64,000 bases of DNA from Eubacteriales bacterium (GTDB taxonomy: Bacteria > Bacillota > Clostridia > Lachnospirales > Lachnospiraceae), in NCBI GenBank assembly GCA_036453165.1, contig JAZHVR010000013.1, positions 19,821 through 83,820 on the forward strand. The letters are read 5' to 3'. Position numbers and translations under genes: made by a program. The notes under the pieces are model-generated. The model worked only from the letters and a program-made list of their open reading frames with translations, was not told the DNA's origin and did no database searches. Below are positions 1-64,000 of this stretch, piece after piece (the stretch's first letter is position 1; the number at the start of each line of letters is the position of its first letter).

Positions 1-23
1 ACAGACCGTATTCGTTGCGAGAA

Positions 24-153
24 CGCGCAATGGTTTTCAGACGCGACATCCGCAAGCGTCGGTGCTTAACGAACCCAACCAGAGGGAAGGGTGAGTTTAT
101 GCACCGCTACGCTGAGGACAAGCGAGAGCGCGTCGCGGATGAAAGCCTTGCGC
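24..153 (+). repeat. Dispersed nested palindromic element, copy 1 (module A + short insert + module B)
   Basis: Contains TTTTCAGACGCGACATCCGCAAGCGTCGGTGCT (from 34) and GCACCGCTACGCTGAGGACAAGCGAGAGCGCGTCGCGGATGAAA (101-144), which recur at 9519-9650 (minus), 38041-38173 and 46838-47071. Confidence 0.85.
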
Positions 154-300
154 GCAAGTGTTGCAGGCGGATACCCCCTGCCTTCGGGAGAACACAGCCC
201 GGAAGTATTGGAAATGCACTTAAGTGGCAGAAATTGTGCATTTGTGCTTGCAATACACAAAATAAGGTGTTAAGGTTACAAGGTAATAGTTGACTAAAGC

Positions 301-326
301 AAGAGTGGGCCGAGAGGTCCGCTCTT
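301..326 (+). promoter_or_regulatory. Hairpin in the rimP leader
   Basis: AAGAGTGGGC...GTCCGCTCTT pairs using G-U wobbles, just upstream of rimP. Confidence 0.4.
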
Positions 327-348
327 GTTCGTTGTATGGGGTAATAAT

Positions 349-816
349 TTGAGCAGAAAAGGAGACATTGAACAGAAAGCAGAAGCTCTGCTGATTCCTC
401 TGCTGGAGGGAAAGTATGAATTTGTGGATCTGGAATACGTAAAGGAAGCGGGAACCTGGTATCTCCGCGCGTACTGTGACAAGGAAGGCGGTATCACGAT
501 CGATGATTGTGAGCTGATCAGCCGCGCTTTTGAGAAAAAACTGGATGAGGCTGATTTTATCAGTGACGCCTACATCCTGGAAGTGAGTTCACCGGGGCTC
601 GGCCGCCCGTTGAAAAAGGAGCGGGATTATAAGAGAGCTCTCGGACAGCGCGTTGAAGTTCATACGTACAAGATCATCGATCATGAGAAGAGCTTTACCG
701 GAGTACTGAAATCGTATGATGACGACACAGTGACACTGGAGCTCGATGATGACGGCGGAGAAAAGGTTTTTAACCGGGCCGATATCTCGCTGATCCGCAT
801 GGCTTTTGACTGGTAA
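349..816 (+). CDS. rimP: Ribosome maturation factor RimP
   Basis: Motifs YLRAYCDKEGGITIDDC and YILEVSSPGLGRPL; first gene of the nusA-infB operon; TTG start at 349 preferred over the track start at 325. Confidence 0.95.
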   Translation: MSRKGDIEQKAEALLIPLLEGKYEFVDLEYVKEAGTWYLRAYCDKEGGITIDDCELISRAFEKKLDEADFISDAYILEVSSPGLGRPLKKERDYKRALGQRVEVHTYKIIDHEKSFTGVLKSYDDDTVTLELDDDGGEKVFNRADISLIRMAFDW

Positions 817-876
817 AAATGATTCTTAAAATATAAAGCGATAATTAGTTAGACACAGGAGGACGAGTAAAAAAAG

Positions 877-2181
877 ATGCGTGCAAAGAAGAAAACCGAA
901 CCGCAGGAAAATATGGTTGAGGTACTGAGTATTCTTGAGAAGGAAAAAGGAATCAGTAAGGATACACTGCTCGAGGCCATTAAACAGTCTCTGCTTCAGG
1001 CATATAAAAATCAGTATGACCGCCAGGATAATGTGGTCGTAGATATCGATGAGGATACCTGCGTTCCGCACATCTATCAGCTTCGCAAGGTCGTTGAAAA
1101 TGTTGAGGATCCGACGGGAGAGATCGCAAAAGATGCGGCACTTCAGTACAATTCACAGGCTGACATCGGCGATACAATCCGTATCGAGCTCGATTCAAAA
1201 AAATTCGGACGTATTGCGGCGAGCAATGCGAAGAACGTCATCCTTCAGAAGATCCGCGAAGAGGAGAGAAATTCTCTTTACAATGAATATGCTGAGAAAC
1301 AGGGCCATGTGATCACGGGCGTTGTTCAGCGCTATATCGGCAACAATGTGAGCATCAACCTCGGAAAGGCCGATGCGCTTCTCACAGCGAAGGAAATGGT
1401 GAGGGGAGAAAGCTTTAAGCCGACGGACCGCGTGAAGGTATATGTTACGGAAGTCAAGAATACGCCGAAGGGACCGAAGATCCTTGTGTCCCGGACGCAT
1501 CCGAACCTTGTCAAATGCCTCTTTGAAGAGGAGGTTGCGGAGATTCAGAACGGTATTATCGAGATCAAGGCAATCGCACGTGAGGCTGGTTCCAGAACAA
1601 AGATTGCTGTGTGGTCGAATGATGAAAACGTTGACGCTGTCGGTGCCTGCGTCGGTGTAAACGGAAGCAGGGTTAACACCATTGTTGATGAGCTTGACGG
1701 CGAGAAAATTGATATTATCAACTGGGATGAGAATGAGGCATATCTGATCGAGAATGCGCTTTCTCCGGCAAAAGTCATCTCGGTTCTTGCAGATCCCGAT
1801 GAAAAGACGGCTATCGTCGTTGTTCCGGATTATCAGCTGTCTCTGGCCATCGGCAAGGAAGGACAGAATGCCCGCCTCGCTGCTCATCTTACAAACTACA
1901 AGATCGATATCAAGAGTGAGACGCAGGCAAGAGAAGCCGGTCTGTTTGATGAGTACGATGAGAACGGCGAGTATATTGAAGATGAGGATTCAGCTGATGA
2001 CGCTGCTTCTGATGAGGATGCAGCACCGGCTGAGGACGCCGCTTCTGATGAGGATGCAGCACCGGCTGAGGACGCTGCTTCTGAAGAAGACGCAGCATCC
2101 GCTGATGAAGATACACCTGAAGAGGAGACCGCGGAAGAAGATCCAGAGGAAGCTCCGGATGACGATGAGGAGAATTCCTGA
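877..2181 (+). CDS. nusA: Transcription termination/antitermination factor NusA with acidic C-terminal tail
   Basis: Motifs FGRIAASNAKNVILQKIREEER, IAREAGSRTKIAV and LSLAIGKEGQNARLAA. Confidence 0.98.
   Translation: MRAKKKTEPQENMVEVLSILEKEKGISKDTLLEAIKQSLLQAYKNQYDRQDNVVVDIDEDTCVPHIYQLRKVVENVEDPTGEIAKDAALQYNSQADIGDTIRIELDSKKFGRIAASNAKNVILQKIREEERNSLYNEYAEKQGHVITGVVQRYIGNNVSINLGKADALLTAKEMVRGESFKPTDRVKVYVTEVKNTPKGPKILVSRTHPNLVKCLFEEEVAEIQNGIIEIKAIAREAGSRTKIAVWSNDENVDAVGACVGVNGSRVNTIVDELDGEKIDIINWDENEAYLIENALSPAKVISVLADPDEKTAIVVVPDYQLSLAIGKEGQNARLAAHLTNYKIDIKSETQAREAGLFDEYDENGEYIEDEDSADDAASDEDAAPAEDAASDEDAAPAEDAASEEDAASADEDTPEEETAEEDPEEAPDDDEENS
1999..2106 (+). repeat. 36-bp in-frame tandem repeat, 3 copies (DAASDEDAAPAE) in the nusA tail
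   Basis: GACGCTGCTTCTGATGAGGATGCAGCACCGGCTGAG-like units at 1999, 2035 and 2071. Confidence 0.9.
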
Positions 2182-2250
2182 TCAGGCTTATTCCGTTTGA
2201 ATAAACCTTCCGCAATGCAGATTTTTTCAGATAGAAACGGAGACGATGGA

Positions 2251-2523
2251 TTGAGCAGCAGTCGTAGCGTCCCAATGCGTACTTGTGTGGGATGTCGGGA
2301 AAAGAAAGCAAAAAAAGAGCTGGCGAGAGTGGTCAGGAAACCAGATGGTACGATTGTTTATGATACCACTGGAAGGCAGAACGGACGTGGTGCATATCTG
2401 TGTCACAATATCGAATGCCTTAAGAAGGCAGAAAAAAGTCATTCCCTCGAACGTGCCCTGGGCGTCAGCATACCGCCGGAGGTTTACGCAGATCTGGAGA
2501 AAGAGGCGGCGAAAGGTGGCTGA
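2251..2523 (+). CDS. rnpM: YlxR family protein (RNase P modulator RnpM)
   Basis: Motifs PMRTCVGCRE and GRGAYLCHNIECL; position after nusA; TTG start with GGAG ribosome-binding site. Confidence 0.9.
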   Translation: MSSSRSVPMRTCVGCREKKAKKELARVVRKPDGTIVYDTTGRQNGRGAYLCHNIECLKKAEKSHSLERALGVSIPPEVYADLEKEAAKGG

Positions 2524-2830
2524 GAACAGAGCTTATTCTATGATAGGTATCGCCAGGAAGGCCGGAATGACGGCCAGTGGCGGTTATGCGGTTGAAGAGG
2601 CGATACATGCCGGAAAGGCAAAGCTTCTGATCATCGCGGAGGATGCATCTGATAACACGGTAAAAAAGTTCACAGATATGGCGGCGTTTTATCATGTGCG
2701 CGTGATCCGTTTTTCTAACAAAACAGATCTGGGGCGCGCTGTTGGTACCGGAAGCAGATCCTGTATTGTAATAAAGGATGAGGGGCTTGCGGAAGCTGTC
2801 AAGAAACAGATAGAAAGGTCGGTGTTATAG
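2516..2830 (+). CDS. L7Ae/L30e family RNA-binding protein (YlxQ-like)
   Basis: Motifs [21 protein letters not shown] and DLGRAVG; located between ylxR and infB; GTG start at 2516. Confidence 0.9.
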
Positions 2831-2831
2831 T

Positions 2832-5800
2832 TTGGCAAAGATAAGGATACGGGATCTGGCGAAAGAACTTGGGGTTGAATCCAAGACGCTGCTGGATTTT
2901 ATTGAGAAAAAAGGAGTGAGTGGTAAAACTCCAGCCAGCGGTCTGGAAGAAGACCTCGAGGGAGACATCAGAAAAAATTTCGGCGGCAGTAAAAAGGAAG
3001 CCGGCGCATCAGCTGAGGAAGCGGGTACGGCATCTTCTGGGGACAAGAAGACAGGCGAGAAGCCTGAGGCGGATAAAAAAGCTTCCGAACAGACAAATCC
3101 GGGTGAGAAACCGAAGAAGAAAAAACTCCTCGTTGTCATGCACAGAGAAAATGCTTCTTCCGGACGTGAGAGACGTGGTTTCCGTCAGGGAAATAGCGCT
3201 CAGGGGCGTGACAGAAGAAACAATGGTGCTTCCGGTTCTGCAAGAAGAGGACAGAATGAAAATGGCCGCAGAGGCCGTTTCGGCGGAAATACCGCTGGTT
3301 CCGAGAAACCTGACAGACCGCTTGTCTATAAACCGCGTCCGCACGGTGTTATCCGCAATGAGAATCCGAAGCCACCGGTGAGCAATGTGCCTGAAAGAAA
3401 GCCGGTTGTGGATCACAGCGAGGAGATTAAAAAGCAGCAGGCGATAGCTGAACAGGAAGCGGCAGCGAAGAAGGCCGCTGAAGAAGCTGCTGCAGAGGCT
3501 GCTGCAAAGGCTGCTGACGAGGCAGCAAAAAAGGCAGCAGAAGAGAAAGCTGCTGAGAGTGCACCTGCTGCAGCTGCGGCCCCGGCTGCGGAAAAACCTG
3601 CTGCGCAGGCGCAGAATCCGGCCAATGCAGAAGAAACAGGTAAGACTGTGTCTGCTGGTACCGCTGCGGCAGAAAACGCGCAGAATATCAGGAGAAACAG
3701 TGAGGTTTCTCACACTGATGCCTCCAGAACAGAGGGCAGAAAAGAATATCAGCCGAGAAACGACAGAAATAACGGCCAGGGAAGATCGTATGGCGACCGC
3801 GGCCATTACAATAATGGTCAGGGCGACCGCGGCCAGAGAAGCTATGGTGACAGACAGAACCGGAACGGTCAGGACCGTCAGGGCCATGGCGAGAGAAGCG
3901 GCCAGGGAAGATCATATGGCGATCACAATTCAAGATCTGGTCAGGGTGGACAGAACCGCCAGGGATTCGGCGCTGGAAGAAGAGGAAATTCTCAGTTTAA
4001 CAGAGACGGATCCGGAAGCGGACGCTTCGGCGGCCATACCGGCAGACCGGGTGCTGGACGCAATGATCACCGCGTTGCAGCTCCCGTTATGGAAAACGGA
4101 AACAAGAAAAACGGGCGTGACTCAAGAGGTCATGATAAGGACCGCGCAAAGGGAGATCTTCGCGGAAACAAGTTCACGAATGACAGCCGCAAGGGACGTC
4201 ACAGCAATAAGCAGATGATCCCGAAGGCATTGAAGAAGCCTGTTCACAAGAAGGACGAGAAGAAGGAAGAGAAAGTTACGGAAATCAAGATCGGAGATAA
4301 GCTGACGATCCGTGAGCTCGCGGAGAAGATGAAGATGAATCCTTCGACGATCGTAGCTGACCTTTTCATGAAGGGTGAGATGTATACCATCAATCAGGAG
4401 GTCGATTACGACAAGGCAGAAGAGATCGCTATGAATTATGATATTCTCTGCGAACACGAGGAGGCCGTTGATGTCATTGCAGAAATGCTGAAGGAAGATG
4501 AAGAGGATGAGAGCAAAATGGTTCCGCGTCCTCCGGTAGTCTGCGTCATGGGACATGTTGACCACGGTAAAACTTCACTTCTGGACTATATCCGCCATTC
4601 ACATGTGACTTCACGTGAGGCCGGCGGCATCACTCAGAATATCGGTGCTTACTGTGTAGAGACAAAGGGAAGAAAAATCACATTCCTCGATACACCTGGC
4701 CATGAGGCTTTCACAGCCATGCGTATGCGCGGTGCAAATTCTACCGATATCGCCGTACTCGTTGTCGCGGCGGATGATGGCGTTATGCCGCAGACGATTG
4801 AGGCGATTAACCACGCAAAAGCGGCAAATGTCGAGATTATCGTTGCTATTAACAAGATTGATAAGCCGGGAGCTAATCCGGACCGCGTAAAGCAGGAGCT
4901 GACGGAGTATGGACTTGTCGCTTCTGACTGGGGCGGCCAGACTGAGATGGTGGAGGTTTCAGCCAAGACCGGCCAGGGAATTGATGACCTGCTCGATACA
5001 ATTCTTCTGACGGCAGATATTCTTGAGCTGAAGGCAAATCCTGACCGTCTTGCACGTGGCCTTGTCCTCGAGGCACGACTTGACAAAGGAAAAGGCCCGG
5101 TTGCCAACCTTCTCGTTCAGAAGGGTACGCTTCATATCGGAGATTACATCGCCTGCGGTTCGGCTTCCGGAAAGGTCCGCGCGATGACAGATGAAAATGG
5201 AAAACTCGTCAGAGCGGCCGGCCCGTCTACACCTGTCGGTGTACAGGGCCTCAACGGTGTTCCGGATGCGGGCGAGATCCTTGTCGCAACGGAGACAGAT
5301 AAGGAAGCGAAAAATATCGCAGCTGCATATATCAATGAGCATAAGAACAAACTTCTTGAGGAGACCAAGTCCAGGATGTCGCTCGACGCGCTGTTTGATC
5401 AGATCAAGGACGGCTCTGTCAAGGAACTTGAACTTGTCGTAAAGGCCGATGTACAGGGTTCCGTTGAAGCACTGAAGCAGGCGCTCGAGAAACTGTCGAA
5501 CGATGAGGTTGTTATCAAGATCATCCACGGCGGTGTCGGTGCGATCAACGAGTCGGATGTCTCCCTGGCAGCGGCATCCAATGCCATTGTCATTGGATTT
5601 AATGTCCGTCCGGATCAGACGGCAAAGGCACTTGCGGAAGAGCAGAAGGTCGATATCCGTCTGTACAGAGTCATCTATCAGGCAATTGACGATATCACAG
5701 CGGCCATGAACGGAATGCTTGAGCCTGTATATGAAGAGAAGGTCATCGGACATGCTGAAGTCCGCCAGATCTTCAAGGCATCAGGCGTCGGCGCTATTGC

Positions 5801-6026
5801 AGGAAGCTATGTTCTTGACGGAAGCATCCAGCGCAACAGCAAGGTCCGTGTCTTCCGCGGCGACGATCAGATTTTTGAAGGAGAAATGGCCAGTCTGAAG
5901 CGTTTCAAAGATGATGTGAAGGAAGTCAAAGCAGGCTATGAGTGCGGTATTGTTGTCAACGGCTTCGCTGATTTTGCCGAGGGCGACCGCATTGAGGCTT
6001 ACATCATGGCTGAAGTGCCGAGGTGA
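2832..6026 (+). CDS. infB: Translation initiation factor IF-2
   Basis: Motifs [22 protein letters not shown] and AINKID; long low-complexity N-terminal region. Confidence 0.99.
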
Positions 6027-6065
6027 TCTTCCAGCTTTCAGAAGCGCGGAGCGGAGGCATACAGT

Positions 6066-6458
6066 ATGAGAAAAAACAGTATAAAAAACACAAGGATCAA
6101 TGAGGCAGTAAAGGAAGAACTGAGCAATATCATCCGCAATGAGGTGAAAGACCCGAGAATTGCGATGATGACCAGCGTGACAAGCGCTGTCGTTGCGACA
6201 GATCTGAAGACCTGCAAGGTTATGATCAGTGTTCTCGGAGATAAGAAGGCAAAGGAAGATACGATGAAGGGGCTTGAGAGCTCCGCAGGTTTTATCCGGC
6301 ATGAGCTTGCGCAGAACCTTAATCTGCGCAATACGCCGGAGCTGATCTTCCGGCTTGATGAGTCGATTGAATACGGTGTGAACATGTCACACCGCATTGA
6401 TGAGGTTCTGGCTGAGGACAGAAGAAAACACGAGGAAAACATAGAGGAAAATACATGA
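6066..6458 (+). CDS. rbfA: 30S ribosome-binding factor A
   Basis: Motifs KDPRI and LRNTPELIFRLDESIEYG; follows infB. Confidence 0.97.
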   Translation: MRKNSIKNTRINEAVKEELSNIIRNEVKDPRIAMMTSVTSAVVATDLKTCKVMISVLGDKKAKEDTMKGLESSAGFIRHELAQNLNLRNTPELIFRLDESIEYGVNMSHRIDEVLAEDRRKHEENIEENT

Positions 6459-7429
6459 GTTTAGGGAATATCAGAGATTATCTGGACGGAGTGAAGACGG
6501 TTGCGATCGCCGGTCACGTGAATCCGGACGGCGACTGCGTCGGATCCACCATGGGAATGATGCTGTATCTGAAGTCCAATTTTCCCGAAATCAGAGCTGA
6601 CGTTTACCTGGAGAACCTGCGCGATGAATTCCGTTTCATCGAAGATTCTGACAAGATCCGCATGGAGCTTGACGAGGTAAAGCCATATGACCTGATCATT
6701 CTGCTTGATATCAGCAGCCGCGACCGGATCGGTGTAATTCAGCCGCTGCTGCCGCTCGCCGGGAAAATCCTCTGTTTTGATCACCACGTGACGAACAAGG
6801 AATCTTATACCTGGCTCTGGAATTACCCGGAGATGAGTTCCACATCTGAGGTTATCTACCATTACATGGAGCCGGATCTGATCTCGGAAAAGTGCGCAGA
6901 AGCTCTTTACATGGGGATCGCACATGACACAGGGATCTTTCAGTATTCAAGCACGTCGCCGACGACTATGCGGGTAGCTGCAAATCTGATGGAAAAAGGA
7001 ATCCCGTTCAGCAAAATCGTCGATGACACGTATTATCAGAAGACGTATGTTCAGAATCAGATCATGGGGCGTACGATCATGGAATCCATCCTTGTTTTTG
7101 ACGGAAAGCTGATCATCGGATACGTCAAGAACAAAGATATGGCGTTCTACGGCGTCGGTCCGAAGGATATGGACGGAATCGTGAATTCGCTGAGAAACAC
7201 GATCGGCGTTGAGGTCGCGATTTTTATGTATGAGAAGGAGCCTTCCATATGGAAGGTAAGTCTGCGCTCGAAGTCTTATGTAGATGTGAGCGCGGTAGCC
7301 GAAAAGTTCCAGGGAGGCGGGCATGTGCGCGCCGCGGGGTGCACGATGAACGGCTCTCAGTATGATGTCATCAATAATCTCACCTGTTATCTTGAGAAAG
7401 ACCTGGCACCTAAGGAACAGCAGGAATGA
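6455..7429 (+). CDS. nrnA: DHH/DHHA1 family phosphoesterase (NrnA-like oligoribonuclease/pAp phosphatase)
   Basis: Motifs HVNPDGDCVGS, FDHH and GGGHVRAAG. Confidence 0.9.
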   Translation: MSLGNIRDYLDGVKTVAIAGHVNPDGDCVGSTMGMMLYLKSNFPEIRADVYLENLRDEFRFIEDSDKIRMELDEVKPYDLIILLDISSRDRIGVIQPLLPLAGKILCFDHHVTNKESYTWLWNYPEMSSTSEVIYHYMEPDLISEKCAEALYMGIAHDTGIFQYSSTSPTTMRVAANLMEKGIPFSKIVDDTYYQKTYVQNQIMGRTIMESILVFDGKLIIGYVKNKDMAFYGVGPKDMDGIVNSLRNTIGVEVAIFMYEKEPSIWKVSLRSKSYVDVSAVAEKFQGGGHVRAAGCTMNGSQYDVINNLTCYLEKDLAPKEQQE

Positions 7430-7487
7430 CCTGGTAAACATTTTTAAGATTCGTTTATCTGAACAGCATACATTTAGTTAAACAGAT

Positions 7488-8486
7488 ATGATTAATGGAG
7501 TAATTAACGTTTATAAGGAAGCTGGTTATACCAGCCATGATGTCGTCGCAAAACTGCGGGGCATCGTACATCAGAAGAGGATCGGTCACACGGGGACGCT
7601 CGATCCGGGCGCTGTCGGCGTACTTCCTGTATGCCTCGGGAAGGCGACGAGGGTGACCGATATCCTGACAGATGAGACGAAGACTTACGAAGCTGTCATG
7701 CTGCTCGGCGTTGACACGGACACACAGGATGCGTCCGGAAAGGTGCTGTCAACCAGTAAAGTAACATGCACCGAGGATGAGATCCGCGCTGTTCTGAAAA
7801 GCTTCGAGGGCGATCAGATGCAGATTCCGCCCATGTATTCGGCTCTGAAAGTAAACGGGAAAAAGCTTTATGAGCTCGCACGGGAGGGCAAGACCGTCGA
7901 GAGAAAGGCGCGCCCTGTACATTTTTATGAGATCCGTGCGCTGTCTTTCGACCTGCCGAGAGTGACGATGCGAGTCTCCTGTTCCAGAGGAACCTATATC
8001 CGCACACTCTGCCATGATATCGGTGAGAAACTCGGGTGCGGTGCCTGCATGGAACGTCTCACAAGAACAAGAGTCGGAATCTTTAAGGAGGCTGATGCCT
8101 TTACACTCGGGCGGATCGAAGAGATCGCAAAAGAGGGAAGACTGAAGGACATCCTGATTCCGACGGACCAGGTTTTCCGCGATGTACCCTCCGTATCAAC
8201 GAGAGACAAGGGAGATATCCTGGCACATAATGGAAATAAAATACCGGCTGAAATGATCAGCGAATTTGTCACGAATATCCCATTTACCGGGGAGATGCGT
8301 GTATACGATTCGGTCGGGATCTTTTCAGGACTTTATCGTGTCGATGAGGAACAGAAAATCCTTGTCCCGCTTAAAATATTTTATGACTCAGAAGAAAGCA
8401 TACCAGAGGTCGCTCCTTACGCAGAATTCTGCGGAGCCTCTGAGGGGGAAGGATTGGATATGATCAAACCGGAATCGGACAGCTGA
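7488..8486 (+). CDS. truB: tRNA pseudouridine(55) synthase
   Basis: Motifs IGHTGTLDPGAVGVL, QIPPMYSALK and GTYIRTLCHD. Confidence 0.97.
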   Translation: MINGVINVYKEAGYTSHDVVAKLRGIVHQKRIGHTGTLDPGAVGVLPVCLGKATRVTDILTDETKTYEAVMLLGVDTDTQDASGKVLSTSKVTCTEDEIRAVLKSFEGDQMQIPPMYSALKVNGKKLYELAREGKTVERKARPVHFYEIRALSFDLPRVTMRVSCSRGTYIRTLCHDIGEKLGCGACMERLTRTRVGIFKEADAFTLGRIEEIAKEGRLKDILIPTDQVFRDVPSVSTRDKGDILAHNGNKIPAEMISEFVTNIPFTGEMRVYDSVGIFSGLYRVDEEQKILVPLKIFYDSEESIPEVAPYAEFCGASEGEGLDMIKPESDS

Positions 8487-8513
8487 CCGCCGGTCTGACC
8501 AGTATATCTTCTT

Positions 8514-9440
8514 ATGGAATACATCAAAGACATAAAAAGTTTTTATTCAAAACAGAATACTGCGCTGACGCTCGGGAAGTTTGACGGCGTTCACAGGGGA
8601 CACCGTAAGCTGATCTCCCGGATCCATGAGATCGCCCGTGAGAAGGACTGGAATACGGCGGTCTTTACCTTCGATGTGGCGCCGCAGGTATTCATGGGCG
8701 CGCGCCCTCAGAAAATGCTCATGACAAACAAAGAGCGTGCGGAGATCATGCGTGAGCTCAACGTTGATACACTCGTTGAATGTCCATTCACGGATGAGCT
8801 CAGATCCATGGAGGCTGAGGATTTCGTCAGGGAGATCATTGTCGGCCATCTCCACGCAAAAGCCGTCGTCGTCGGAACGGATTTCCATTTTGGGAAAAAT
8901 CGCGGCGGCTCCCCGGAATTCCTTGAGAGCGTGTCCGGGAAATACGGCTTTGATACCTTCGTGATAGAAAAAGAAAAGGATGGGGACCGGGATATCAGCA
9001 GTACTTATATCAGGGAAGAACTGGCGAAGGGCAATATCCGCAAAGTCGGTGAGCTTCTCGGGTATCCCTATTTCATCACCGGATTGATTCTGCACGGCCG
9101 CCGGCTCGGCAGAACGCTCGGCTTTCCGACCATCAACCAGATCCCCGAGCCGCAAAAGATGCTTCCGCCCAACGGTGTCTATTTCTCAAGAACACTTGTC
9201 GGCGGCCGCATGTACCAGGGAATCACCAATATCGGAACAAAGCCGACCGTGAACGGAGATGCTCTCGGCGTCGAGACCTATCTGTTCGACTGCAGCCTCG
9301 ATCTGTACGATCAGAACGCGCGCGTCGAACTTCTCGAATACCGCCGTCCGGAAGTGCGCTTCAGCTCCGTCAGTGAACTCAAAGCGCAGGTCGACCGCGA
9401 CATCGAGGCCGCCGACCTGTACTTCCAGCCGCAGAGCTGA
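8514..9440 (+). CDS. ribF: Bifunctional riboflavin kinase/FAD synthetase
   Basis: Motifs LGKFDGVHRGH, ISSTYIRE and GRTLGFPTIN. Confidence 0.97.
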   Translation: MEYIKDIKSFYSKQNTALTLGKFDGVHRGHRKLISRIHEIAREKDWNTAVFTFDVAPQVFMGARPQKMLMTNKERAEIMRELNVDTLVECPFTDELRSMEAEDFVREIIVGHLHAKAVVVGTDFHFGKNRGGSPEFLESVSGKYGFDTFVIEKEKDGDRDISSTYIREELAKGNIRKVGELLGYPYFITGLILHGRRLGRTLGFPTINQIPEPQKMLPPNGVYFSRTLVGGRMYQGITNIGTKPTVNGDALGVETYLFDCSLDLYDQNARVELLEYRRPEVRFSSVSELKAQVDRDIEAADLYFQPQS

Positions 9441-9487
9441 GAATCCTTCAACCGATTCCAAAGCGGATAACCTTCTGCAGGATTTGA

Positions 9488-9685
9488 GGATACAGTGGCC
9501 TTCCGCCCACTAAGCTAATGCGCAAGGTTTTCATCCGCGACGCGCTCTCGCTTGTCCTCAGCGTAGCGGTGCTAGACTCACCCTTCCCTACGGTCGGGTT
9601 TGTCAAGCGCCGACGCTTGCGGATGTCGCGTCTGAAAGCCTTGCGCAAATCTCAGGCGTGTGCGGGCTGGAAGGCCACTGTATCC
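9488..9685 (-). repeat. Dispersed nested palindromic element, copy 2, with 17-bp perfect terminal inverted repeat
   Basis: GGATACAGTGGCCTTCC (9488-9504) and GGAAGGCCACTGTATCC (9669-9685) enclose reverse-complemented modules A and B. Confidence 0.88.
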
Positions 9686-9711
9686 AATATGCTGTGGAAG
9701 TTTACCGCGTC

Positions 9712-9740
9712 TTGACTGTAAAACTTTAGAGTGCTAAAAT
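9712..9740 (+). promoter_or_regulatory. Sigma70-type promoter of yerC-hisH-hisF, with a palindromic operator candidate over the -10 box
   Basis: TTGACT-17 bp-TAAAAT with extended -10 TG; ACTTTA-N6-TAAAAT at 9723-9740. Confidence 0.65.
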
Positions 9741-9779
9741 CGACCTGTATTTGATGTTTACGTAAATCGGGGGTGCTAT

Positions 9780-10091
9780 ATGAGCAAGGATATTCACACC
9801 GAGGCGGTCGATCAGCTCTTTGAAGCTATTCTGACGCTGAACAGCGTTGAGGACTGCTATACATTTTTCGAAGACGCATGTACGATCAATGAGATCCTCT
9901 CCCTCTCACAGCGGTTTGAGGTCGCGAGGATGCTCAGGGACAAGAAGACGTATCTTGATATTTCAAAAAAGACAGGAGCGTCAACGGCGACGATCAGCCG
10001 TGTTAACAGGTCTCTTATCTATGGCAATGACGGATATGAAATGGTCCTGAAGCGCATGGATGAAAAGGGCACGGCGAAACCGGTCGATTAA
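9780..10091 (+). CDS. TrpR-like YerC/YecD family regulator (HisR candidate)
   Basis: Motifs SLSQRFEVARML and TGASTATISRVNRSL; upstream of hisH-hisF. Confidence 0.9.
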   Translation: MSKDIHTEAVDQLFEAILTLNSVEDCYTFFEDACTINEILSLSQRFEVARMLRDKKTYLDISKKTGASTATISRVNRSLIYGNDGYEMVLKRMDEKGTAKPVD

Positions 10092-10108
10092 CAGAATAGC
10101 CAGGTAAT

Positions 10109-10146
10109 GACCCGGCGACAGCTGTTTGCTGCCGGCCGGGTTTTTG
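10109..10146 (+). terminator. Terminator-like hairpin between yerC and hisH
   Basis: ACCCGGC...GCCGGGT followed by a T run. Confidence 0.5.
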
Positions 10147-10164
10147 CATATGAGGAGAGTAAAG

Positions 10165-10770
10165 ATGATAGCGATAATTGATTATGATGCCGGCAATATC
10201 AGGAGTGTTGAAAAAGCACTGATCTCGATCGGCGAGACAGCGGTGGTCACTCGCGAAGCGAGTGTTCTTCGCGCGGCGGACAAGGTGATCCTTCCCGGCG
10301 TCGGCGCGTTCGGTGACTGCATGAATAAACTGAATCAGTACGGACTGTCCGACGTGATCCGTGAGATCTGTGCATCTGGAAAACCTTTTCTCGGCATATG
10401 TCTCGGACTGCAGCTTCTTTTTGAAGACAGTGAGGAGAGCCCCGGAGTTCCCGGACTTGGAATCCTTAAGGGGCACGTACTCAGGATTCCCGACGGGGAA
10501 GGAAGAAAAATCCCCCACATGGGCTGGAATTCACTTCATCTCATGGGAAACGGCAGGCTGTTTAAGGATATCCCGGAGCAGTCCTACGTTTACTTCGTCC
10601 ATTCCTATTATCTGAAAGCGGATGATCCTTCGATCGTAAAGGCTACGACGGAATATGGCGTGACGATCGACGCATCCGTAGAACAGGGTAATGTTTTCGC
10701 TACACAGTTCCATCCGGAGAAGAGCTCCGATACAGGACTGAAGATTCTGAAAAATTTTGTGACGCTTTAA
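10165..10770 (+). CDS. hisH: Imidazole glycerol phosphate synthase, glutaminase subunit
   Basis: Motifs IIDYDAGNIRSV, LGICLGLQLL and QFHPEKS; ATG at 10165 after AGGAG. Confidence 0.97.
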   Translation: MIAIIDYDAGNIRSVEKALISIGETAVVTREASVLRAADKVILPGVGAFGDCMNKLNQYGLSDVIREICASGKPFLGICLGLQLLFEDSEESPGVPGLGILKGHVLRIPDGEGRKIPHMGWNSLHLMGNGRLFKDIPEQSYVYFVHSYYLKADDPSIVKATTEYGVTIDASVEQGNVFATQFHPEKSSDTGLKILKNFVTL

Positions 10771-10800
10771 ATGCCTGATGTTCCGCAGAGGAGATGTGTC

Positions 10801-11586
10801 ATGTTTACAAAAAGAATCATTCCGTGCCTTGACGTGAAGGATGGAAGAGTAGTCAAGGGAATCAATTTTGTTGGTCTCCGCGATGCAGGAGACCCTGTCG
10901 AAGCGGCAAAGGCTTACGACAAAGAGGGAGCAGATGAGCTTGTATTTCTGGACATCACTGCTTCCAGCGATCACCGCGCGACCGTTGTTGACATGGTGCG
11001 GCGCGTGGCGGAGAATGTATTTATTCCGTTCACGGTGGGTGGAGGCATCCGCACAGTCGATGATTTCAAGCTTATTCTCCGCGAGGGAGCGGACAAGATT
11101 TCGATCAATACCTCTGCCATCGAGCATCCCGAACTGATCAGCGAGGCCGCTTTGAAATTCGGAAGCCAGTGTGTCGTCGTCGCCATTGATGCGAAGAAGA
11201 GAGCAGACGGTTCCGGGTGGAATGTATACAAAAACGGAGGACGCAATGACACAGGTCTTGACGCACTCGAATGGGCCGCTAAGGCGGCAGAGCTCGGCGC
11301 AGGCGAGATCCTTCTGACAAGCATGGACTGCGACGGAACAAAGGACGGTTATGACCTGAAGCTCACGCGCTCAATCGCCGATGAGGTGAAGATTCCGGTT
11401 ATCGCGTCAGGCGGAGCGGGTAAGAAAGAGGATTTTTACGATGCGCTTACAGAAGGCGGCGCGGAAGCTGCCCTCGCTGCATCACTTTTCCATTATCGTG
11501 AGCTGGAGATAAAGACCCTGAAAAAATATCTGCAGCAGCGCGGAATCTCTGTGCGGCTGCAGCCGGGCGGGGAGGCTGAGAGTTAA
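10801..11586 (+). CDS. hisF: Imidazole glycerol phosphate synthase, cyclase subunit
   Basis: Motifs [26 protein letters not shown] and PVIASGGAG. Confidence 0.97.
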
Positions 11587-11588
11587 GA

Positions 11589-12263
11589 ATGGCTGGACTG
11601 ACTGGCGCCTGGGAACAGGCAATGAAGCCTGAATTTTCAAAACCTTATTACAGAAAACTGTTTATGACGGTACAGCAGGAGTACAGGACACACACAGTTT
11701 ATCCTCCGGCGAAGGACATTTTTAATGCATTTCACTTTACACCTCTTGAAGACGTCAAGGTTGTGATCCTGGGACAGGACCCTTATCACGAACCAGGGCA
11801 GGCTGAGGGACTGTCTTTTTCCGTAAAACCGGGCGTGGAGATTCCTCCGTCTCTTGTGAATATCTACAAGGAGCTGCATGATGATCTGGGCTGCTATATC
11901 CCGAACAATGGGAGTCTTGTCAAATGGGCAAAGCAGGGTGTCATGCTCCTCAATACGGTTCTGACGGTGCGCGCTCACGCCGCAAATTCTCATGCGAATA
12001 TTGGATGGGAGGAATTTACGGATGCTGCCATCCGCGTTCTTGCACAACAGGACCGCCCCATGGTATATATTCTCTGGGGAAGAGCGGCGCAGCGGAAGGA
12101 AAGCATGATCTATAATGCGAAACATCTGGTGCTGAAGTCGCCGCACCCAAGTCCTCTGTCAGCTTATCACGGATTTTTCGGAAGCCGTCCGTTCTCAAAG
12201 ACGAACGCATATCTGGAACAATGTGGGCTTACGCCGATCGACTGGCAGATAGAAAATATATAA
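11589..12263 (+). CDS. ung: Uracil-DNA glycosylase
   Basis: Motifs VVILGQDPYH, LLNTVLTV and HPSPLSA. Confidence 0.97.
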   Translation: MAGLTGAWEQAMKPEFSKPYYRKLFMTVQQEYRTHTVYPPAKDIFNAFHFTPLEDVKVVILGQDPYHEPGQAEGLSFSVKPGVEIPPSLVNIYKELHDDLGCYIPNNGSLVKWAKQGVMLLNTVLTVRAHAANSHANIGWEEFTDAAIRVLAQQDRPMVYILWGRAAQRKESMIYNAKHLVLKSPHPSPLSAYHGFFGSRPFSKTNAYLEQCGLTPIDWQIENI

Positions 12264-12284
12264 AAATCTGGAAGGAATTATCCA

Positions 12285-13913
12285 ATGGCAAAGAAGCAGA
12301 GCGATTCGCTGGTGAAGAATGCATCGGTCCTGATGATCGCTACTATAGTATCGAGGATTATCGGTCTGATCTACAGGAGCCCCCTTGGGGCGATCCTGGG
12401 TTCGGTCGGTCTCGGATACTATGGTTATGCCAGTAACCTGTACACAATACTTCTTCTTATTTCGTCCTACAGTATTCCGATGGCGGTGTCAAAAATCGTA
12501 TCCGCCGAGCTTGCCAGAAAGAGGTACCGGAACGCCTGGAAAATGTTCCAGGGCGCACTTATCTACGCGCTGATCGTCGGCGGGGCGACGGCACTGATCT
12601 GCTGGTTTTTCGGCGGATATCTTCTGCCTCAGAATCAGCAGAACGCACTTCCTGCACTGAAAGCTCTGGCGCCTACAATCTTTCTGTCGGCAATCCTGGG
12701 CGTCCTGCGCGGATTTTTCCAGGCTCACAGAACCATGACGCCGACATCTGTCTCGCAGATCCTTGAACAGATCATGAACGCTGTCGTCAGTATCCTTGCC
12801 GCGTGGATTCTTGTATCCTCACAGGCGGGAAATGAAGAAGGCCAGGCTATCTACGGAGCGATGGGAGGAACCATCGGAACCGGAGCAGGCGTTCTCGTCG
12901 GGCTGATTTTTATGACCTGGGTTTTCTTCCTGAACCGACGCTACTTCCAGCGCAAAGTTGCTCAGGATGTGTCCGGCGAAGAGGAGAGCTACGGCGATAT
13001 CCTGCGGGAGATGCTGCAGCTGATTACGCCGATCATTTTTACTTCCTTTATCCTGAACTGCAGCTCATATCTGGACAGCTACATGTATTCAACGATCCAG
13101 GGCATCAATGGATTTAAAGACACGGCTATTTCGGCTGCCTACGGCGAGTACAGCAACTACTATGTGCCGCTTGTCAGCATTCCGCTTGCGATCGCTTCTG
13201 CGAGCACCTCGGCGATGATGCCGGAGGTCTCAGGCCTTCACGCGACAGGAAATTACAGCGAAGCAAATTACAAGGTGAATGAGACGATGAGGATCTCTAT
13301 GTTCATCTGCATTCCGTGCATGATAGGTCTTACTGTTCTCGCTCATCCGATTGTGAGTGTTCTGTTTCCGGCAGCGAGTGACCTCGCAGGAAACCTGCTT
13401 CTCACAGGTTCTATTTTTGTCGTGACAGATTCGTTTTCGATCATCTCCGGTGGCGTTCTTCAGTCCATCGGACATCAGACGACGGCGCTGATCAATTCCG
13501 CCATTTCACTTGGGGTGAATCTGGCCAGTCTCGCCATTATCTTGCTGATCCGTCCGGAGCTTGATATTTATGCGGTGATGATCGCGAACATCATTTTCTC
13601 GGTTGTGTGCTGTGCACTCAATGTCGTGTCCATGAGAAAATATCTCGGACTCCGCCATCAGATCCGCTCGACTTATGTGGAGCCATTTATTGCGTCGGCA
13701 ATCATGGGCGTTGTCGCGTTTGTTGTTTATCGTGGAATTCTTGCTTTGACGAGCCGTCCGTCCATCAGTCTCATCGTCGCGATCGTTCTGGCTATCTTTG
13801 TATATCTTGTCGCATATGTCAAAATCTCGAAGATCAGCCCTGAAGAGCTGAGCACGGTTCCCGGCGGAACAAGGATCGTTTCCTTCCTCAGAAAAATAAG
13901 AGTTTATAACTGA
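12285..13913 (+). CDS. MOP-superfamily flippase (polysaccharide biosynthesis protein, YtgP/SpoVB/MurJ-like)
   Basis: Many hydrophobic segments; motifs ISSYSIPMAVSKIVS and LRGFFQ...MTPTSVSQILEQI. Confidence 0.85.
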   Translation: MAKKQSDSLVKNASVLMIATIVSRIIGLIYRSPLGAILGSVGLGYYGYASNLYTILLLISSYSIPMAVSKIVSAELARKRYRNAWKMFQGALIYALIVGGATALICWFFGGYLLPQNQQNALPALKALAPTIFLSAILGVLRGFFQAHRTMTPTSVSQILEQIMNAVVSILAAWILVSSQAGNEEGQAIYGAMGGTIGTGAGVLVGLIFMTWVFFLNRRYFQRKVAQDVSGEEESYGDILREMLQLITPIIFTSFILNCSSYLDSYMYSTIQGINGFKDTAISAAYGEYSNYYVPLVSIPLAIASASTSAMMPEVSGLHATGNYSEANYKVNETMRISMFICIPCMIGLTVLAHPIVSVLFPAASDLAGNLLLTGSIFVVTDSFSIISGGVLQSIGHQTTALINSAISLGVNLASLAIILLIRPELDIYAVMIANIIFSVVCCALNVVSMRKYLGLRHQIRSTYVEPFIASAIMGVVAFVVYRGILALTSRPSISLIVAIVLAIFVYLVAYVKISKISPEELSTVPGGTRIVSFLRKIRVYN

Positions 13914-14162
13914 CCGGTTCTTAAAAGGTGCCGAAGAAAGTTTCAAAAATATTAAATTTTCTTCAAATATATTTCACAATATCTTGTGGCAATAACAGCA
14001 ACAGCAGACTAAATGTTGCATTATTGTGTCAGATACCCACAAAATCACTGCTAAAACAGGGCTTTTCAAATTGCAACATGCGTGATATACTTTGTAACAG
14101 TCACTTAACAAATTTGCAATTTTTGTTAAGAAAGCAGTATTTGGGAGAGCAGGTGGTATCTG

Positions 14163-14618
14163 ATGAAAAAGACTTTTGTGAAAATTGTGAGTGCTGTTGC
14201 GATGTCGGTTATGCTTCTCGGAATGCCCAACATGGTCTATGCGAAGGATCTTGTCGGATATGGAACAACAAGTACAGTAACAGCGTCGACATCCTCGGGG
14301 ACAAGCTCAGAAAGCAGCAGTTCGACGGTTTCATCCGCGGCAACAGATTCCTCGGCTTCCACACAGACGTCTGATACCTCTTCAACGGGCAGTACGTCAA
14401 CAGTCAGCACGGGAACAAGCCAGAAAGCAGCCACGACATCTACAACATCTGTTTCTACGGGCGTTGTTGACGATTCCATTCCGTTCGTTCTGCTGATCGT
14501 CGGAGCATCTGTACTGATGTGCTATTTCATCCACTGGAGCAAGGATCAGAAGAGATACGGCAACTATGGCGAGTACTGGATGGAATATATGATCGAGTAT
14601 GAGAATAAGTTAAAATAA
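14163..14618 (+). CDS. Small secreted/membrane-anchored Ser/Thr-rich protein
   Basis: Signal peptide ending VYA, about 70 aa dominated by S/T, VSTG motif, TM helix and a Tyr-rich tail; GCAGGTGG ribosome-binding site. Confidence 0.7.
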   Translation: MKKTFVKIVSAVAMSVMLLGMPNMVYAKDLVGYGTTSTVTASTSSGTSSESSSSTVSSAATDSSASTQTSDTSSTGSTSTVSTGTSQKAATTSTTSVSTGVVDDSIPFVLLIVGASVLMCYFIHWSKDQKRYGNYGEYWMEYMIEYENKLK

Positions 14619-14657
14619 AGAGTGATGTGCAGCCTTGGCGGCTGCGCGAGTGGTAAG

Positions 14658-14697
14658 ATATTGAGAGCCGGGTTCCACGGAGCCCGGCTCTCAGTGT
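14658..14697 (+). terminator. Strong hairpin downstream of the Ser/Thr-rich gene
   Basis: TTGAGAGCCGGGTTCC-A-CGGAGCCCGGCTCTCAG; no clear poly-U tail. Confidence 0.5.
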
Positions 14698-14925
14698 ATG
14701 TAAGCGCATTGAGACGCAACCTCTCAGGGCATGAATGCCGCCGCCTGCTTACAAGGAAGTGTGAGGCGTGCGCTGGCACAGACTGTAATAAAAGAAAACT
14801 TGTAAACATTACAGAGAATTGCTACAATGAGATACGTTGTGGCACTTTAAAGCGTTACGGATTAACGTGCGACGATAAAGCGCCTTTTTCACACAAGCTA
14901 TACTTTATTTTGGGAGGCTTTTACG

Positions 14926-16584
14926 ATGCCAATTACAGACCTGCTTGAGAAGAACGCGCGGCTGTACGGCGATGAGGTCGCGCTCGTCGAGCTGAACCCG
15001 GGCATGAAGGAGACGAGAAGGATTACCTGGAAGGATTATTCACTGATCCAGCAGACAGATGACCGTCCGTACAGACACGAGATCACCTGGGGCGTGTTTG
15101 ATGAGAAGGCAAACCGCGTGGCAAATATGCTGCTTGAAAAGGGTGTTGAGAAAGGCGAGAAGGTCGCCATCCTCATGATGAACTGCCTTGAGTGGCTGCC
15201 AATTTATTTCGGAATTCTGAAGGCCGGCGCGATCGCTGTTCCATTCAATTTTCGCTATTCATCGGACGAAATTCTTTACTGCGCTGAGCTGGCGGATGTT
15301 GACGTCCTGTTTTTTGGTCCGCAGTTTATCGGCCGTATTGAGGCCGTCGAGGAGAAGCTCAGCAAGGGAAGACTTCTGATCTATGTAGGAGAGAACACGC
15401 CGACATTTGCCGATGATTACCGGGAGCTCGTGGCTGATTGTTCCAGCCAGGCGCCGAAAATCCCAATTTCGGATGATGATCTTGCGGCAATCTATTTTTC
15501 TTCGGGTACGACCGGTTTCCCGAAGGCAATCCTGCATAAGCACCGCTCCCTGACGCAGTCGGCGGAGATGGAGCAGAAGCATCATTTACAGACACACGAC
15601 GATGTATTTCTCTGCATCCCACCGCTGTATCACACTGGCGCAAAGATGCACTGGTTTGGAAGTCTGATCAGCGGTTCGAGAGCCGTCCTGCTTCGCGGCA
15701 CTGATCCGAAGACGATTCTTTCTGCCGTGTCAGATGAGAAGTGCACAATCGTATGGCTGCTGGTCCCATGGGCGCAGGATATCCTGGACGCGCTCGATTC
15801 GGGCGAGGTGCGGCTTGAGGATTATCAGCTCAGTCAGTGGCGGCTGATGCATATCGGCGCGCAGCCTGTTCCGCCGGCACTTATCAAGCACTGGAAGGAT
15901 TATTTCCCGAATCACCAGTACGACACGAACTACGGCCTGTCTGAATCGACCGGCCCCGGCTGTGCCCATCTTGGAATCGGACATGATGACAAGGTCGGCG
16001 CCATCGGCATCCCCGGCTACCGCTGGGAGTGCAAGATCGTGGATGACGATTACCATGAAGTGCCACAGGGCAAAGAGGGCGAACTCTGTGTCAAAGGCCC
16101 TGGCATTATGGAATGCTACTATAAGAATCCCGAGGCCACGAAGGAAGCTCTGCCGGGCGACGGCTGGCTGAAGACCGGCGACGTCGCTGTGCAGGATGAG
16201 GATGGATTTTATTACCTCGTCGACAGGAAGAAAGATGTTATCGTCATGGGCGGCGAGAACATCTATCCGGTTGAGATCGAAGACTTCCTTCACACCAACC
16301 CGAAGATCAATGATGTCGCTGTCATCGGACTTCCGGACAGACGTCTCGGCGAGATCCCGGCGGCTATTATCCAGCTGAAAAAAGGTATGACCGCTACGGA
16401 AGACGAGATCAACGATTTCTGTCTGGAACTTGCCCGCTACAAGAGGCCAAGAAAGATTATCTTTGCCGATGTGCCGAGGAACCCCACTGGCAAGATCGAC
16501 AAGCCGGCGCTCCGCAAGCGTTACGGCGCGGAAAAAATCGTCGCGCAGGAGATCAATCTTCACGCCGGGGATATCAAAGAATAA
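14926..16584 (+). CDS. Acyl-CoA synthetase / AMP-binding (class I adenylate-forming) enzyme
   Basis: Motifs YFSSGTTGFPK, YGLSE, WLKTGD and RNPTGKI. Confidence 0.92.
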   Translation: MPITDLLEKNARLYGDEVALVELNPGMKETRRITWKDYSLIQQTDDRPYRHEITWGVFDEKANRVANMLLEKGVEKGEKVAILMMNCLEWLPIYFGILKAGAIAVPFNFRYSSDEILYCAELADVDVLFFGPQFIGRIEAVEEKLSKGRLLIYVGENTPTFADDYRELVADCSSQAPKIPISDDDLAAIYFSSGTTGFPKAILHKHRSLTQSAEMEQKHHLQTHDDVFLCIPPLYHTGAKMHWFGSLISGSRAVLLRGTDPKTILSAVSDEKCTIVWLLVPWAQDILDALDSGEVRLEDYQLSQWRLMHIGAQPVPPALIKHWKDYFPNHQYDTNYGLSESTGPGCAHLGIGHDDKVGAIGIPGYRWECKIVDDDYHEVPQGKEGELCVKGPGIMECYYKNPEATKEALPGDGWLKTGDVAVQDEDGFYYLVDRKKDVIVMGGENIYPVEIEDFLHTNPKINDVAVIGLPDRRLGEIPAAIIQLKKGMTATEDEINDFCLELARYKRPRKIIFADVPRNPTGKIDKPALRKRYGAEKIVAQEINLHAGDIKE

Positions 16585-16604
16585 ATTTATACGCTATAAT
16601 GTCT

Positions 16605-16635
16605 GGGATGCCGTGGTTCGCGGCATCCCGTTTTT
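16605..16635 (+). terminator. Rho-independent terminator
   Basis: GGGATGCCG-TGGTTCG-CGGCATCCC followed by GTTTTT. Confidence 0.8.
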
Positions 16636-16694
16636 GCGTATTGCTGAAAATATTACATTCACAGAAAGAGCATGATATTTGCCTTACGGAATGA

Positions 16695-16765
16695 CAGCGA
16701 AGTACATCAAAGCACATCGAGGTCGTTCGAACGCTGGCATCTTTGTATGGTTGCGTAGCGCGACA
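16695..16765 (+). repeat. Degenerate fragment of palindromic module C
   Basis: CAGCGAAGTACATC...GCTGGCATCTTTGTATGGTTGCGTAGCGCGACA aligns by eye with 46918-46980. Confidence 0.55.
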
Positions 16766-16785
16766 TTAAATTATCAGGAGAGCAT

Positions 16786-18060
16786 ATGAGTGAGATAACG
16801 AGTACAGAACAGTTTGAAGATATTCTTGCCATGGATATAGATACGGATTCCGATAAAGATCTCGCGGTTTACGCATCAGCGGTGCTGAAGAAGGGCGAGG
16901 GACGCACGCTGAAAAAGGGCGGACTCTGGGTGTACGACAATGAGATCGCCTCGGTGACGGGAAGTTTTGAGGACGGCGATATCATCGGCGTGCAGGATTT
17001 TGACGGCTGGTTTATGGGATATGGCTATATCAACAGAAAGTCGAAAATACGGATCAGGATGCTGTCGCGCGGGAAAGCCGAAGAAAAGGTTTCGCCTGCG
17101 TACCTGAAGGCAAAGGTCCGTTTTGCCTGGGAGTACAGGAAAAAAGTCATTGATACTTCGAGCTGCCGTGTGATTTTCGGCGATGCGGACGGACTTCCCG
17201 GAATCACTGTCGATAAATACGAAGATGTGCTGGTTGTCGAGCCTCTTTCACTGGGTGCTGACAGGCTGAAGGATCTGATCCTTAAGGCAATCGTTGAGGT
17301 GATGGCTGAGGATGGGATCACGATTCGCGGGATTTTTGAGCGGAGCGATGCGAAGGAGCGCGAAAAAGAAGGTCTCCCGAGAGTCAGGGGATTTCTCTCA
17401 CAGCCGTTTGATACGGACGTGCCGATTACAGAAAACGGTGTCCGATATATCGTCGATGTCAAGGACGGACAGAAGACGGGATTTTTCCTAGATCAGAAGC
17501 TGAACCGGCTGGCCGTTCAGAAAATATCGAAGGGCGCAGATGTCCTCGACTGCTTCACGCACACAGGATCTTTTGGTCTGAACGCGGCGCGCGGCGGAGC
17601 GGCACATGTGATTTCCGTCGATGCATCGGATACGGCAATCGAAATGGCTGAGAAAAATGCAAAGATCAACGGTTTCGATGACATTATCGACTACTATGTG
17701 GCCGACGTCTTTGAGCTGCTTCCGGATCTGGAAAAGAAGGGCAGGAAATTTGACATCGTCATTCTCGATCCTCCCGCCTTCACCAAATCGAGGAGCTCCG
17801 TCAAAGCTGCCGCCAAAGGATACAAGGAAATCAATCTCCGCGGTATGCGGCTCGTGAAAAAAGGCGGTTTCCTGGCAACCTGCAGCTGTTCTCACTTCAT
17901 GGAGCAGGCTATGTTTGAGAATATCATCCGCGAAGCGGCGCGCGATGCTCACGTGCACCTGCGCCAGGTTGAATTCCGCACACAGGCCCCGGATCACCCG
18001 ATCACCTGGGCGGCAGACGACTCCTATTATCTGAAGTTCTTTATCTTTCAGGTGTACTGA
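16786..18060 (+). CDS. Class I SAM-dependent rRNA methyltransferase (RlmI/YwbD-like, PUA + MTase)
   Basis: Motifs GQKTGFFLDQ, VLDCFTHTGSFG and VILDPPAF. Confidence 0.9.
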   Translation: MSEITSTEQFEDILAMDIDTDSDKDLAVYASAVLKKGEGRTLKKGGLWVYDNEIASVTGSFEDGDIIGVQDFDGWFMGYGYINRKSKIRIRMLSRGKAEEKVSPAYLKAKVRFAWEYRKKVIDTSSCRVIFGDADGLPGITVDKYEDVLVVEPLSLGADRLKDLILKAIVEVMAEDGITIRGIFERSDAKEREKEGLPRVRGFLSQPFDTDVPITENGVRYIVDVKDGQKTGFFLDQKLNRLAVQKISKGADVLDCFTHTGSFGLNAARGGAAHVISVDASDTAIEMAEKNAKINGFDDIIDYYVADVFELLPDLEKKGRKFDIVILDPPAFTKSRSSVKAAAKGYKEINLRGMRLVKKGGFLATCSCSHFMEQAMFENIIREAARDAHVHLRQVEFRTQAPDHPITWAADDSYYLKFFIFQVY

Positions 18061-18081
18061 TTGTCAATTTTTATGGCGCAG

Positions 18082-18820
18082 GCGCATCACATGCGACTGT
18101 TTTGTATTTCTGATGCGCCTGGCAGAACATATTCTTCTGGCGCAGGCGCATCACATAATCAAATTCAGGTTTTTTATGCGCCTGGTCACGAGGTGTGGAA
18201 CTCCGTGGGCACATCAAATAATCAAGATAGGGAAAGATGATGCGCTCCTTTATGAAGTATTAATTTCCGCTAGCGCATCAAACAATCAAGATAAGAGAAG
18301 ACGATGCGCCCGACATCGAGGTATCAATTCTCGCGGGCGCATTAAATAATCAAGATAGGGAAAGATGATGCGCTCCTTTATGAAGTATTAATTTCCGCTA
18401 GCGCATCAAACAATCAAGATAAGAGAAGACGATGCGCCCGACATCAAGGTATCAATTCTCGCGGGCGCATTAAATAATCAAGATAGGGAAAGATGATGCG
18501 CTCCTTTATGAAGTATTAATTCCCGCTAGCGCATCAAACAATCAAGATAAGAGAAGACGATGCGCCCGACATCAAGGTATCAATTCTCGCGGGCGCATTA
18601 AATAATCAAGATAGGGAAAGATGATGCGCTCCTTTATGGAGTATCAATTCCCGCTAGCGCATCAAACAATCAAGATAAGAGATGATGATGCGCCCGACCA
18701 ACAATTCCGCAGGTTCTGTGGCGTATCCAACAGTCAAGATAAAGGAGAATGATGCGCCCACCCATGGGGACCAGGGCCTCGCGAGCGCATCATGAAATCA
18801 AGAGTATTCATCTGGTGGCG
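18082..18820. repeat. 64-bp-period tandem array of 12 palindrome-bounded units (core alternates A/B, 128-bp super-period)
   Basis: GCGCATC-type left arms start at 18082, 18146, 18209, 18273, 18337, 18401, 18465, 18529, 18593, 18657, 18721 and 18785; each is followed by an approximately 23-bp loop, GATGCGC and a 27-bp linker (unit 12 degenerate). Confidence 0.95.
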
Positions 18821-18828
18821 ATTACAGG

Positions 18829-18858
18829 TTGAAAGAGACGCCCGATCTATGCTATAAT
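18829..18858 (+). promoter_or_regulatory. Sigma70-type promoter of scfA
   Basis: TTGAAA-18 bp-TATAAT with extended -10 TG. Confidence 0.65.
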
Positions 18859-18917
18859 TCACGCGTAATTTTAATAATAACGGGTCTACACACTTTTCAA
18901 AATGGAGGGACAAGATC

Positions 18918-19061
18918 ATGAAACATATCAAGACTTTATCCAGCAGAAATCTTCAGCAGAGCGTTAAGGAAGGCGGATGCGGCGAGTGCCAGACATCCTG
19001 CCAGTCCGCTTGCAAGACAAGCTGCACCGTAGGCAACCAGACCTGCGAGCATGCGAAGTAA
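18918..19061 (+). CDS. scfA: Six-cysteine ranthipeptide precursor (SCIFF), 47 aa; absent from the ORF track
   Basis: Translated by hand as MKHIKTLSSRNLQQSVKEGGCGECQTSCQSACKTSCTVGNQTCEHAK; GGAGG ribosome-binding site; precedes a radical SAM/SPASM maturase. Confidence 0.97.
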   Translation: MKHIKTLSSRNLQQSVKEGGCGECQTSCQSACKTSCTVGNQTCEHAK

Positions 19062-19088
19062 TCACGGCTGAATACAAAATGCGAGAGG

Positions 19089-19117
19089 TTCCCGCCCTTC
19101 CGGGCGGGAATTTTTTT
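19089..19117 (+). terminator. Rho-independent terminator after scfA
   Basis: TTCCCGCCC-TTCC-GGGCGGGAA followed by T7. Confidence 0.85.
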
Positions 19118-19128
19118 GCGCGTGTAGC

Positions 19129-19340
19129 GAGCCGCATCCTCTCACGCGAAGCGTGAAGAGGTGAGGCGAGCACCGCGACGACGCGACGAAGTCGCGTATG
19201 CGCGTGGAATGAGCCGCATCCACTCACGCGAAGCGTGAAGAGGTGAGGCGAGCACCGCGACGACGCGACGAAGTCGCGTATGCGCGCGGAATGAGCCGCA
19301 TCCACTCACGCGAAGCGTGGAGAGGTGAGGCGAGCACCGC
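19129..19340. repeat. 82-bp tandem palindromic repeat, about 2.6 copies
   Basis: GAGCCGCATC starts at 19129, 19211 and 19293; each unit has a CACGCGAAGCGTG hairpin and the two complete units also have ACGCGACGAAGTCGCGT. Confidence 0.92.
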
Positions 19341-19380
19341 AAAATAATATTATTCAATACACTACAGAGAGGCATCAACA

Positions 19381-20868
19381 GTGATTCATTTATTCAAAAA
19401 CAATGGCTATAATCTCTGCCTTGACGTGAACAGTGGTTCTGTGCATGTTCTGGACAATCTGTCTTACGATGTTCTTTCGCTGATGAGCGAGGGCAGGGAG
19501 AAAGATGATATTATCAGCAGTCTGTCTGACAAATATGATCCCGCGGAGATTTCCGAGACGATCAGTGAGTGTGACGCGCTAAAGGCCGAGGGGTCACTTT
19601 TTTCAGAGGATCCCTATAAACCGGCTATCGAAAAGTTTACCGAAAGGCCGACGGTCGTCAAGGCACTCTGCCTGCAGATCGCACATGACTGCAACCTCGC
19701 CTGCCGCTACTGCTTTGCAGATGAGGGCGAATATCACGGCAAGCGCGGAATGATGTCCTACGAGGTTGGAAAAAAAGCCTTTGATTTCCTGATCAGAGAA
19801 TCTGGGAACAGACGCAATCTCGAGGTGGACTTCTTTGGCGGCGAGCCGACGATGAACTGGCAGGTTGTAAAGGATCTCGTCGCATACGGCAGATCGCTGG
19901 AAAAAAAGTACAACAAGCATTTCCGCTTTACACTTACCACAAACGGCGTGCTTCTCAATGATGAGATCATGGATTTTTGCGACAAGGAGATGGACAACGT
20001 TGTCATGTCCGTTGACGGCAGACGCGAAGTGCACGATCACATGCGCCCGTTCCGAAATGGAAAGGGTAGCTGGGATCTCGTCGTTCCGAAGTTCCAGAAA
20101 TGGGCGGAACGCCGTCATCAGGAAAAATATTATGTGAGAGGTACATTTACTCACTATAACCTTGATTTTGCGAAGGACGTCATCGCCATGGCGGATCTCG
20201 GATTCACGCAGATCTCCATTGAGCCTGTTGTGGCGCCGCCTACGGAGGACTACGCGATCCGCGAGGAGGATATCCCCGAGATCTGTGAGCAGTACGACAT
20301 CCTCGCAAAAGAGATGATAAAGAGGGCAAAAGAGGGACGCGGCTTTAATTTCTTCCATTTTATGGTCGATCTTACGGGCGGCCCCTGCGTTTACAAGCGT
20401 CTCTCCGGCTGCGGTGCCGGCGGCGAATATCTCGCTGTTTCGCCGTGGGGAGAGCTTTATCCCTGCCATCAGTTCGACGGAAACCGCGATTTTATCATAG
20501 GAAATGTCGATGACGGAATCACCCGGCCGGATCTGGTACAGGCATTTAAAAATGTGAACGTTTACTCGAAGGAAGAGTGCTCGAAGTGCTTTTCAAGGTT
20601 CTTCTGCTCGGGCGGCTGCGCTGCGAACTCCTATAATTTCACCGGCGGGATCAATGACGTATACAAGATTGGATGCGAACTTCAGCGCAAACGTATCGAA
20701 TGTGCTCTGATGATCAAAGCGGCACTGGCTGACGATGAAGGCGACACCAAGATGCGGATCGATGGCTCAAGGGCCATTGATGGCACAAAAGATCCGGGTG
20801 TCGACCACAGCTCCTACGCGCAGAACGCGGACTGTGAGGCATGTGAGATCCCGGCTCAGAGGTGCTGA
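19381..20868 (+). CDS. scfB: Thioether cross-link-forming SCIFF peptide maturase (radical SAM/SPASM)
   Basis: Radical SAM motif CNLACRYC, FFGGEP, SPASM cysteines GCGAGGEY...PCHQF...CSKCFSRFFCSGGCAANS. Confidence 0.96.
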   Translation: MIHLFKNNGYNLCLDVNSGSVHVLDNLSYDVLSLMSEGREKDDIISSLSDKYDPAEISETISECDALKAEGSLFSEDPYKPAIEKFTERPTVVKALCLQIAHDCNLACRYCFADEGEYHGKRGMMSYEVGKKAFDFLIRESGNRRNLEVDFFGGEPTMNWQVVKDLVAYGRSLEKKYNKHFRFTLTTNGVLLNDEIMDFCDKEMDNVVMSVDGRREVHDHMRPFRNGKGSWDLVVPKFQKWAERRHQEKYYVRGTFTHYNLDFAKDVIAMADLGFTQISIEPVVAPPTEDYAIREEDIPEICEQYDILAKEMIKRAKEGRGFNFFHFMVDLTGGPCVYKRLSGCGAGGEYLAVSPWGELYPCHQFDGNRDFIIGNVDDGITRPDLVQAFKNVNVYSKEECSKCFSRFFCSGGCAANSYNFTGGINDVYKIGCELQRKRIECALMIKAALADDEGDTKMRIDGSRAIDGTKDPGVDHSSYAQNADCEACEIPAQRC

Positions 20869-20987
20869 AAAGGACAGACCTCTGAAGGAACCCGGAACTA
20901 AAAGTTGCAATTTCTTTATATTAAAGTTAAAGTATAACTTGTCGGTTTTTGGATAGCCGGCAATTCTATGTAAACGAGGACAAAGAA

Positions 20988-23327
20988 ATGAATAAGAAAC
21001 AGAGCATTGCCGTCCTTATCGTCATGGCCATTGTTACTGTACTGCTCGGCTACACCGTGCTGGTTGGCTGGGGAGAACACAAGACCGGATATATGGGCAA
21101 TATCCGCACTGGCCTTGATCTGTCGGGTGGTGTCAGTATCACGTATGAGGCGACAGAGTCGAATCCTTCACAGGAGGATATGAGCGATACTATTTACAAG
21201 CTCCAGCAGCGTGTCACGACATACAGCACGGAGGCAAATGTATATCAGCAGGGTACAAACCGTATCAATGTTGAAATCCCGGGCGTTACGAACGCTACAG
21301 AGATTCTGGAAGACCTTGGTACGCCGGGTTCTCTGACTTTCCAGGATGAGGATGGAAACACCGTCCTCGAGGGAACAGATATCGCGGATGCGCAGGGCGT
21401 TGCCCAGACGAATTCGACAACCGGCCAGCGTGAATATGTCGTTGAACTTACGATGACCTCTGATGGAGCAGAAAAGTTCCAGGAGGCGACGGCTGCCAAC
21501 GTCGGTAAGACAATCTCTATCGTTTATGACGGTACAGTTATCAGCTCTCCGACGGTTAATGAGGAGATCAGCGGCGGCAAGGCACAGATCGACGGAATGG
21601 AGAGTCTCGAGGAGGCTCAGAACCTTGCATCCTACATCCGTATCGGTTCTCTGTCTCTTGAACTGAATGAAATATATTCAAATGTTGTCGGCGCTTCCCT
21701 CGGACAGGAAGCTCTTTCAACAAGTGTTATCGCCGGTGTCATCGGAATTATCCTGGTCATGCTCTTTATGATCATCGTTTACAGAATCTCGGGTCTTGCT
21801 TCGAGCTGGGCACTGCTGATCTTTGTGTTCCTTGATCTCGGCTTTATGAATGCCTTTGACCTGACACTTACACTTCCGGGTATTGCAGGTCTCATCCTGA
21901 CCATCGGTATGGCCGTGGATGCGAACTGTATTATCTATATGCGTGTGCGCGAGGAGCTCGCCATCGGAAGTTCTGTCAACAGAGCTCTGCATGCAGGATT
22001 CCATAAAGCGTTCTCTGCGATTTTTGATGGTCAGATCACAACGCTGATCGCGGCCGCGGTTCTGTACATTCTCGGAACCGGTACCATCCAGGGATTTGCA
22101 ACGACTCTGGCTATTGGTACTATTCTGTCTCTGTTCACCGCCCTTGCGATCTCCAGATGGATCAGCTATGCCTTTTACGGCATCGGCATCAAGAGCGTCA
22201 AGGCATACGGAACGACAGAGCACAAGAAGATCTACAAATTCGTTGAGAAGCGGGCTGTATCCTTTACGATCGGTATTGTCATGATCGCAATCGCAGTGAT
22301 CGGCATGGGCGTTCACGCCGCAAATGACGGCCATCCGCTGAACTACAGTCTTGACTTCATCGGTGGTACTTCTACGACCGTAGACTTCGGTGAGGATATC
22401 AGCCTTGATGAGCTCAGTTCTGACGTAGAACCGCTCGTTGAGTCCGTCACTGGTAATTCTGACATCACCTTCCAGAAGGTGCAGGGCTCCACGCAGGTCA
22501 TCATCAAGACGAGTGAGCTCAGCACGGACCAGAGGGATGAGCTTCAGTCAGTGCTGACAGAGAATTATCCGAATATTGATACATCCACGATCGAGACAGA
22601 GAATATCTCATCGACGATTTCCGGAGAGATGAGACGCAACGCTATCATCGCCGTTATCGTGGCGGTTGTCTGCATGCTGCTCTACATTTTCATCCGTTTC
22701 AAGGATATCCGTTTTGCATCCAGTGCGATCCTCGCCCTGGTTCACGATATTCTCGTCGTAATCGCTTATTATGTAGTCAGCTATGCGTCGGTCGGCAGTA
22801 CATTTATTGCCGTCATGCTCACGATCCTCGGTTATTCGATCAACTCGACGATCGTCATCTTCGACCGTGTGCGTGAAAATATCCCGATCATGAAGGGGAC
22901 GAGCTACCGCAAGATCGTCGATGCGTCAGTCACTCAGACCCTGACCCGTTCGCTGAACTCGAACATCACGACACTCATTACTGTTGTTGTTCTTTACATC
23001 ATGGGTGTTCCGAGTGTTCGCGAGTTCGCCCTTCCGATCATCGTTGGTCTTGTCGCAGGATGCTTCTCATCCGTATTCATCACCGGACCGCTCTGGTGGG
23101 TAATGAAGACGAAGAATGGCAAAGAGGATATCAAGGATCCTGATGAAAAATCACTGCCGGGCGATAAGGCTGTGGCGACAGCTGCGGCTTCAGCTTCCGG
23201 AACCTCCGGAGCTTCCGCAGAAAGCAAGCCTGCTGGCAGCGGATCTGGAAAATATCAGAAGAAGGACAGGAGTCAGCTTCACAGCACACCGAGGAAGAAA
23301 GGCTCTCAGAAAAAGAAAACGCTGTAA
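20988..23327 (+). CDS. secDF: Fused protein translocase subunit SecDF
   Basis: Motifs GLDLSGGVSITY, GMAVDANCII, DFIGGT and GYSINSTIVIFDRVRE. Confidence 0.95.
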   Translation: MNKKQSIAVLIVMAIVTVLLGYTVLVGWGEHKTGYMGNIRTGLDLSGGVSITYEATESNPSQEDMSDTIYKLQQRVTTYSTEANVYQQGTNRINVEIPGVTNATEILEDLGTPGSLTFQDEDGNTVLEGTDIADAQGVAQTNSTTGQREYVVELTMTSDGAEKFQEATAANVGKTISIVYDGTVISSPTVNEEISGGKAQIDGMESLEEAQNLASYIRIGSLSLELNEIYSNVVGASLGQEALSTSVIAGVIGIILVMLFMIIVYRISGLASSWALLIFVFLDLGFMNAFDLTLTLPGIAGLILTIGMAVDANCIIYMRVREELAIGSSVNRALHAGFHKAFSAIFDGQITTLIAAAVLYILGTGTIQGFATTLAIGTILSLFTALAISRWISYAFYGIGIKSVKAYGTTEHKKIYKFVEKRAVSFTIGIVMIAIAVIGMGVHAANDGHPLNYSLDFIGGTSTTVDFGEDISLDELSSDVEPLVESVTGNSDITFQKVQGSTQVIIKTSELSTDQRDELQSVLTENYPNIDTSTIETENISSTISGEMRRNAIIAVIVAVVCMLLYIFIRFKDIRFASSAILALVHDILVVIAYYVVSYASVGSTFIAVMLTILGYSINSTIVIFDRVRENIPIMKGTSYRKIVDASVTQTLTRSLNSNITTLITVVVLYIMGVPSVREFALPIIVGLVAGCFSSVFITGPLWWVMKTKNGKEDIKDPDEKSLPGDKAVATAAASASGTSGASAESKPAGSGSGKYQKKDRSQLHSTPRKKGSQKKKTL

Positions 23328-23356
23328 TATGCGGTAGAATATCGTTGTTTATACAG

Positions 23357-23399
23357 AACCGTGGCTGTTGCACGAATGTGCGGCAGCCGCGGTTTTTTT
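23357..23399 (+). terminator. Rho-independent terminator after secDF
   Basis: AACCGTGGCTGTTGCAC...GTGCGGCAGCCGCGGTT followed by a T run. Confidence 0.8.
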
Positions 23400-23400
23400 C

Positions 23401-23429
23401 TTGACAGGGAGAATAGGGATTTTTATCCT
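23401..23429 (+). promoter_or_regulatory. Candidate promoter of the kinase gene
   Basis: TTGACA-17 bp-TATCCT. Confidence 0.5.
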
Positions 23430-23577
23430 GTATATATACACTTCTTATACAATTCTTTCTGGCGCAATAAGTTCCGGCAGCTTCCGGAAGGTCTGCTGCG
23501 TCATTCCCTTTTTCATTTATCAAAATAACGACAGCTGCTTATCAAGCAGAAACTGTCTGCCTGTCAGGAGGTGTCCC

Positions 23578-25923
23578 ATGCTTAAAAAAGGCTCGTCGGT
23601 CAACGGTTATAAAATTCTGGCGCAGATCGGCCAGGGTGGAATGAGCCGCGTCTGGAAGGTGTCACAGGAAAAAAGCGGACGTGTGCTCGCTCTGAAGGAA
23701 GGACGCACTGACTGCATGTCTGGAAAAGAGACGATGGAACGCTGCTTCCGCGGGGAGGAAAAAATCCTCCGTCGGATGAATAACGTGGCTATCCCTGCAT
23801 TGGCCGATTCGTTCCGCAATGAAGATGTGCCGGTCCTGGTGATGGATTTTATCGAAGGGGTGCCTCTTGACAGAAAGGTGAAAAAATCAGGTCCGCTGGC
23901 AGAAGAGGAGACAATCGGGATCGCGATTCAGATCTGCGGGATCCTTTCCTATCTTCACCGGCGTCAGAAGATCATTTACAGAGATCTGAAGCCGTCGAAT
24001 ATCATTCTTGGAGAGGATGGGAAAGTATATCTTGTGGATTTCGGCAGCGCGGCTGCTACGGGAAAGGTACCTCCCCAGGGGAGCGGTGATGAATGTGTCG
24101 GGACGCCCGGGTATGCCGCCCCGGAGCTTTCTACCCCGGGCAGCAGTTTTGACGCGAGGGCAGATATTTACAGCCTCGGAGCTACCCTGCTGTTTCTTCT
24201 CACTGGTCATAAGGACGGGAAGACAGATGATATTGCCGACAGGAAGCTGGCGGATTTTATCGGGAAATGTCTGTCTGGGGATCCTGATCAGAGACCGCGG
24301 TCGGTGAAGGAGGCCGCCAGGGAACTAAAGAGCCTTTCTGAAAACATTGGAGAAGAAAATAGCATCGGAGAAGACAGTGGCGATGACTCTGTTTCGGAAG
24401 GCAACTCGGATACAGCAGAGGCATCAGATGGTGACAGAAGAGATAATGAAGGTGAAAAGAGATTATCAGACAGCAACGGAACAAGGGAGAATGACAGATG
24501 GAAGAGTGTCAGGCATCTTCTGATCCTGGTCGCCGCTGTTATCGCGGCGGCCGGCGTGTACACCTGGCTGGTGCCGGCCGGTGCTTTTCCTATTCCGGCG
24601 TTATCATCCCTGAGTCCTGATCTGGGCGTTGCGGCGGAAAAAATAATAGTGGATTCTGCAGATAACGGCGATGATGTGTCGGAAGAAAGCGTTGTGGCGT
24701 CATCCGGCGACAGCAGCAGGGAGGGTGGAAACCGGAATGGTTCAGAGATTCCATGCGCGCAGCTGATTTTTACAGATGATCCGGAGCCCGACAGCATTGA
24801 GGAGGGAATCGCGTATTTTCACGAACCGAGGAAAGCCGTCCTGTCGGTGACAACCGGGGCGGATGATTTTGATGCCTCGAAGGCTGACGAGGCGCTCTCT
24901 ATAAGAGCGTTCGATGATCAGGACGAGAAAGCCGATGACGCGTGGTCAGCTGGTGAGTGGACGATGAGAGAGGACGGAGTGCATGAGCTGGAGCTGGAAT
25001 TTAACGCGGACGCGCTTTATATTATCGGATTTTCATATACAGATGCGGACGGTCAGTCAAATGAAGGAATCGACACCGGAGATCCGGGAACGCCGCTGAT
25101 TTTCCAGATCGACACTGCAGACACAGAAGAGCAGGAGACAGAGGATAGTTCAGAAGAAACTGTCACAGATGGATATGATGACACGGAGAACACAGACACA
25201 GAAGGAAAGCAGAATTTTGTCATGGACAGTGAAACGGCGTCGATGAACAGGAACTATGTAAAAAGTGCCTGTGACGTCTCGGTGACGGTGACCGCCGCCG
25301 CGCCTGTGCGCTCCTGCGAGGTGACGATGTACAGAAACCGCGAGAAGAAGGTGCTGAAGGAGAGCAAAGATTACACAGTCTCAATCACGGACAGCGGAAA
25401 GAAAGCTGCTTTTACTGTGGACAGCGGCTGTTTTTCTGAGGATGGCGTGTACCGCCTGATTTTCCAGGTGAAGGATCAGAGTGGTATTACATATAGCAAT
25501 GATGACGATGTCAATGACACGCTGAATTTTGGCGTAGATGCCACAGCTCCGGAGATAAACCTGGACAGAGGAGAAGCGGGAAAACTGAATATCGAAGCGG
25601 GGGATAATCTGAAACTGACCTCGGTGAAGCTGTACTCGGGCGATAAGGATTCACTCGTGCAGAGCTGGGTCGGGGCCGACATTGATGACCATATTTCTGA
25701 TGACGAGATATTTACAGCTGATCCGGAGATCGCTCTGAAGGAAAAAATCATCGCCGTTGCTACGGATGAAGCGGGAAACAAAAAAGAGGCGACGGTCGAC
25801 CCCGGGGAGTCGACAGGAGTTGCGGCAGCAGTGTGTGTCGGCGCCGCGGCTACGGCTGTGCTGGTCCTGGTCCTGATCATCAGGAAACGCAAAGCAAGCA
25901 AGGCTGTTTCCACTCGTAAGTAG
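23578..25923 (+). CDS. Hanks-type Ser/Thr protein kinase with TM helix, large extracellular region and C-terminal TM anchor
   Basis: Motifs IGQGGMSRVW, ALKE, YRDLKPSN, DFG, GTPGYAAPE and DIYSLG; ATG at 23578 after AGGAGG. Confidence 0.9.
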   Translation: MLKKGSSVNGYKILAQIGQGGMSRVWKVSQEKSGRVLALKEGRTDCMSGKETMERCFRGEEKILRRMNNVAIPALADSFRNEDVPVLVMDFIEGVPLDRKVKKSGPLAEEETIGIAIQICGILSYLHRRQKIIYRDLKPSNIILGEDGKVYLVDFGSAAATGKVPPQGSGDECVGTPGYAAPELSTPGSSFDARADIYSLGATLLFLLTGHKDGKTDDIADRKLADFIGKCLSGDPDQRPRSVKEAARELKSLSENIGEENSIGEDSGDDSVSEGNSDTAEASDGDRRDNEGEKRLSDSNGTRENDRWKSVRHLLILVAAVIAAAGVYTWLVPAGAFPIPALSSLSPDLGVAAEKIIVDSADNGDDVSEESVVASSGDSSREGGNRNGSEIPCAQLIFTDDPEPDSIEEGIAYFHEPRKAVLSVTTGADDFDASKADEALSIRAFDDQDEKADDAWSAGEWTMREDGVHELELEFNADALYIIGFSYTDADGQSNEGIDTGDPGTPLIFQIDTADTEEQETEDSSEETVTDGYDDTENTDTEGKQNFVMDSETASMNRNYVKSACDVSVTVTAAAPVRSCEVTMYRNREKKVLKESKDYTVSITDSGKKAAFTVDSGCFSEDGVYRLIFQVKDQSGITYSNDDDVNDTLNFGVDATAPEINLDRGEAGKLNIEAGDNLKLTSVKLYSGDKDSLVQSWVGADIDDHISDDEIFTADPEIALKEKIIAVATDEAGNKKEATVDPGESTGVAAAVCVGAAATAVLVLVLIIRKRKASKAVSTRK

Positions 25924-26039
25924 TCTTCAGTATGACAGATCTGGACAATGCGGTGTATACTGTATGCATTCGCAAAAAATAAACTTCGACAGGCAGATCG
26001 GATTTTTCTGCCTCAAATGGTCACAGGAGGAACGGGCAT

Positions 26040-26546
26040 ATGAAGGATCTCATAGCACAAGCAGTTTCGGAGATGATCGATTTTTACAGCAGAGAAAGTA
26101 CGGTGAAGGTTCATGATATCAGCCATTTTATGAAGGTGTGGGGCTATGCCAGGACGATCGGACGCATGGAAGGACTCGACGCCAGGACACAGGAGACGCT
26201 GGAACTCGCCGCCATAGCACATGATATCGCGTGCCCGCTCTGCCGGAAGAAATATGGAAACACCAACGGAAAGGCGCAGGAACAGGAGGGCGAAGGACTG
26301 ACAGGGGAGTTTTACCGCGATTTTGGACTGCCGGAGGAGCAGCTGGACAGGATCTGCTGGATCGTAGCTCATCATCACACGTATACAGGTGTCGACGGAA
26401 TGGACTATCAGATCATGCTGGAGGCGGATTTTCTGGTGAATGCAGATGAGTCCTCCATGAGTCACGAGACCGTTGAGCATTTCCGGGACGCAGTTTTCAG
26501 GACAGAGACCGGCAGAAAATTTCTCCGGGATATGTATGACGTATAA
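26040..26546 (+). CDS. HD domain protein
   Basis: Motifs HFMKVWGYA, AIAHDIAC and VAHHH...MLEADFLVN. Confidence 0.85.
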   Translation: MKDLIAQAVSEMIDFYSRESTVKVHDISHFMKVWGYARTIGRMEGLDARTQETLELAAIAHDIACPLCRKKYGNTNGKAQEQEGEGLTGEFYRDFGLPEEQLDRICWIVAHHHTYTGVDGMDYQIMLEADFLVNADESSMSHETVEHFRDAVFRTETGRKFLRDMYDV

Positions 26547-26558
26547 AAGGGTTTATCG

Positions 26559-28358
26559 GTGATGGAAGAAAAATGGGTAGTAAAACGCAAGTGGGCGCCG
26601 TTTCAGAAACTCGCAGAGGAATTCGGCATTGATCCTCTGATCGTGCGCCTTATGCGGAACAGAGATGTCTTTACAGAAGAAGATCTTAAGACGCAGATGC
26701 CGGACGGGCATTCGCTCGCTGAAAAAAATATCGACCGGTTTCTCCATGCGACGACGGCGGATCTCTATGATCCGGCCCTGATGAAAGATATGAAGAAAGC
26801 GGGTCAGGTAATCATCGATGCTGTCGGAGAAAAGAAAAAAATCCGCGTCATCGGCGACTACGACATCGACGGTATCATGTCCACGTATATCCTGGTAAAT
26901 GGATTGAAAAAAATCGGAGCGGACGTCGACTGGCAGATTCCCGACCGGATGAAGGACGGATACGGACTGAACGAAAATCTGATCCGCAAAGCGGACGCCG
27001 ACGGGGTTCAGCTGATCGTTACATGCGATAACGGAATCGCAGCGCGTGATCAGATCGCCCTGGGCAACGACCTCGGCATGCAAATCGTCGTCACGGACCA
27101 CCACCAGGTTCCGTTTGAAACAGTTAAGAACGGCGACGGAACGGAGAAAAGAAAAGAAATCCTTCCGCCGGCGGATGCTGTCATAGATCCGCACCGCGCG
27201 GATGACAGCTATCCCTTCAAGGGACTCTGCGGCGCCGGCGTCGCCTGGAAACTGATCACATATCTGTATCGCGAGACGGGCGTCGGAGATGCCGACAAAG
27301 AGGCAGAAAAATTTCTTCAGTTCGCAGCGATCGCAACAGTCGGCGATGTCATGGATCTCACAGATGAGAACAGAATCATCGTCCGCGAAGGATTGAAGCA
27401 GCTGCGCCGGACTGAGAATCCCGGTCTCAGGGAACTGATCCGTCAGAACAATCTGGACCCGGAAAAAATCGACGTCTACCATATCGGCTTCGTAATCGGC
27501 CCGTGTCTCAATGCGAGCGGACGACTGGACACTGCCGCCCGGGCTCTGAATATGCTGATGACATCCTCCGTGCAGGAGGCTTCGGAGGCTGCTTCGGAGC
27601 TCATGAATCTGAATGAGAGCCGCAAGGGAATGACAGAGACGGGAACTGCCGAGGCTATGAGAAAAATCGACACCACGTCCCTTATTGATGACCGCGTGCT
27701 GATCGTATACCTGCCGGACAGTCACCCGAGCGTCGTTGGAATCATTGCCGGAAGGATTAAGGAGCATTACAACAGACCGACCTTTGTTCTGACGGATGCG
27801 GACGGCATGATCCGCGGTTCCGGCCGGTCAATCGACGCCTACAACATGTACGATGAACTCGTAAAGTGTGCCGATCTGTTCACGGCGTTCGGAGGACACC
27901 CGAAAGCTGCGGGCGTTACCCTTCCGAAAGAGAATCTCCAGGCCTTTCATGACAGGATGAATGAGGAGTGCTCGCTGACAGAGGAGGACATGACCCCCGT
28001 TGTTAAGGTCGACGCTGTCATGCCTCAGACATATGTCACAACCAGCCTCATCCGGGAACTGGATGTTCTGAGACCGACAGGAAACGGCAACGAGCGCCCG
28101 ATCTTCGGCGAAGTCCGTGTCACGGCGCGTTCGCCCCGCATCGTCGGGCAGAAACAGAACTGCTGCCTCCTCCAGGTAGTAAGTGAAGACGGCTCCAGCG
28201 CGGTCAAAGCAATATATTTCGGACGGACACCAGATGATGCCCGGGACTTCTACCAGCGCATCACCGACGGAACGCCCTTCTCAATCATATACGAGCCCCA
28301 GATCGACAGTTGGATGGGACGGGATAGCGTGCAGCTGCACATCATCCACTACAAGTGA
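26559..28358 (+). CDS. recJ: Single-stranded-DNA-specific exonuclease RecJ
   Basis: Motifs GDYDIDG, VTDHH, LNASGRL and FGGHPKAAG. Confidence 0.96.
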   Translation: MMEEKWVVKRKWAPFQKLAEEFGIDPLIVRLMRNRDVFTEEDLKTQMPDGHSLAEKNIDRFLHATTADLYDPALMKDMKKAGQVIIDAVGEKKKIRVIGDYDIDGIMSTYILVNGLKKIGADVDWQIPDRMKDGYGLNENLIRKADADGVQLIVTCDNGIAARDQIALGNDLGMQIVVTDHHQVPFETVKNGDGTEKRKEILPPADAVIDPHRADDSYPFKGLCGAGVAWKLITYLYRETGVGDADKEAEKFLQFAAIATVGDVMDLTDENRIIVREGLKQLRRTENPGLRELIRQNNLDPEKIDVYHIGFVIGPCLNASGRLDTAARALNMLMTSSVQEASEAASELMNLNESRKGMTETGTAEAMRKIDTTSLIDDRVLIVYLPDSHPSVVGIIAGRIKEHYNRPTFVLTDADGMIRGSGRSIDAYNMYDELVKCADLFTAFGGHPKAAGVTLPKENLQAFHDRMNEECSLTEEDMTPVVKVDAVMPQTYVTTSLIRELDVLRPTGNGNERPIFGEVRVTARSPRIVGQKQNCCLLQVVSEDGSSAVKAIYFGRTPDDARDFYQRITDGTPFSIIYEPQIDSWMGRDSVQLHIIHYK

Positions 28359-28362
28359 GGTA

Positions 28363-28492
28363 ACATGGCACTTCCACCCGCAACGCGCTTGCGCTCGTCC
28401 TCGACGTAACGGTTCTAGGCGCATCCTTCGCTACGCTCGGATTTGCCAAGAACCGACGTCTGCGGATGGTATGCGGGTTGGAAGTGCCATGT
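28363..28492. repeat. Long hairpin element sharing the outer arm of the nested palindromic family
   Basis: ACATGGCACTTCC (28363-28375) and GGAAGTGCCATGT (28480-28492); arm TGCGGGTTGGAAG resembles TGCGGGCTGGAAG at 9661. Confidence 0.75.
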
Positions 28493-28506
28493 ATTTGCAT
28501 ACTCAG

Positions 28507-28641
28507 GAGAAGGTCTCTGTCCGGTGTATACCAGTCCACATGCCTTCTGAGCCCGCCGGCGCTTACGCGTTGCTGCGAGATACTGCACTCGTGCTAAGCG
28601 GAAGCGTGCTGTGGACGGTATACACCGGGCAGAGGCCTCTC
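28507..28641. repeat. Second long hairpin element containing a module C end
   Basis: GAGAAGGTCTCTGTCCGGTGTATACC and GGTATACACCGGGCAGAGGCCTCTC; internal GCTGCGAGATACTGCACTCGT matches 37938-37958. Confidence 0.75.
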
Positions 28642-28692
28642 ATATCCACTTATTTCACTCGCTTATACCGTTCATACACCGGTGCAAGGCAA

Positions 28693-28721
28693 TTGAAACA
28701 CGGCCCTAACAATGGTATACT
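28693..28721 (+). promoter_or_regulatory. Promoter of the apt-relA operon
   Basis: TTGAAA-17 bp-TATACT with extended -10 TG. Confidence 0.65.
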
Positions 28722-28790
28722 TACCATATTTGGGGCCATACTTTTTGGCCAATTTTTGAGCGAAAAAAATGAAAGGACGCTATACAAGTC

Positions 28791-29315
28791 ATGAAAGAAC
28801 TGAAAGATTATGTCATCACCGTTCCGGATTATCCTGAGAAGGGCATTATGTTCCGCGATATCACCAGTATCCTGGACGATGCGGACGGACTTCACCTCGC
28901 TATTGATTCTCTGCAGGATCTGCTGAAGGGAGTCGACTTCGACGTAATCGTCGGAACTGAATCAAGAGGATTCATTTTCGGAATGCCGATTGCATATAAT
29001 CTTCACAAGCCGTTTGTACTTGTCCGTAAGAAGGGCAAGCTGCCGCGTGAGACAATTTCTGAGACCTACAATCTTGAGTACGGCACAGCGACCGTTGAGA
29101 TCCACAAGGATTCTATCAAACCGGGACAGAAAGTCGTTCTCGTTGATGATCTCATTGCTACCGGCGGTACGATCGAGGCAGCGGCAAAGCTTGTCGAGAG
29201 ACTCGGCGGCGAGGTTGTCAAGATGATTTTTGTTATGGAGCTTGAAGGTCTCAAAGGACGTGAAAGACTTTCCAAGTATGATATCGGATCTGTAATCAAG
29301 TATCCGGGAGCATAA
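28791..29315 (+). CDS. apt: Adenine phosphoribosyltransferase
   Basis: Motifs GIMFRDIT, ESRGFIFG, RKKGKLP and LVDDLIATGGT. Confidence 0.98.
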   Translation: MKELKDYVITVPDYPEKGIMFRDITSILDDADGLHLAIDSLQDLLKGVDFDVIVGTESRGFIFGMPIAYNLHKPFVLVRKKGKLPRETISETYNLEYGTATVEIHKDSIKPGQKVVLVDDLIATGGTIEAAAKLVERLGGEVVKMIFVMELEGLKGRERLSKYDIGSVIKYPGA

Positions 29316-29359
29316 GATTATTCTTTCAGGCGGATGACATAAGAGGGGAAGAACAGCCT

Positions 29360-31666
29360 ATGAATGAGGAACTCGAACTTAGAGACGAAAAACTGAAGAA
29401 GAATGTGGAAGCGGTTGATTCCAACATCAAAAAGATGGATGATTTTTCGTCTCCCGAGGACCTTTATCAGGAACTGATCGCTGACGTAAAAAAGTATCAT
29501 CCGTCTGACGATATTTCGATGATCACAAAGGCGTACCATGTCGCTTCCGAGGCGCACAAGAATCAGAAGCGCAAATCCGGCGAGCCTTATATTATCCATC
29601 CGCTCTGCGTAGCGATTATTCTCGCTGAGCTGGAGCTTGATAAGGAATCAATCGTCGCGGGACTGCTTCACGATGTTGTCGAGGACACGATCCTGACGAG
29701 GGAGGAGATCGAAAAGGAATTCGGCTCTGAGGTCGCAGAGATCGTCGACGGCGTGACAAAGCTTGGTCAGCTGTCCTATTCGCAGGATAAAATTGAGGAA
29801 CAGGCGGAGAACCTCCGCAAGATGTTCCTGGCGATGGCAAAGGATATCCGAGTCATCATGGTCAAGCTTGCCGACCGTCTGCACAATATGCGCACGCTGC
29901 AGTACATGACGCCCGCAAAGCAGATTGAAAAATCGCGCGAGACGATCGAGATTTATTCTCCGATCGCCCAGAGACTTGGTATCTCAAAGGTCAAGAACGA
30001 GCTTGATGACCTGAGTCTCAAGTATCTGAAGCCGGACGCCTACAGAGAGCTTTCTCAGCAGATTAATCAGAAACGTTCTGAACGCGAGGCATTTGTCGAG
30101 CAGATCGTCCTGGAAGTCCGCAAGAAGCTGGCAGAGGCGAATATTGAGGCGACTGTGTACGGGCGGGCGAAACATTTCTTCAGTATTTACAAGAAGATGG
30201 TCAACCAGCACAAGACACTGGACCAGATCTATGATTTGTTTGCCGTCCGCATTATCGTTGAGTCTGTGAAGGACTGTTATGCGTGTCTGGGTATTATCCA
30301 CGAGATGTATACTCCGGTACCGGGGCGTTTCAAGGACTACATCGCGATGCCGAAGCAGAACATGTACCAGTCTCTCCACACGACGCTGATCGGACCGATG
30401 GGCAGGCCTTTCGAGATCCAGATCCGTACGTATGAGATGCACCGCGTCGCTGAATACGGTATCGCTGCACACTGGAAATATAAGGAGCTCTCAGACGGCA
30501 AAAAGCCGGGCCCGGAGCAGGAGGAGGCAAAGCTGAACTGGCTGCGCCAGATCCTGGAGTGGCAGCAGGACATGAGCGACAACAAAGAGTTCATGAGCCT
30601 TCTGAAGAGCGATCTGAACCTGTTTAATGAAAATGTATATGTCTTCTCGCCTAAGGGCGATGTAAAGACACTACCTGCCGGATCCTGCACGATCGATTTT
30701 GCCTACGCGGTACATTCCGCTGTCGGCAACCGCATGGTCGGCGCCAGGGTAAACGGCAAGCTCGTCCCGATCGAGACGGAGCTGCATAATGGCGACCGTG
30801 TGGAGATCATTACTTCACAGAACTCGAAGGGCCCGAGCCGCGACTGGCTCAAGGTTGTGAAGAGCACGCAGGCGAAGAACCGCATCAACAGGTGGTTCCG
30901 CCAGGAGAAGAAAGAGGACAATATCCTCAAGGGCCACGAGCTTCTCGCCAATTACATTAAAAATAAGGGATATGATTCCTCTGAGATCCTGAAGCCGGAG
31001 TATCAGAAAAAAGTCATGCAGAAGTATGGCTTCCAGGACTGGGATTCTGTTCTGGCTGCTATCGGCCACGGCGGCCTGAAAGAGGGACAGGTCCTCAACA
31101 AGCTGCGCGAGTGCTATGAGACCGACCGTAAGGCACATCTGACGGATGAGCAGATCCTTTCGGAGGTGTCAGCTGCTGAGGGCGAGAATGCCAAGAAAAC
31201 CGGAGGGCAGCGGGGCGGGATCACCGTCCGAGGGATCCATGACGTGGCAGTGCATTTTTCAAAGTGCTGCAGCCCTATCCCCGGAGATGAGATCGTCGGA
31301 TTTGTGACGCGGGGCCGCGGGATCACGATCCACCGTACGGACTGTATCAATGTGATGAACCTTCCGGAGAGTGAGCGCGAGCGGCTGATCGAGGCCGAGT
31401 GGGCTCCGGATTCCGCTTCCGATGAGGTATATCCTGTCGGAATCACGGTCTACGCCAACGACCGCGCCGGACTCCTCGTCGATCTGTCGAAGATTTTTAC
31501 CGAGAGAAATATCAGCATCATCGGCGTAAATTCCCGCACAAACAAACAGGGAGTTGCGACGATCGATATGTCGTTTTCAGTAAAGAGCAAACAGGAACTG
31601 ACAGATCTTGTACAGAAGATCAAACAGGTGCCGAACGTTGTTGATGTAGAAAGAGCGAAAGGTTAA
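29360..31666 (+). CDS. relA: Bifunctional (p)ppGpp synthetase/hydrolase Rel
   Basis: Motifs RKSGEPYIIHP, LHDVVEDT, KLADRLHNMRT and YQSLHT; TGS and ACT domains. Confidence 0.98.
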   Translation: MNEELELRDEKLKKNVEAVDSNIKKMDDFSSPEDLYQELIADVKKYHPSDDISMITKAYHVASEAHKNQKRKSGEPYIIHPLCVAIILAELELDKESIVAGLLHDVVEDTILTREEIEKEFGSEVAEIVDGVTKLGQLSYSQDKIEEQAENLRKMFLAMAKDIRVIMVKLADRLHNMRTLQYMTPAKQIEKSRETIEIYSPIAQRLGISKVKNELDDLSLKYLKPDAYRELSQQINQKRSEREAFVEQIVLEVRKKLAEANIEATVYGRAKHFFSIYKKMVNQHKTLDQIYDLFAVRIIVESVKDCYACLGIIHEMYTPVPGRFKDYIAMPKQNMYQSLHTTLIGPMGRPFEIQIRTYEMHRVAEYGIAAHWKYKELSDGKKPGPEQEEAKLNWLRQILEWQQDMSDNKEFMSLLKSDLNLFNENVYVFSPKGDVKTLPAGSCTIDFAYAVHSAVGNRMVGARVNGKLVPIETELHNGDRVEIITSQNSKGPSRDWLKVVKSTQAKNRINRWFRQEKKEDNILKGHELLANYIKNKGYDSSEILKPEYQKKVMQKYGFQDWDSVLAAIGHGGLKEGQVLNKLRECYETDRKAHLTDEQILSEVSAAEGENAKKTGGQRGGITVRGIHDVAVHFSKCCSPIPGDEIVGFVTRGRGITIHRTDCINVMNLPESERERLIEAEWAPDSASDEVYPVGITVYANDRAGLLVDLSKIFTERNISIIGVNSRTNKQGVATIDMSFSVKSKQELTDLVQKIKQVPNVVDVERAKG

Positions 31667-31671
31667 GACCT

Positions 31672-32325
31672 ATGGCTATGCGTTTAGAGAGTCTGGCCCT
31701 CGGAATGATCTCTACGAATGTTTATTTTGTAGAGAATTCGGAGACCAGGGAGATGCTCATTATTGATCCTGCGGACAATGCTGACAGGATAAAGCTTAAG
31801 GTCAGCCAGATGCAGGGGAAACCCGTCGCTATCCTTCTGACCCACGGACATTATGATCATTTCGGCGCGGCAGCGGATGTCAGAGATGCATATAAGACGC
31901 CGGACGGAAAGAATATCCCAATCATCTGCGGGGAAAAGGAACAGGCTGTTCTGGATGATCCGGAGGTTAATACTTCCCCGATGCACGGCGTGTCTGCGAC
32001 ACTGAAGGCTGACAAATATGTTAAAGACGGGGATGTGCTCCATCTCGCCGGGTTCGAGATCCATGTGCTCTGGACACCGGGTCATACGATCGGCGGCGTC
32101 TGCTATTACTTCCCGAATGAGCATGCTCTTTTTTCGGGGGACACGCTTTTCTGCCAGTCTTATGGACGAACGGATTTTCCGACCGGAAGCAGCCGGCAGA
32201 TGATCGGGAGCGTCCGGAGACTTCTGAGGGAACTGCCCGATAACACAGACGTATATCCGGGGCACGAGTATACGACAACGATCAGGCAGGAAAAAAGATA
32301 TAATCCCCTTGCAATCGGAAACTGA
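31672..32325 (+). CDS. MBL-fold metallo-hydrolase
   Basis: Motifs THGHYDH, TPGHT, FSGDTLF and PGH. Confidence 0.92.
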   Translation: MAMRLESLALGMISTNVYFVENSETREMLIIDPADNADRIKLKVSQMQGKPVAILLTHGHYDHFGAAADVRDAYKTPDGKNIPIICGEKEQAVLDDPEVNTSPMHGVSATLKADKYVKDGDVLHLAGFEIHVLWTPGHTIGGVCYYFPNEHALFSGDTLFCQSYGRTDFPTGSSRQMIGSVRRLLRELPDNTDVYPGHEYTTTIRQEKRYNPLAIGN

Positions 32326-32343
32326 CAAAAAGGAGAGAGATTT

Positions 32344-33831
32344 TTGGCAGCATTTACCTTGTGGTTCAGCCGCAGGATTTTTGAATATGACGTATTTCAT
32401 CTGATTCAGGCTTTTTATCCGATGTCGACGGCTGACATCTGGTACGAAGGTGAGAAAAAGCCGGATGGAGATCGCGATGCGGACTTTTCGGTCGATTATA
32501 CGGACGATTTAGTCCGCTTTTCGTGTGTTACAGGGAAAGGTGAGAGCTTCGGCGGCGAGGCACCGATCACGGACTGGAACGACAGGCACCGCACCAAAAA
32601 TGAAGTGAAGAGTCTGGTCTATCAGGTCCTGGAGGAACACACGGGGAGAACACTTCCCTGGGGCGACCTGACGGGAATCCGGCCGACAAAGATTGTCATG
32701 AAGCTTTCTGAAGAAGGCAGGACGGAGGATGAGATCAGGCAGGATCTGAAGACGGAATATTTCGTCTCGGATGAAAAAATCAGCCTCGCCATGGAGACGG
32801 TCAGACGCGAGCAGAAGCTGATGGCTGACTGCCACACTGTACTTTCTTCGCCTGACGGACACAGGGGATATAGTCTGTATGTCGACGTCCCGTTCTGTCC
32901 GTCGATCTGCCTGTATTGTACTTTCGGATCGCACAGACTTGACGCTTTCCGCGATTTTGTAAAGCCTTATTTCGACGCTTTGTATAAAGAGCTCCGATAT
33001 GTCGGCCGCGCGATGAATGAAAGAGATTATCGGCTGGATACGATCTATATCGGGGGCGGAACTCCGACTTCGATCCCGCCGGAGCAGCTGAGGGAGCTTC
33101 TCGGTGTGCTCGCCGATAATTTCGATCTGGATAATCTGAAGGAATTTACCGTGGAAGCCGGAAGGCCGGACACTGTTTCGAATGAGATCCTTGCTGTTCT
33201 GAAGGAATTTCCCGTCACGAGAATTTCGATCAATCCGCAGACGATGGTGCAGAAAACTCTCGACATTATCGGGAGGGAGCACACGACAGAGCAGACGATC
33301 GATGCTTTCCAGCGCGCCCGGAAGGCAGGGTTCGATAATATTAACATGGATATGATCGTCGGACTTCCCGGCGAGGGTGAGGACGAGGTCCGCGAGACGC
33401 TGGATGGAATATCGAAGCTTTCTCCGGACAGTCTTACGGTCCATTCCCTGGCACTGAAGAGAGCCGCGAGACTGAACCTGTTCAGGGATGTGTATGAACC
33501 TGTTTCCTTCGAAAATTCCGCGAAGATTATGCACCTCACAGAACAGACTGCGAGGGATCTCGGCATGACACCGTATTATCTGTACAGGCAGAAAAATATG
33601 GCCGGGAATTTTGAAAATGTCGGCTATGCCCGCCCGGGAAAAGCCTGTCTGTACAATGTTCTCATCATGGAAGAGGTACAGACAATCATGGCCTGTGGCA
33701 GCGGCGCTTCGACAAAGTTCGTCTCCGATGACGGAGAGCGCATCTGGCGGGCCGAAAATGTGAAGGATCTGAAAAATTATATAGACCGCATCGATGAGAT
33801 GATTCTTAGAAAACAAAACAGTTTTGAATAA
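32344..33831 (+). CDS. hemZ: HemZ-like radical SAM protein (coproporphyrinogen dehydrogenase family)
   Basis: Motifs WGDLTGIRP, CPSICLYC, YIGGGTPT and YYLYRQKNM; conserved position near relA/hisS. Confidence 0.9.
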   Translation: MAAFTLWFSRRIFEYDVFHLIQAFYPMSTADIWYEGEKKPDGDRDADFSVDYTDDLVRFSCVTGKGESFGGEAPITDWNDRHRTKNEVKSLVYQVLEEHTGRTLPWGDLTGIRPTKIVMKLSEEGRTEDEIRQDLKTEYFVSDEKISLAMETVRREQKLMADCHTVLSSPDGHRGYSLYVDVPFCPSICLYCTFGSHRLDAFRDFVKPYFDALYKELRYVGRAMNERDYRLDTIYIGGGTPTSIPPEQLRELLGVLADNFDLDNLKEFTVEAGRPDTVSNEILAVLKEFPVTRISINPQTMVQKTLDIIGREHTTEQTIDAFQRARKAGFDNINMDMIVGLPGEGEDEVRETLDGISKLSPDSLTVHSLALKRAARLNLFRDVYEPVSFENSAKIMHLTEQTARDLGMTPYYLYRQKNMAGNFENVGYARPGKACLYNVLIMEEVQTIMACGSGASTKFVSDDGERIWRAENVKDLKNYIDRIDEMILRKQNSFE

Positions 33832-33833
33832 TT

Positions 33834-34742
33834 ATGAAAAAAGATAAATCGTCCAAAAAGGATAAAGAGAAAAAGAAAAAAGAGAAGAAAAAGAATAAAT
33901 CTTCCCTTCACAAAGAGCAGGAGTTAATAACCGGTGATACGGAGAGTATCTCCGAAGTGAATCACATCCTCTCTGAGATAGAGCATGGTTCCGGTGAATC
34001 AGAAAAAAATGCTTCCGGGCCTGCGGGCAAGGCTGCAGCTCACAAGGGACACTATGTCAATCATAAACATCTTCTCAGCCATTCACATGCTTCTGAGCTG
34101 GAGCACGCAAAAATGGTGAGCAGTCTCGCCTATGAAGTGGCTCTGGAGATGGGACTCCCCGATAAATGGGCGGACGATATGATAATCGCAGGATATTTTC
34201 ATGATATCGGAAAGTCGATCCTTGCGCAGACGACCTCAAATGAGTCAAAGCTCGTGGTTGAGGAGATGAACGCCCTCCGCATCCATCCGATGATCGGGTA
34301 TGAGGAGCTGGAGGCCAGCGGATACAACCGGTGGATCTGCGATTCCGTGCGGTGGCATCACGAGAATAAGGATGGGAGCGGATATCCCGACGGGCTGAAG
34401 GACGGCGAGATCCCGCTCGGCGCTTGCATTCTCAGAGTCTGTGATGTATTCTGTGCATTGGTTCAGGACCGGGAATACCGCAAAGCTTTTTCACCGGAGC
34501 AGGCGGTTTCCATTATGGTCGATGAAGTTGAAAAATATGACATCCGGGCTTTTCTCGCGTTCCAGCGCGTCATCCACAGAAATGAGGATGGAAGCGTGCA
34601 GGTACCGCCTGTGAGCCCACGAGTTGAAGAAGTCTGGAAGGAACTGCAAAATGAAACTGACGAAGAAACCAGTAACAGGCATGAAGGACATTCTCCCGCG
34701 GGAGATGGAGATCAGGAATTACGTGATGCAGCAGATCCGTGA
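33834..34742 (+). CDS. HD-GYP domain protein with Lys-rich N-terminus
   Basis: Motifs FHDIGK, HPMIG and HHENKDGSGYP; overlaps the hisS start by 92 nt. Confidence 0.82.
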   Translation: MKKDKSSKKDKEKKKKEKKKNKSSLHKEQELITGDTESISEVNHILSEIEHGSGESEKNASGPAGKAAAHKGHYVNHKHLLSHSHASELEHAKMVSSLAYEVALEMGLPDKWADDMIIAGYFHDIGKSILAQTTSNESKLVVEEMNALRIHPMIGYEELEASGYNRWICDSVRWHHENKDGSGYPDGLKDGEIPLGACILRVCDVFCALVQDREYRKAFSPEQAVSIMVDEVEKYDIRAFLAFQRVIHRNEDGSVQVPPVSPRVEEVWKELQNETDEETSNRHEGHSPAGDGDQELRDAADP

Positions 34743-35901
34743 GACATACACGGAATTCGGCTTCACGCAGATTGAAACTCCATGTGTAGAGCATATCGAG
34801 AATCTGAACAGCAAGCAGGGCGGTGAGAATGAGAAGCTCATCTTCAAGATCATGAAGAGGGGCGAAAAACTTAAGCTTGATCAGGCAAAATCCGAGGCCG
34901 ATCTCACAGACAGCGGCCTCCGCTATGATCTGACGCTCCCGCTGTCAAGATTTTATGCAAATAATGCAAATGATCTGCCGTCGCCGTTCAAGGCGCTGCA
35001 GATGGGACCGGTGTGGAGAGCGGACCGCCCTCAGAGAGGCCGTTACCGCCAGTTCATGCAGTGTGATATCGATATCCTCGGCGAGGCTTCCAATATCGCA
35101 GAGATCGAGCTTGTCCTCGCGACAACGACGGTTCTCGGAAAAATTGGTTTCAAAAACTTCACCATCCGCATCAATGACCGCCGGATCCTCAAGGCGATGG
35201 CGGCTTATTCGGGATTCCCTGAAGAGTCCTATGACGAGGTGTTTATCATCCTCGACAAGATGGACAAGATCGGTATGGATGGTGTTGAAGAAGACCTTCT
35301 GAAAGAGGGCTTCACAAAGGAATCTGTCGATAAATACCTCGAGCTTTTCCGTCAGATCACACCGGACGCTGCCGGTGTGCAGAAGGCAAAGGAACTCCTT
35401 GATGGATATCTTGATCCGAAGTATGCGGACGGGCTGATCACGATTATCAACAGCGTTGACGCGACAAAGCAGGCAGAGTTTAAGATGGCTTTTGATCCGA
35501 CGCTCGTGAGAGGCATGTCTTACTACACGGGACCGATTTTTGAGATCTCCATGGATGAGTACGGCGGATCCGTTGGTGGAGGCGGACGCTATGACGAGAT
35601 GGTCGGAAAATTTATCGGCCAGCCAGTTCCCGCCGTAGGCTTTTCAATTGGTTTTGAGCGGATCGTCATGCTGCTGCTCGAGTCGGACTTCCAGGTTCCT
35701 GGCAAGACGTCGAAAAAGGCAATCCTCGTCGACAAGAAGTGCTCCGGCGAGCAGATCCAGGCCGCTGTGGCAAAAGCGATGGAAGAGCGCAAAAATGGCG
35801 GAGTCGTGAACGTGCTCGTAATGAAGAAGAACAAAAAGTTCCAGAAGGAGCAGCTGTCCGAAGAGGGCTATACCGAATTCGAAGAGTTTTACGCGAATTA
35901 A
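34651..35901 (+). CDS. hisS: Histidine--tRNA ligase
   Basis: Motifs PVTGMKD, LRYDLT, RPQRGRYRQFMQCD and GGGGRYD. Confidence 0.97.
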   Translation: MKLTKKPVTGMKDILPREMEIRNYVMQQIRETYTEFGFTQIETPCVEHIENLNSKQGGENEKLIFKIMKRGEKLKLDQAKSEADLTDSGLRYDLTLPLSRFYANNANDLPSPFKALQMGPVWRADRPQRGRYRQFMQCDIDILGEASNIAEIELVLATTTVLGKIGFKNFTIRINDRRILKAMAAYSGFPEESYDEVFIILDKMDKIGMDGVEEDLLKEGFTKESVDKYLELFRQITPDAAGVQKAKELLDGYLDPKYADGLITIINSVDATKQAEFKMAFDPTLVRGMSYYTGPIFEISMDEYGGSVGGGGRYDEMVGKFIGQPVPAVGFSIGFERIVMLLLESDFQVPGKTSKKAILVDKKCSGEQIQAAVAKAMEERKNGGVVNVLVMKKNKKFQKEQLSEEGYTEFEEFYAN

Positions 35902-35958
35902 TGAGACTTCGCATGTCCGGGGCTTCATTGATCATATACAAAGTGAGGAGACAAGAAA

Positions 35959-37752
35959 ATGGCTGAAAGTATGAAAGGAATGCACCGTACCTGCCGCGTG
36001 GCAGAGGTCACGGAGGAGATGATCGGCAAGGAGATCACTCTGATGGGCTGGGTGCAGAAGAGCAGAAACAAGGGCGGCATTATTTTTGTTGACCTGCGTG
36101 ACCGCTCTGGTATCATGCAGCTTATCTTTGATTCTGCAAAAACGGATCAGGAGACTTATGACAAGGCGGCAAAGCTCCGCTCTGAGTTTGTCATCGCTGT
36201 GAAGGGCGTGCTTCAGAAGCGCGCGGGCGAGGCAAATACAAAGCTCACGACCGGAAATCTTGAGGTTCAGGTCAGCTACCTCCGCATTCTCTCTGAATCA
36301 GAGGTTCCACCGTTCCAGATCGAGGAAAATTCGAAGACAAAAGATGAGATCCGCCTGCAGTACAGATATCTTGATCTGCGCCGTCCGGATCTGCAGCGCA
36401 ACATGAAGCTGCGCTCTGAAGTTGCTTACTACACCCGCGAGTTCTTCCACAATGAAGGATTCATGGAAATCGAGACGCCGATGCTCGGCAAGTCCACGCC
36501 GGAAGGCGCACGCGATTACCTTGTTCCGAGCCGTGTCCATCCGGGCAGTTTCTACGCACTGCCGCAGTCCCCGCAGCTGTTCAAGCAGCTGCTGATGTGC
36601 TCCGGCTATGACCGTTACATTCAGCTGGCACGCTGCTTCCGGGATGAGGATCTCCGCGCCGACCGTCAGCCGGAATTCACACAGATCGATATGGAGCTCT
36701 CCTTCGTCGATGTCGATGATGTCATTGATGTCAATGAGCGCTTCCTTAAATACCTGTTCAAGAAGACGCTGAATGTCGATGTAAAGACCCCGATCCCGAG
36801 AATGACATGGATCGAAGCCATGAACCGCTTCGGATCAGATAAGCCGGATGTCCGTTTCGGAATGGAGCTTGTCGATGTTTCCGATGTTGTAAAAGACTTT
36901 GATTTCGTCGTCTTCAAGAACGCCCTCGCAAAGAGGGACGGCTCCGTCCGCGGCATCAATGTTAAGGGCCAGGGCGATATGGGCCGCAAGCAGATCGACA
37001 AGCTTGTTGAGATGGCAAAGGGCATGGGCGCCGGTGGACTGGCATACATCCAGCTGAAGACAGACGGCACCGTAAAGTCTTCCTTCGCCAAGTTCATGAC
37101 CGAAGATCAGGAGAAGGCACTCATCGAGAAGATGGGCGGTGAAAAGGGCGACCTGCTTCTGTTTGCCGCTGACCGCAACAAGATCGTCTGGAATGTTCTC
37201 GGACAGCTCCGCCTGCACTTCCGCGATGAGCTTCACCTCGTCCGCAAGGATGATTTCAATTTCCTGTGGATCGTCGAATTCCCGCTTCTCGAGTGGTCCG
37301 ACGAAGAGAACCGCTATATGGCTATGCACCATCCTTTCACCATGCCGATGGAAGAGGACTGGGACAAGATCGACACCGATCCGGGCAGTGTCCGTGCGAA
37401 AGCATACGACATCACCCTGAACGGCAACGAGATCGGCGGAGGTTCCGTCAGAATCCATCAGGATGACATTCAGGAGAAGATGTTCCAGGTACTTGGCTTT
37501 ACAAAAGAACGCGCGTGGAGCCAGTTCAAATTCCTTCTGACCGCGTTCAAGTACGGAGTACCGCCGCACGCAGGACTGGCGTACGGACTGGACCGTCTGG
37601 TCATGCTGATGGCACAGGCAGATACAATCCGTGACGTCATTGCCTTCCCGAAGGTAAAAGACGCTTCCGACCTCATGACCGAAGCACCGAGCCGCGTCGA
37701 GCAGAAACAGCTTGACGAGCTTGGCCTAGAAGTACCGCCGGAAGAGAAGTAA
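35959..37752 (+). CDS. aspS: Aspartate--tRNA ligase
   Basis: Motifs FVDLRDRSG, TPEGARDY, LPQSPQLFKQ, HHPFT and PPHAGLAYGLDR. Confidence 0.98.
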   Translation: MAESMKGMHRTCRVAEVTEEMIGKEITLMGWVQKSRNKGGIIFVDLRDRSGIMQLIFDSAKTDQETYDKAAKLRSEFVIAVKGVLQKRAGEANTKLTTGNLEVQVSYLRILSESEVPPFQIEENSKTKDEIRLQYRYLDLRRPDLQRNMKLRSEVAYYTREFFHNEGFMEIETPMLGKSTPEGARDYLVPSRVHPGSFYALPQSPQLFKQLLMCSGYDRYIQLARCFRDEDLRADRQPEFTQIDMELSFVDVDDVIDVNERFLKYLFKKTLNVDVKTPIPRMTWIEAMNRFGSDKPDVRFGMELVDVSDVVKDFDFVVFKNALAKRDGSVRGINVKGQGDMGRKQIDKLVEMAKGMGAGGLAYIQLKTDGTVKSSFAKFMTEDQEKALIEKMGGEKGDLLLFAADRNKIVWNVLGQLRLHFRDELHLVRKDDFNFLWIVEFPLLEWSDEENRYMAMHHPFTMPMEEDWDKIDTDPGSVRAKAYDITLNGNEIGGGSVRIHQDDIQEKMFQVLGFTKERAWSQFKFLLTAFKYGVPPHAGLAYGLDRLVMLMAQADTIRDVIAFPKVKDASDLMTEAPSRVEQKQLDELGLEVPPEEK

Positions 37753-37776
37753 ATTGCATATTTTATAGTATAAATG

Positions 37777-37812
37777 GCATGCGCCCCGCACTTTTGTGTG
37801 GGGCGCATGCTT
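37777..37812 (+). terminator. Hairpin after aspS
   Basis: GCATGCGCCCCGCAC-TTTT-GTGTGGGGCGCATGC. Confidence 0.7.
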
Positions 37813-37823
37813 GTGTTATACGC

Positions 37824-37964
37824 GTTTCTACGAATGCTGCCAGCTGCATATCTCAACCAGCAAATCACGCCGAAGGTGTGAACGAGCTGGTTGAGATATG
37901 CAGCTGGATAGCGCGACAGCGCGATATCGAGCAGCTTGCTGCGAGATACAGCACTCGTAGAAAC
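37824..37964. repeat. Free-standing palindromic module C
   Basis: Ends GTTTCTACGAATGCTG and CAGCACTCGTAGAAAC; internal 22-bp perfect inverted repeat CCAGCTGCATATCTCAACCAGC / GCTGGTTGAGATATGCAGCTGG. Confidence 0.85.
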
Positions 37965-38040
37965 AACGAGCAAAAGGGGCGTATGTTTTCACAGAATATC
38001 GAGAATACAGGTCACTGTTAAATCGAATAGTATAGAGGAA

Positions 38041-38173
38041 TGCGCAGAGGCTTTCAGACGCGACATCCGCAAGCGTCGGTGCTATGCGAGCTCAAGCGGG
38101 AGCGCAGGGCGAGCATTATGCACCGCTACGCTGAGGACAAGCGAGAGCGCGTCGCGGATGAAAACCATGCGCA
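38041..38173 (+). repeat. Dispersed nested palindromic element, copy 3
   Basis: TGCGCAGAGGCTTTCA-module A-different insert-module B-TGAAAACCATGCGCA. Confidence 0.88.
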
Positions 38174-38226
38174 TCTTCGTTGCGGGAGGAGATGTCCTGC
38201 ATGTCGATAAAAACACATTAAAGGGC

Positions 38227-38269
38227 TTGACACAAAGCTGTCCCATCTGTACTATTTGTACTAGTACAG
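38227..38269 (+). promoter_or_regulatory. Promoter with an overlapping palindromic GntR/YtrA-type operator
   Basis: TTGACA-17 bp-TACTAT; CTGTACTA-N7-TAGTACAG at 38247-38269. Confidence 0.75.
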
Positions 38270-38297
38270 TTAATTACCTCAGGTAGGAGTGATGCAT

Positions 38298-38678
38298 ATG
38301 GCGATTGATTACAGGGATCCGAGGCCTGTGTACGAGCAGATCGTTGATCACTATGAAAAACTGATTCTCACAGGCGCTATGAAGCCGGATGAGCGGATGC
38401 CATCCGTGCGTCAGGCGGCGACAGACTGGTCGATCAACCCGAATACGATACAGAAAGCCTTCAGTATCCTGGAAGAGCGCGGCTACATCTATGCCGTCGC
38501 AGGACGCGGGAATTTTGTGGCTGAGAGCGGCCGTCTTCTTCAGAACAGACAGCAGGCGCAGATTGAAGAGATCGAGAAAGAGATCCGCGAAGGAAAGGAA
38601 CTCGGCGTGAAAGAGGAAGAGGTCAGCAGGATCGTAGAGAAAGTTTACGGGAATATTTCACCGGAGGCGGAAAAATGA
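38298..38678 (+). CDS. GntR family (YtrA subfamily) transcriptional regulator
   Basis: Motifs PVYEQIV, MPSVRQ, INPNTIQKA and GRGNFV; short C-terminal domain. Confidence 0.92.
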   Translation: MAIDYRDPRPVYEQIVDHYEKLILTGAMKPDERMPSVRQAATDWSINPNTIQKAFSILEERGYIYAVAGRGNFVAESGRLLQNRQQAQIEEIEKEIREGKELGVKEEEVSRIVEKVYGNISPEAEK

Positions 38679-39601
38679 TCGAGATAAAAAATATTGCAAA
38701 GTCTTATGGCAGAGGAAATGAAGCGCTCCGGGATATTTCTCTTAAGGTCGATGACAGAAAAGTTTTCGGACTGGTCGGAACTAACGGAGCCGGGAAGAGC
38801 ACCCTGCTCAGAATCATGGCGGGAGTTGTCCGTCCGGACAGCGGTGAGGTTATCTATGACGGTAAGCCGCTCTATACCGGAAGAGGTTACCTGCATCAGA
38901 ATATCAGCATTAAGCAGAGTATCTGTTTTCTTTCGGACACCTGGGGATTTCCGATCGCAGCTACAGCGTCAGACTGTGCCGATGAATATGCCATTTACTA
39001 TCCATATTTTAATCGCGGACGCTTTGACCGGATGATGGAGGTTGTCGGCTTTGACGAGAAGAAACCGGTCCGGTTCTATTCAAAGGGTATGAAAAAGGCG
39101 ACAGCGGTCCTTCTCGGGATCGCATCGGGAACACGATATCTTCTCTGCGATGAGCTCTTCGACGGGCTTGATCCGGTTCTCCGTCAGACACTGAAAAGCG
39201 TGTTTGCTGCGGAAATGACGGACCGTGATTTTACCCCTGTCATTGCATCACATAATCTCCGGGAGCTTGAGGATTTTTGTGACCACGTAGGGCTGCTCCA
39301 TAAGGGCGGCGTTCTTCTCTCTGAAAATCTCGGGAACATGCAGCTGAAGATGCACAGGATTCAGTGCGTCATCGGCGATGAGAAGAGAGAGCAGGAACTT
39401 CTGAGAGATCTGAATGTGGTGACCTCCAGGAAAAGAGGATCTGTCCTGGAGATTCTTGTCCGGGGTGATGAAGAACAAATCGCATCCAGACTTGATCAGT
39501 CAGTGCCGATTTTTTCAGAGATTTTACCTGTAAGTCTTGAGGAAGCATTTATCGGAGAAACGGAGGAGAGTGGATATGACTTCAAGAGTCTCTTTTCGTA
39601 A
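38675..39601 (+). CDS. ABC transporter ATP-binding protein (YtrB-like)
   Basis: Walker A GTNGAGKST; Walker B region LLCDELFDGLD. Confidence 0.92.
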   Translation: MIEIKNIAKSYGRGNEALRDISLKVDDRKVFGLVGTNGAGKSTLLRIMAGVVRPDSGEVIYDGKPLYTGRGYLHQNISIKQSICFLSDTWGFPIAATASDCADEYAIYYPYFNRGRFDRMMEVVGFDEKKPVRFYSKGMKKATAVLLGIASGTRYLLCDELFDGLDPVLRQTLKSVFAAEMTDRDFTPVIASHNLRELEDFCDHVGLLHKGGVLLSENLGNMQLKMHRIQCVIGDEKREQELLRDLNVVTSRKRGSVLEILVRGDEEQIASRLDQSVPIFSEILPVSLEEAFIGETEESGYDFKSLFS

Positions 39602-41393
39602 GATTTTGAAGGAAGATATGCACAGGCGCTTCTGGCTTTTTATACTGACCCTCGCCGTGGGATTTCTGATCCTCCCGATCCTTACTTTCAGCAGGATCAA
39701 TATGACACTGAAGGATATCGAGGCCGGCTATGGAACTTTATTGTCAGCCCGTGAAAGTATACAGAGCTTTATGTCTGAATTGAGCGGATGTTCATCTGTA
39801 TTGATGACATTTGGAGCCTTCATCGCGGCGATGATCGCTGTTGTGTCTGGATACTCATGGCTGAATTCGCAGGAGCAGGTCGATATCTGGCACAGTTTTC
39901 CTGTAAGCAGGCAGTGGATCCGCAATACGACGGATCTTTCTTCTGTTCTTCTCTGTGTTGTTCCGTATATCATTAATCAGCTGCTGGCGGTGATTCTGGT
40001 ACCGGCGGTGACGGGAGTGCTGAGCGGCGACATTGTGACAGATGGGCTGAAGGCGATGCTGCTCTTCATCCTGGAATTTCTCGCTGTGTATTTCATCGCA
40101 GAGATGGGAATGATGCTTTCGGGAAGAACAGGAATCGGCATTCTCCTTGCGTGTCTGATCCTGTTTTATATCCCTGCGGTAAGTCTCGTTATAGGCGCCT
40201 ATATCGATACCTGCTTTGATACGCTGATTGCTTCCTCTATGGCTGTCGGGATGGATTTTTCTCCGGTCACGCTCCTTCTTCAGGAAACTGACGGTCAGAT
40301 AGCGTACAGGACGGCACTGATCCTGCTGCTGGTCATGGCAGTACTGGGCTGCCTGATCGACAGAATCATTTATGAAAGAAGACCTTCGGAAGCAGCCGGA
40401 AACGCCGTCACTTTTGAATGGCTCCGCCCGGTGATAAAAATCATCGTCATTATTCCGGGATCTCTAGGCATTGCGATCATACTGAGTTCGATTATGGTTT
40501 ATTCCGGTGTCAACAAGGTGCTGCTCGTAGCGGCGGCCATTGTGAGCGCTGTTATCATCGACATGGTCGTCGAGCTGATTTTTACGGGAAGTCTCAGAAG
40601 TTTCCAGAAGAACTGGAAGTCTCTTCTGGCTGGTATTGCATCCGTTTTGTGCATTGTCATCTTCTTCGCGGCAGACCCCTTTGGTATCAACAGCTATCTT
40701 CCGGAGAAATCCGAGATCGCCGAAATGGCATATTATAATCCTTCTGCTTCGCTGAGCGCTTATGGCTCGGTTTATCAGTCAGATAGTGTTTATGTGCGGG
40801 AGGACAGCAGTTACCTCAGTAAAAAAATGGAAAAATATTATACGGCCGATTATGAGCCGATCTACGATTTTGTTACTGAGGCAGCCGGCAGAGATCTTGA
40901 AGAGGTCGACGCAGATTGCCAGGTCACGATCGGTTACCGGCTGAAAAACGGAAAGACAGTCATCCGTCAGTACTTCATCACGATGGATGAAGAAGAAGCA
41001 ATCTGGGATGCCTGCAAAGACGATGAAGATTTTCTTATGAATAATAATCCGGTCATGAGTCTGGATGCGTCTGATTACAATCAGATAACTCTGATCGACG
41101 GCGATTATTCGGATTCGGTTGACCTCAATCTGTCGGAAGAAGAAACAGAGGAACTGGTGGAATGTCTGAAGCAGGACAGCATTAACTATACGCCGTTCGA
41201 ACTTAATGATGAGCAGATCATCGCTTACATTGATCTCAGCGAGATTGAGAAAAATAACGCGGATTCCGAGACTACAGATTACGCAGAAGTATATCTCTAT
41301 CAGGGATATGACAATACCTGGTCCTTGCTGTCCGGACTCTCTGACGAGAAAGTAACGAAGTTAGTGGATAGCGTTATGACGGAGGATTCATGA
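39576..41393 (+). CDS. ABC-2-type permease with large C-terminal extramembrane domain
   Basis: About 11 hydrophobic segments; HSFPVSR motif; follows the ATPase. Confidence 0.8.
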   Translation: MTSRVSFRKILKEDMHRRFWLFILTLAVGFLILPILTFSRINMTLKDIEAGYGTLLSARESIQSFMSELSGCSSVLMTFGAFIAAMIAVVSGYSWLNSQEQVDIWHSFPVSRQWIRNTTDLSSVLLCVVPYIINQLLAVILVPAVTGVLSGDIVTDGLKAMLLFILEFLAVYFIAEMGMMLSGRTGIGILLACLILFYIPAVSLVIGAYIDTCFDTLIASSMAVGMDFSPVTLLLQETDGQIAYRTALILLLVMAVLGCLIDRIIYERRPSEAAGNAVTFEWLRPVIKIIVIIPGSLGIAIILSSIMVYSGVNKVLLVAAAIVSAVIIDMVVELIFTGSLRSFQKNWKSLLAGIASVLCIVIFFAADPFGINSYLPEKSEIAEMAYYNPSASLSAYGSVYQSDSVYVREDSSYLSKKMEKYYTADYEPIYDFVTEAAGRDLEEVDADCQVTIGYRLKNGKTVIRQYFITMDEEEAIWDACKDDEDFLMNNNPVMSLDASDYNQITLIDGDYSDSVDLNLSEEETEELVECLKQDSINYTPFELNDEQIIAYIDLSEIEKNNADSETTDYAEVYLYQGYDNTWSLLSGLSDEKVTKLVDSVMTEDS

Positions 41394-42718
41394 TGAAGAA
41401 AAATAAAAAGGCGATGATCGTTGTCGTTCTCGTTGTGATTGCTGCGGCAGCCGCACTGTTGTATTTTGCCGTTTTCAGAAAGCAAAGCAGCTCAGACAAC
41501 GACAGCACAGCCTATGTGGAGACGGTCTCGAACCTGATGGACACAGGTGTCACAGGACTTGTCAATCAGTACGCCGGCGTTGTTGAATCGCAGGAAACAT
41601 GGTCTGTGAGCAGGAACAGCGATGCTGAGGTGGCTGAAGTCACGGTAAAGGTTGGAGATACTGTGAAAAAGGGCGACGTACTTTTTGTTTATGATATCTC
41701 CTCCTATCAGTCCCAGCTCGATCAGGCCAATATCGACCTGCAGCGGCTCAACAATGAGCTTGAGACGATGAACAGCACACTGGCAGAGCTCCAGAAGCAG
41801 CAGAAAAAAGCGGCGGCATCTGAGCAGGCAAATTACACGATTCAGGTACAGCAACAGCAGCTCTCCATTCAGCAGAAGCAGCTCGAAATTCAGAGCAAGC
41901 AGGCAGATATCGACAAGCTGAATGAGAACATCAGCAATAATCAGGTGACGGCCGGGATCGACGGCGTCGTGAAATCAATCAGCGACGGGACGTCGCAGAA
42001 TGCTGATTCGACGGATACCTCTTTTATTACAATCATGAAGACAGGTGACCTCCGCGTAAAGGGAACTGTCAATGAACAGAATATCGGCTCTCTGACGGAG
42101 GGCTCCGACGTCATCATCCGCTCACGCGTCGACAGCGAAAAGACCTGGAAGGGAAAAATCACAAAGATCGATACGGAAAACGCCGAGAGCAATCAGAACG
42201 AGATGTACTACAGTTCGTGGGACAGCTCAACGACAAGTTCCAAATATCCTTTCTATGTCGACCTGGACAGCAGTGACGGGCTCATGATGGGGCAGCATGT
42301 CTACATTGAGCCGGATTACGGTGAACAGGACACGGTAGACAAGTCTGAGGGAATCTGGATTGGAAGCTTCTATGTGGACCAGACCGACCCGGATCATCCG
42401 TTTGTGTGGGCTGACAACGGAAAGGGAAAGCTCGAAAAACGTGATGTGACTCTGGGTGAAAAGGATGAGATGATGGACGAGGTTCAGATTACGGACGGAC
42501 TCTCAAAGGATGACAGCATCGCTTATCCGGATGGAACGCTTTTTGAAGGGGAGAAAACGGCGCCGATGTCCGAGATGCCTGTCGAAGATGTGCTTTCGGA
42601 CAGCGCCTATACCGGGGACGTCATGAGCGAATCTGTAACTTCAATGTCGTCTGCTGACGAGGTCGTGAGTGATTCTGCCGATTTATCTTCCTCCTCTGCT
42701 GAGGGGATTGTTTACTGA
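41390..42718 (+). CDS. Membrane fusion (efflux adaptor, HlyD/YknX-like) protein 1
   Basis: N-terminal anchor, VKVGDTVKKGDVL biotinyl-like motif, coiled coil, C-terminal ITDGLS. Confidence 0.85.
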   Translation: MMKKNKKAMIVVVLVVIAAAAALLYFAVFRKQSSSDNDSTAYVETVSNLMDTGVTGLVNQYAGVVESQETWSVSRNSDAEVAEVTVKVGDTVKKGDVLFVYDISSYQSQLDQANIDLQRLNNELETMNSTLAELQKQQKKAAASEQANYTIQVQQQQLSIQQKQLEIQSKQADIDKLNENISNNQVTAGIDGVVKSISDGTSQNADSTDTSFITIMKTGDLRVKGTVNEQNIGSLTEGSDVIIRSRVDSEKTWKGKITKIDTENAESNQNEMYYSSWDSSTTSSKYPFYVDLDSSDGLMMGQHVYIEPDYGEQDTVDKSEGIWIGSFYVDQTDPDHPFVWADNGKGKLEKRDVTLGEKDEMMDEVQITDGLSKDDSIAYPDGTLFEGEKTAPMSEMPVEDVLSDSAYTGDVMSESVTSMSSADEVVSDSADLSSSSAEGIVY

Positions 42719-42736
42719 CATGCGGGAGGTGCAGAA

Positions 42737-43441
42737 ATGATTCTCGAATGCAGAGATATTTGTAAGAGCTACTTCCAGGGAAAGATGGAATTTCCGGTCC
42801 TCCACCACATTAACTTTGAGATGGAGGAGGGAGAGTATGTGGCTATCATGGGCCCTTCGGGTTCCGGCAAGTCGACGCTGATGAATCTGATCGGCTGTCT
42901 CGACCGGCCGACGTCAGGAAAACTGTTTCTCGACGGGACGGACGTGTCGGGGTGCAATGACAATCAGCTGGCTGATCTCCGTCTGGAAAAAATCGGATTT
43001 GTTTTTCAGACATTTGAGCTGCTCGCCTATCAGACAGCGATCCAGAATGTTGAGCTTCCTCTGACGTATGCCGGTGTACCGCGTTCCGAGAGGAGAGCAA
43101 GGGCGGCGGAGGCACTGAAGATGGTTGGGCTTGAAGACCGCATGGATCACAGACCTTCTCAGCTTTCCGGCGGGCAGAAACAGCGCGTTGCCATCGCGCG
43201 TGCGCTGATCAATCATCCGAAGCTTCTGCTGGCGGATGAGCCGACGGGCGCTCTGGATTCCAAATCGGGACAGCAGGTGATGGAGATTTTTCAGCAGCTT
43301 AACGAGGGCGGTACGACAGTCCTGATGATCACACATGACCCGCGCATTGCGGCTCATGCGAAGAGACTTGTGATGATTGAGGACGGGATTTTGACATCTG
43401 TGGATAATTCCGGGAGTATCCCAGAGGAGGTGACGAAATGA
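42737..43441 (+). CDS. ABC ATP-binding protein (MacB/LolD family)
   Basis: Motifs GPSGSGKST, LSGGQKQRVAIARAL, ADEPTGALD and ITHD. Confidence 0.95.
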   Translation: MILECRDICKSYFQGKMEFPVLHHINFEMEEGEYVAIMGPSGSGKSTLMNLIGCLDRPTSGKLFLDGTDVSGCNDNQLADLRLEKIGFVFQTFELLAYQTAIQNVELPLTYAGVPRSERRARAAEALKMVGLEDRMDHRPSQLSGGQKQRVAIARALINHPKLLLADEPTGALDSKSGQQVMEIFQQLNEGGTTVLMITHDPRIAAHAKRLVMIEDGILTSVDNSGSIPEEVTK

Positions 43442-45516
43442 TCACGAAGAAAAGAGTGATTTCGGTAATCGTCACAGCCGCTATTATCGCCGGCGCGGGT
43501 GTGGGCATCGGAACGGCCGTGAAGGTGACAACGCAGACGGGAACAGTCACCGTTGTCCAGGTGTCATCGCTGAATTACGGAGGCGGATATTATTCTGGAG
43601 ATACAGCAGACGGCACCGTTTCAACCGATGCCACGCAGAATTTTTATCTCAACAGTTCAGAAACTGTTAAAGAGGTCAATGTCAGAGAAGGACAGAAGGT
43701 CAGCGAGGGCGATGTCCTGCTGACGCTTGACACGCAGAAAACGGCGATCGGACTTGAGCAGGAAAAACTCAATCACAAGCAGATCGAGCTTGATATTGAG
43801 GTGGCAGAGAAGAATCTGGAGACGCTCGGAAAATTGAAACCCGTGTCGGATACGTCTGACACGGACGGAGGCGACTATATCGATCCTGTTGTTCCAGATG
43901 ATACATATTCAGACAGTACAGATACCAATGGCACCGACACAGATGATGAAGATACAGCTGACAAAGAGATGAAGACCTGGGAAAAGATCATCACCAGAGC
44001 GGCGGTGGATGCATATTCCGGCGATGGAGATGGTTCAGCTGAGAATCCTTATGTTTTCAGGGTGAGCCCTGATTCAGATGGAAAAGTTACTATTGATCCA
44101 TCGTTTATCAGCGCACTGCAGAATAAGAGCGGTGCCGACGCTTCGAACATTTATTTCTGTCTTCAGAAGTACGACAGTGACGGAATCCTCGAGAGCGCCT
44201 GGATCGGCGATGCGTCGCGGATGAGTACTGATTCCGCAGAGAAGATCAGCATGACATCCGGTATATCTTCGAGTGAGCTCTCGGTGTCCGAGATCGCCGC
44301 GATCCTCTCAGGAATGGATCTGTCAGAAGCGGATAAGGAAGCAATACGCAAGGCGGCCGGGATCACAGAGAACACCGTGACGCCGACGCCTACAGCGACG
44401 CCGACACCCACTGCAACCCCGACACCCTCGACAACGCCGTCGGTAACTCCGACCACAACACCCGAGCCGACAGTGACACCGGAAACTTCGTCTTCTACAG
44501 GCACAAGTCTGAAAGAGAGCGGAGTATCCGGCGCTGTGACGGCGGGATACAGGGTGGCGGTTCCGATGGGAACATACAACGTTTCAGTTGTGTCCGATAC
44601 ACCGAGAGCATCAACAGCGTATACTGCAACGGCATCAGGCATCCTTACAGCAGTAAATGATGTGGTAAGCAGCGACGAAAGCAGCTCAGAGGACGGCTCG
44701 GAAAGCAGTTCAGGGAGCAGCACAGATATGGGAAGCTCAGACAGCGGACTCATCTCTTCTGACGCGGAATATACGGCGGATGAACTGAAGCAGGCCAAAG
44801 AGGATGAACAGGAAAAGCTTGACGATCTGAAGCTTGATCTGAAGGAATCTGACCTGAAGATCGCCCAGACACAGAAAGATCTCGACGCCGGAACGATTAC
44901 GGCAAAGATGGATGGCATTGTGAAGAAGGTCGGGGATCCGGAAAATCCGCCGACAGACGGAAGCGCTTTTCTGACGGTGACAGGTTCTGAAGGACTTTAT
45001 GTCACAGGATATATCGCCGAAAATAAACTGGATTCCGTCCACGAGGGCGATACAGTCGAGGTGACAAGCTGGACCACAGGCAGCATGTATGAAGCGACGA
45101 TCAAGACGATTTCTTCCTATCCGGATGACAGCGGACAGTACAGCTATGACACGACGAATTCTTATTATCCGTTCACAGCATACATTGATTCTTCGGACGC
45201 ACAGCTGGAAAATGGAGAGTCGCTGCAGATTCAGTTTATGAATGACTCGTCAGAGGAACAGGATGCGGAAAGCGGCGATCTTTACCTGTCAAAGGCCTTC
45301 ATCCGTGAGTCGGGCGGACAGAAATATGTATTAAAACGAGGTGATGATGGAAAGCTGGTAAAGCAGACGATCACCGTCGGAAAGCTCTCGGATGATTCCT
45401 ATGAGATCAAAGACGGACTCACCGCTGATGACTGGATCGCGTTCCCTTACGGCAGCGCTGCAAAAGAAGGCGCAGAGACACGTGAAGGTACGCTGGAAGA
45501 CCTTTATAACGAATAA
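43438..45516 (+). CDS. Membrane fusion protein 2 with large insertion (acidic, Thr-Pro-rich and Ser-rich segments)
   Basis: Motifs VREGQKVSEGDVLL, ITAKMDGIVKKV and EIKDGLT; TPTPTATPTPTATPTP linker. Confidence 0.8.
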   Translation: MITKKRVISVIVTAAIIAGAGVGIGTAVKVTTQTGTVTVVQVSSLNYGGGYYSGDTADGTVSTDATQNFYLNSSETVKEVNVREGQKVSEGDVLLTLDTQKTAIGLEQEKLNHKQIELDIEVAEKNLETLGKLKPVSDTSDTDGGDYIDPVVPDDTYSDSTDTNGTDTDDEDTADKEMKTWEKIITRAAVDAYSGDGDGSAENPYVFRVSPDSDGKVTIDPSFISALQNKSGADASNIYFCLQKYDSDGILESAWIGDASRMSTDSAEKISMTSGISSSELSVSEIAAILSGMDLSEADKEAIRKAAGITENTVTPTPTATPTPTATPTPSTTPSVTPTTTPEPTVTPETSSSTGTSLKESGVSGAVTAGYRVAVPMGTYNVSVVSDTPRASTAYTATASGILTAVNDVVSSDESSSEDGSESSSGSSTDMGSSDSGLISSDAEYTADELKQAKEDEQEKLDDLKLDLKESDLKIAQTQKDLDAGTITAKMDGIVKKVGDPENPPTDGSAFLTVTGSEGLYVTGYIAENKLDSVHEGDTVEVTSWTTGSMYEATIKTISSYPDDSGQYSYDTTNSYYPFTAYIDSSDAQLENGESLQIQFMNDSSEEQDAESGDLYLSKAFIRESGGQKYVLKRGDDGKLVKQTITVGKLSDDSYEIKDGLTADDWIAFPYGSAAKEGAETREGTLEDLYNE

Positions 45517-45530
45517 GGAGCGCAGAAAAA

Positions 45531-46799
45531 ATGGGTGAAAATATTATACTTGCATTCCAGGGAATCTGGGCTCACAAGATGCGCTCGTTCCTGACAATGC
45601 TCGGCGTGATCATCGGAATCGCATCGATCATCGCCATTGTGTCGACGATCCAGGGGACAAACGAGCAGATCATGCAGGATCTGATCGGGGATGGGAATAA
45701 CAACGTAAAAATCACGCTGAAACAGGGCGAAGAAGATTATTACATGGACAATGGTCTCCCTGAAGGAGTGACGCCTGTGACAGACGATCAGGAGGAGCGG
45801 ATCCGCGATCTCGATGACGTGCAGGACGCGTCCTTTTACTATTCGAGAACCTATGCTGACGGCATCAGCGCAGGAAATGTGAGTCTCAGCTCCGGTTCCG
45901 TCTATGGCGTGGACAATCATTATCTCACGACGACCGGATATCAGGTTTACAGCGGGAGGCCGTTTATCGACAGGGATTTTTCCAACAGCACCAAGGTGTG
46001 TCTTCTGGATGAAACGGCGGCTTATGCTCTTTTCCCCGACGGTGACGCGGTGGGAAAGACTGTCGATATGAGAGGAGAGCCGTTTACTGTCGTTGGTCTC
46101 ATCACGAAGGGCAATTCTGAAAATCTTTCGATAAATTCGCTTCAGGACTACTACACAAATATGGAATCCAATTCGGGCATTATCCTGATTCCCGACGTCG
46201 ACTGGCCGATCATCTATAACTACGATGAGCCGCTGAACTGCGTGGCGCGGGCGAAGGAAACCTCACAGATGAGCAATGTGGGAAAGGAAGCCGAAAGCAT
46301 TATGCAGGAATCCATTGCATCGACGGGGAGCAGCAGTGACAGCGACAGTGCGATCACCTACAAGGCCGAAGACCTGCTCGAGAAAGCGAAAAATCAGCAG
46401 CAGCTTGCGTCAAGCACAAATAATCTGCTGATCTGGATCGCCAGCATCGCACTTCTTGTCGGCGGAATCGGCGTCATGAACATCATGCTCGTTTCTGTCA
46501 CGGAGCGGACAAATGAGATAGGACTGAAAAAGGCGCTCGGGGCAAGAAAGCGCAGGATCATGAGCCAGTTCCTCACCGAATCCGTTGTTCTCACAAGTCT
46601 CGGAGGAATCCTCGGCGTCGGCGGCGGAATCATCCTCGCGGAGATCATCTCCAAAACGTCGGGCATTCCTGTCGCCATCAGCGTTCCGTCAATCATCGTC
46701 GGCGTCGGATTCTCGATGCTCATCGGTGTAATCTTCGGAATCCTGCCGGCACGAAAAGCTGCGAATCTCGATCCAATCGAGGCACTGAGGCGCGAGTAA
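45531..46799 (+). CDS. MacB/FtsX family ABC permease
   Basis: Motifs MRSFLTMLGVIIGIASII, VGGIGVMNIMLVSVTERTNEIG and LDPIEALR. Confidence 0.95.
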   Translation: MGENIILAFQGIWAHKMRSFLTMLGVIIGIASIIAIVSTIQGTNEQIMQDLIGDGNNNVKITLKQGEEDYYMDNGLPEGVTPVTDDQEERIRDLDDVQDASFYYSRTYADGISAGNVSLSSGSVYGVDNHYLTTTGYQVYSGRPFIDRDFSNSTKVCLLDETAAYALFPDGDAVGKTVDMRGEPFTVVGLITKGNSENLSINSLQDYYTNMESNSGIILIPDVDWPIIYNYDEPLNCVARAKETSQMSNVGKEAESIMQESIASTGSSSDSDSAITYKAEDLLEKAKNQQQLASSTNNLLIWIASIALLVGGIGVMNIMLVSVTERTNEIGLKKALGARKRRIMSQFLTESVVLTSLGGILGVGGGIILAEIISKTSGIPVAISVPSIIVGVGFSMLIGVIFGILPARKAANLDPIEALRRE

Positions 46800-46809
46800 A
46801 TTATTAAAG

Positions 46810-47094
46810 AGCCTTCCAGCCCACAACGTTTTGAGGATGCGCAGAGGTTTTCAGACGCGACATCCGCAAGCGTCGGTGCTTATGCGTTTCTACGAGTGCT
46901 GCCAGACGTACGAATTAACAGCGAAGCACACCGAAGGCGTGCACGAGCTGGAAAATTCGTATGGCTGGATAGCGCGACAGCGCGATATCGAGCAGCTTGC
47001 TGCGAGATGCAGCACTTGCACCGCTACGCTGAGGACAAGCGAGAGCGCGTCGCGTATGAAAGCCTTGCGCATCTCTGTTGTGGGCTGGAAGGCT
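46810..47094 (+). repeat. Dispersed nested palindromic element, copy 4, with module C nested inside; 18-bp perfect terminal inverted repeat
   Basis: AGCCTTCCAGCCCACAAC (46810-46827) and GTTGTGGGCTGGAAGGCT (47077-47094); lies between convergent genes. Confidence 0.9.
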
Positions 47095-47122
47095 ACGTAT
47101 TGCGAGAGACCTGTGATTCCTT

Positions 47123-47758
47123 TCAGAATCCCAGGTCTTCGCCAACCATGATCACGATGATCCTGCCTTCGTGGCGGGAGTGGCGTGTGATGACTTCCTG
47201 GCAGCAGATGGTGGAGCTTCCATGGCAGTCTGCGCAGACGCCGGTGACGGAGCAGGGCGTTTTGCAGTTCAGACGGACACAGTTCGGCGGGCAGGCAAAG
47301 CTGTGGATGCGGCGGAAGGCGTCTTCCACGTTTTGTGCATATTTATTCATTCCGGTGACGACGATCACGTGTGCCGGACCCTGAATGAGGAAGCATGTGC
47401 GGTTGCCGTTGCCGTCGATGTTGACGAGCTCGCCGTCTTTTGTAAATGCATTTGTGCTCATGAGGAAATAATCGGCCATCATCTGTCTGGCCATCATTTC
47501 ACGTTTTTCCTGAGGCGTCTTTGCGTCCTCACGGTCGATGAATTCATAATTGCCCTTTTTCACGGCATCGAGGATGCCCGTGTCAACAAGTGTCATGGAT
47601 CCTCCATAGCTTACGGATGAACCTTCAGGCATCAGTTCAAGAACTTTCTTTTTAGCTTCTTCACTGCTGTCGACATAGTATGCCTGGATGTTTCTCGCAG
47701 CAAATTTTTTGATCATTGTCTCGCCGAGATGGCGGTAATTTTCCTGTTTCGGTGTCAT
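47123..47758 (-). CDS. LUD-domain lactate utilization protein
   Basis: Motifs SYGGSMTL, FLMSTNAFTKDGELVNIDGNGNR and Cys-rich CVTGVCADC-like segment; AGGAGG ribosome-binding site on the minus strand. Confidence 0.85.
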   Translation of the reverse strand: MTPKQENYRHLGETMIKKFAARNIQAYYVDSSEEAKKKVLELMPEGSSVSYGGSMTLVDTGILDAVKKGNYEFIDREDAKTPQEKREMMARQMMADYFLMSTNAFTKDGELVNIDGNGNRTCFLIQGPAHVIVVTGMNKYAQNVEDAFRRIHSFACPPNCVRLNCKTPCSVTGVCADCHGSSTICCQEVITRHSRHEGRIIVIMVGEDLGF

Positions 47759-47845
47759 CGTTTAGTCCTCCTTTTTTTCTCAAAAATGTTTTATTGCCGC
47801 CGTTCTTTATCCGGCGTTTCAGCGGTGGAATGAAAGCGGCGATTC

Positions 47846-47874
47846 TTGCATATCTGTTGCGTTTTTATTATACT
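47846..47874 (+). promoter_or_regulatory. Candidate promoter of the CBS-argS genes
   Basis: TTGCAT-17 bp-TATACT. Confidence 0.55.
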
Positions 47875-47981
47875 AAAAATCGATGGTGCGGCGGCAGATT
47901 TTTTCTGAAAACGGAAGAAAACGCGGCCGCCCGATTTATGCCACAATGATTTATGTACAATTTTTCTTAGAAGGGGTTAAG

Positions 47982-48449
47982 ATGAATATATTATTTTTTC
48001 TGACACCGAAAGAAGAAGTGTCATATATTGAGACCACGGACACTCTCCGCGGTGCGATTGAAAAACTTGAGTATCACGGTTATACGGCTGTTCCCATCCT
48101 CGATGAGAAGGGCCGCTATGTGGGAACACTGACGGAAGGCGATCTGCTCCGGGTCATCAAGAAAGAGTATGACCTCACACTCCGGAATGCCGAGGACATC
48201 CCGATCACGGACGTTCCGAGGCGCTGGAAGCTGGATCCGGTAAATATCAATGCCGAGATGGATGATCTTCTTAAGACGGCGACGCAGCAGAATTTTGTTC
48301 CGGTCGTCGACGATAATGGCGTTTTTATCGGGATCATCACCAGAAAAACACTGATCCAGTACATGCTCGACACTTACCGCAAGCAGGAGAAGGACGGCGG
48401 GAAGGACCCGCATCAGCCGGAGAATAAGAGAGTCATGGTCGATATGTAA
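47982..48449 (+). CDS. Tandem CBS domain protein (YkuL/DarB-like)
   Basis: Motifs MNILFFLTPK, YTAVPILDEKGRYVGTLTEGD and FVPVVDDNGVFIGIITR. Confidence 0.88.
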   Translation: MNILFFLTPKEEVSYIETTDTLRGAIEKLEYHGYTAVPILDEKGRYVGTLTEGDLLRVIKKEYDLTLRNAEDIPITDVPRRWKLDPVNINAEMDDLLKTATQQNFVPVVDDNGVFIGIITRKTLIQYMLDTYRKQEKDGGKDPHQPENKRVMVDM

Positions 48450-48516
48450 TCAGATCTTTTTTCGGAGATCGAAAAAGTCAGAGACAGAAAAGAGAATGGG
48501 AGGGCCTGGTTTCAGG

Positions 48517-50292
48517 ATGAAGAAAATTATAGAGGATATCAACGAGGCTGCTGCTGACGCTTTTGAAAAAGCCGGATATGACAGGAAATATGCGCGTGTG
48601 ACACTGTCAAACCGTCCGGACCTCGCAGAATATCAGTGCAATGGCGCGCTCGCCGCGGCGAAAGAGTATCATAAGGCTCCGATCATGATCGCGGAGAGTG
48701 TCGTGGAGGAGATGAAAAAGTCAGCGATTTTTTCATCGGTAGAGGCGGTAAAGCCGGGATTTATCAATATCACTGTGACCCCGGATTATGTCGCATCTTA
48801 TCTCGAAAAGATGAGCCACGATGACGAACTGTCGGTGAACAAGACGACAGATCCGAAGACGATTATCATTGATTACGGCGGGGCAAATGTCGCCAAGCCG
48901 CTCCATGTAGGGCATCTGCGCTCGGCGGTCATCGGCGAGGCAATCAAGCGCATGGAAAGACGTCTCGGCAACAAGGTGATAGGCGATGTACATCTGGGCG
49001 ACTGGGGCCTTCAGATGGGACTCATCATCACGGAGCTCCAGGAGAGACAGCCGGATCTTCCTTATTTTGACGAGAGCTACACCGGTGAGTACCCGGAAGA
49101 AGCGCCGTTCACGATCAGTGAGCTGGAGGAAATCTACCCCTGCGCGAGCGGAAAGTCCAAGACGGATGATTCGTATAAGGCGCGCGCGCTGGAGGCGACA
49201 GCGGAGCTTCAGAGAGGACGCCGCGGATATCGCGCTCTCTGGAAGCACATCATGAATGTGTCTCTGGCCGACCTGCACAAGAACTATTCAAGGCTCAATG
49301 TCAGCTTTGACCTCTGGAAGGGCGAGTCGGATGCGCAGCCGTACATCGCTCCGATGGTCGAGAAAATGAAGAAAGACGGATACGCATACATGGATCAGGG
49401 CGCGCTCATTGTCGATGTGGCTGAGCCGGATGACAAGAAAGAGGTTCCTCCGTGCATGATCCTGAAGTCTGACGGCGCTTCCCTTTACACGACGACGGAT
49501 CTCGCCACGATCGTCCAGCGTGAAGAGGATTATCACCCGGATGAGATCATCTATGTCGTCGATAAGCGGCAGGAAATGCATTTTATCCAGACGTTCCGCT
49601 GTGCGAGAAAATGCGGGATCGTCGGTCCGGATATGAAGTTCACGTTTATCGGCTTCGGCACGATGAACGGCAAAGACGGGAAGCCCTTTAAGACACGTGA
49701 GGGCGGCGTCATGCGCCTCGAGACACTTATAAAGGATATCGACGATGAGATGTACAAAAAAATCGTCGAGAACCGCAGCGTCCGCGACAAGGATGCGGAG
49801 GAGACCGCGGAGGTCGTGGGACTTTCTGCCCTGAAGTACGGAGATCTCCAGAACCAGGCGTCCAAGGATTATATTTTTGATATCGACCGCTTTACATCCT
49901 TCGAGGGAAATACAGGCCCGTACATTCTCTATACGATCGTGCGCATCAAGTCGATTCTGAATAAATACGCAGAGGAAACGGGTATTGCACCTGATGAGGC
50001 CGGTGGAAAAATCATCGCCGCCTCCAGTGACGCAGAGAAGAAGCTGATGCTTCAGGCGGGACGTTATAATGAGGCGCTTGAGGATGCGTGCGCGGAATAT
50101 GCGCCGCACCGCGTGTGCGCATACATCTATGAGCTGGCCAATGATTTTAACAGTTTCTATCACGATACGAAGATTCTCTCCGAGGAAAATGAAGAGAGGA
50201 AAAATTCCTGGATCAGCGAGATCCGTCTCGTGAAGGATATCCTCGAAGATGCTATCGATGTCCTCGGATTTTCAGCACCTGACAGAATGTAA
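48517..50292 (+). CDS. argS: Arginine--tRNA ligase
   Basis: HIGH-like motif NVAKPLHVGHLRS, GDWGLQMG, KTREG and FEGNTGPY. Confidence 0.97.
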   Translation: MKKIIEDINEAAADAFEKAGYDRKYARVTLSNRPDLAEYQCNGALAAAKEYHKAPIMIAESVVEEMKKSAIFSSVEAVKPGFINITVTPDYVASYLEKMSHDDELSVNKTTDPKTIIIDYGGANVAKPLHVGHLRSAVIGEAIKRMERRLGNKVIGDVHLGDWGLQMGLIITELQERQPDLPYFDESYTGEYPEEAPFTISELEEIYPCASGKSKTDDSYKARALEATAELQRGRRGYRALWKHIMNVSLADLHKNYSRLNVSFDLWKGESDAQPYIAPMVEKMKKDGYAYMDQGALIVDVAEPDDKKEVPPCMILKSDGASLYTTTDLATIVQREEDYHPDEIIYVVDKRQEMHFIQTFRCARKCGIVGPDMKFTFIGFGTMNGKDGKPFKTREGGVMRLETLIKDIDDEMYKKIVENRSVRDKDAEETAEVVGLSALKYGDLQNQASKDYIFDIDRFTSFEGNTGPYILYTIVRIKSILNKYAEETGIAPDEAGGKIIAASSDAEKKLMLQAGRYNEALEDACAEYAPHRVCAYIYELANDFNSFYHDTKILSEENEERKNSWISEIRLVKDILEDAIDVLGFSAPDRM

Positions 50293-50302
50293 GGACTGGC
50301 AT

Positions 50303-50983
50303 ATGGCAGAAGCAGATGGGAAAAATATGAGACTTGCCATTTTCGACCTCGACGGTACACTTTCTGACAGCGGGCCCGGGATCACAAAGAGCGTCGCCTA
50401 TGCTTTTCAGAAGATGGGATGGCCAGAACAGTCGGAGGAGACACTGAGGTCGTTTATCGGGCCGGCTCTTGTTCCGCAGTTTATGGAAACCGGGCCGATG
50501 ACGCGCGAACAGGCGGACCAGGCTGTGAAGTATTATCGGGAAATGTATAACGACACCGGCAAGTTTGATAATTACGTCTATCCGGGTATTCCGGAGCTGC
50601 TTTTGCGGCTGAAGGAGGACGGATACCGTGTGGCTGTCGGGACGTCGAAGCCGCTGTTTTTTACTGAGCAGATCCTGGATCATTTCGGACTGACCAGGGT
50701 GTTTGACTGCATAAGTGCACCTGATCTCGGCGATACGAGTTCAGATAAAAAACGCATCATCGATCAGGCGATAGAAAAACTGGATTTTTGCAAAAGCAAA
50801 CGGAATGTCATCATGATCGGCGACAGGAAGTTCGACATTCTCGGTGCGAGGGATTCGGGTGTCACCTCCGTCGCAGTGACATACGGCTTCGGTTCTTCTG
50901 AAGAACTCGAAGAGGCGGGTCCGGATTACATGGTGGATTCTGTTGATGAACTGCAGGAGGTCCTGCTCAGCTTCAGGAAATGA
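50303..50983 (+). CDS. HAD family hydrolase (phosphatase)
   Basis: Motifs FDLDGTL, VGTSK and MIGDRKFDI. Confidence 0.9.
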   Translation: MAEADGKNMRLAIFDLDGTLSDSGPGITKSVAYAFQKMGWPEQSEETLRSFIGPALVPQFMETGPMTREQADQAVKYYREMYNDTGKFDNYVYPGIPELLLRLKEDGYRVAVGTSKPLFFTEQILDHFGLTRVFDCISAPDLGDTSSDKKRIIDQAIEKLDFCKSKRNVIMIGDRKFDILGARDSGVTSVAVTYGFGSSEELEEAGPDYMVDSVDELQEVLLSFRK

Positions 50984-50996
50984 GAATGGAGTACAG

Positions 50997-51719
50997 ATGG
51001 TGAGATCCGGAAAGAACAGCGGTCAGCTTTCAACAGGTCAGAAAATCTGGGACGTTGTGTATCCTTTTGTCCTTATGATCATTCTTCTGATCCTCTGCAA
51101 TTTCATCGTTCTTCTCGTCGCGGGTCTCGCGACGGCGACCTACGACACTTCAAAGATCCTCGAGAATGCGCCGTCGGCGGCGCTCTGGAGCACTGTTCTC
51201 TTTTACATCCTGTTCCTCATCCTTGTCCGCCGGAACTTCAAGGTCGATGAGATGCGTTTCGGGTGCGATCAGAATCACTGGCCGGTATGGAAAAATATCG
51301 CTGTCACGGCTGCGGTCGTGGCTGCGGGAGAAGCGGTGAACCTTATTCTTACGAAGTCCGGTATTGCGAAGATTTTTCAGGGATATTCAAACGCCTATTC
51401 AGTGACCTTTGAGGGACAGAATATCTTTTTGCTTATTCTGGCAACGTGTATTCTGAGCCCTGTTGCCGAAGAAGTGGGATTCCGTGGCATGATCTACAGG
51501 CGCGCGCGGAATTATCTGGGACCTGTGGCAGCGGCTTTTCTTGCGGCGGCCTTTTTCGGGATATATCACGGCAATCTGATCCAGTTTATCTACGCCTTTA
51601 TCCTCGGGCTTATTCTGGCATTCATCTACCAGAAGAGCGGATCGCTGAAACTCTGCATTGTGTCGCATTCGCTTCTGAATCTGATGACCATTCTTGTTGA
51701 CCAGATGGGTACGATCTGA
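50997..51719 (+). CDS. CPBP (Abi/CAAX) family intramembrane metalloprotease
   Basis: Motifs PVAEEVGFRG, FGIYHGN and HSLLN. Confidence 0.9.
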   Translation: MVRSGKNSGQLSTGQKIWDVVYPFVLMIILLILCNFIVLLVAGLATATYDTSKILENAPSAALWSTVLFYILFLILVRRNFKVDEMRFGCDQNHWPVWKNIAVTAAVVAAGEAVNLILTKSGIAKIFQGYSNAYSVTFEGQNIFLLILATCILSPVAEEVGFRGMIYRRARNYLGPVAAAFLAAAFFGIYHGNLIQFIYAFILGLILAFIYQKSGSLKLCIVSHSLLNLMTILVDQMGTI

Positions 51720-51794
51720 TGAATTGATTTAAAGTGTCGGACAATTTTATTAAAAATCCGATAAAATTCTTTCGAATAATATGATAAAAATGGC

Positions 51795-51823
51795 TTGCAA
51801 TTTAAAAAACGATAATCTATAAT
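51795..51823 (+). promoter_or_regulatory. tRNA promoter
   Basis: TTGCAA-17 bp-TATAAT, 19 bp before the tRNA. Confidence 0.7.
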
Positions 51824-51842
51824 AGCACATGTTGTTACGAAT

Positions 51843-51914
51843 TGGGCTATCGCCAAACGGTAAGGCAACGGACTCTGACTCCGTCATTTCCTGGTTCGAA
51901 TCCAGGTAGCCCAG
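51843..51914 (+). tRNA. tRNA-Gln (anticodon CTG)
   Basis: Acceptor stem TGGGCTA/TAGCCCA, anticodon arm ACGGA-CTCTGAC-TCCGT, T loop GGTTCGAATCC; CCA not encoded. Confidence 0.96.
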
Positions 51915-51917
51915 CTG

Positions 51918-51955
51918 AAGAGCAGTCACATGTGTGACTGCTCTTTTCTTTTTTT
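51918..51955 (+). terminator. Rho-independent terminator after the tRNA
   Basis: AAGAGCAGTCACA / TGTGACTGCTCTT followed by a long T run. Confidence 0.85.
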
Positions 51956-51980
51956 ATCTTTTCATTAATACAAGAGTTAT

Positions 51981-52036
51981 GAACCGCATCTCATCACGTG
52001 ACAGAGTGAAGTAGTGGGGAAAGCGCGATGACGAGA
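51981..52036 (+). repeat. Degenerate solo copy of the 82-bp unit
   Basis: GAACCGCATCTCATCACGTGACAGAGTGAAG...GCGATGACGAGA compared with GAGCCGCATCCTCTCACGCGAAGCGTGAAG...GCGACGACGCGA. Confidence 0.5.
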
Positions 52037-52076
52037 TGAAATATCGTCCATCATTTCAGAGAAAGGGAATTCGTGA

Positions 52077-52796
52077 ATGAAGAAGTATCAATATCCCACG
52101 CGGGTGCGTTTCAGTGAAGTCGATGAAGAGGGAAATATGACGCCGTTTGCCCTGCTTAATAATCTGCAGGACTGCGCGACCTTTCACGGAGAGGATTCGG
52201 GCATTGGCTTTGCCCACAACAAAAAATCCGGTCACGCATGGGTCATTGCAAACATGCAGCTGGAGGTGATCTCATTTCCGTTTTTTGATACAGAGATCAC
52301 GACAAATACCTGGACGACTTCATTCCGCGGGCCCATCGGACACCGCTGTTTTGAAGTTACAGGTCCGGATGGTCAGCTTCTCGCTGCGGCGCATTCGGAC
52401 TGGGTGTTTATGGACATGATCCGTCAGCTTCCTGAGAAAGTTACCGATGATCAGAAGGCTTATGGCCTGTATCCGGAGCTCGATATTCCTATTGACCCCG
52501 GTAAACGGAAAGTAAGAGTAGAGGGCGACTGGGAGAAAAAAGAACCGATTGTGATCCGCGAGGACTACCTCGATACGAACGGCCATATGAATAATGCGCA
52601 GTATGTGCGCCTCGCGGCTATACATCTGCCTGAAGGAAAAATTATGCGCAGGATCCGCGCGGAGTGGAAACGTCAGGCCATGCTCAATGAAAAGCTGATC
52701 CCCTGCGTGCTTACAAAGGATGAGAAGATATATGTGCGTTTCGACAGTGAAGACGGCGGTGATCCGTTCTTTATCTGTGAGATGACCGTTGAATAA
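52077..52796 (+). CDS. Acyl-ACP thioesterase
   Basis: Motifs VRFSEVDEEG and DYLDTNGHMNNAQYV. Confidence 0.9.
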   Translation: MKKYQYPTRVRFSEVDEEGNMTPFALLNNLQDCATFHGEDSGIGFAHNKKSGHAWVIANMQLEVISFPFFDTEITTNTWTTSFRGPIGHRCFEVTGPDGQLLAAAHSDWVFMDMIRQLPEKVTDDQKAYGLYPELDIPIDPGKRKVRVEGDWEKKEPIVIREDYLDTNGHMNNAQYVRLAAIHLPEGKIMRRIRAEWKRQAMLNEKLIPCVLTKDEKIYVRFDSEDGGDPFFICEMTVE

Positions 52797-52806
52797 GGAG
52801 AAAAAT

Positions 52807-53649
52807 ATGCTCGAACTTGGAAAGGTGCAGACACTCAGAATATTGAAGATCCTGGATTTTGGAGCTTATCTCTCTGATGATCCGAAGGCGGGGAAAGACC
52901 AGCAGGTGCTCCTCCCGGCAAAGGAGGTCCCGGAGGAGGCAGAAATAGGAGATAAAGAAGAGGTTTTTGTATATCGTGACTCACAGGACAGGCTGGTCGC
53001 TACGACGCGCGAACCGGCGCTGACGGTCGGTGGCGCGCCGGCACTTCTGACGGTGAAAGACATAAACAGAGTCGGGATTTTTCTCGACTGGGGCCTTGAG
53101 AGAGACCTCCTTCTGCCGTATCATGAGCAGACCTACGAGCCGAAAGCCGGCGAGCAGGTGCTTGTTGCTCTCTATATAGATAAGAGTGAGCGGCTCGCCG
53201 CGACGATGAAGCTCTATCATCATCTGGCGACGGATTCGCCGTATAAGGCGGGAGATATTGTCAGCGGTCTTGTTTACGAGACGAGCAGAAATTTTGGCAC
53301 CTTTGTCGCTGTCGATGACCGCTACTCCGCTCTTTTTCCGAAGAACGAAGGAAGACAGGTCTACGCTCCCGGCGTGCGCGCTGAATTCCGCGTGTCGCGC
53401 GTGCTTCCAGATGGAAAACTTGAGCTCGCCACAAAGGAAAAATCGTACGAGCTGATCGACAGTGATGCCGAGTCTGTTTTTTCTGTGATCAGAGAAGAGG
53501 GAGGCGTGCTGCCATTTGACGACAAGGCTGCTCCGGCTCTGATTGAAGAGAAGTTTCATCTTTCTAAAAATGCCTTTAAGAGGGCGGTGGGACACCTGCT
53601 CAAAGAGGGCAGGATCATGAAAAAGGACGGGCGCATTTACATCAGATAA
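52807..53649 (+). CDS. cvfB: CvfB-family S1 RNA-binding protein
   Basis: Motifs DFGAYL, GIFLDWGLERDLLLP and LSKNAFKRAVGHLLK. Confidence 0.88.
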   Translation: MLELGKVQTLRILKILDFGAYLSDDPKAGKDQQVLLPAKEVPEEAEIGDKEEVFVYRDSQDRLVATTREPALTVGGAPALLTVKDINRVGIFLDWGLERDLLLPYHEQTYEPKAGEQVLVALYIDKSERLAATMKLYHHLATDSPYKAGDIVSGLVYETSRNFGTFVAVDDRYSALFPKNEGRQVYAPGVRAEFRVSRVLPDGKLELATKEKSYELIDSDAESVFSVIREEGGVLPFDDKAAPALIEEKFHLSKNAFKRAVGHLLKEGRIMKKDGRIYIR

Positions 53650-53691
53650 CATGCAGACCAGATACGCCTTGGAAATAATGGGAGGTTTTCT

Positions 53692-56600
53692 GTGAGCTTT
53701 GTACATCTGCACACCCATACAGAATATTCTCTGCTGGATGGCTCAAACAAAATAAAAGATTATGTTGCCCGCGTGAAGGAACTCGGCATGAATGCCGCTG
53801 CGATCACGGATCACGGCGTTATGTACGGGTGCATTCAGTTTTACAAGGAATGCATGGCGCAGGGGATCAAGCCGATCATCGGCTGCGAGGTCTATGTAGC
53901 CCCGGGGTCGAGATTTGACAAATCCGGCAGTGCATCCGAAGAGAGATATTACCATCTGATCCTTCTCGCCGAAAACATGACCGGCTATAACAATCTGATC
54001 AAAATTGTGTCCAGAGGATTCGTGGATGGCTTTTATTACAAGCCGCGTGTCGACACTGAGGTACTTGAAAAATACCACGAGGGGATCATTGCGCTCTCGG
54101 CCTGCCTCGCGGGCGAGGTGGCGACAAATCTCGCGGCTAACCGGTACGACGACGCAAAGAAAGCTGCATTGAAGTATGACAGAATCTTCGGCCACGGAAA
54201 CTTTTTCCTGGAACTTCAGGATCACGGGATAGCCGCGCAGCAGGTCGTCAATCCGCAGCTTCTCCGGATGAGTGAGGAAACCGGAATCGAGCTTGTCTGT
54301 ACGAATGACTGCCATTACACGATGGCTGAGGACGCGGAAGCGCACGATATTCTCCTGTGCATCCAGACCGGGAAGAAGGTATCCGATGAGAACCGTCTCC
54401 GCTACGAGGGAGGACAGTTCTATGTCAAGTCGGAAGAGGAGATGCGCAAGCTGTTTCCTTATGCTCCACAGGCGATTGAAAATACGCAGAAAATCGCTGA
54501 CCGCTGCAATGTGGAGATCAAATTCCATGAGCTGAAACTGCCGCACTATGAGGTGCCTGAGGGGTACACATCGTGGACCTACCTGAAGCATCTCTGCCGC
54601 GAAGGCATGAAGCGGCTGTACGATTTTGATCCCGGGGATCCTGCACCTGACGAAGAGCAGCCGGAAAATGCAGGAAATGGCGGAACATCAGGACAGGACG
54701 CAGAACAGATTTCCGGGCATGTGGAAGAACAGGCAGACGAAGCCGCTTCCACGCACAAGAAGCTGCGGGACAGGCTCCGCTACGAGCTGAACACCATCCA
54801 TAAAATGGGTTACGTCGATTATTTCCTCATCGTCTGGGATTACGTTCATTTTGCGAAGGAGAGCGGGATTCCTGTCGGCCCCGGACGAGGAAGTGCAGCC
54901 GGATCCATCGTGTCCTATACCCTGGGAATCACGGAGCTGGATCCGATAAAGTATGATCTTCTCTTTGAGCGTTTTCTGAATCCCGAGCGGGTTTCTATGC
55001 CTGATATCGACGTGGATTTCGGCTTCGAGAGAAGACAGGAAGTCATCGACTACGTCGTCAGGAAATACGGGAAGGACTGCGTCGTTCAGATCGTAACCTT
55101 CGGAACGATGGCTGCGAAAAATTCCATCCGCGATGTGGGACGCGCACTGGATCTGCCGTATTCACTCTGTAACGAGATCTCAAAGATGATCCCGAATGAG
55201 CTGAATATGACGATCAGCAGGGCTCTCGAAATGAATCATGAGCTGAAGGAGCGCTACGATTCTGACGAAAAGGTACATTATCTGATCAACATGGCCATGA
55301 AGCTTGAGGGACTGCCGAGGCACACATCCATGCATGCGGCGGGCGTTGTCATTTCCTCGAAGCCGGTTGATGAATTTGTTCCGCTGCAGACGGCAGCGGA
55401 CGGGACGATCACTACCCAGTACAATATGACCGAGCTGGAGGAACTGGGCCTTCTGAAGATGGATTTTCTCGGACTGCGGACGCTCACAGTTATTCAGAGC
55501 GCCTGCAATATGGCGGAGAAACGCACCGGAAAGCATATAGATCTTTCAAAAATAGATTACAACGATCCGGATGTCATGAAAATGATCGGAGACGGGAAGT
55601 GTGAGGGCGTTTTCCAGCTTGAGTCGGGTGGTATGAAGAGCTTTATGAAAGAACTGAAGCCGACGACGCTCGATGACATTGTCGCGGGTGTGGCTCTGTA
55701 TCGTCCGGGTCCCATGGACTTTATTCCGAACTATATCAAGGGGAAGGAACATCCTGATCAGGTCTGGTATGACTGCCCTCAGGAAAAGCCGATCCTGGAG
55801 TCCACATACGGATGTATCGTATACCAGGAGCAGGTCATGCAGATCGTACGTTCTCTCGCCGGTTATTCATACGGCGGGGCGGATATTCTCCGGCGCGCGA
55901 TGTCAAAGAAAAAAATGCATGTCATGGAGGAGGAGCGCCACAATTTTGTCTACGGAAATGAGGAGCGCCACATCCCCGGCTGCATTAAAAACGGTATCGA
56001 TGAGCAGACGGCAAACAAGATCTATGACGAGATGATCGATTTTGCAAAGTATGCGTTTAATAAGTCCCACGCCGCATGCTATGCCGTCGTATCCTTCCAG
56101 ACTGCCTGGTTGAAGTATTATTATCCGGTTGAATTTATGGCGGCGCTGATGACATCTGTCATCGACAACCCCGGAAAGTGCGCAGAATATATGCTTGTCT
56201 GCCGCCAGATGGGAATTCAGATCCTGCCGCCGGATATCAACTGCGGGCAGAGCGATTTTTCCGTAGAGGACGGAAACATCCGCTACGCGATGACGGCCAT
56301 AAAGGGTGTCGGCAGACCGGTCATGGACAACATTATCCTGGAGCGCGATGCGCGCGGAAAATTCCGCGATATCCAGGACCTCTGCAGCCGGCTCTCGGGC
56401 GTTGTGAATAAGCGGACAATGGAGAATCTGATCAAGTCAGGTGCCCTCGACAGCCTGGGCGGGACCCGGAAACAATATATGCAGGTCTACAGCCTGCTGA
56501 TGGACGAAGAAAGCAAAAACAAAAAGAATAATATCGCCGGTCAGATGTCGCTCTTTGACATCATGCCGGAGGATCAGAAGAAAAATTTCGAGATCAGTCT

Positions 56601-57288
56601 TCCGGATGTCGGGGAATTTCCCGATGAGGAAAAGCTCGCAATGGAAAAAGAGGTCCTCGGGATTTATATCAGCGGACATCCTCTGCGTGAGTACGAGGAC
56701 AAGTGGAAGAAATATGCAAATGCAAAATCCTCCGATTTTCAGCTGAGTGAGGAAACGGGCAGACCCCTGCTTCGTGACAGCGCGAGAGTGACGATCGGCG
56801 GCATGGTTACGGACAGGACGATCAAATACACAAAGACAAACCAGACGATGGCATTTGTCTCTGTTGAGGATCTCGTGGGCACTGTTGAGGTCATCGTCTT
56901 TCCGAAGAGCTATGAGCAGTATTCGACACTTCTGACGGATGATGCAAAGGTGTTTATCACGGGGCGGGTATCTGTTGAAGAAGACAGTCCGGCGAAGCTG
57001 ATCGCGGAGCGTGTCATGCGCTTTTCCGATGTGCCCCGTGACGTATGGATTCAGTTTGCAGACAGGGCGGAGTATGAGCAGAAAGCACAGCAGCTGGATG
57101 CTCTTGTTTCAGATCATCCGGGGAAGGATACGATTGTCGTTTATCTGAAAAAAGAACGGGCAGTGAGGAAACTTCCGCAGAGAGCAGATACACAGACAAA
57201 GGACGGTATCTTTTCTTCTCTGAAAGTAATATTTGGGGAGAAAAATGTGAAAGCCGTGGAGAAAAACGGCCAGGACACTGCGCGCTAA
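53692..57288 (+). CDS. dnaE: DNA polymerase III alpha subunit
   Basis: Motifs FVHLHTHTEYSLLDG, GPGRGSAAGS, RVSMPDIDVDF and YAFNKSHA. Confidence 0.98.
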   Translation: MSFVHLHTHTEYSLLDGSNKIKDYVARVKELGMNAAAITDHGVMYGCIQFYKECMAQGIKPIIGCEVYVAPGSRFDKSGSASEERYYHLILLAENMTGYNNLIKIVSRGFVDGFYYKPRVDTEVLEKYHEGIIALSACLAGEVATNLAANRYDDAKKAALKYDRIFGHGNFFLELQDHGIAAQQVVNPQLLRMSEETGIELVCTNDCHYTMAEDAEAHDILLCIQTGKKVSDENRLRYEGGQFYVKSEEEMRKLFPYAPQAIENTQKIADRCNVEIKFHELKLPHYEVPEGYTSWTYLKHLCREGMKRLYDFDPGDPAPDEEQPENAGNGGTSGQDAEQISGHVEEQADEAASTHKKLRDRLRYELNTIHKMGYVDYFLIVWDYVHFAKESGIPVGPGRGSAAGSIVSYTLGITELDPIKYDLLFERFLNPERVSMPDIDVDFGFERRQEVIDYVVRKYGKDCVVQIVTFGTMAAKNSIRDVGRALDLPYSLCNEISKMIPNELNMTISRALEMNHELKERYDSDEKVHYLINMAMKLEGLPRHTSMHAAGVVISSKPVDEFVPLQTAADGTITTQYNMTELEELGLLKMDFLGLRTLTVIQSACNMAEKRTGKHIDLSKIDYNDPDVMKMIGDGKCEGVFQLESGGMKSFMKELKPTTLDDIVAGVALYRPGPMDFIPNYIKGKEHPDQVWYDCPQEKPILESTYGCIVYQEQVMQIVRSLAGYSYGGADILRRAMSKKKMHVMEEERHNFVYGNEERHIPGCIKNGIDEQTANKIYDEMIDFAKYAFNKSHAACYAVVSFQTAWLKYYYPVEFMAALMTSVIDNPGKCAEYMLVCRQMGIQILPPDINCGQSDFSVEDGNIRYAMTAIKGVGRPVMDNIILERDARGKFRDIQDLCSRLSGVVNKRTMENLIKSGALDSLGGTRKQYMQVYSLLMDEESKNKKNNIAGQMSLFDIMPEDQKKNFEISLPDVGEFPDEEKLAMEKEVLGIYISGHPLREYEDKWKKYANAKSSDFQLSEETGRPLLRDSARVTIGGMVTDRTIKYTKTNQTMAFVSVEDLVGTVEVIVFPKSYEQYSTLLTDDAKVFITGRVSVEEDSPAKLIAERVMRFSDVPRDVWIQFADRAEYEQKAQQLDALVSDHPGKDTIVVYLKKERAVRKLPQRADTQTKDGIFSSLKVIFGEKNVKAVEKNGQDTAR

Positions 57289-57409
57289 TTGTAGGTAAAC
57301 ATTTGCAAACTCGCCTGAATGCGTGTAACTTAAGTATTGACACGATGATTCTGACAGATTTAATATTACCTTGGTTTATAACAGATTATTTCTTACCGGG
57401 AGGCTTATC

Positions 57410-58405
57410 ATGGCTGATGGAAGCAAAGTAAAAACAATTGGTATTCTTACGAGTGGCGGCGACGCTCCGGGCATGAACGCGGCAGTTCGTGCGGCGACGA
57501 GAAGAGCCATTTACAAAGGACTGAAGGTTAAGGGTATTCTGAAAGGATATGACGGACTTATCAATGATGAGATCGTTGACCTCGATGCCAAAGCTGTTTC
57601 TGATATTATCGGACGCGGAGGCACGATCCTTTATTCTGCGAGATGTGCGGAGATGCGCACCGATGAAGGAATTAAAAAGGCAGTAGATACATGCAAGCGC
57701 CATGGTATTGACGGCCTTGTCGTAATCGGCGGCGACGGCTCTTTCGCAGGAGCACAGAAGCTCGCAAATGCTGGCGTGAACGCAATCGGTATTCCTGGTA
57801 CGATCGACCTCGACATTGCGTGCACAGATTATACGATCGGTTTTGATACAGCAGTAAATACGGCCATGGAAGCCATCGATAAAATCCGCGATACATCAAC
57901 TTCTCATGAGAGAGTCAGTATCGTAGAAGTTATGGGACGTAACGCAGGTTATATCGCACTCTGGTGCGGCATCGCTTCAGGAGCTGAGGATGTTCTTCTT
58001 CCTGAAAAGTATGATTATGATGAGCAGACAATCATCAATCATATCATTGAGACAAGAAAGAAAGGAAAGAAGCATCATATCATCATCAACGCAGAGGGTA
58101 TCGGTCATTCCCAGGCTATGGCGAAGAGAATCGAAGCTGCCACCGGTATCGGCACGAGGGCTACGATCCTCGGTCATATGCAGCGCGGTGGTTCACCGAC
58201 CTGCACGGACCGTATGTACGCCACGATCATGGGCGCATATGCTGTAGACCTTCTGACCGCGGGCAAGAATAAACGTGTCGTCGCATACAGAGGCGGTGAA
58301 TTCGTTGATTATGATATCAATGAGGCTCTTGCGATGACGAAGACGCTGTCCGAGTATGAGGTAGAACTGGCAAAGACTCTGTCTTACAATTACGTGCTGA
58401 AATAA
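57410..58405 (+). CDS. pfkA: ATP-dependent 6-phosphofructokinase
   Basis: Motifs LTSGGDAPGMNAA, IGGDGS, PGTIDLD, EVMGRNAG and GHMQRGG. Confidence 0.97.
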   Translation: MADGSKVKTIGILTSGGDAPGMNAAVRAATRRAIYKGLKVKGILKGYDGLINDEIVDLDAKAVSDIIGRGGTILYSARCAEMRTDEGIKKAVDTCKRHGIDGLVVIGGDGSFAGAQKLANAGVNAIGIPGTIDLDIACTDYTIGFDTAVNTAMEAIDKIRDTSTSHERVSIVEVMGRNAGYIALWCGIASGAEDVLLPEKYDYDEQTIINHIIETRKKGKKHHIIINAEGIGHSQAMAKRIEAATGIGTRATILGHMQRGGSPTCTDRMYATIMGAYAVDLLTAGKNKRVVAYRGGEFVDYDINEALAMTKTLSEYEVELAKTLSYNYVLK

Positions 58406-58427
58406 GTTTTGAATAACAGGAATGGTG

Positions 58428-58460
58428 AGGTCCGCCTGCCGGAGAGCAGGCGGACCTTTT
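58428..58460 (+). terminator. Rho-independent terminator after pfkA
   Basis: AGGTCCGCCTGC / GCAGGCGGACCT followed by TTT. Confidence 0.8.
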
Positions 58461-58479
58461 GCGCTAAGGCGGATATCAG

Positions 58480-59301
58480 ATGATTACAAGTATTTCGAAT
58501 GCACAGGTAAAAGAAGTTATCCGGCTGCTGTCGAAGGCAAAAGAAAGACACACGCAGGGATGTTTTGTGGCGGAGGGCATCAAGCTCTTTTGCGAGACGC
58601 CGGAGGAACTGAGACGCAGGGTTTATGTCTCAGAATCATTTTTGCAGAATCCGGAGCACCTCGAAATGATGCACAGCTGCGGTGTCGTTGCGGAGAATGA
58701 GAATTCTGAGGAGTTCGTTACCGCAGTCACAGTATCCGATGATGTTTTCCGGAAGATGAGCGATACACAGACGCCGCAGGGTATTATGACGGTAGCTTCG
58801 ATACCGGAATATTCCCGGGAGCAGCTTCTCGGAAACGGCGTGAATCCTCTCGTGATGGTCCTTGAAGATCTCCAGGATCCCGGCAATGTGGGGACGATCA
58901 TCCGGACGGCAGAGGGAGCCGGTGTGACGGGTATTTTTATGAGCAGCCACACGGCCGACTGCTTTCAGCCGAAGGTAGTGCGCGCCACCATGGGCTCTGT
59001 ATACAGGGTGCCTGTCCGGCGGGAGGATTCTCTGGTGGAGCTTACGGACTGGCTCAGGAGCAGGGGAGTGACTGCATATGCGGCCCATCTGCGCGGAAAG
59101 AGAAGTTACACGAGAGAAGATTATACGGGAGGCACAGCCTTTCTTATCGGCAATGAGGGAAATGGATTGTCTGACAGACTGACAGAGGCTGCCGGCGTGC
59201 TTGTCCGGATACCGATGGAAGGAAAAGTGGAGTCGCTCAACGCTGCCGTGGCATCTGCACTCCTCATGTATGAAGCCCACAGACAGAGGGATGAGGAGTA
59301 A
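58480..59301 (+). CDS. TrmH/SpoU family RNA methyltransferase
   Basis: Motifs LQDPGNVGTIIR, IGNEGNG and ESLNAAVAS. Confidence 0.93.
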   Translation: MITSISNAQVKEVIRLLSKAKERHTQGCFVAEGIKLFCETPEELRRRVYVSESFLQNPEHLEMMHSCGVVAENENSEEFVTAVTVSDDVFRKMSDTQTPQGIMTVASIPEYSREQLLGNGVNPLVMVLEDLQDPGNVGTIIRTAEGAGVTGIFMSSHTADCFQPKVVRATMGSVYRVPVRREDSLVELTDWLRSRGVTAYAAHLRGKRSYTREDYTGGTAFLIGNEGNGLSDRLTEAAGVLVRIPMEGKVESLNAAVASALLMYEAHRQRDEE

Positions 59302-59439
59302 ATTTCAAAATTGTTAAATCTCAATGTGTCACCGGAGGTGAAACTCAGAGGGCTGAATTAAACCCGTTGTGTGTCCGGGTGCATTTTCCCCACCAGAATT
59401 GGCCCTTCAGGTGGGAAGAAGGTGGCAAATATGGGGGTG

Positions 59440-59468
59440 TTGACAACCCGCAGACGTGATGGTATAAT
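59440..59468 (+). promoter_or_regulatory. Full-consensus sigma70 promoter of the cell-wall hydrolase
   Basis: TTGACA-17 bp-TATAAT with extended -10 TG. Confidence 0.8.
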
Positions 59469-59558
59469 CCGATTCGTAACAAACGTAACAATTTCGTAAA
59501 ACTTATAATAAAACAATAATATTTACGGATTGTTACTCAGTTTTCGAGGAGGTTATTT

Positions 59559-60827
59559 ATGAAGAATTTTAAGCCTGTAACGGCTGCTGCGAGTGCGCTG
59601 GTGCTGACACTTCTGTCTACATCACCGATCTATGCAGACGCCACTGCGGTTGATGATACCACAGCGGACAGCGCGGTTACAACGGGCACCTTCGATGGCT
59701 GCGCAGTTGCTGACGTCGAGATCGGCGAGTACTGCAATGTACGTGCTGATGCGACGGAAGACAGTGAGCGTGTCGGAGTATTATATCCGGGATGCGTTGC
59801 TGAGGTTGTCGGAGAAAAAGATGGATGGACAGAGATCAAATCAGGAAATGTTCAGGGATATGTCCGCTCAGATCTTCTTGTCACAGGAAGTGATATCAAT
59901 TCAAGAGTAGGCAAGAACGATTACGTGTCCTATACGGAGGTCACAGCACCGCTGCTGAATGTAAGAAGCGGAGCAGGTATGGATAATGACATTATCGGGA
60001 CTCTCGCTAACGGAGAACATGTAAAAGTTCTAAGCTATGAAGATGGCTGGTATAAAGCGGAACTCTCAGATGGCACCGAGGGATATATCTCCGCTGAGTG
60101 GGTGACCGCAGGCGATGATGTTCATTGTGCTATGAGCAATGATGAGTTCAATGCTTATCTGACAGCTCTGGAAAACGGCGAGACAGATGCGGATTTTGAC
60201 TCCATCATTGATTCTGAGGAGAACGCATCGGATGACAGCTCCGAGGACACTTCTACGGATGAAACTGACACGACCGCAGACTCTGCTGAGGAAACGGCAT
60301 CAGATACGACGGGTGAGACCACAACGGATACGACCACAACTGCAGAGGATACTACGGCATCAGACACAACGGATACTGAGAGTACGGCTGATGAAAGTAC
60401 TGATGATACCTCAGAGGATGTCGGAACAGTTTCTACAACTACTGAAGAGACAACAACAGACACAACTGAGGATACTTCCACAGTTCAGACTGCATCCGGA
60501 TCAGATGTAGACCTTCTTGCAGCTCTTATTTACTGCGAAGCAGGAAACCAGTCCTATGAAGGAAAAGTGGCTGTTGGCGCAGTTGTCATGAACCGTGTTG
60601 AGAGCTCAGCATTCCCGAACTCTATCAGTGAAGTTATCTATCAGTCAGGCCAGTTCACACCGGCTTCTTCAGGATCTCTTGCAAGTGCACTCGCATCAGG
60701 AGTTCCTTCATCCTGCTACCAGGCGGCACAGGATGCCATTGCCGGAACTGATCCGACGAATGGTGCACTTTATTTCTACGCGGGATCTGGAAACGGAACC
60801 GTCATCGACGGACAGACTTTCTATTAA
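59559..60827 (+). CDS. Secreted cell-wall hydrolase (two SH3b domains, acidic/Thr linker, SleB-like Hydrolase_2 domain)
   Basis: Signal peptide; SH3b motifs NVRADAT and LNVRSGAG; LIYCEAGNQ...VGAVVMNRV...YQSGQF. Confidence 0.9.
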   Translation: MKNFKPVTAAASALVLTLLSTSPIYADATAVDDTTADSAVTTGTFDGCAVADVEIGEYCNVRADATEDSERVGVLYPGCVAEVVGEKDGWTEIKSGNVQGYVRSDLLVTGSDINSRVGKNDYVSYTEVTAPLLNVRSGAGMDNDIIGTLANGEHVKVLSYEDGWYKAELSDGTEGYISAEWVTAGDDVHCAMSNDEFNAYLTALENGETDADFDSIIDSEENASDDSSEDTSTDETDTTADSAEETASDTTGETTTDTTTTAEDTTASDTTDTESTADESTDDTSEDVGTVSTTTEETTTDTTEDTSTVQTASGSDVDLLAALIYCEAGNQSYEGKVAVGAVVMNRVESSAFPNSISEVIYQSGQFTPASSGSLASALASGVPSSCYQAAQDAIAGTDPTNGALYFYAGSGNGTVIDGQTFY

Positions 60828-60857
60828 TTCCGCAATGAATTGATTTTGTAACGTGAG

Positions 60858-60889
60858 AGGACTCTCTGTTTTTACAGAGGGTCCTTTTT
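60858..60889 (+). terminator. Rho-independent terminator
   Basis: AGGACTCTCTGT...ACAGAGGGTCCT followed by a T run. Confidence 0.8.
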
Positions 60890-60913
60890 CGTGTATCCGC
60901 GTATCCGGAGGAT

Positions 60914-60927
60914 TGAATTACAAGTCA
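60914..60927 (+). promoter_or_regulatory. Possible ARG box (ArgR site) upstream of argF
   Basis: TGAATTACAAGTCA resembles TGAAT-W4-ATTCA; AT-rich context. Confidence 0.3.
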
Positions 60928-60982
60928 TATTTTTTTATAATCAATGTATTGCTGATTTTTATAATCGCGGGGAGGAATTGAG

Positions 60983-62011
60983 ATGAATTTAAAAGGACGC
61001 AGCTTTCTGACGCTGAAGGATTATTCTGAGGAGGAGATCATCTATCTTCTTGATCTTGCGGAGAGACTGAAGGAAAAGAAAAAAAGAGGAATCCAGGTTG
61101 ATCTTCTCAGAGGAAAAAATGTGGCGCTGATTTTTGAGAAGACGAGTACCAGAACCCGCTGCTCTTTTGAAGTAGCCGCACATGATCTCGGTATGGGAAC
61201 GACGTATCTGGATCCGAAGGGGTCACAGATCGGCAAGAAGGAGAGCATCAAGGATACAGCCCGCGTACTCGGAAGTATGTTCGAGGGCATCGAGTACCGC
61301 GGATTCGGGCAGGAAATTGTTGAGCAGCTGTCGGAGTACGCCGGCGTCCCTGTGTGGAACGGTCTGACAAACGAATATCATCCTACACAGATGCTGGCAG
61401 ATATGCTCACGATCCGTGAACACTTCGGAAAGCTGAAGGGACTGAAGCTTGCCTACCTCGGCGACGCCCGTTACAACATGGGAAATTCTTACATGGTCGC
61501 ATGCTCAAAGCTCGGCCTTCATTTTGTTGCCTGCGCACCGGAAAAATATTTCCCGAATCAGAAGCTCGTCGGCGAATGTGAAGGCTACTGTGAGAAGAGC
61601 GGAGGCACGATCACACTGACAGAGAATGTACAGGTGGGCGTGCGCGACGCAGACGTCATCTGCACGGATGTGTGGGTTTCCATGGGCGAGCCGGACAGCG
61701 TCTGGGAGGAGAGAATCCACGATCTGTCGCCGTATAAGGTTACGATGGACGTGATGGAGACTGCGGGAGACAGAGCTATTTTCCTGCATTGCCTGCCTTC
61801 ATTCCACGATCTTGGAACGACGATCGGCAAGGAGATCCATGACAAGTACGGACTTAACGATATGGAAGTTACAGACGAGGTATTTGAATCTGAGCGCTCT
61901 CACGTCTTCCAGGAGGCGGAGAACCGTATGCATACGATCAAGGCGGTTATGGCAGCGACACTCGGCGCAGACCGGGCGATCATGAACGAAGGAACGGGAT
62001 CATTGCGGTGA
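60983..62011 (+). CDS. argF: Ornithine carbamoyltransferase
   Basis: Motifs [24 protein letters not shown] and FLHCLP. Confidence 0.96.
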
Positions 62012-62790
62012 GTTCTGCTGAAGAAGTAAAAGGATATCTGAAAGAGGACGGCTGGACCGTATATCATGCGGCAGAGACGGACTCGACGAATGAGTGGGTC
62101 AAGAGGATTGCTGCGGAGGGCGCACCGGATCTGACGGTGTGCCTCGCCGATGAACAGACGGCAGGCAAGGGGAGGCTCGGAAGAGCCTGGAAATCGCCGG
62201 CAGGCACATCTGTCTCGATGAGCGTTCTGCTGCGGCCTGACGTTCCGCCGGAACGTCTGTCTATGCTGACACTTGTGATGGGTATGGCCGCGGCGGACGG
62301 CATCCGTGAAGTGACGGGTCTTGACGTAAAAATCAAGTGGCCGAATGATGTCGTGATCCACGGAAAGAAACTGTGCGGGATTCTCACTGAGGCGGGACCA
62401 GACGTGTCCTATATCGTCATAGGCATCGGCATCAATGTCAATATGTCCGAATTTCCTGATGAACTGAAGGACAAGGCGACGTCGATGTTTATAGAGACAG
62501 GCAGAAAGTATTCTCGATCAGAAACGGCTGCTGCTGTTCTTGACGCTTTTCTGAGGTATTACAGGATTTTTTCGGAGACGTGCGATATGTCTCACCTCCG
62601 CGATCCGTACCAGAAAATGCTGGTGAATATCAATGAGCGCGTGCGCGTACTGGATCCGGTAAAACCATTCGACGGGACGGCGCTCGGAATCGATGAGCAC
62701 GGGGATCTTCTTGTCAAAAAGGATGACGGGACCGTTACCAGTGTTTACTCAGGCGAAGTATCTGTGCGCGGAATCTATGGCTATGTCTGA
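62008..62790 (+). CDS. birA: Biotin--protein ligase (BirA without N-terminal HTH)
   Basis: Motifs [20 protein letters not shown] and [17 protein letters not shown]. Confidence 0.93.
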
Positions 62791-62834
62791 AAAATCAGCG
62801 CGGAAGTCCGCTTTCAGCATCGGAGACAGAACAT

Positions 62835-63167
62835 ATGGAACGTGAATTAGAGGAGAAAGTGCTCTGCGGAGCAAACGGATATAATAAAAAATATTTTTTT
62901 AATGATGAATTTTCAATTCTCCCGAAGAAAATACAGGATGAGCTGAAGATCATCTGCGTGACTTTCACGGAAAACTGCGGCGGGATCATCACACTCGAAT
63001 TCAATGATCAGGGAAGCCTTGTCATCAGAACACAGGCGGAAGAAAATGACGCGATGTATGACGACATTAATGCCGGACTGGAAGTAAAAAAAATTCAGGA
63101 AGACAGGCAGGAACTGTTCGAGGATCTTGAGCTCTTTTACAAGATGTTCAACGAGGGAGCTTTCTGA
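62835..63167 (+). CDS. Conserved hypothetical protein (DUF6145-like)
   Basis: VLCGANGYNKKYFFN...LPKKIQDELKIIC; family name recalled, not searched. Confidence 0.7.
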   Translation: MERELEEKVLCGANGYNKKYFFNDEFSILPKKIQDELKIICVTFTENCGGIITLEFNDQGSLVIRTQAEENDAMYDDINAGLEVKKIQEDRQELFEDLELFYKMFNEGAF

Positions 63168-63183
63168 TCTGGGAGGGTGCGAT

Positions 63184-64000
63184 TTGAAGTCTTTGAATAT
63201 TGGTAATGTTACCATTGAGGATCCGGTGATCCTCGGGCCGATGGCAGGTGTTACAGACCTGCCATTTCGCGTTTTATGCCATGAACACGGGGCGGGTCTT
63301 GTCTGCACAGAAATGGTCAGCGCCAAGGCCATTCTTTATCACAACCGGAATACGGAAGAATTGATGCGCATCGACGATAACGAGCACCCGGTGTCGCTCC
63401 AGCTGTTTGGAAGTGATCCGGATTCGGTTTCGGAAGCTGCGGCGATGATCGAAGACAGACCCTTCGATATCCTTGATTTTAACATGGGCTGTCCAGTTCC
63501 GAAGGTTGTCAACAACGGGGAGGGGTCTGCCCTTTTGAAAAATCCGGATCTCGCTGCAAAAATCATTGCTTCCGTTGTGAAAAAAATTCATAAGCCCGTC
63601 ACCGTAAAAATCAGGATCGGTTTTGACAAGGAACACATCAATGCCATTGAAGTCGCCAAGAGACTTGAGGACGCAGGAGCGTCAGCCATTGCCGTTCACG
63701 GCCGGACGAGATCACAGTATTATTCTGGAGAGGCGGACTGGGATGAGATACGGAAGGTGAAAGAATCTGTCTCTGTTCCTGTCATCGGAAATGGTGACGT
63801 GACTTCACCGGAGCGGGCGAAGGCTATGCTCGAGGAGACAGGTGTGGACGGAATAATGATCGCGAGAGGAGCAGAAGGCAATCCGTGGATTTTTGAGGAG
63901 TGCGTCTCTTATCTCAATACCGGAAAAATCCCGCCCCGCCCATCGAACAGCGAATTATTTAACACGATCCTGCGCCATGCCCAGATGGAGATCGCGCTGA
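63184..64000 (+). CDS. dusB: tRNA-dihydrouridine synthase B (partial, runs off the window; absent from the ORF track)
   Basis: Translated by hand from TTG at 63184: LGPMAGVTDLPFR, CTEMVSAK, QLFGS, DFNMGCPVPKV, VHGRT and IGNGDV; frame open to 64000. Confidence 0.95.
   Translation, partial: MKSLNIGNVTIEDPVILGPMAGVTDLPFRVLCHEHGAGLVCTEMVSAKAILYHNRNTEELMRIDDNEHPVSLQLFGSDPDSVSEAAAMIEDRPFDILDFNMGCPVPKVVNNGEGSALLKNPDLAAKIIASVVKKIHKPVTVKIRIGFDKEHINAIEVAKRLEDAGASAIAVHGRTRSQYYSGEADWDEIRKVKESVSVPVIGNGDVTSPERAKAMLEETGVDGIMIARGAEGNPWIFEECVSYLNTGKIPPRPSNSELFNTILRHAQMEIAL

What the first reader, a model, noticed from the sequence alone, without database searches (positions are those of the whole stretch)
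18082..18820. Phased 64-bp array of alternately inverted heptamers ending at the SCIFF (scfA) promoter
Seen directly: 12 units with left arms at 18082, 18146, 18209, 18273, 18337, 18401, 18465, 18529, 18593, 18657, 18721 and 18785. Each unit is GCGCATC + about 23 bp + GATGCGC + 27 bp. The 37+27 geometry survives even in the outer units (1, 2, 10-12), whose loops and linkers have diverged widely. Units 3-10 alternate between two types (128-bp super-period) and are almost identical. Arms also pair across the linkers (ATGCGCCCG/CGGGCGCAT; GATGCGCT/AGCGCATC), so the heptamer flips orientation every 30/34 bp, about 3 helical turns. The period is not a multiple of 3, so it is not a coding repeat. 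The array ends 8 bp before the -35 box of scfA. Inference: spacing, not sequence, is under constraint. That suggests a phased protein-binding scaffold, a processed multi-hairpin RNA, or a REPIN-like array amplified by an enzyme encoded elsewhere. Each arm contains GCATC/GATGC and GCGC, so a methylation-sensitive cluster is another option. I do not recognise it as a named element.
Basis: partly seen in the sequence, partly recalled or inferred. Interest (0 to 1): 0.72.

Follow-up and report, generated by a model that had tools for sequence, protein, structure and literature searches.

The report
Dispersed hairpin arrays tied to nuclease
The 64-bp repeat array in front of the SCIFF gene is real, but it is one of about 23 such arrays scattered through this Lachnospiraceae genome, and arrays of this build sit next to a previously undescribed nuclease-like gene in several bacterial phyla, which suggests a new nuclease/hairpin-repeat pairing like REP-RAYT or NTS-SsnA.

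Summary
Observation confirmed. Window 18075-18820 holds 12 units of GCGCATC-N23-GATGCGC-N27, with a 128-bp super-period. Independent assemblies carry 12 or 14 units, so it is a genuine variable-number repeat.

It is not specific to scfA. The genome (2.4 Mb, a Lachnospiraceae near Bilifractor from digesters and landfills) has about 23 intergenic arrays and about 525 heptamers, spaced 30/34 bp almost without exception. They flank unrelated housekeeping genes. The genome has no RAYT and no Cas1.

One array pair, in inverted orientation, brackets a 273-aa gene (contig C4:151422-152243). That gene has no Pfam family. Its C-terminal domain is restriction-endonuclease-like (PD-(D/E)xK). Its homologs number over 1000 and occur in Fibrobacter, Treponema and Lachnospiraceae. 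They carry an adjacent phased inverted-repeat array in 15 of 21 loci read, against 0 of 80 control loci. Arm sequences differ between species but stay complementary, and within the genus a loop motif (AAATCAAG) is conserved.

Metatranscriptomes show satellite arrays transcribed passively with their neighbours. The nuclease locus is silent.

Best reading: a satellite copy of a nuclease-associated hairpin-repeat family. How the nuclease acts is inferred, not shown.

The parts
18075..18820 (+). 12-unit, 64-bp-period array of the GCGCATC-N23-GATGCGC-N27 family. Left arms lie at 18082, 18146, 18209, 18273, 18337, 18401, 18465, 18529, 18593, 18657, 18721 and 18785. The loop motif AATCAAGAT is on the + strand.
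   Evidence: Copy number varies between assemblies, 12 or 14 units.
18207..18698 (+). Homogenised core: A/B unit pairs with a 128-bp super-period, 3.8 copies, 97% identical. This is the part that expands and contracts.
   Evidence: L237 carries one extra A/B pair.
16786..18060 (+). Upstream gene: PUA-domain SAM-dependent methyltransferase (RlmI-like). Its stop codon lies 22 bp before the first heptamer arm (18082), with no terminator between.
   Evidence: Pfam PUA_3, Methyltrans_SAM. An RNA contig runs from this gene into the array.
18829..18858 (+). Predicted scfA promoter: TTGAAA, 18-nt spacer, TG-TATAAT.
   Evidence: consensus match only. The RNA contig X26 18758-19042 starts upstream of it, so read-through from the array also enters scfA.
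18918..19061 (+). scfA (SCIFF peptide, 47 aa).
19090..19117 (+). scfA intrinsic terminator: CCCGCCC-TTCC-GGGCGGG stem-loop followed by a T run.
   Evidence: stem shown in the cmscan alignment.
19117..19362 (+). A second, unrelated tandem repeat: 82 bp x 2.7, between the scfA terminator and scfB. It is not part of the 64-bp family.
   Evidence: Copy number differs between assemblies.
19381..20868 (+). scfB (radical SAM SCIFF maturase).

Best explanation
The scfA-upstream array is one satellite copy of a lineage-specific, dispersed family of strictly phased tandem hairpin units (7-nt arm, 23-nt A/T-rich loop, 7-nt inverted arm, 27-nt G/C-rich linker). It is not a dedicated SCIFF regulator.

Shown:
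- The family has about 23 intergenic arrays (16.9 kb, 0.7% of the genome).
- Copy number changes in 128-bp steps between populations.
- The arms and the spacing are conserved far more than the loops and linkers.
- Arrays have no detectable promoter of their own. They appear in RNA only where a neighbouring gene reads into them.
- Arrays of the same architecture lie beside a 273-aa gene with a PD-(D/E)xK-type C-terminal domain, in this genome and in its homologs across phyla. Arm sequences are species-specific but always complementary.

Inferred:
- The nuclease-like protein recognises its cognate hairpin or inverted repeat, most likely as DNA (single-stranded or extruded).
- Its action (binding, nicking, and repair or template switching) maintains the arm sequence and the spacing, and seeds new arrays, preferentially near its own gene.
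- Ordinary unequal recombination or replication slippage then expands and contracts each array.

Functionally this resembles REP/BIME with RAYT and NTS repeats with SsnA, with a different enzyme fold and an obligately tandem, phased repeat. At scfA the array is a passenger that becomes part of the rlmI 3' read-through and scfA leader transcripts.
For: Dispersal: 144 exact hairpins in the genome against 0 in the reversed-pattern control. 22-23 arrays were mapped, all intergenic, next to groES, codY, dnaJ, atp genes, ftsH/uvrC, polC, valS and others. Only one solitary exact hairpin lies outside the mapped arrays, and it belongs to a further decayed array at C4:129.5-130.0k.

Constraint: information content is 1.5-2.0 bits at the arm positions and below 0.5 bits at most loop and linker positions. 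Spacing of 30/34 bp holds in about 395 of 460 neighbouring arm pairs.

Variable copy number: 12 versus 14 units in independent assemblies.

No RAYT, no Cas1, and almost no multicopy genes.

Gene link: C4:151422-152243 is flanked by arrays in inverted orientation. Arrays on C4 become denser towards it. Its homologs have adjacent phased arrays in 15 of 21 loci by TRF, k-mer counts or inspection. A strict exact-match detector finds 8 of 21 homolog loci against 0 of 80 control loci covering 656 kb. Of the six loci without an array, four have the gene within 107 bp of a contig end.

Covariation: at least 12 different arm sequences, each with its complement. The loop motif AAATCAAG is conserved within the genus.

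Satellite arrays also occur in the relatives G003, G010 and G016.

Within the genus, arrays were found in 8 of 11 genomes that have the gene and in 1 of 10 without it.

Nuclease fold: AlphaFold2 pLDDT 92.7. The Foldseek hits that align as endonuclease domains are restriction-endonuclease-like (DrdV, Bax1, XisH, MunI, FAN1, arenavirus endonuclease), among unrelated weak hits. PADLOC PDC-S68 scores 6e-30 over residues 139-261. Invariant residues are E171, D201, E216 and H217.

Passive transcription: array RNA/DNA ratio is about 0.11, equal to upstream ftsH, against 0.03 for downstream uvrC. RNA contigs are contiguous with flanking genes. There are no RNA contigs over the nuclease gene and its two arrays, although DNA reads cover them.
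Against: No biochemical or genetic evidence links the protein to the repeats. Adjacency and co-occurrence are the only evidence.

Foldseek E-values are weak (0.012 or higher), and the canonical (D/E)xK lysine is not in the usual position (E216-H217-F218).

No target-site duplications or empty sites were found that would prove mobility.

G011 has two arrays but no detectable gene. G020 has arrays only beside the gene plus one other contig. Second gene copies in G003 and G004 have no array.

The gene is silent in the only metatranscriptomes available.

Five of the C4 arrays lie between paralogous surface-protein genes, so they may have multiplied by segmental duplication rather than by any enzyme.

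In most homolog loci the array lies upstream of the gene on the same strand, sometimes right against the start codon. That fits an RNA-leader or RNA-antitoxin role as well as a DNA role.

The MAG is 92% complete, so another enzyme could have been missed.
Confidence: 0.55

Rival explanations
1. A type III toxin-antitoxin-like module. The array next to the nuclease gene would be transcribed into a multi-hairpin RNA that the protein (a PD-(D/E)xK RNase) processes and that neutralises it. The 22 other arrays, including the scfA one, would be extra or decayed antitoxin copies.
For: The array lies directly upstream of the gene and in the same orientation in 14 of 15 array-bearing loci. In L251, L282 and L284 the last unit ends 10-60 nt before the start codon, which leaves no room for a separate promoter. 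Terminator-like hairpins sit between array and gene in the Fibrobacter loci L247 and L250. Stems covary while a loop motif is conserved. The nuclease domain matches phage-defence candidates in PADLOC. Foldseek hits include RNA-cutting PD-(D/E)xK enzymes, the arenavirus cap-snatching endonucleases.
Against: There are no RNA contigs over the gene-proximal arrays or the gene, in libraries where neighbouring genes reach depth 10-100. No promoter or terminator is predicted between array and gene in this genome. Satellite polarity relative to transcription is about 50/50. G-U versus A-C mismatches are 43 versus 45 on the motif strand. The toxin fold is not ToxN/AbiQ. Units are 52-95 nt, against 34-45 nt in known systems (Blower et al. 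2012, PMC3401426, abstract only seen here; unit sizes and fold from my own knowledge).
Confidence: 0.2
2. A double-stranded DNA binding scaffold, operator- or iteron-like. The protein, or another factor, would bind each inverted-repeat unit on one face of the helix. The gene-proximal array would autoregulate the gene. Dispersed arrays would titrate the protein or organise the local chromosome.
For: Arm sequence is conserved as sequence within the genome, not merely as pairing. There is no covariation beyond the arms. Spacing of 30/34 bp is about three helical turns. Mismatch types are strand-symmetric. The gene is bracketed by arrays in opposite orientation, as in the P1 plasmid, whose repA is flanked by iteron sets (from my own knowledge).
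Against: The periods found in other species (52, 62-64, 74-95 bp) do not share a helical phase. The protein has no recognisable DNA-binding domain in Pfam. The invariant acidic and histidine residues point to catalysis rather than binding alone.
Confidence: 0.13
3. A neutral minisatellite family unrelated to the nuclease gene. It would be spread by recombination and segmental duplication, and its adjacency to the gene would be coincidental.
For: Copy-number variation in super-unit steps. Five arrays sit between paralogous genes. No mobility signatures were found. G011 has arrays without the gene.
Against: Arms are about 97% conserved while loops have diverged to near randomness. Indels are almost absent despite that divergence. 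The gene-array association recurs in Fibrobacter-type, Treponema and Lachnospiraceae loci with different arm sequences, and in 0 of 80 control loci.
Confidence: 0.08
4. A dedicated cis-regulatory element of scfA/SCIFF expression. This is the reading the title of the finding suggests.
For: The array ends 8 bp before the predicted -35 box. RNA contigs link the last units to scfA.
Against: Arrays of the same family flank about 22 unrelated loci. The closest relatives lack any array at rlmI, and synteny with scfA is not conserved. Unit number varies between populations.
Confidence: 0.03
5. A degenerate or orphan CRISPR array with a 37-nt repeat and a 27-nt spacer.
For: Regular spacing of a partly palindromic repeat.
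Against: The 'spacers' are homologous within and between arrays. Only the repeat ends are conserved. No Cas1 is present. No Rfam CRISPR repeat matches the array.
Confidence: 0.01

Closest known systems
REP/BIME elements with RAYT (TnpA-REP, Y1 HUH transposase) of Proteobacteria
   Same: Species-specific extragenic palindromic units are clustered in regularly spaced arrays. Length is highly polymorphic between strains. The units are transcribed as parts of neighbouring mRNAs. The cognate enzyme gene is itself flanked by the repeats in inverted orientation. New copies accumulate preferentially near that gene (Nunvar et al. 2010, PMC2817692; Ton-Hoang et al. 2012, PMC3333891; Di Nocera et al. 2013, PMC3733652).
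   Different: No Y1/HUH transposase is present. There is no GTAG or CGTC tag. The units occur only in tandem arrays of three or more, never as singletons or doublets. The stem is only 7 nt with a large 23-nt loop. The period is strict. The linked gene has a PD-(D/E)xK-type fold. The host is a Firmicute.
NTS/SRM hairpin repeats with SsnA (GIY-YIG site-specific ssDNA nuclease), Neisseria and others (PMC11893778)
   Same: A small nuclease gene of a widespread 'hypothetical' family is flanked by its own hairpin repeat. The repeat sequence differs between species and co-evolves with the enzyme. Some species show massive expansion. The genomic distribution is clustered and non-random.
   Different: The nuclease superfamily is different. 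The repeats here are phased tandem arrays rather than single 20-50-nt hairpins. No activity has been shown.
Type III toxin-antitoxin systems (ToxIN, CptIN, TenpIN, AbiQ)
   Same: A tandem array of short repeats lies immediately upstream of a nuclease gene on the same strand, sometimes with a terminator between them. CptIN occurs in Lachnospiraceae relatives (PMC3401426, PMC4627078).
   Different: The toxin fold is different. The units are longer and palindromic. Here the arrays are dispersed genome-wide in both orientations, and the gene-proximal arrays are not transcribed in the available data.
MIRU-type intergenic minisatellites of mycobacteria (from my own knowledge)
   Same: Tandem repeats of 40-100 bp lie at tens of intergenic loci within transcription units and vary in copy number.
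   Different: MIRUs are not palindromic. Many carry short ORFs coupled to the flanking genes. No associated enzyme is known.
CRISPR arrays
   Same: Regularly interspaced, partly palindromic repeats genetically linked to a nuclease gene.
   Different: The linkers are not unique spacers. There are no cas genes. Only the ends of the repeat are conserved.

Membership tests
REP/BIME-RAYT | Cognate RAYT / IS200-IS605-type Y1 transposase encoded in the genome | tested here: not met
   PF01797 six-frame search of the whole assembly found no match. The controls matched in 6 of 14 genomes. The assembly is 92% complete.
REP/BIME-RAYT | Short imperfect palindromes (20-40 bp), extragenic, more than 100 copies | tested here: met
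   37-bp units, 226 hairpins with at most 1 mismatch per arm, all intergenic.
REP/BIME-RAYT | Conserved GTAG or CGTC tetranucleotide at one foot of the hairpin | tested here: not met
   The position profile shows only R-GCGCATC-A.
REP/BIME-RAYT | Units also occur as singletons and inverted doublets (REPINs) | tested here: not met
   Only one exact solitary hairpin lies outside the mapped arrays, and it is part of a decayed array.
Type III toxin-antitoxin | Tandem repeat array directly upstream of the toxin gene on the same strand | tested here: met
   Seen in 14 of 15 array-bearing homolog loci and in this genome.
Type III toxin-antitoxin | Toxin of the ToxN/AbiQ/CptN/TenpN endoribonuclease fold | tested here: not met
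   No Pfam, NCBIfam or PADLOC hit to these families. The model is restriction-endonuclease-like.
Type III toxin-antitoxin | Abundant repeat RNA, with a terminator between repeats and toxin gene | tested here: not met
   No RNA contigs over the locus. No terminator predicted in this genome. Terminator-like hairpins are present in L247 and L250 only.
Type III toxin-antitoxin | Protein toxic; repeat RNA neutralises it | not testable with these tools
   Needs expression tests.
CRISPR-Cas | Unique spacers between conserved repeats | tested here: not met
   Linkers are homologous within and between arrays.
CRISPR-Cas | cas1 or other cas genes in the genome | tested here: not met
   PF01867 search found no match. 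Only Cas1 was searched.
NTS-SsnA (Ssn family) | GIY-YIG single-domain nuclease flanked by its hairpin repeat | tested here: not met
   The flanked gene has a PD-(D/E)xK-type fold, not GIY-YIG. The genome was not searched for GIY-YIG genes.
Rfam structured RNA families | Match to a curated covariance model | tested here: not met
   Nothing above E=0.85 in the window region. Nothing at gathering score over 11 homolog loci except an unrelated T-box.

The most novel reading that the evidence does not exclude
A third, undescribed class of nuclease/hairpin-repeat partnership exists alongside RAYT-REP and SsnA-NTS. In it, a ~270-aa protein with a PD-(D/E)xK-type domain (no Pfam family; >1000 homologs in Fibrobacterota, Spirochaetota, Bacillota and possibly Bacteroidota) recognises a phased tandem array of hairpins. 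The stem sequence of the hairpins co-evolves with the protein. In some lineages, such as this one, the protein drives genome-wide proliferation of arrays into the transcription units of housekeeping genes.
Probability: 0.4. Interest if true: 0.8.

Novelty: new variant of a known kind. Interest (0 to 1): 0.66.

Why it matters
For SCIFF biology the result is negative. The array is a passenger and should not be read as an scfA operator.

More broadly, the follow-up points to a recurrent, cross-phylum linkage between an unannotated nuclease-like protein family and phased inverted-repeat arrays with species-specific arms. If the protein does read its cognate hairpin, three things follow:
- It adds a new enzyme fold to the short list of systems that create and maintain bacterial interspersed repeats, so the question of how such repeats arise could be tested outside Proteobacteria.
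- It offers a set of naturally diversified sequence- or structure-specific nucleases, as the Ssn family did.
- It explains a source of assembly breaks and intergenic length polymorphism in gut, rumen and digester Lachnospiraceae.

The strict 30/34-bp phasing, kept through heavy sequence divergence, is an unusual constraint and needs a structural explanation.

Tried and rejected
- Rfam scans of the window region and of 11 homolog loci found no family.
- A metagenome-wide pattern scan gave only single chance matches and one unrelated repeat.
- The exact heptamer pattern is absent from 20 congeneric species and from one genome in each of 400 genera of the family. This was first taken as 'species-specific'. 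It was later understood as species-specific arms on a shared architecture.
- Orthologous rlmI loci in 80 relatives were compared to define an insertion boundary. Synteny with scfA is not kept in the closest relatives.
- Covariation at symmetric loop and linker positions: none found.
- Global RNA folding of whole arrays on both strands showed no consistent strand or hairpin preference.
- An arm-substitution asymmetry test relative to transcription gave C>T 49 versus G>A 29, which is weak and heterogeneous. Relative to array polarity it gave 43 versus 45.
- Locating the origin by DnaA boxes and a dnaA search was inconclusive, so the chromosomal meaning of the C1/C4 clustering stays open.
- GCGCATC is neither avoided nor enriched outside arrays, ratio 1.04. 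This argues against a restriction-site role.
- Multicopy-gene census: almost no IS elements.
- Pfam, NCBIfam, PHROGs and PDB sequence searches of the 273-aa protein found nothing.
- A MAFFT alignment of hairpins from different species did not keep the arms in register, so no formal pair-count test was run.
- Literature searches for the heptamers, for PDC-S68/S69 and for comparable Firmicute repeats found no description of this element.
Full report
**1. The observation**

Window 18075-18820 contains 12 head-to-tail units of 64 bp (63 bp once). Each unit is GCGCATC, about 23 nt, GATGCGC, then 27 nt.

- Eight units match GCGCATY-N(18-28)-RATGCGC exactly, against 0.02 expected by chance.
- The outer units carry one or two arm substitutions.
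- TRF reports period 64 and a 128-bp super-period at 97% identity without indels.
- The repeat finder shows seven 64-bp-spaced copies in register.
- The arms also pair across the 27-nt linker, so the heptamer flips orientation every 30/34 bp.
- The array starts about 15 bp after the stop codon of an RlmI-like PUA-methyltransferase gene (the first arm, at 18082, lies 22 bp after it). It ends 8 bp before a strong consensus promoter for scfA.
- It is not an assembly artefact. A JGI assembly has the same 12 units. An ENA assembly has 14, one extra A/B pair.

**2. It is a genome-wide family, not an scfA element**

The window's assembly is 2.40 Mb in 17 contigs, 92% complete. It holds 144 exact hairpins of this pattern and none in the reversed-pattern control.

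Mapping all GCGCAT/ATGCGC hexamers gives 22-23 arrays of 3 to about 25 units, 16.9 kb in all. Every one is intergenic.

The neighbouring genes are unrelated housekeeping genes:
- groES/groEL and codY
- dnaJ/prmA
- atp genes
- aspS/nudC
- valS
- ftsH/uvrC
- polC/sufC
- trxB
- a row of large paralogous surface proteins

Intergenic types are mixed: 3 divergent, 4 convergent and the rest co-directional.

There are no solitary units. The single exact hairpin outside the mapped arrays belongs to a further decayed array at C4:129.5-130.0k.

Across about 525 arms, spacing is 30 bp in 204 cases and 29 bp in 22. The return spacing is 34 bp in 191 cases and 33 bp in 13. Arm positions carry 1.5-2.0 bits of information, and most loop and linker positions carry less than 0.5 bits.

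Loops are A/T-rich (GC 0.21-0.41) with a semi-conserved AATCAAGAT four nt after the left arm. Linkers are G/C-rich (GC 0.49-0.73).

Outside arrays the heptamer occurs at its expected frequency (observed/expected 1.04).

**3. Organism and distribution**

The RlmI-like protein is 73-78% identical to proteins of Bilifractor and unnamed Lachnospiraceae. Public runs that hold the locus come from biogas, landfill and bioreactor metagenomes.

The exact heptamer pattern is absent from 20 congeneric species and from one genome in each of 400 genera of the family. Relatives have no array downstream of rlmI.

The genome has no Y1/RAYT transposase, no Cas1 and almost no multicopy genes.

Arrays are strongly clustered:
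- 13 on contig C4 between 41 and 153 kb
- 7 on C1 between 136 and 323 kb
- 4 elsewhere
- none on about 1.6 Mb of other contigs

I could not place the origin of replication.

**4. Transcription**

Four metatranscriptome runs from one study hold this organism.

- RNA contigs run from rlmI into the array, cover internal units, and link the last three units to scfA.
- In a low-coverage run a contig starts at 18758, upstream of the scfA -35 box.
- At ftsH-array-uvrC, unique array pieces have the same RNA/DNA ratio as the upstream ftsH (about 0.11), against 0.03 for the downstream uvrC. RNA is missing over the four uvrC-proximal units.
- A similar picture holds at aspS-array-nudC.
- There are no RNA contigs over C4:149.0-152.9 kb, although DNA reads cover it. 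This shows the libraries are not DNA-contaminated, and that arrays are not transcribed on their own.
- Array polarity relative to the direction of transcription is about 50/50.
- On the motif-bearing strand, G-U and A-C mismatches in the stems are equally frequent, 43 versus 45.

I conclude that satellite arrays are transcribed passively. I see no selection for an RNA structure on a particular strand in this genome.

**5. The lead: a nuclease-like gene with its own arrays**

One gene, C4:151422-152243 (273 aa), lies between two arrays of the same subfamily in inverted orientation: 17 units upstream and 6-8 downstream, the latter starting 23 bp after the stop codon. Arrays on C4 become denser towards it.

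The protein has no Pfam, NCBIfam or PHROGs family and no PDB sequence relative.

More than 1000 homologs of 264-305 aa exist, all annotated 'hypothetical'. They come from Fibrobacter, Treponema, Lachnospiraceae and a MAG labelled Muribaculaceae.

An alignment shows these invariant residues: VRSKSE (166-171), Y187-E188, D201-F202 (in PDF), E216-H217 (in WEHFG) and G219.

The AlphaFold2 model is confident (pLDDT 92.7).

Foldseek against the PDB gives only weak matches (E 0.012 or higher). Among them are restriction-endonuclease-like domains, alongside unrelated weak hits: DrdV, Bax1, XisH, MunI, FAN1 and arenavirus cap-snatching endonucleases.

PADLOC matches residues 139-261 to the phage-defence candidates PDC-S68 (6e-30) and PDC-S69, and in one homolog (P0093) to a PD-DEXK model.

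**6. The gene-array link recurs**

In nine loci outside the genus, the homolog is preceded by 550-880 bp of non-coding DNA. That DNA holds 3-7 phased units of an inverted repeat:

| Arm | Locus |
|---|---|
| GGGGCATATAA | L247, L283 |
| GGGGCGTATAAA | L250 |
| TCCGATAAA | L251 |
| ACCTATAAA | L252 |
| GCATATAAA | L253 |
| GGCCTATAA | L282 (Treponema) |
| CCATAA, period exactly 64 | L284 |
| 74-bp tandem unit | L249 |

In these loci (L249, a plain tandem repeat, apart) the arm-to-arm distance is about 21-34 bp, 28-34 bp in most, and the period is 63-95 bp.

Within the genus, 11 of 21 genomes have the gene, often at contig ends. Adjacent arrays are present in:

| Genome | Period and copies |
|---|---|
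| G005 | 64 bp x 6 |
| G020 | 63-64 bp x 10.6 |
| G003 | 62.5 bp x 9 |
| G010 | 52 bp x 14.7 |
| G016 | 62 bp x 5.4 |
| G004 | 52 bp x 7.8, on the 3' side |

In total 15 of 21 loci have an array. Of the six without, two are second gene copies. The other four have the gene within 107 bp of a contig end.

A single strict detector (exact 7-mer inverted repeats, at least 3 units) finds 8 of 21 homolog loci against 0 of 80 control loci covering 656 kb.

Arms differ between species: GCGCATC, GGCGACG, GGTGACTA/AGTGACT, TTTCAC, GACAAC, GGCAAT. They are always complementary. The loop begins with a conserved (C/A)AAATCAAG on the gene's sense strand.

Relatives also carry satellite arrays away from the gene: G003 at three further loci, G016 at two, G010 at three. 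G011 has two arrays but no detectable gene. Counting all methods, arrays occur in 8 of 11 genus genomes with the gene and in 1 of 10 without it.

**7. Interpretation**

What is shown:
- The scfA array belongs to a dispersed family whose arms and spacing are under constraint.
- The family varies in copy number.
- It is transcribed only passively.
- Its architecture is genetically linked, across phyla, to an unannotated protein with a restriction-endonuclease-like domain.

What is inferred: the protein recognises its cognate hairpin or inverted repeat and is responsible for keeping, and in some lineages multiplying, the arrays.

The closest working models are REP/BIME with RAYT and NTS repeats with SsnA.
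- In REP/BIME-RAYT the enzyme gene is flanked by inverted repeats, and new copies arise near it (PMC2817692).
- NTS-SsnA is a small nuclease flanked by a species-specific hairpin, with expansion in some species (PMC11893778).

Membership of either family fails on the enzyme. It also fails on repeat anatomy: no GTAG/CGTC tag, no singletons, obligate phased tandems.

The main rival is a type III toxin-antitoxin-like module. The upstream, same-strand position of the array fits it, and so do arrays that sometimes abut the start codon. It is weakened here by the silent locus, the wrong toxin fold and orientation-blind dispersal.

A duplex-DNA operator or iteron-like scaffold remains possible, as does a neutral minisatellite. 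A role specific to scfA, a CRISPR remnant and an artefact are effectively excluded.

**8. Limits**

- All RNA evidence comes from assembled contigs of one study, without strand information.
- Gene calls in the assembly are my own crude ORF calls.
- The Foldseek support for the nuclease fold is weak. It rests mainly on the PADLOC profile hits and the residue pattern.
- No experiment links protein and repeat.
- The sample of homolog loci (21) is small relative to the family.

Noticed in passing
window 19117-19362: An 82-bp tandem repeat (2.7 copies) lies between the scfA terminator and scfB. It belongs to a second dispersed family with about 8 loci in the genome, some of them tandem. Copy number differs between assemblies: about 1.7 copies in L237 (one unit fewer), 2.7 here, and at least three in L238. 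Run X5 lacks one copy.
   Followed up: partly
own genome contig C4:129.5-151.2 kb (outside the window): Five paralogous large surface-protein genes (765-1554 aa, 41-58% identical) are each separated by a 64-bp-family array. DNA depth over one of them drops to 55, against 355-620 elsewhere in run X1, so the region varies between strains.
   Followed up: partly
relative G018, contigs C139, C85, C51, C87: There are four copies of the nuclease-like gene, each within about 100 bp of a contig end. In that species the gene, or its flanking array, is repeated enough to break the assembly.
   Followed up: no
relative G011, C1:446168-446426 and C18:92127-92385: Two 63-bp-period arrays carry the AAATCAAG loop motif, but no homolog of the nuclease-like gene was found at E<=1e-10 in a 99%-complete genome. 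In the listed units the right arm reads CGCCGCC, which gives an A-C mismatch with GGCGACG.
   Followed up: no
L247, L250, L252, L283 (Fibrobacter-type loci): The homolog keeps the same neighbour in all four loci, adenylosuccinate synthase (purA) transcribed divergently. The arm sequence of the array between them changes (GGGGCATATAA, GGGGCGTATAAA, ACCTATAAA). L283 is labelled Muribaculaceae but its upstream region closely matches the Fibrobacter locus L247, so it may be a mis-binned contig.
   Followed up: partly
whole own genome: The palindrome TGCGCA is under-represented outside arrays, about half of the Markov expectation after correcting for its symmetry. This may be restriction avoidance.
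   Followed up: no
own genome C14:81469-82092 and C1:269221-269377: Two further unrelated tandem repeats. One, with a period of about 111 bp, forms an open frame of repeated QELTDTRGRIARQRDIEQLAARCSTRRNKQAATHTEG units. The other is a 43-bp repeat at the 3' end of a membrane-protein gene.
   Followed up: no
L038:5240-5574: A distant relative (RUG13037) has an unrelated 98-bp x 3.4 tandem repeat immediately downstream of its rlmI gene.
   Followed up: no
L271 (G020:C47) 2073-2118: A hairpin with the window's own arms (AGGCGCATCATACGC...GCGTATGATGCGCCT) lies about 420 bp beyond the 3' end of the G020 nuclease-like gene. That gene's own array uses GGTGACTA arms. This may be a coincidence or a terminator.
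   Followed up: no
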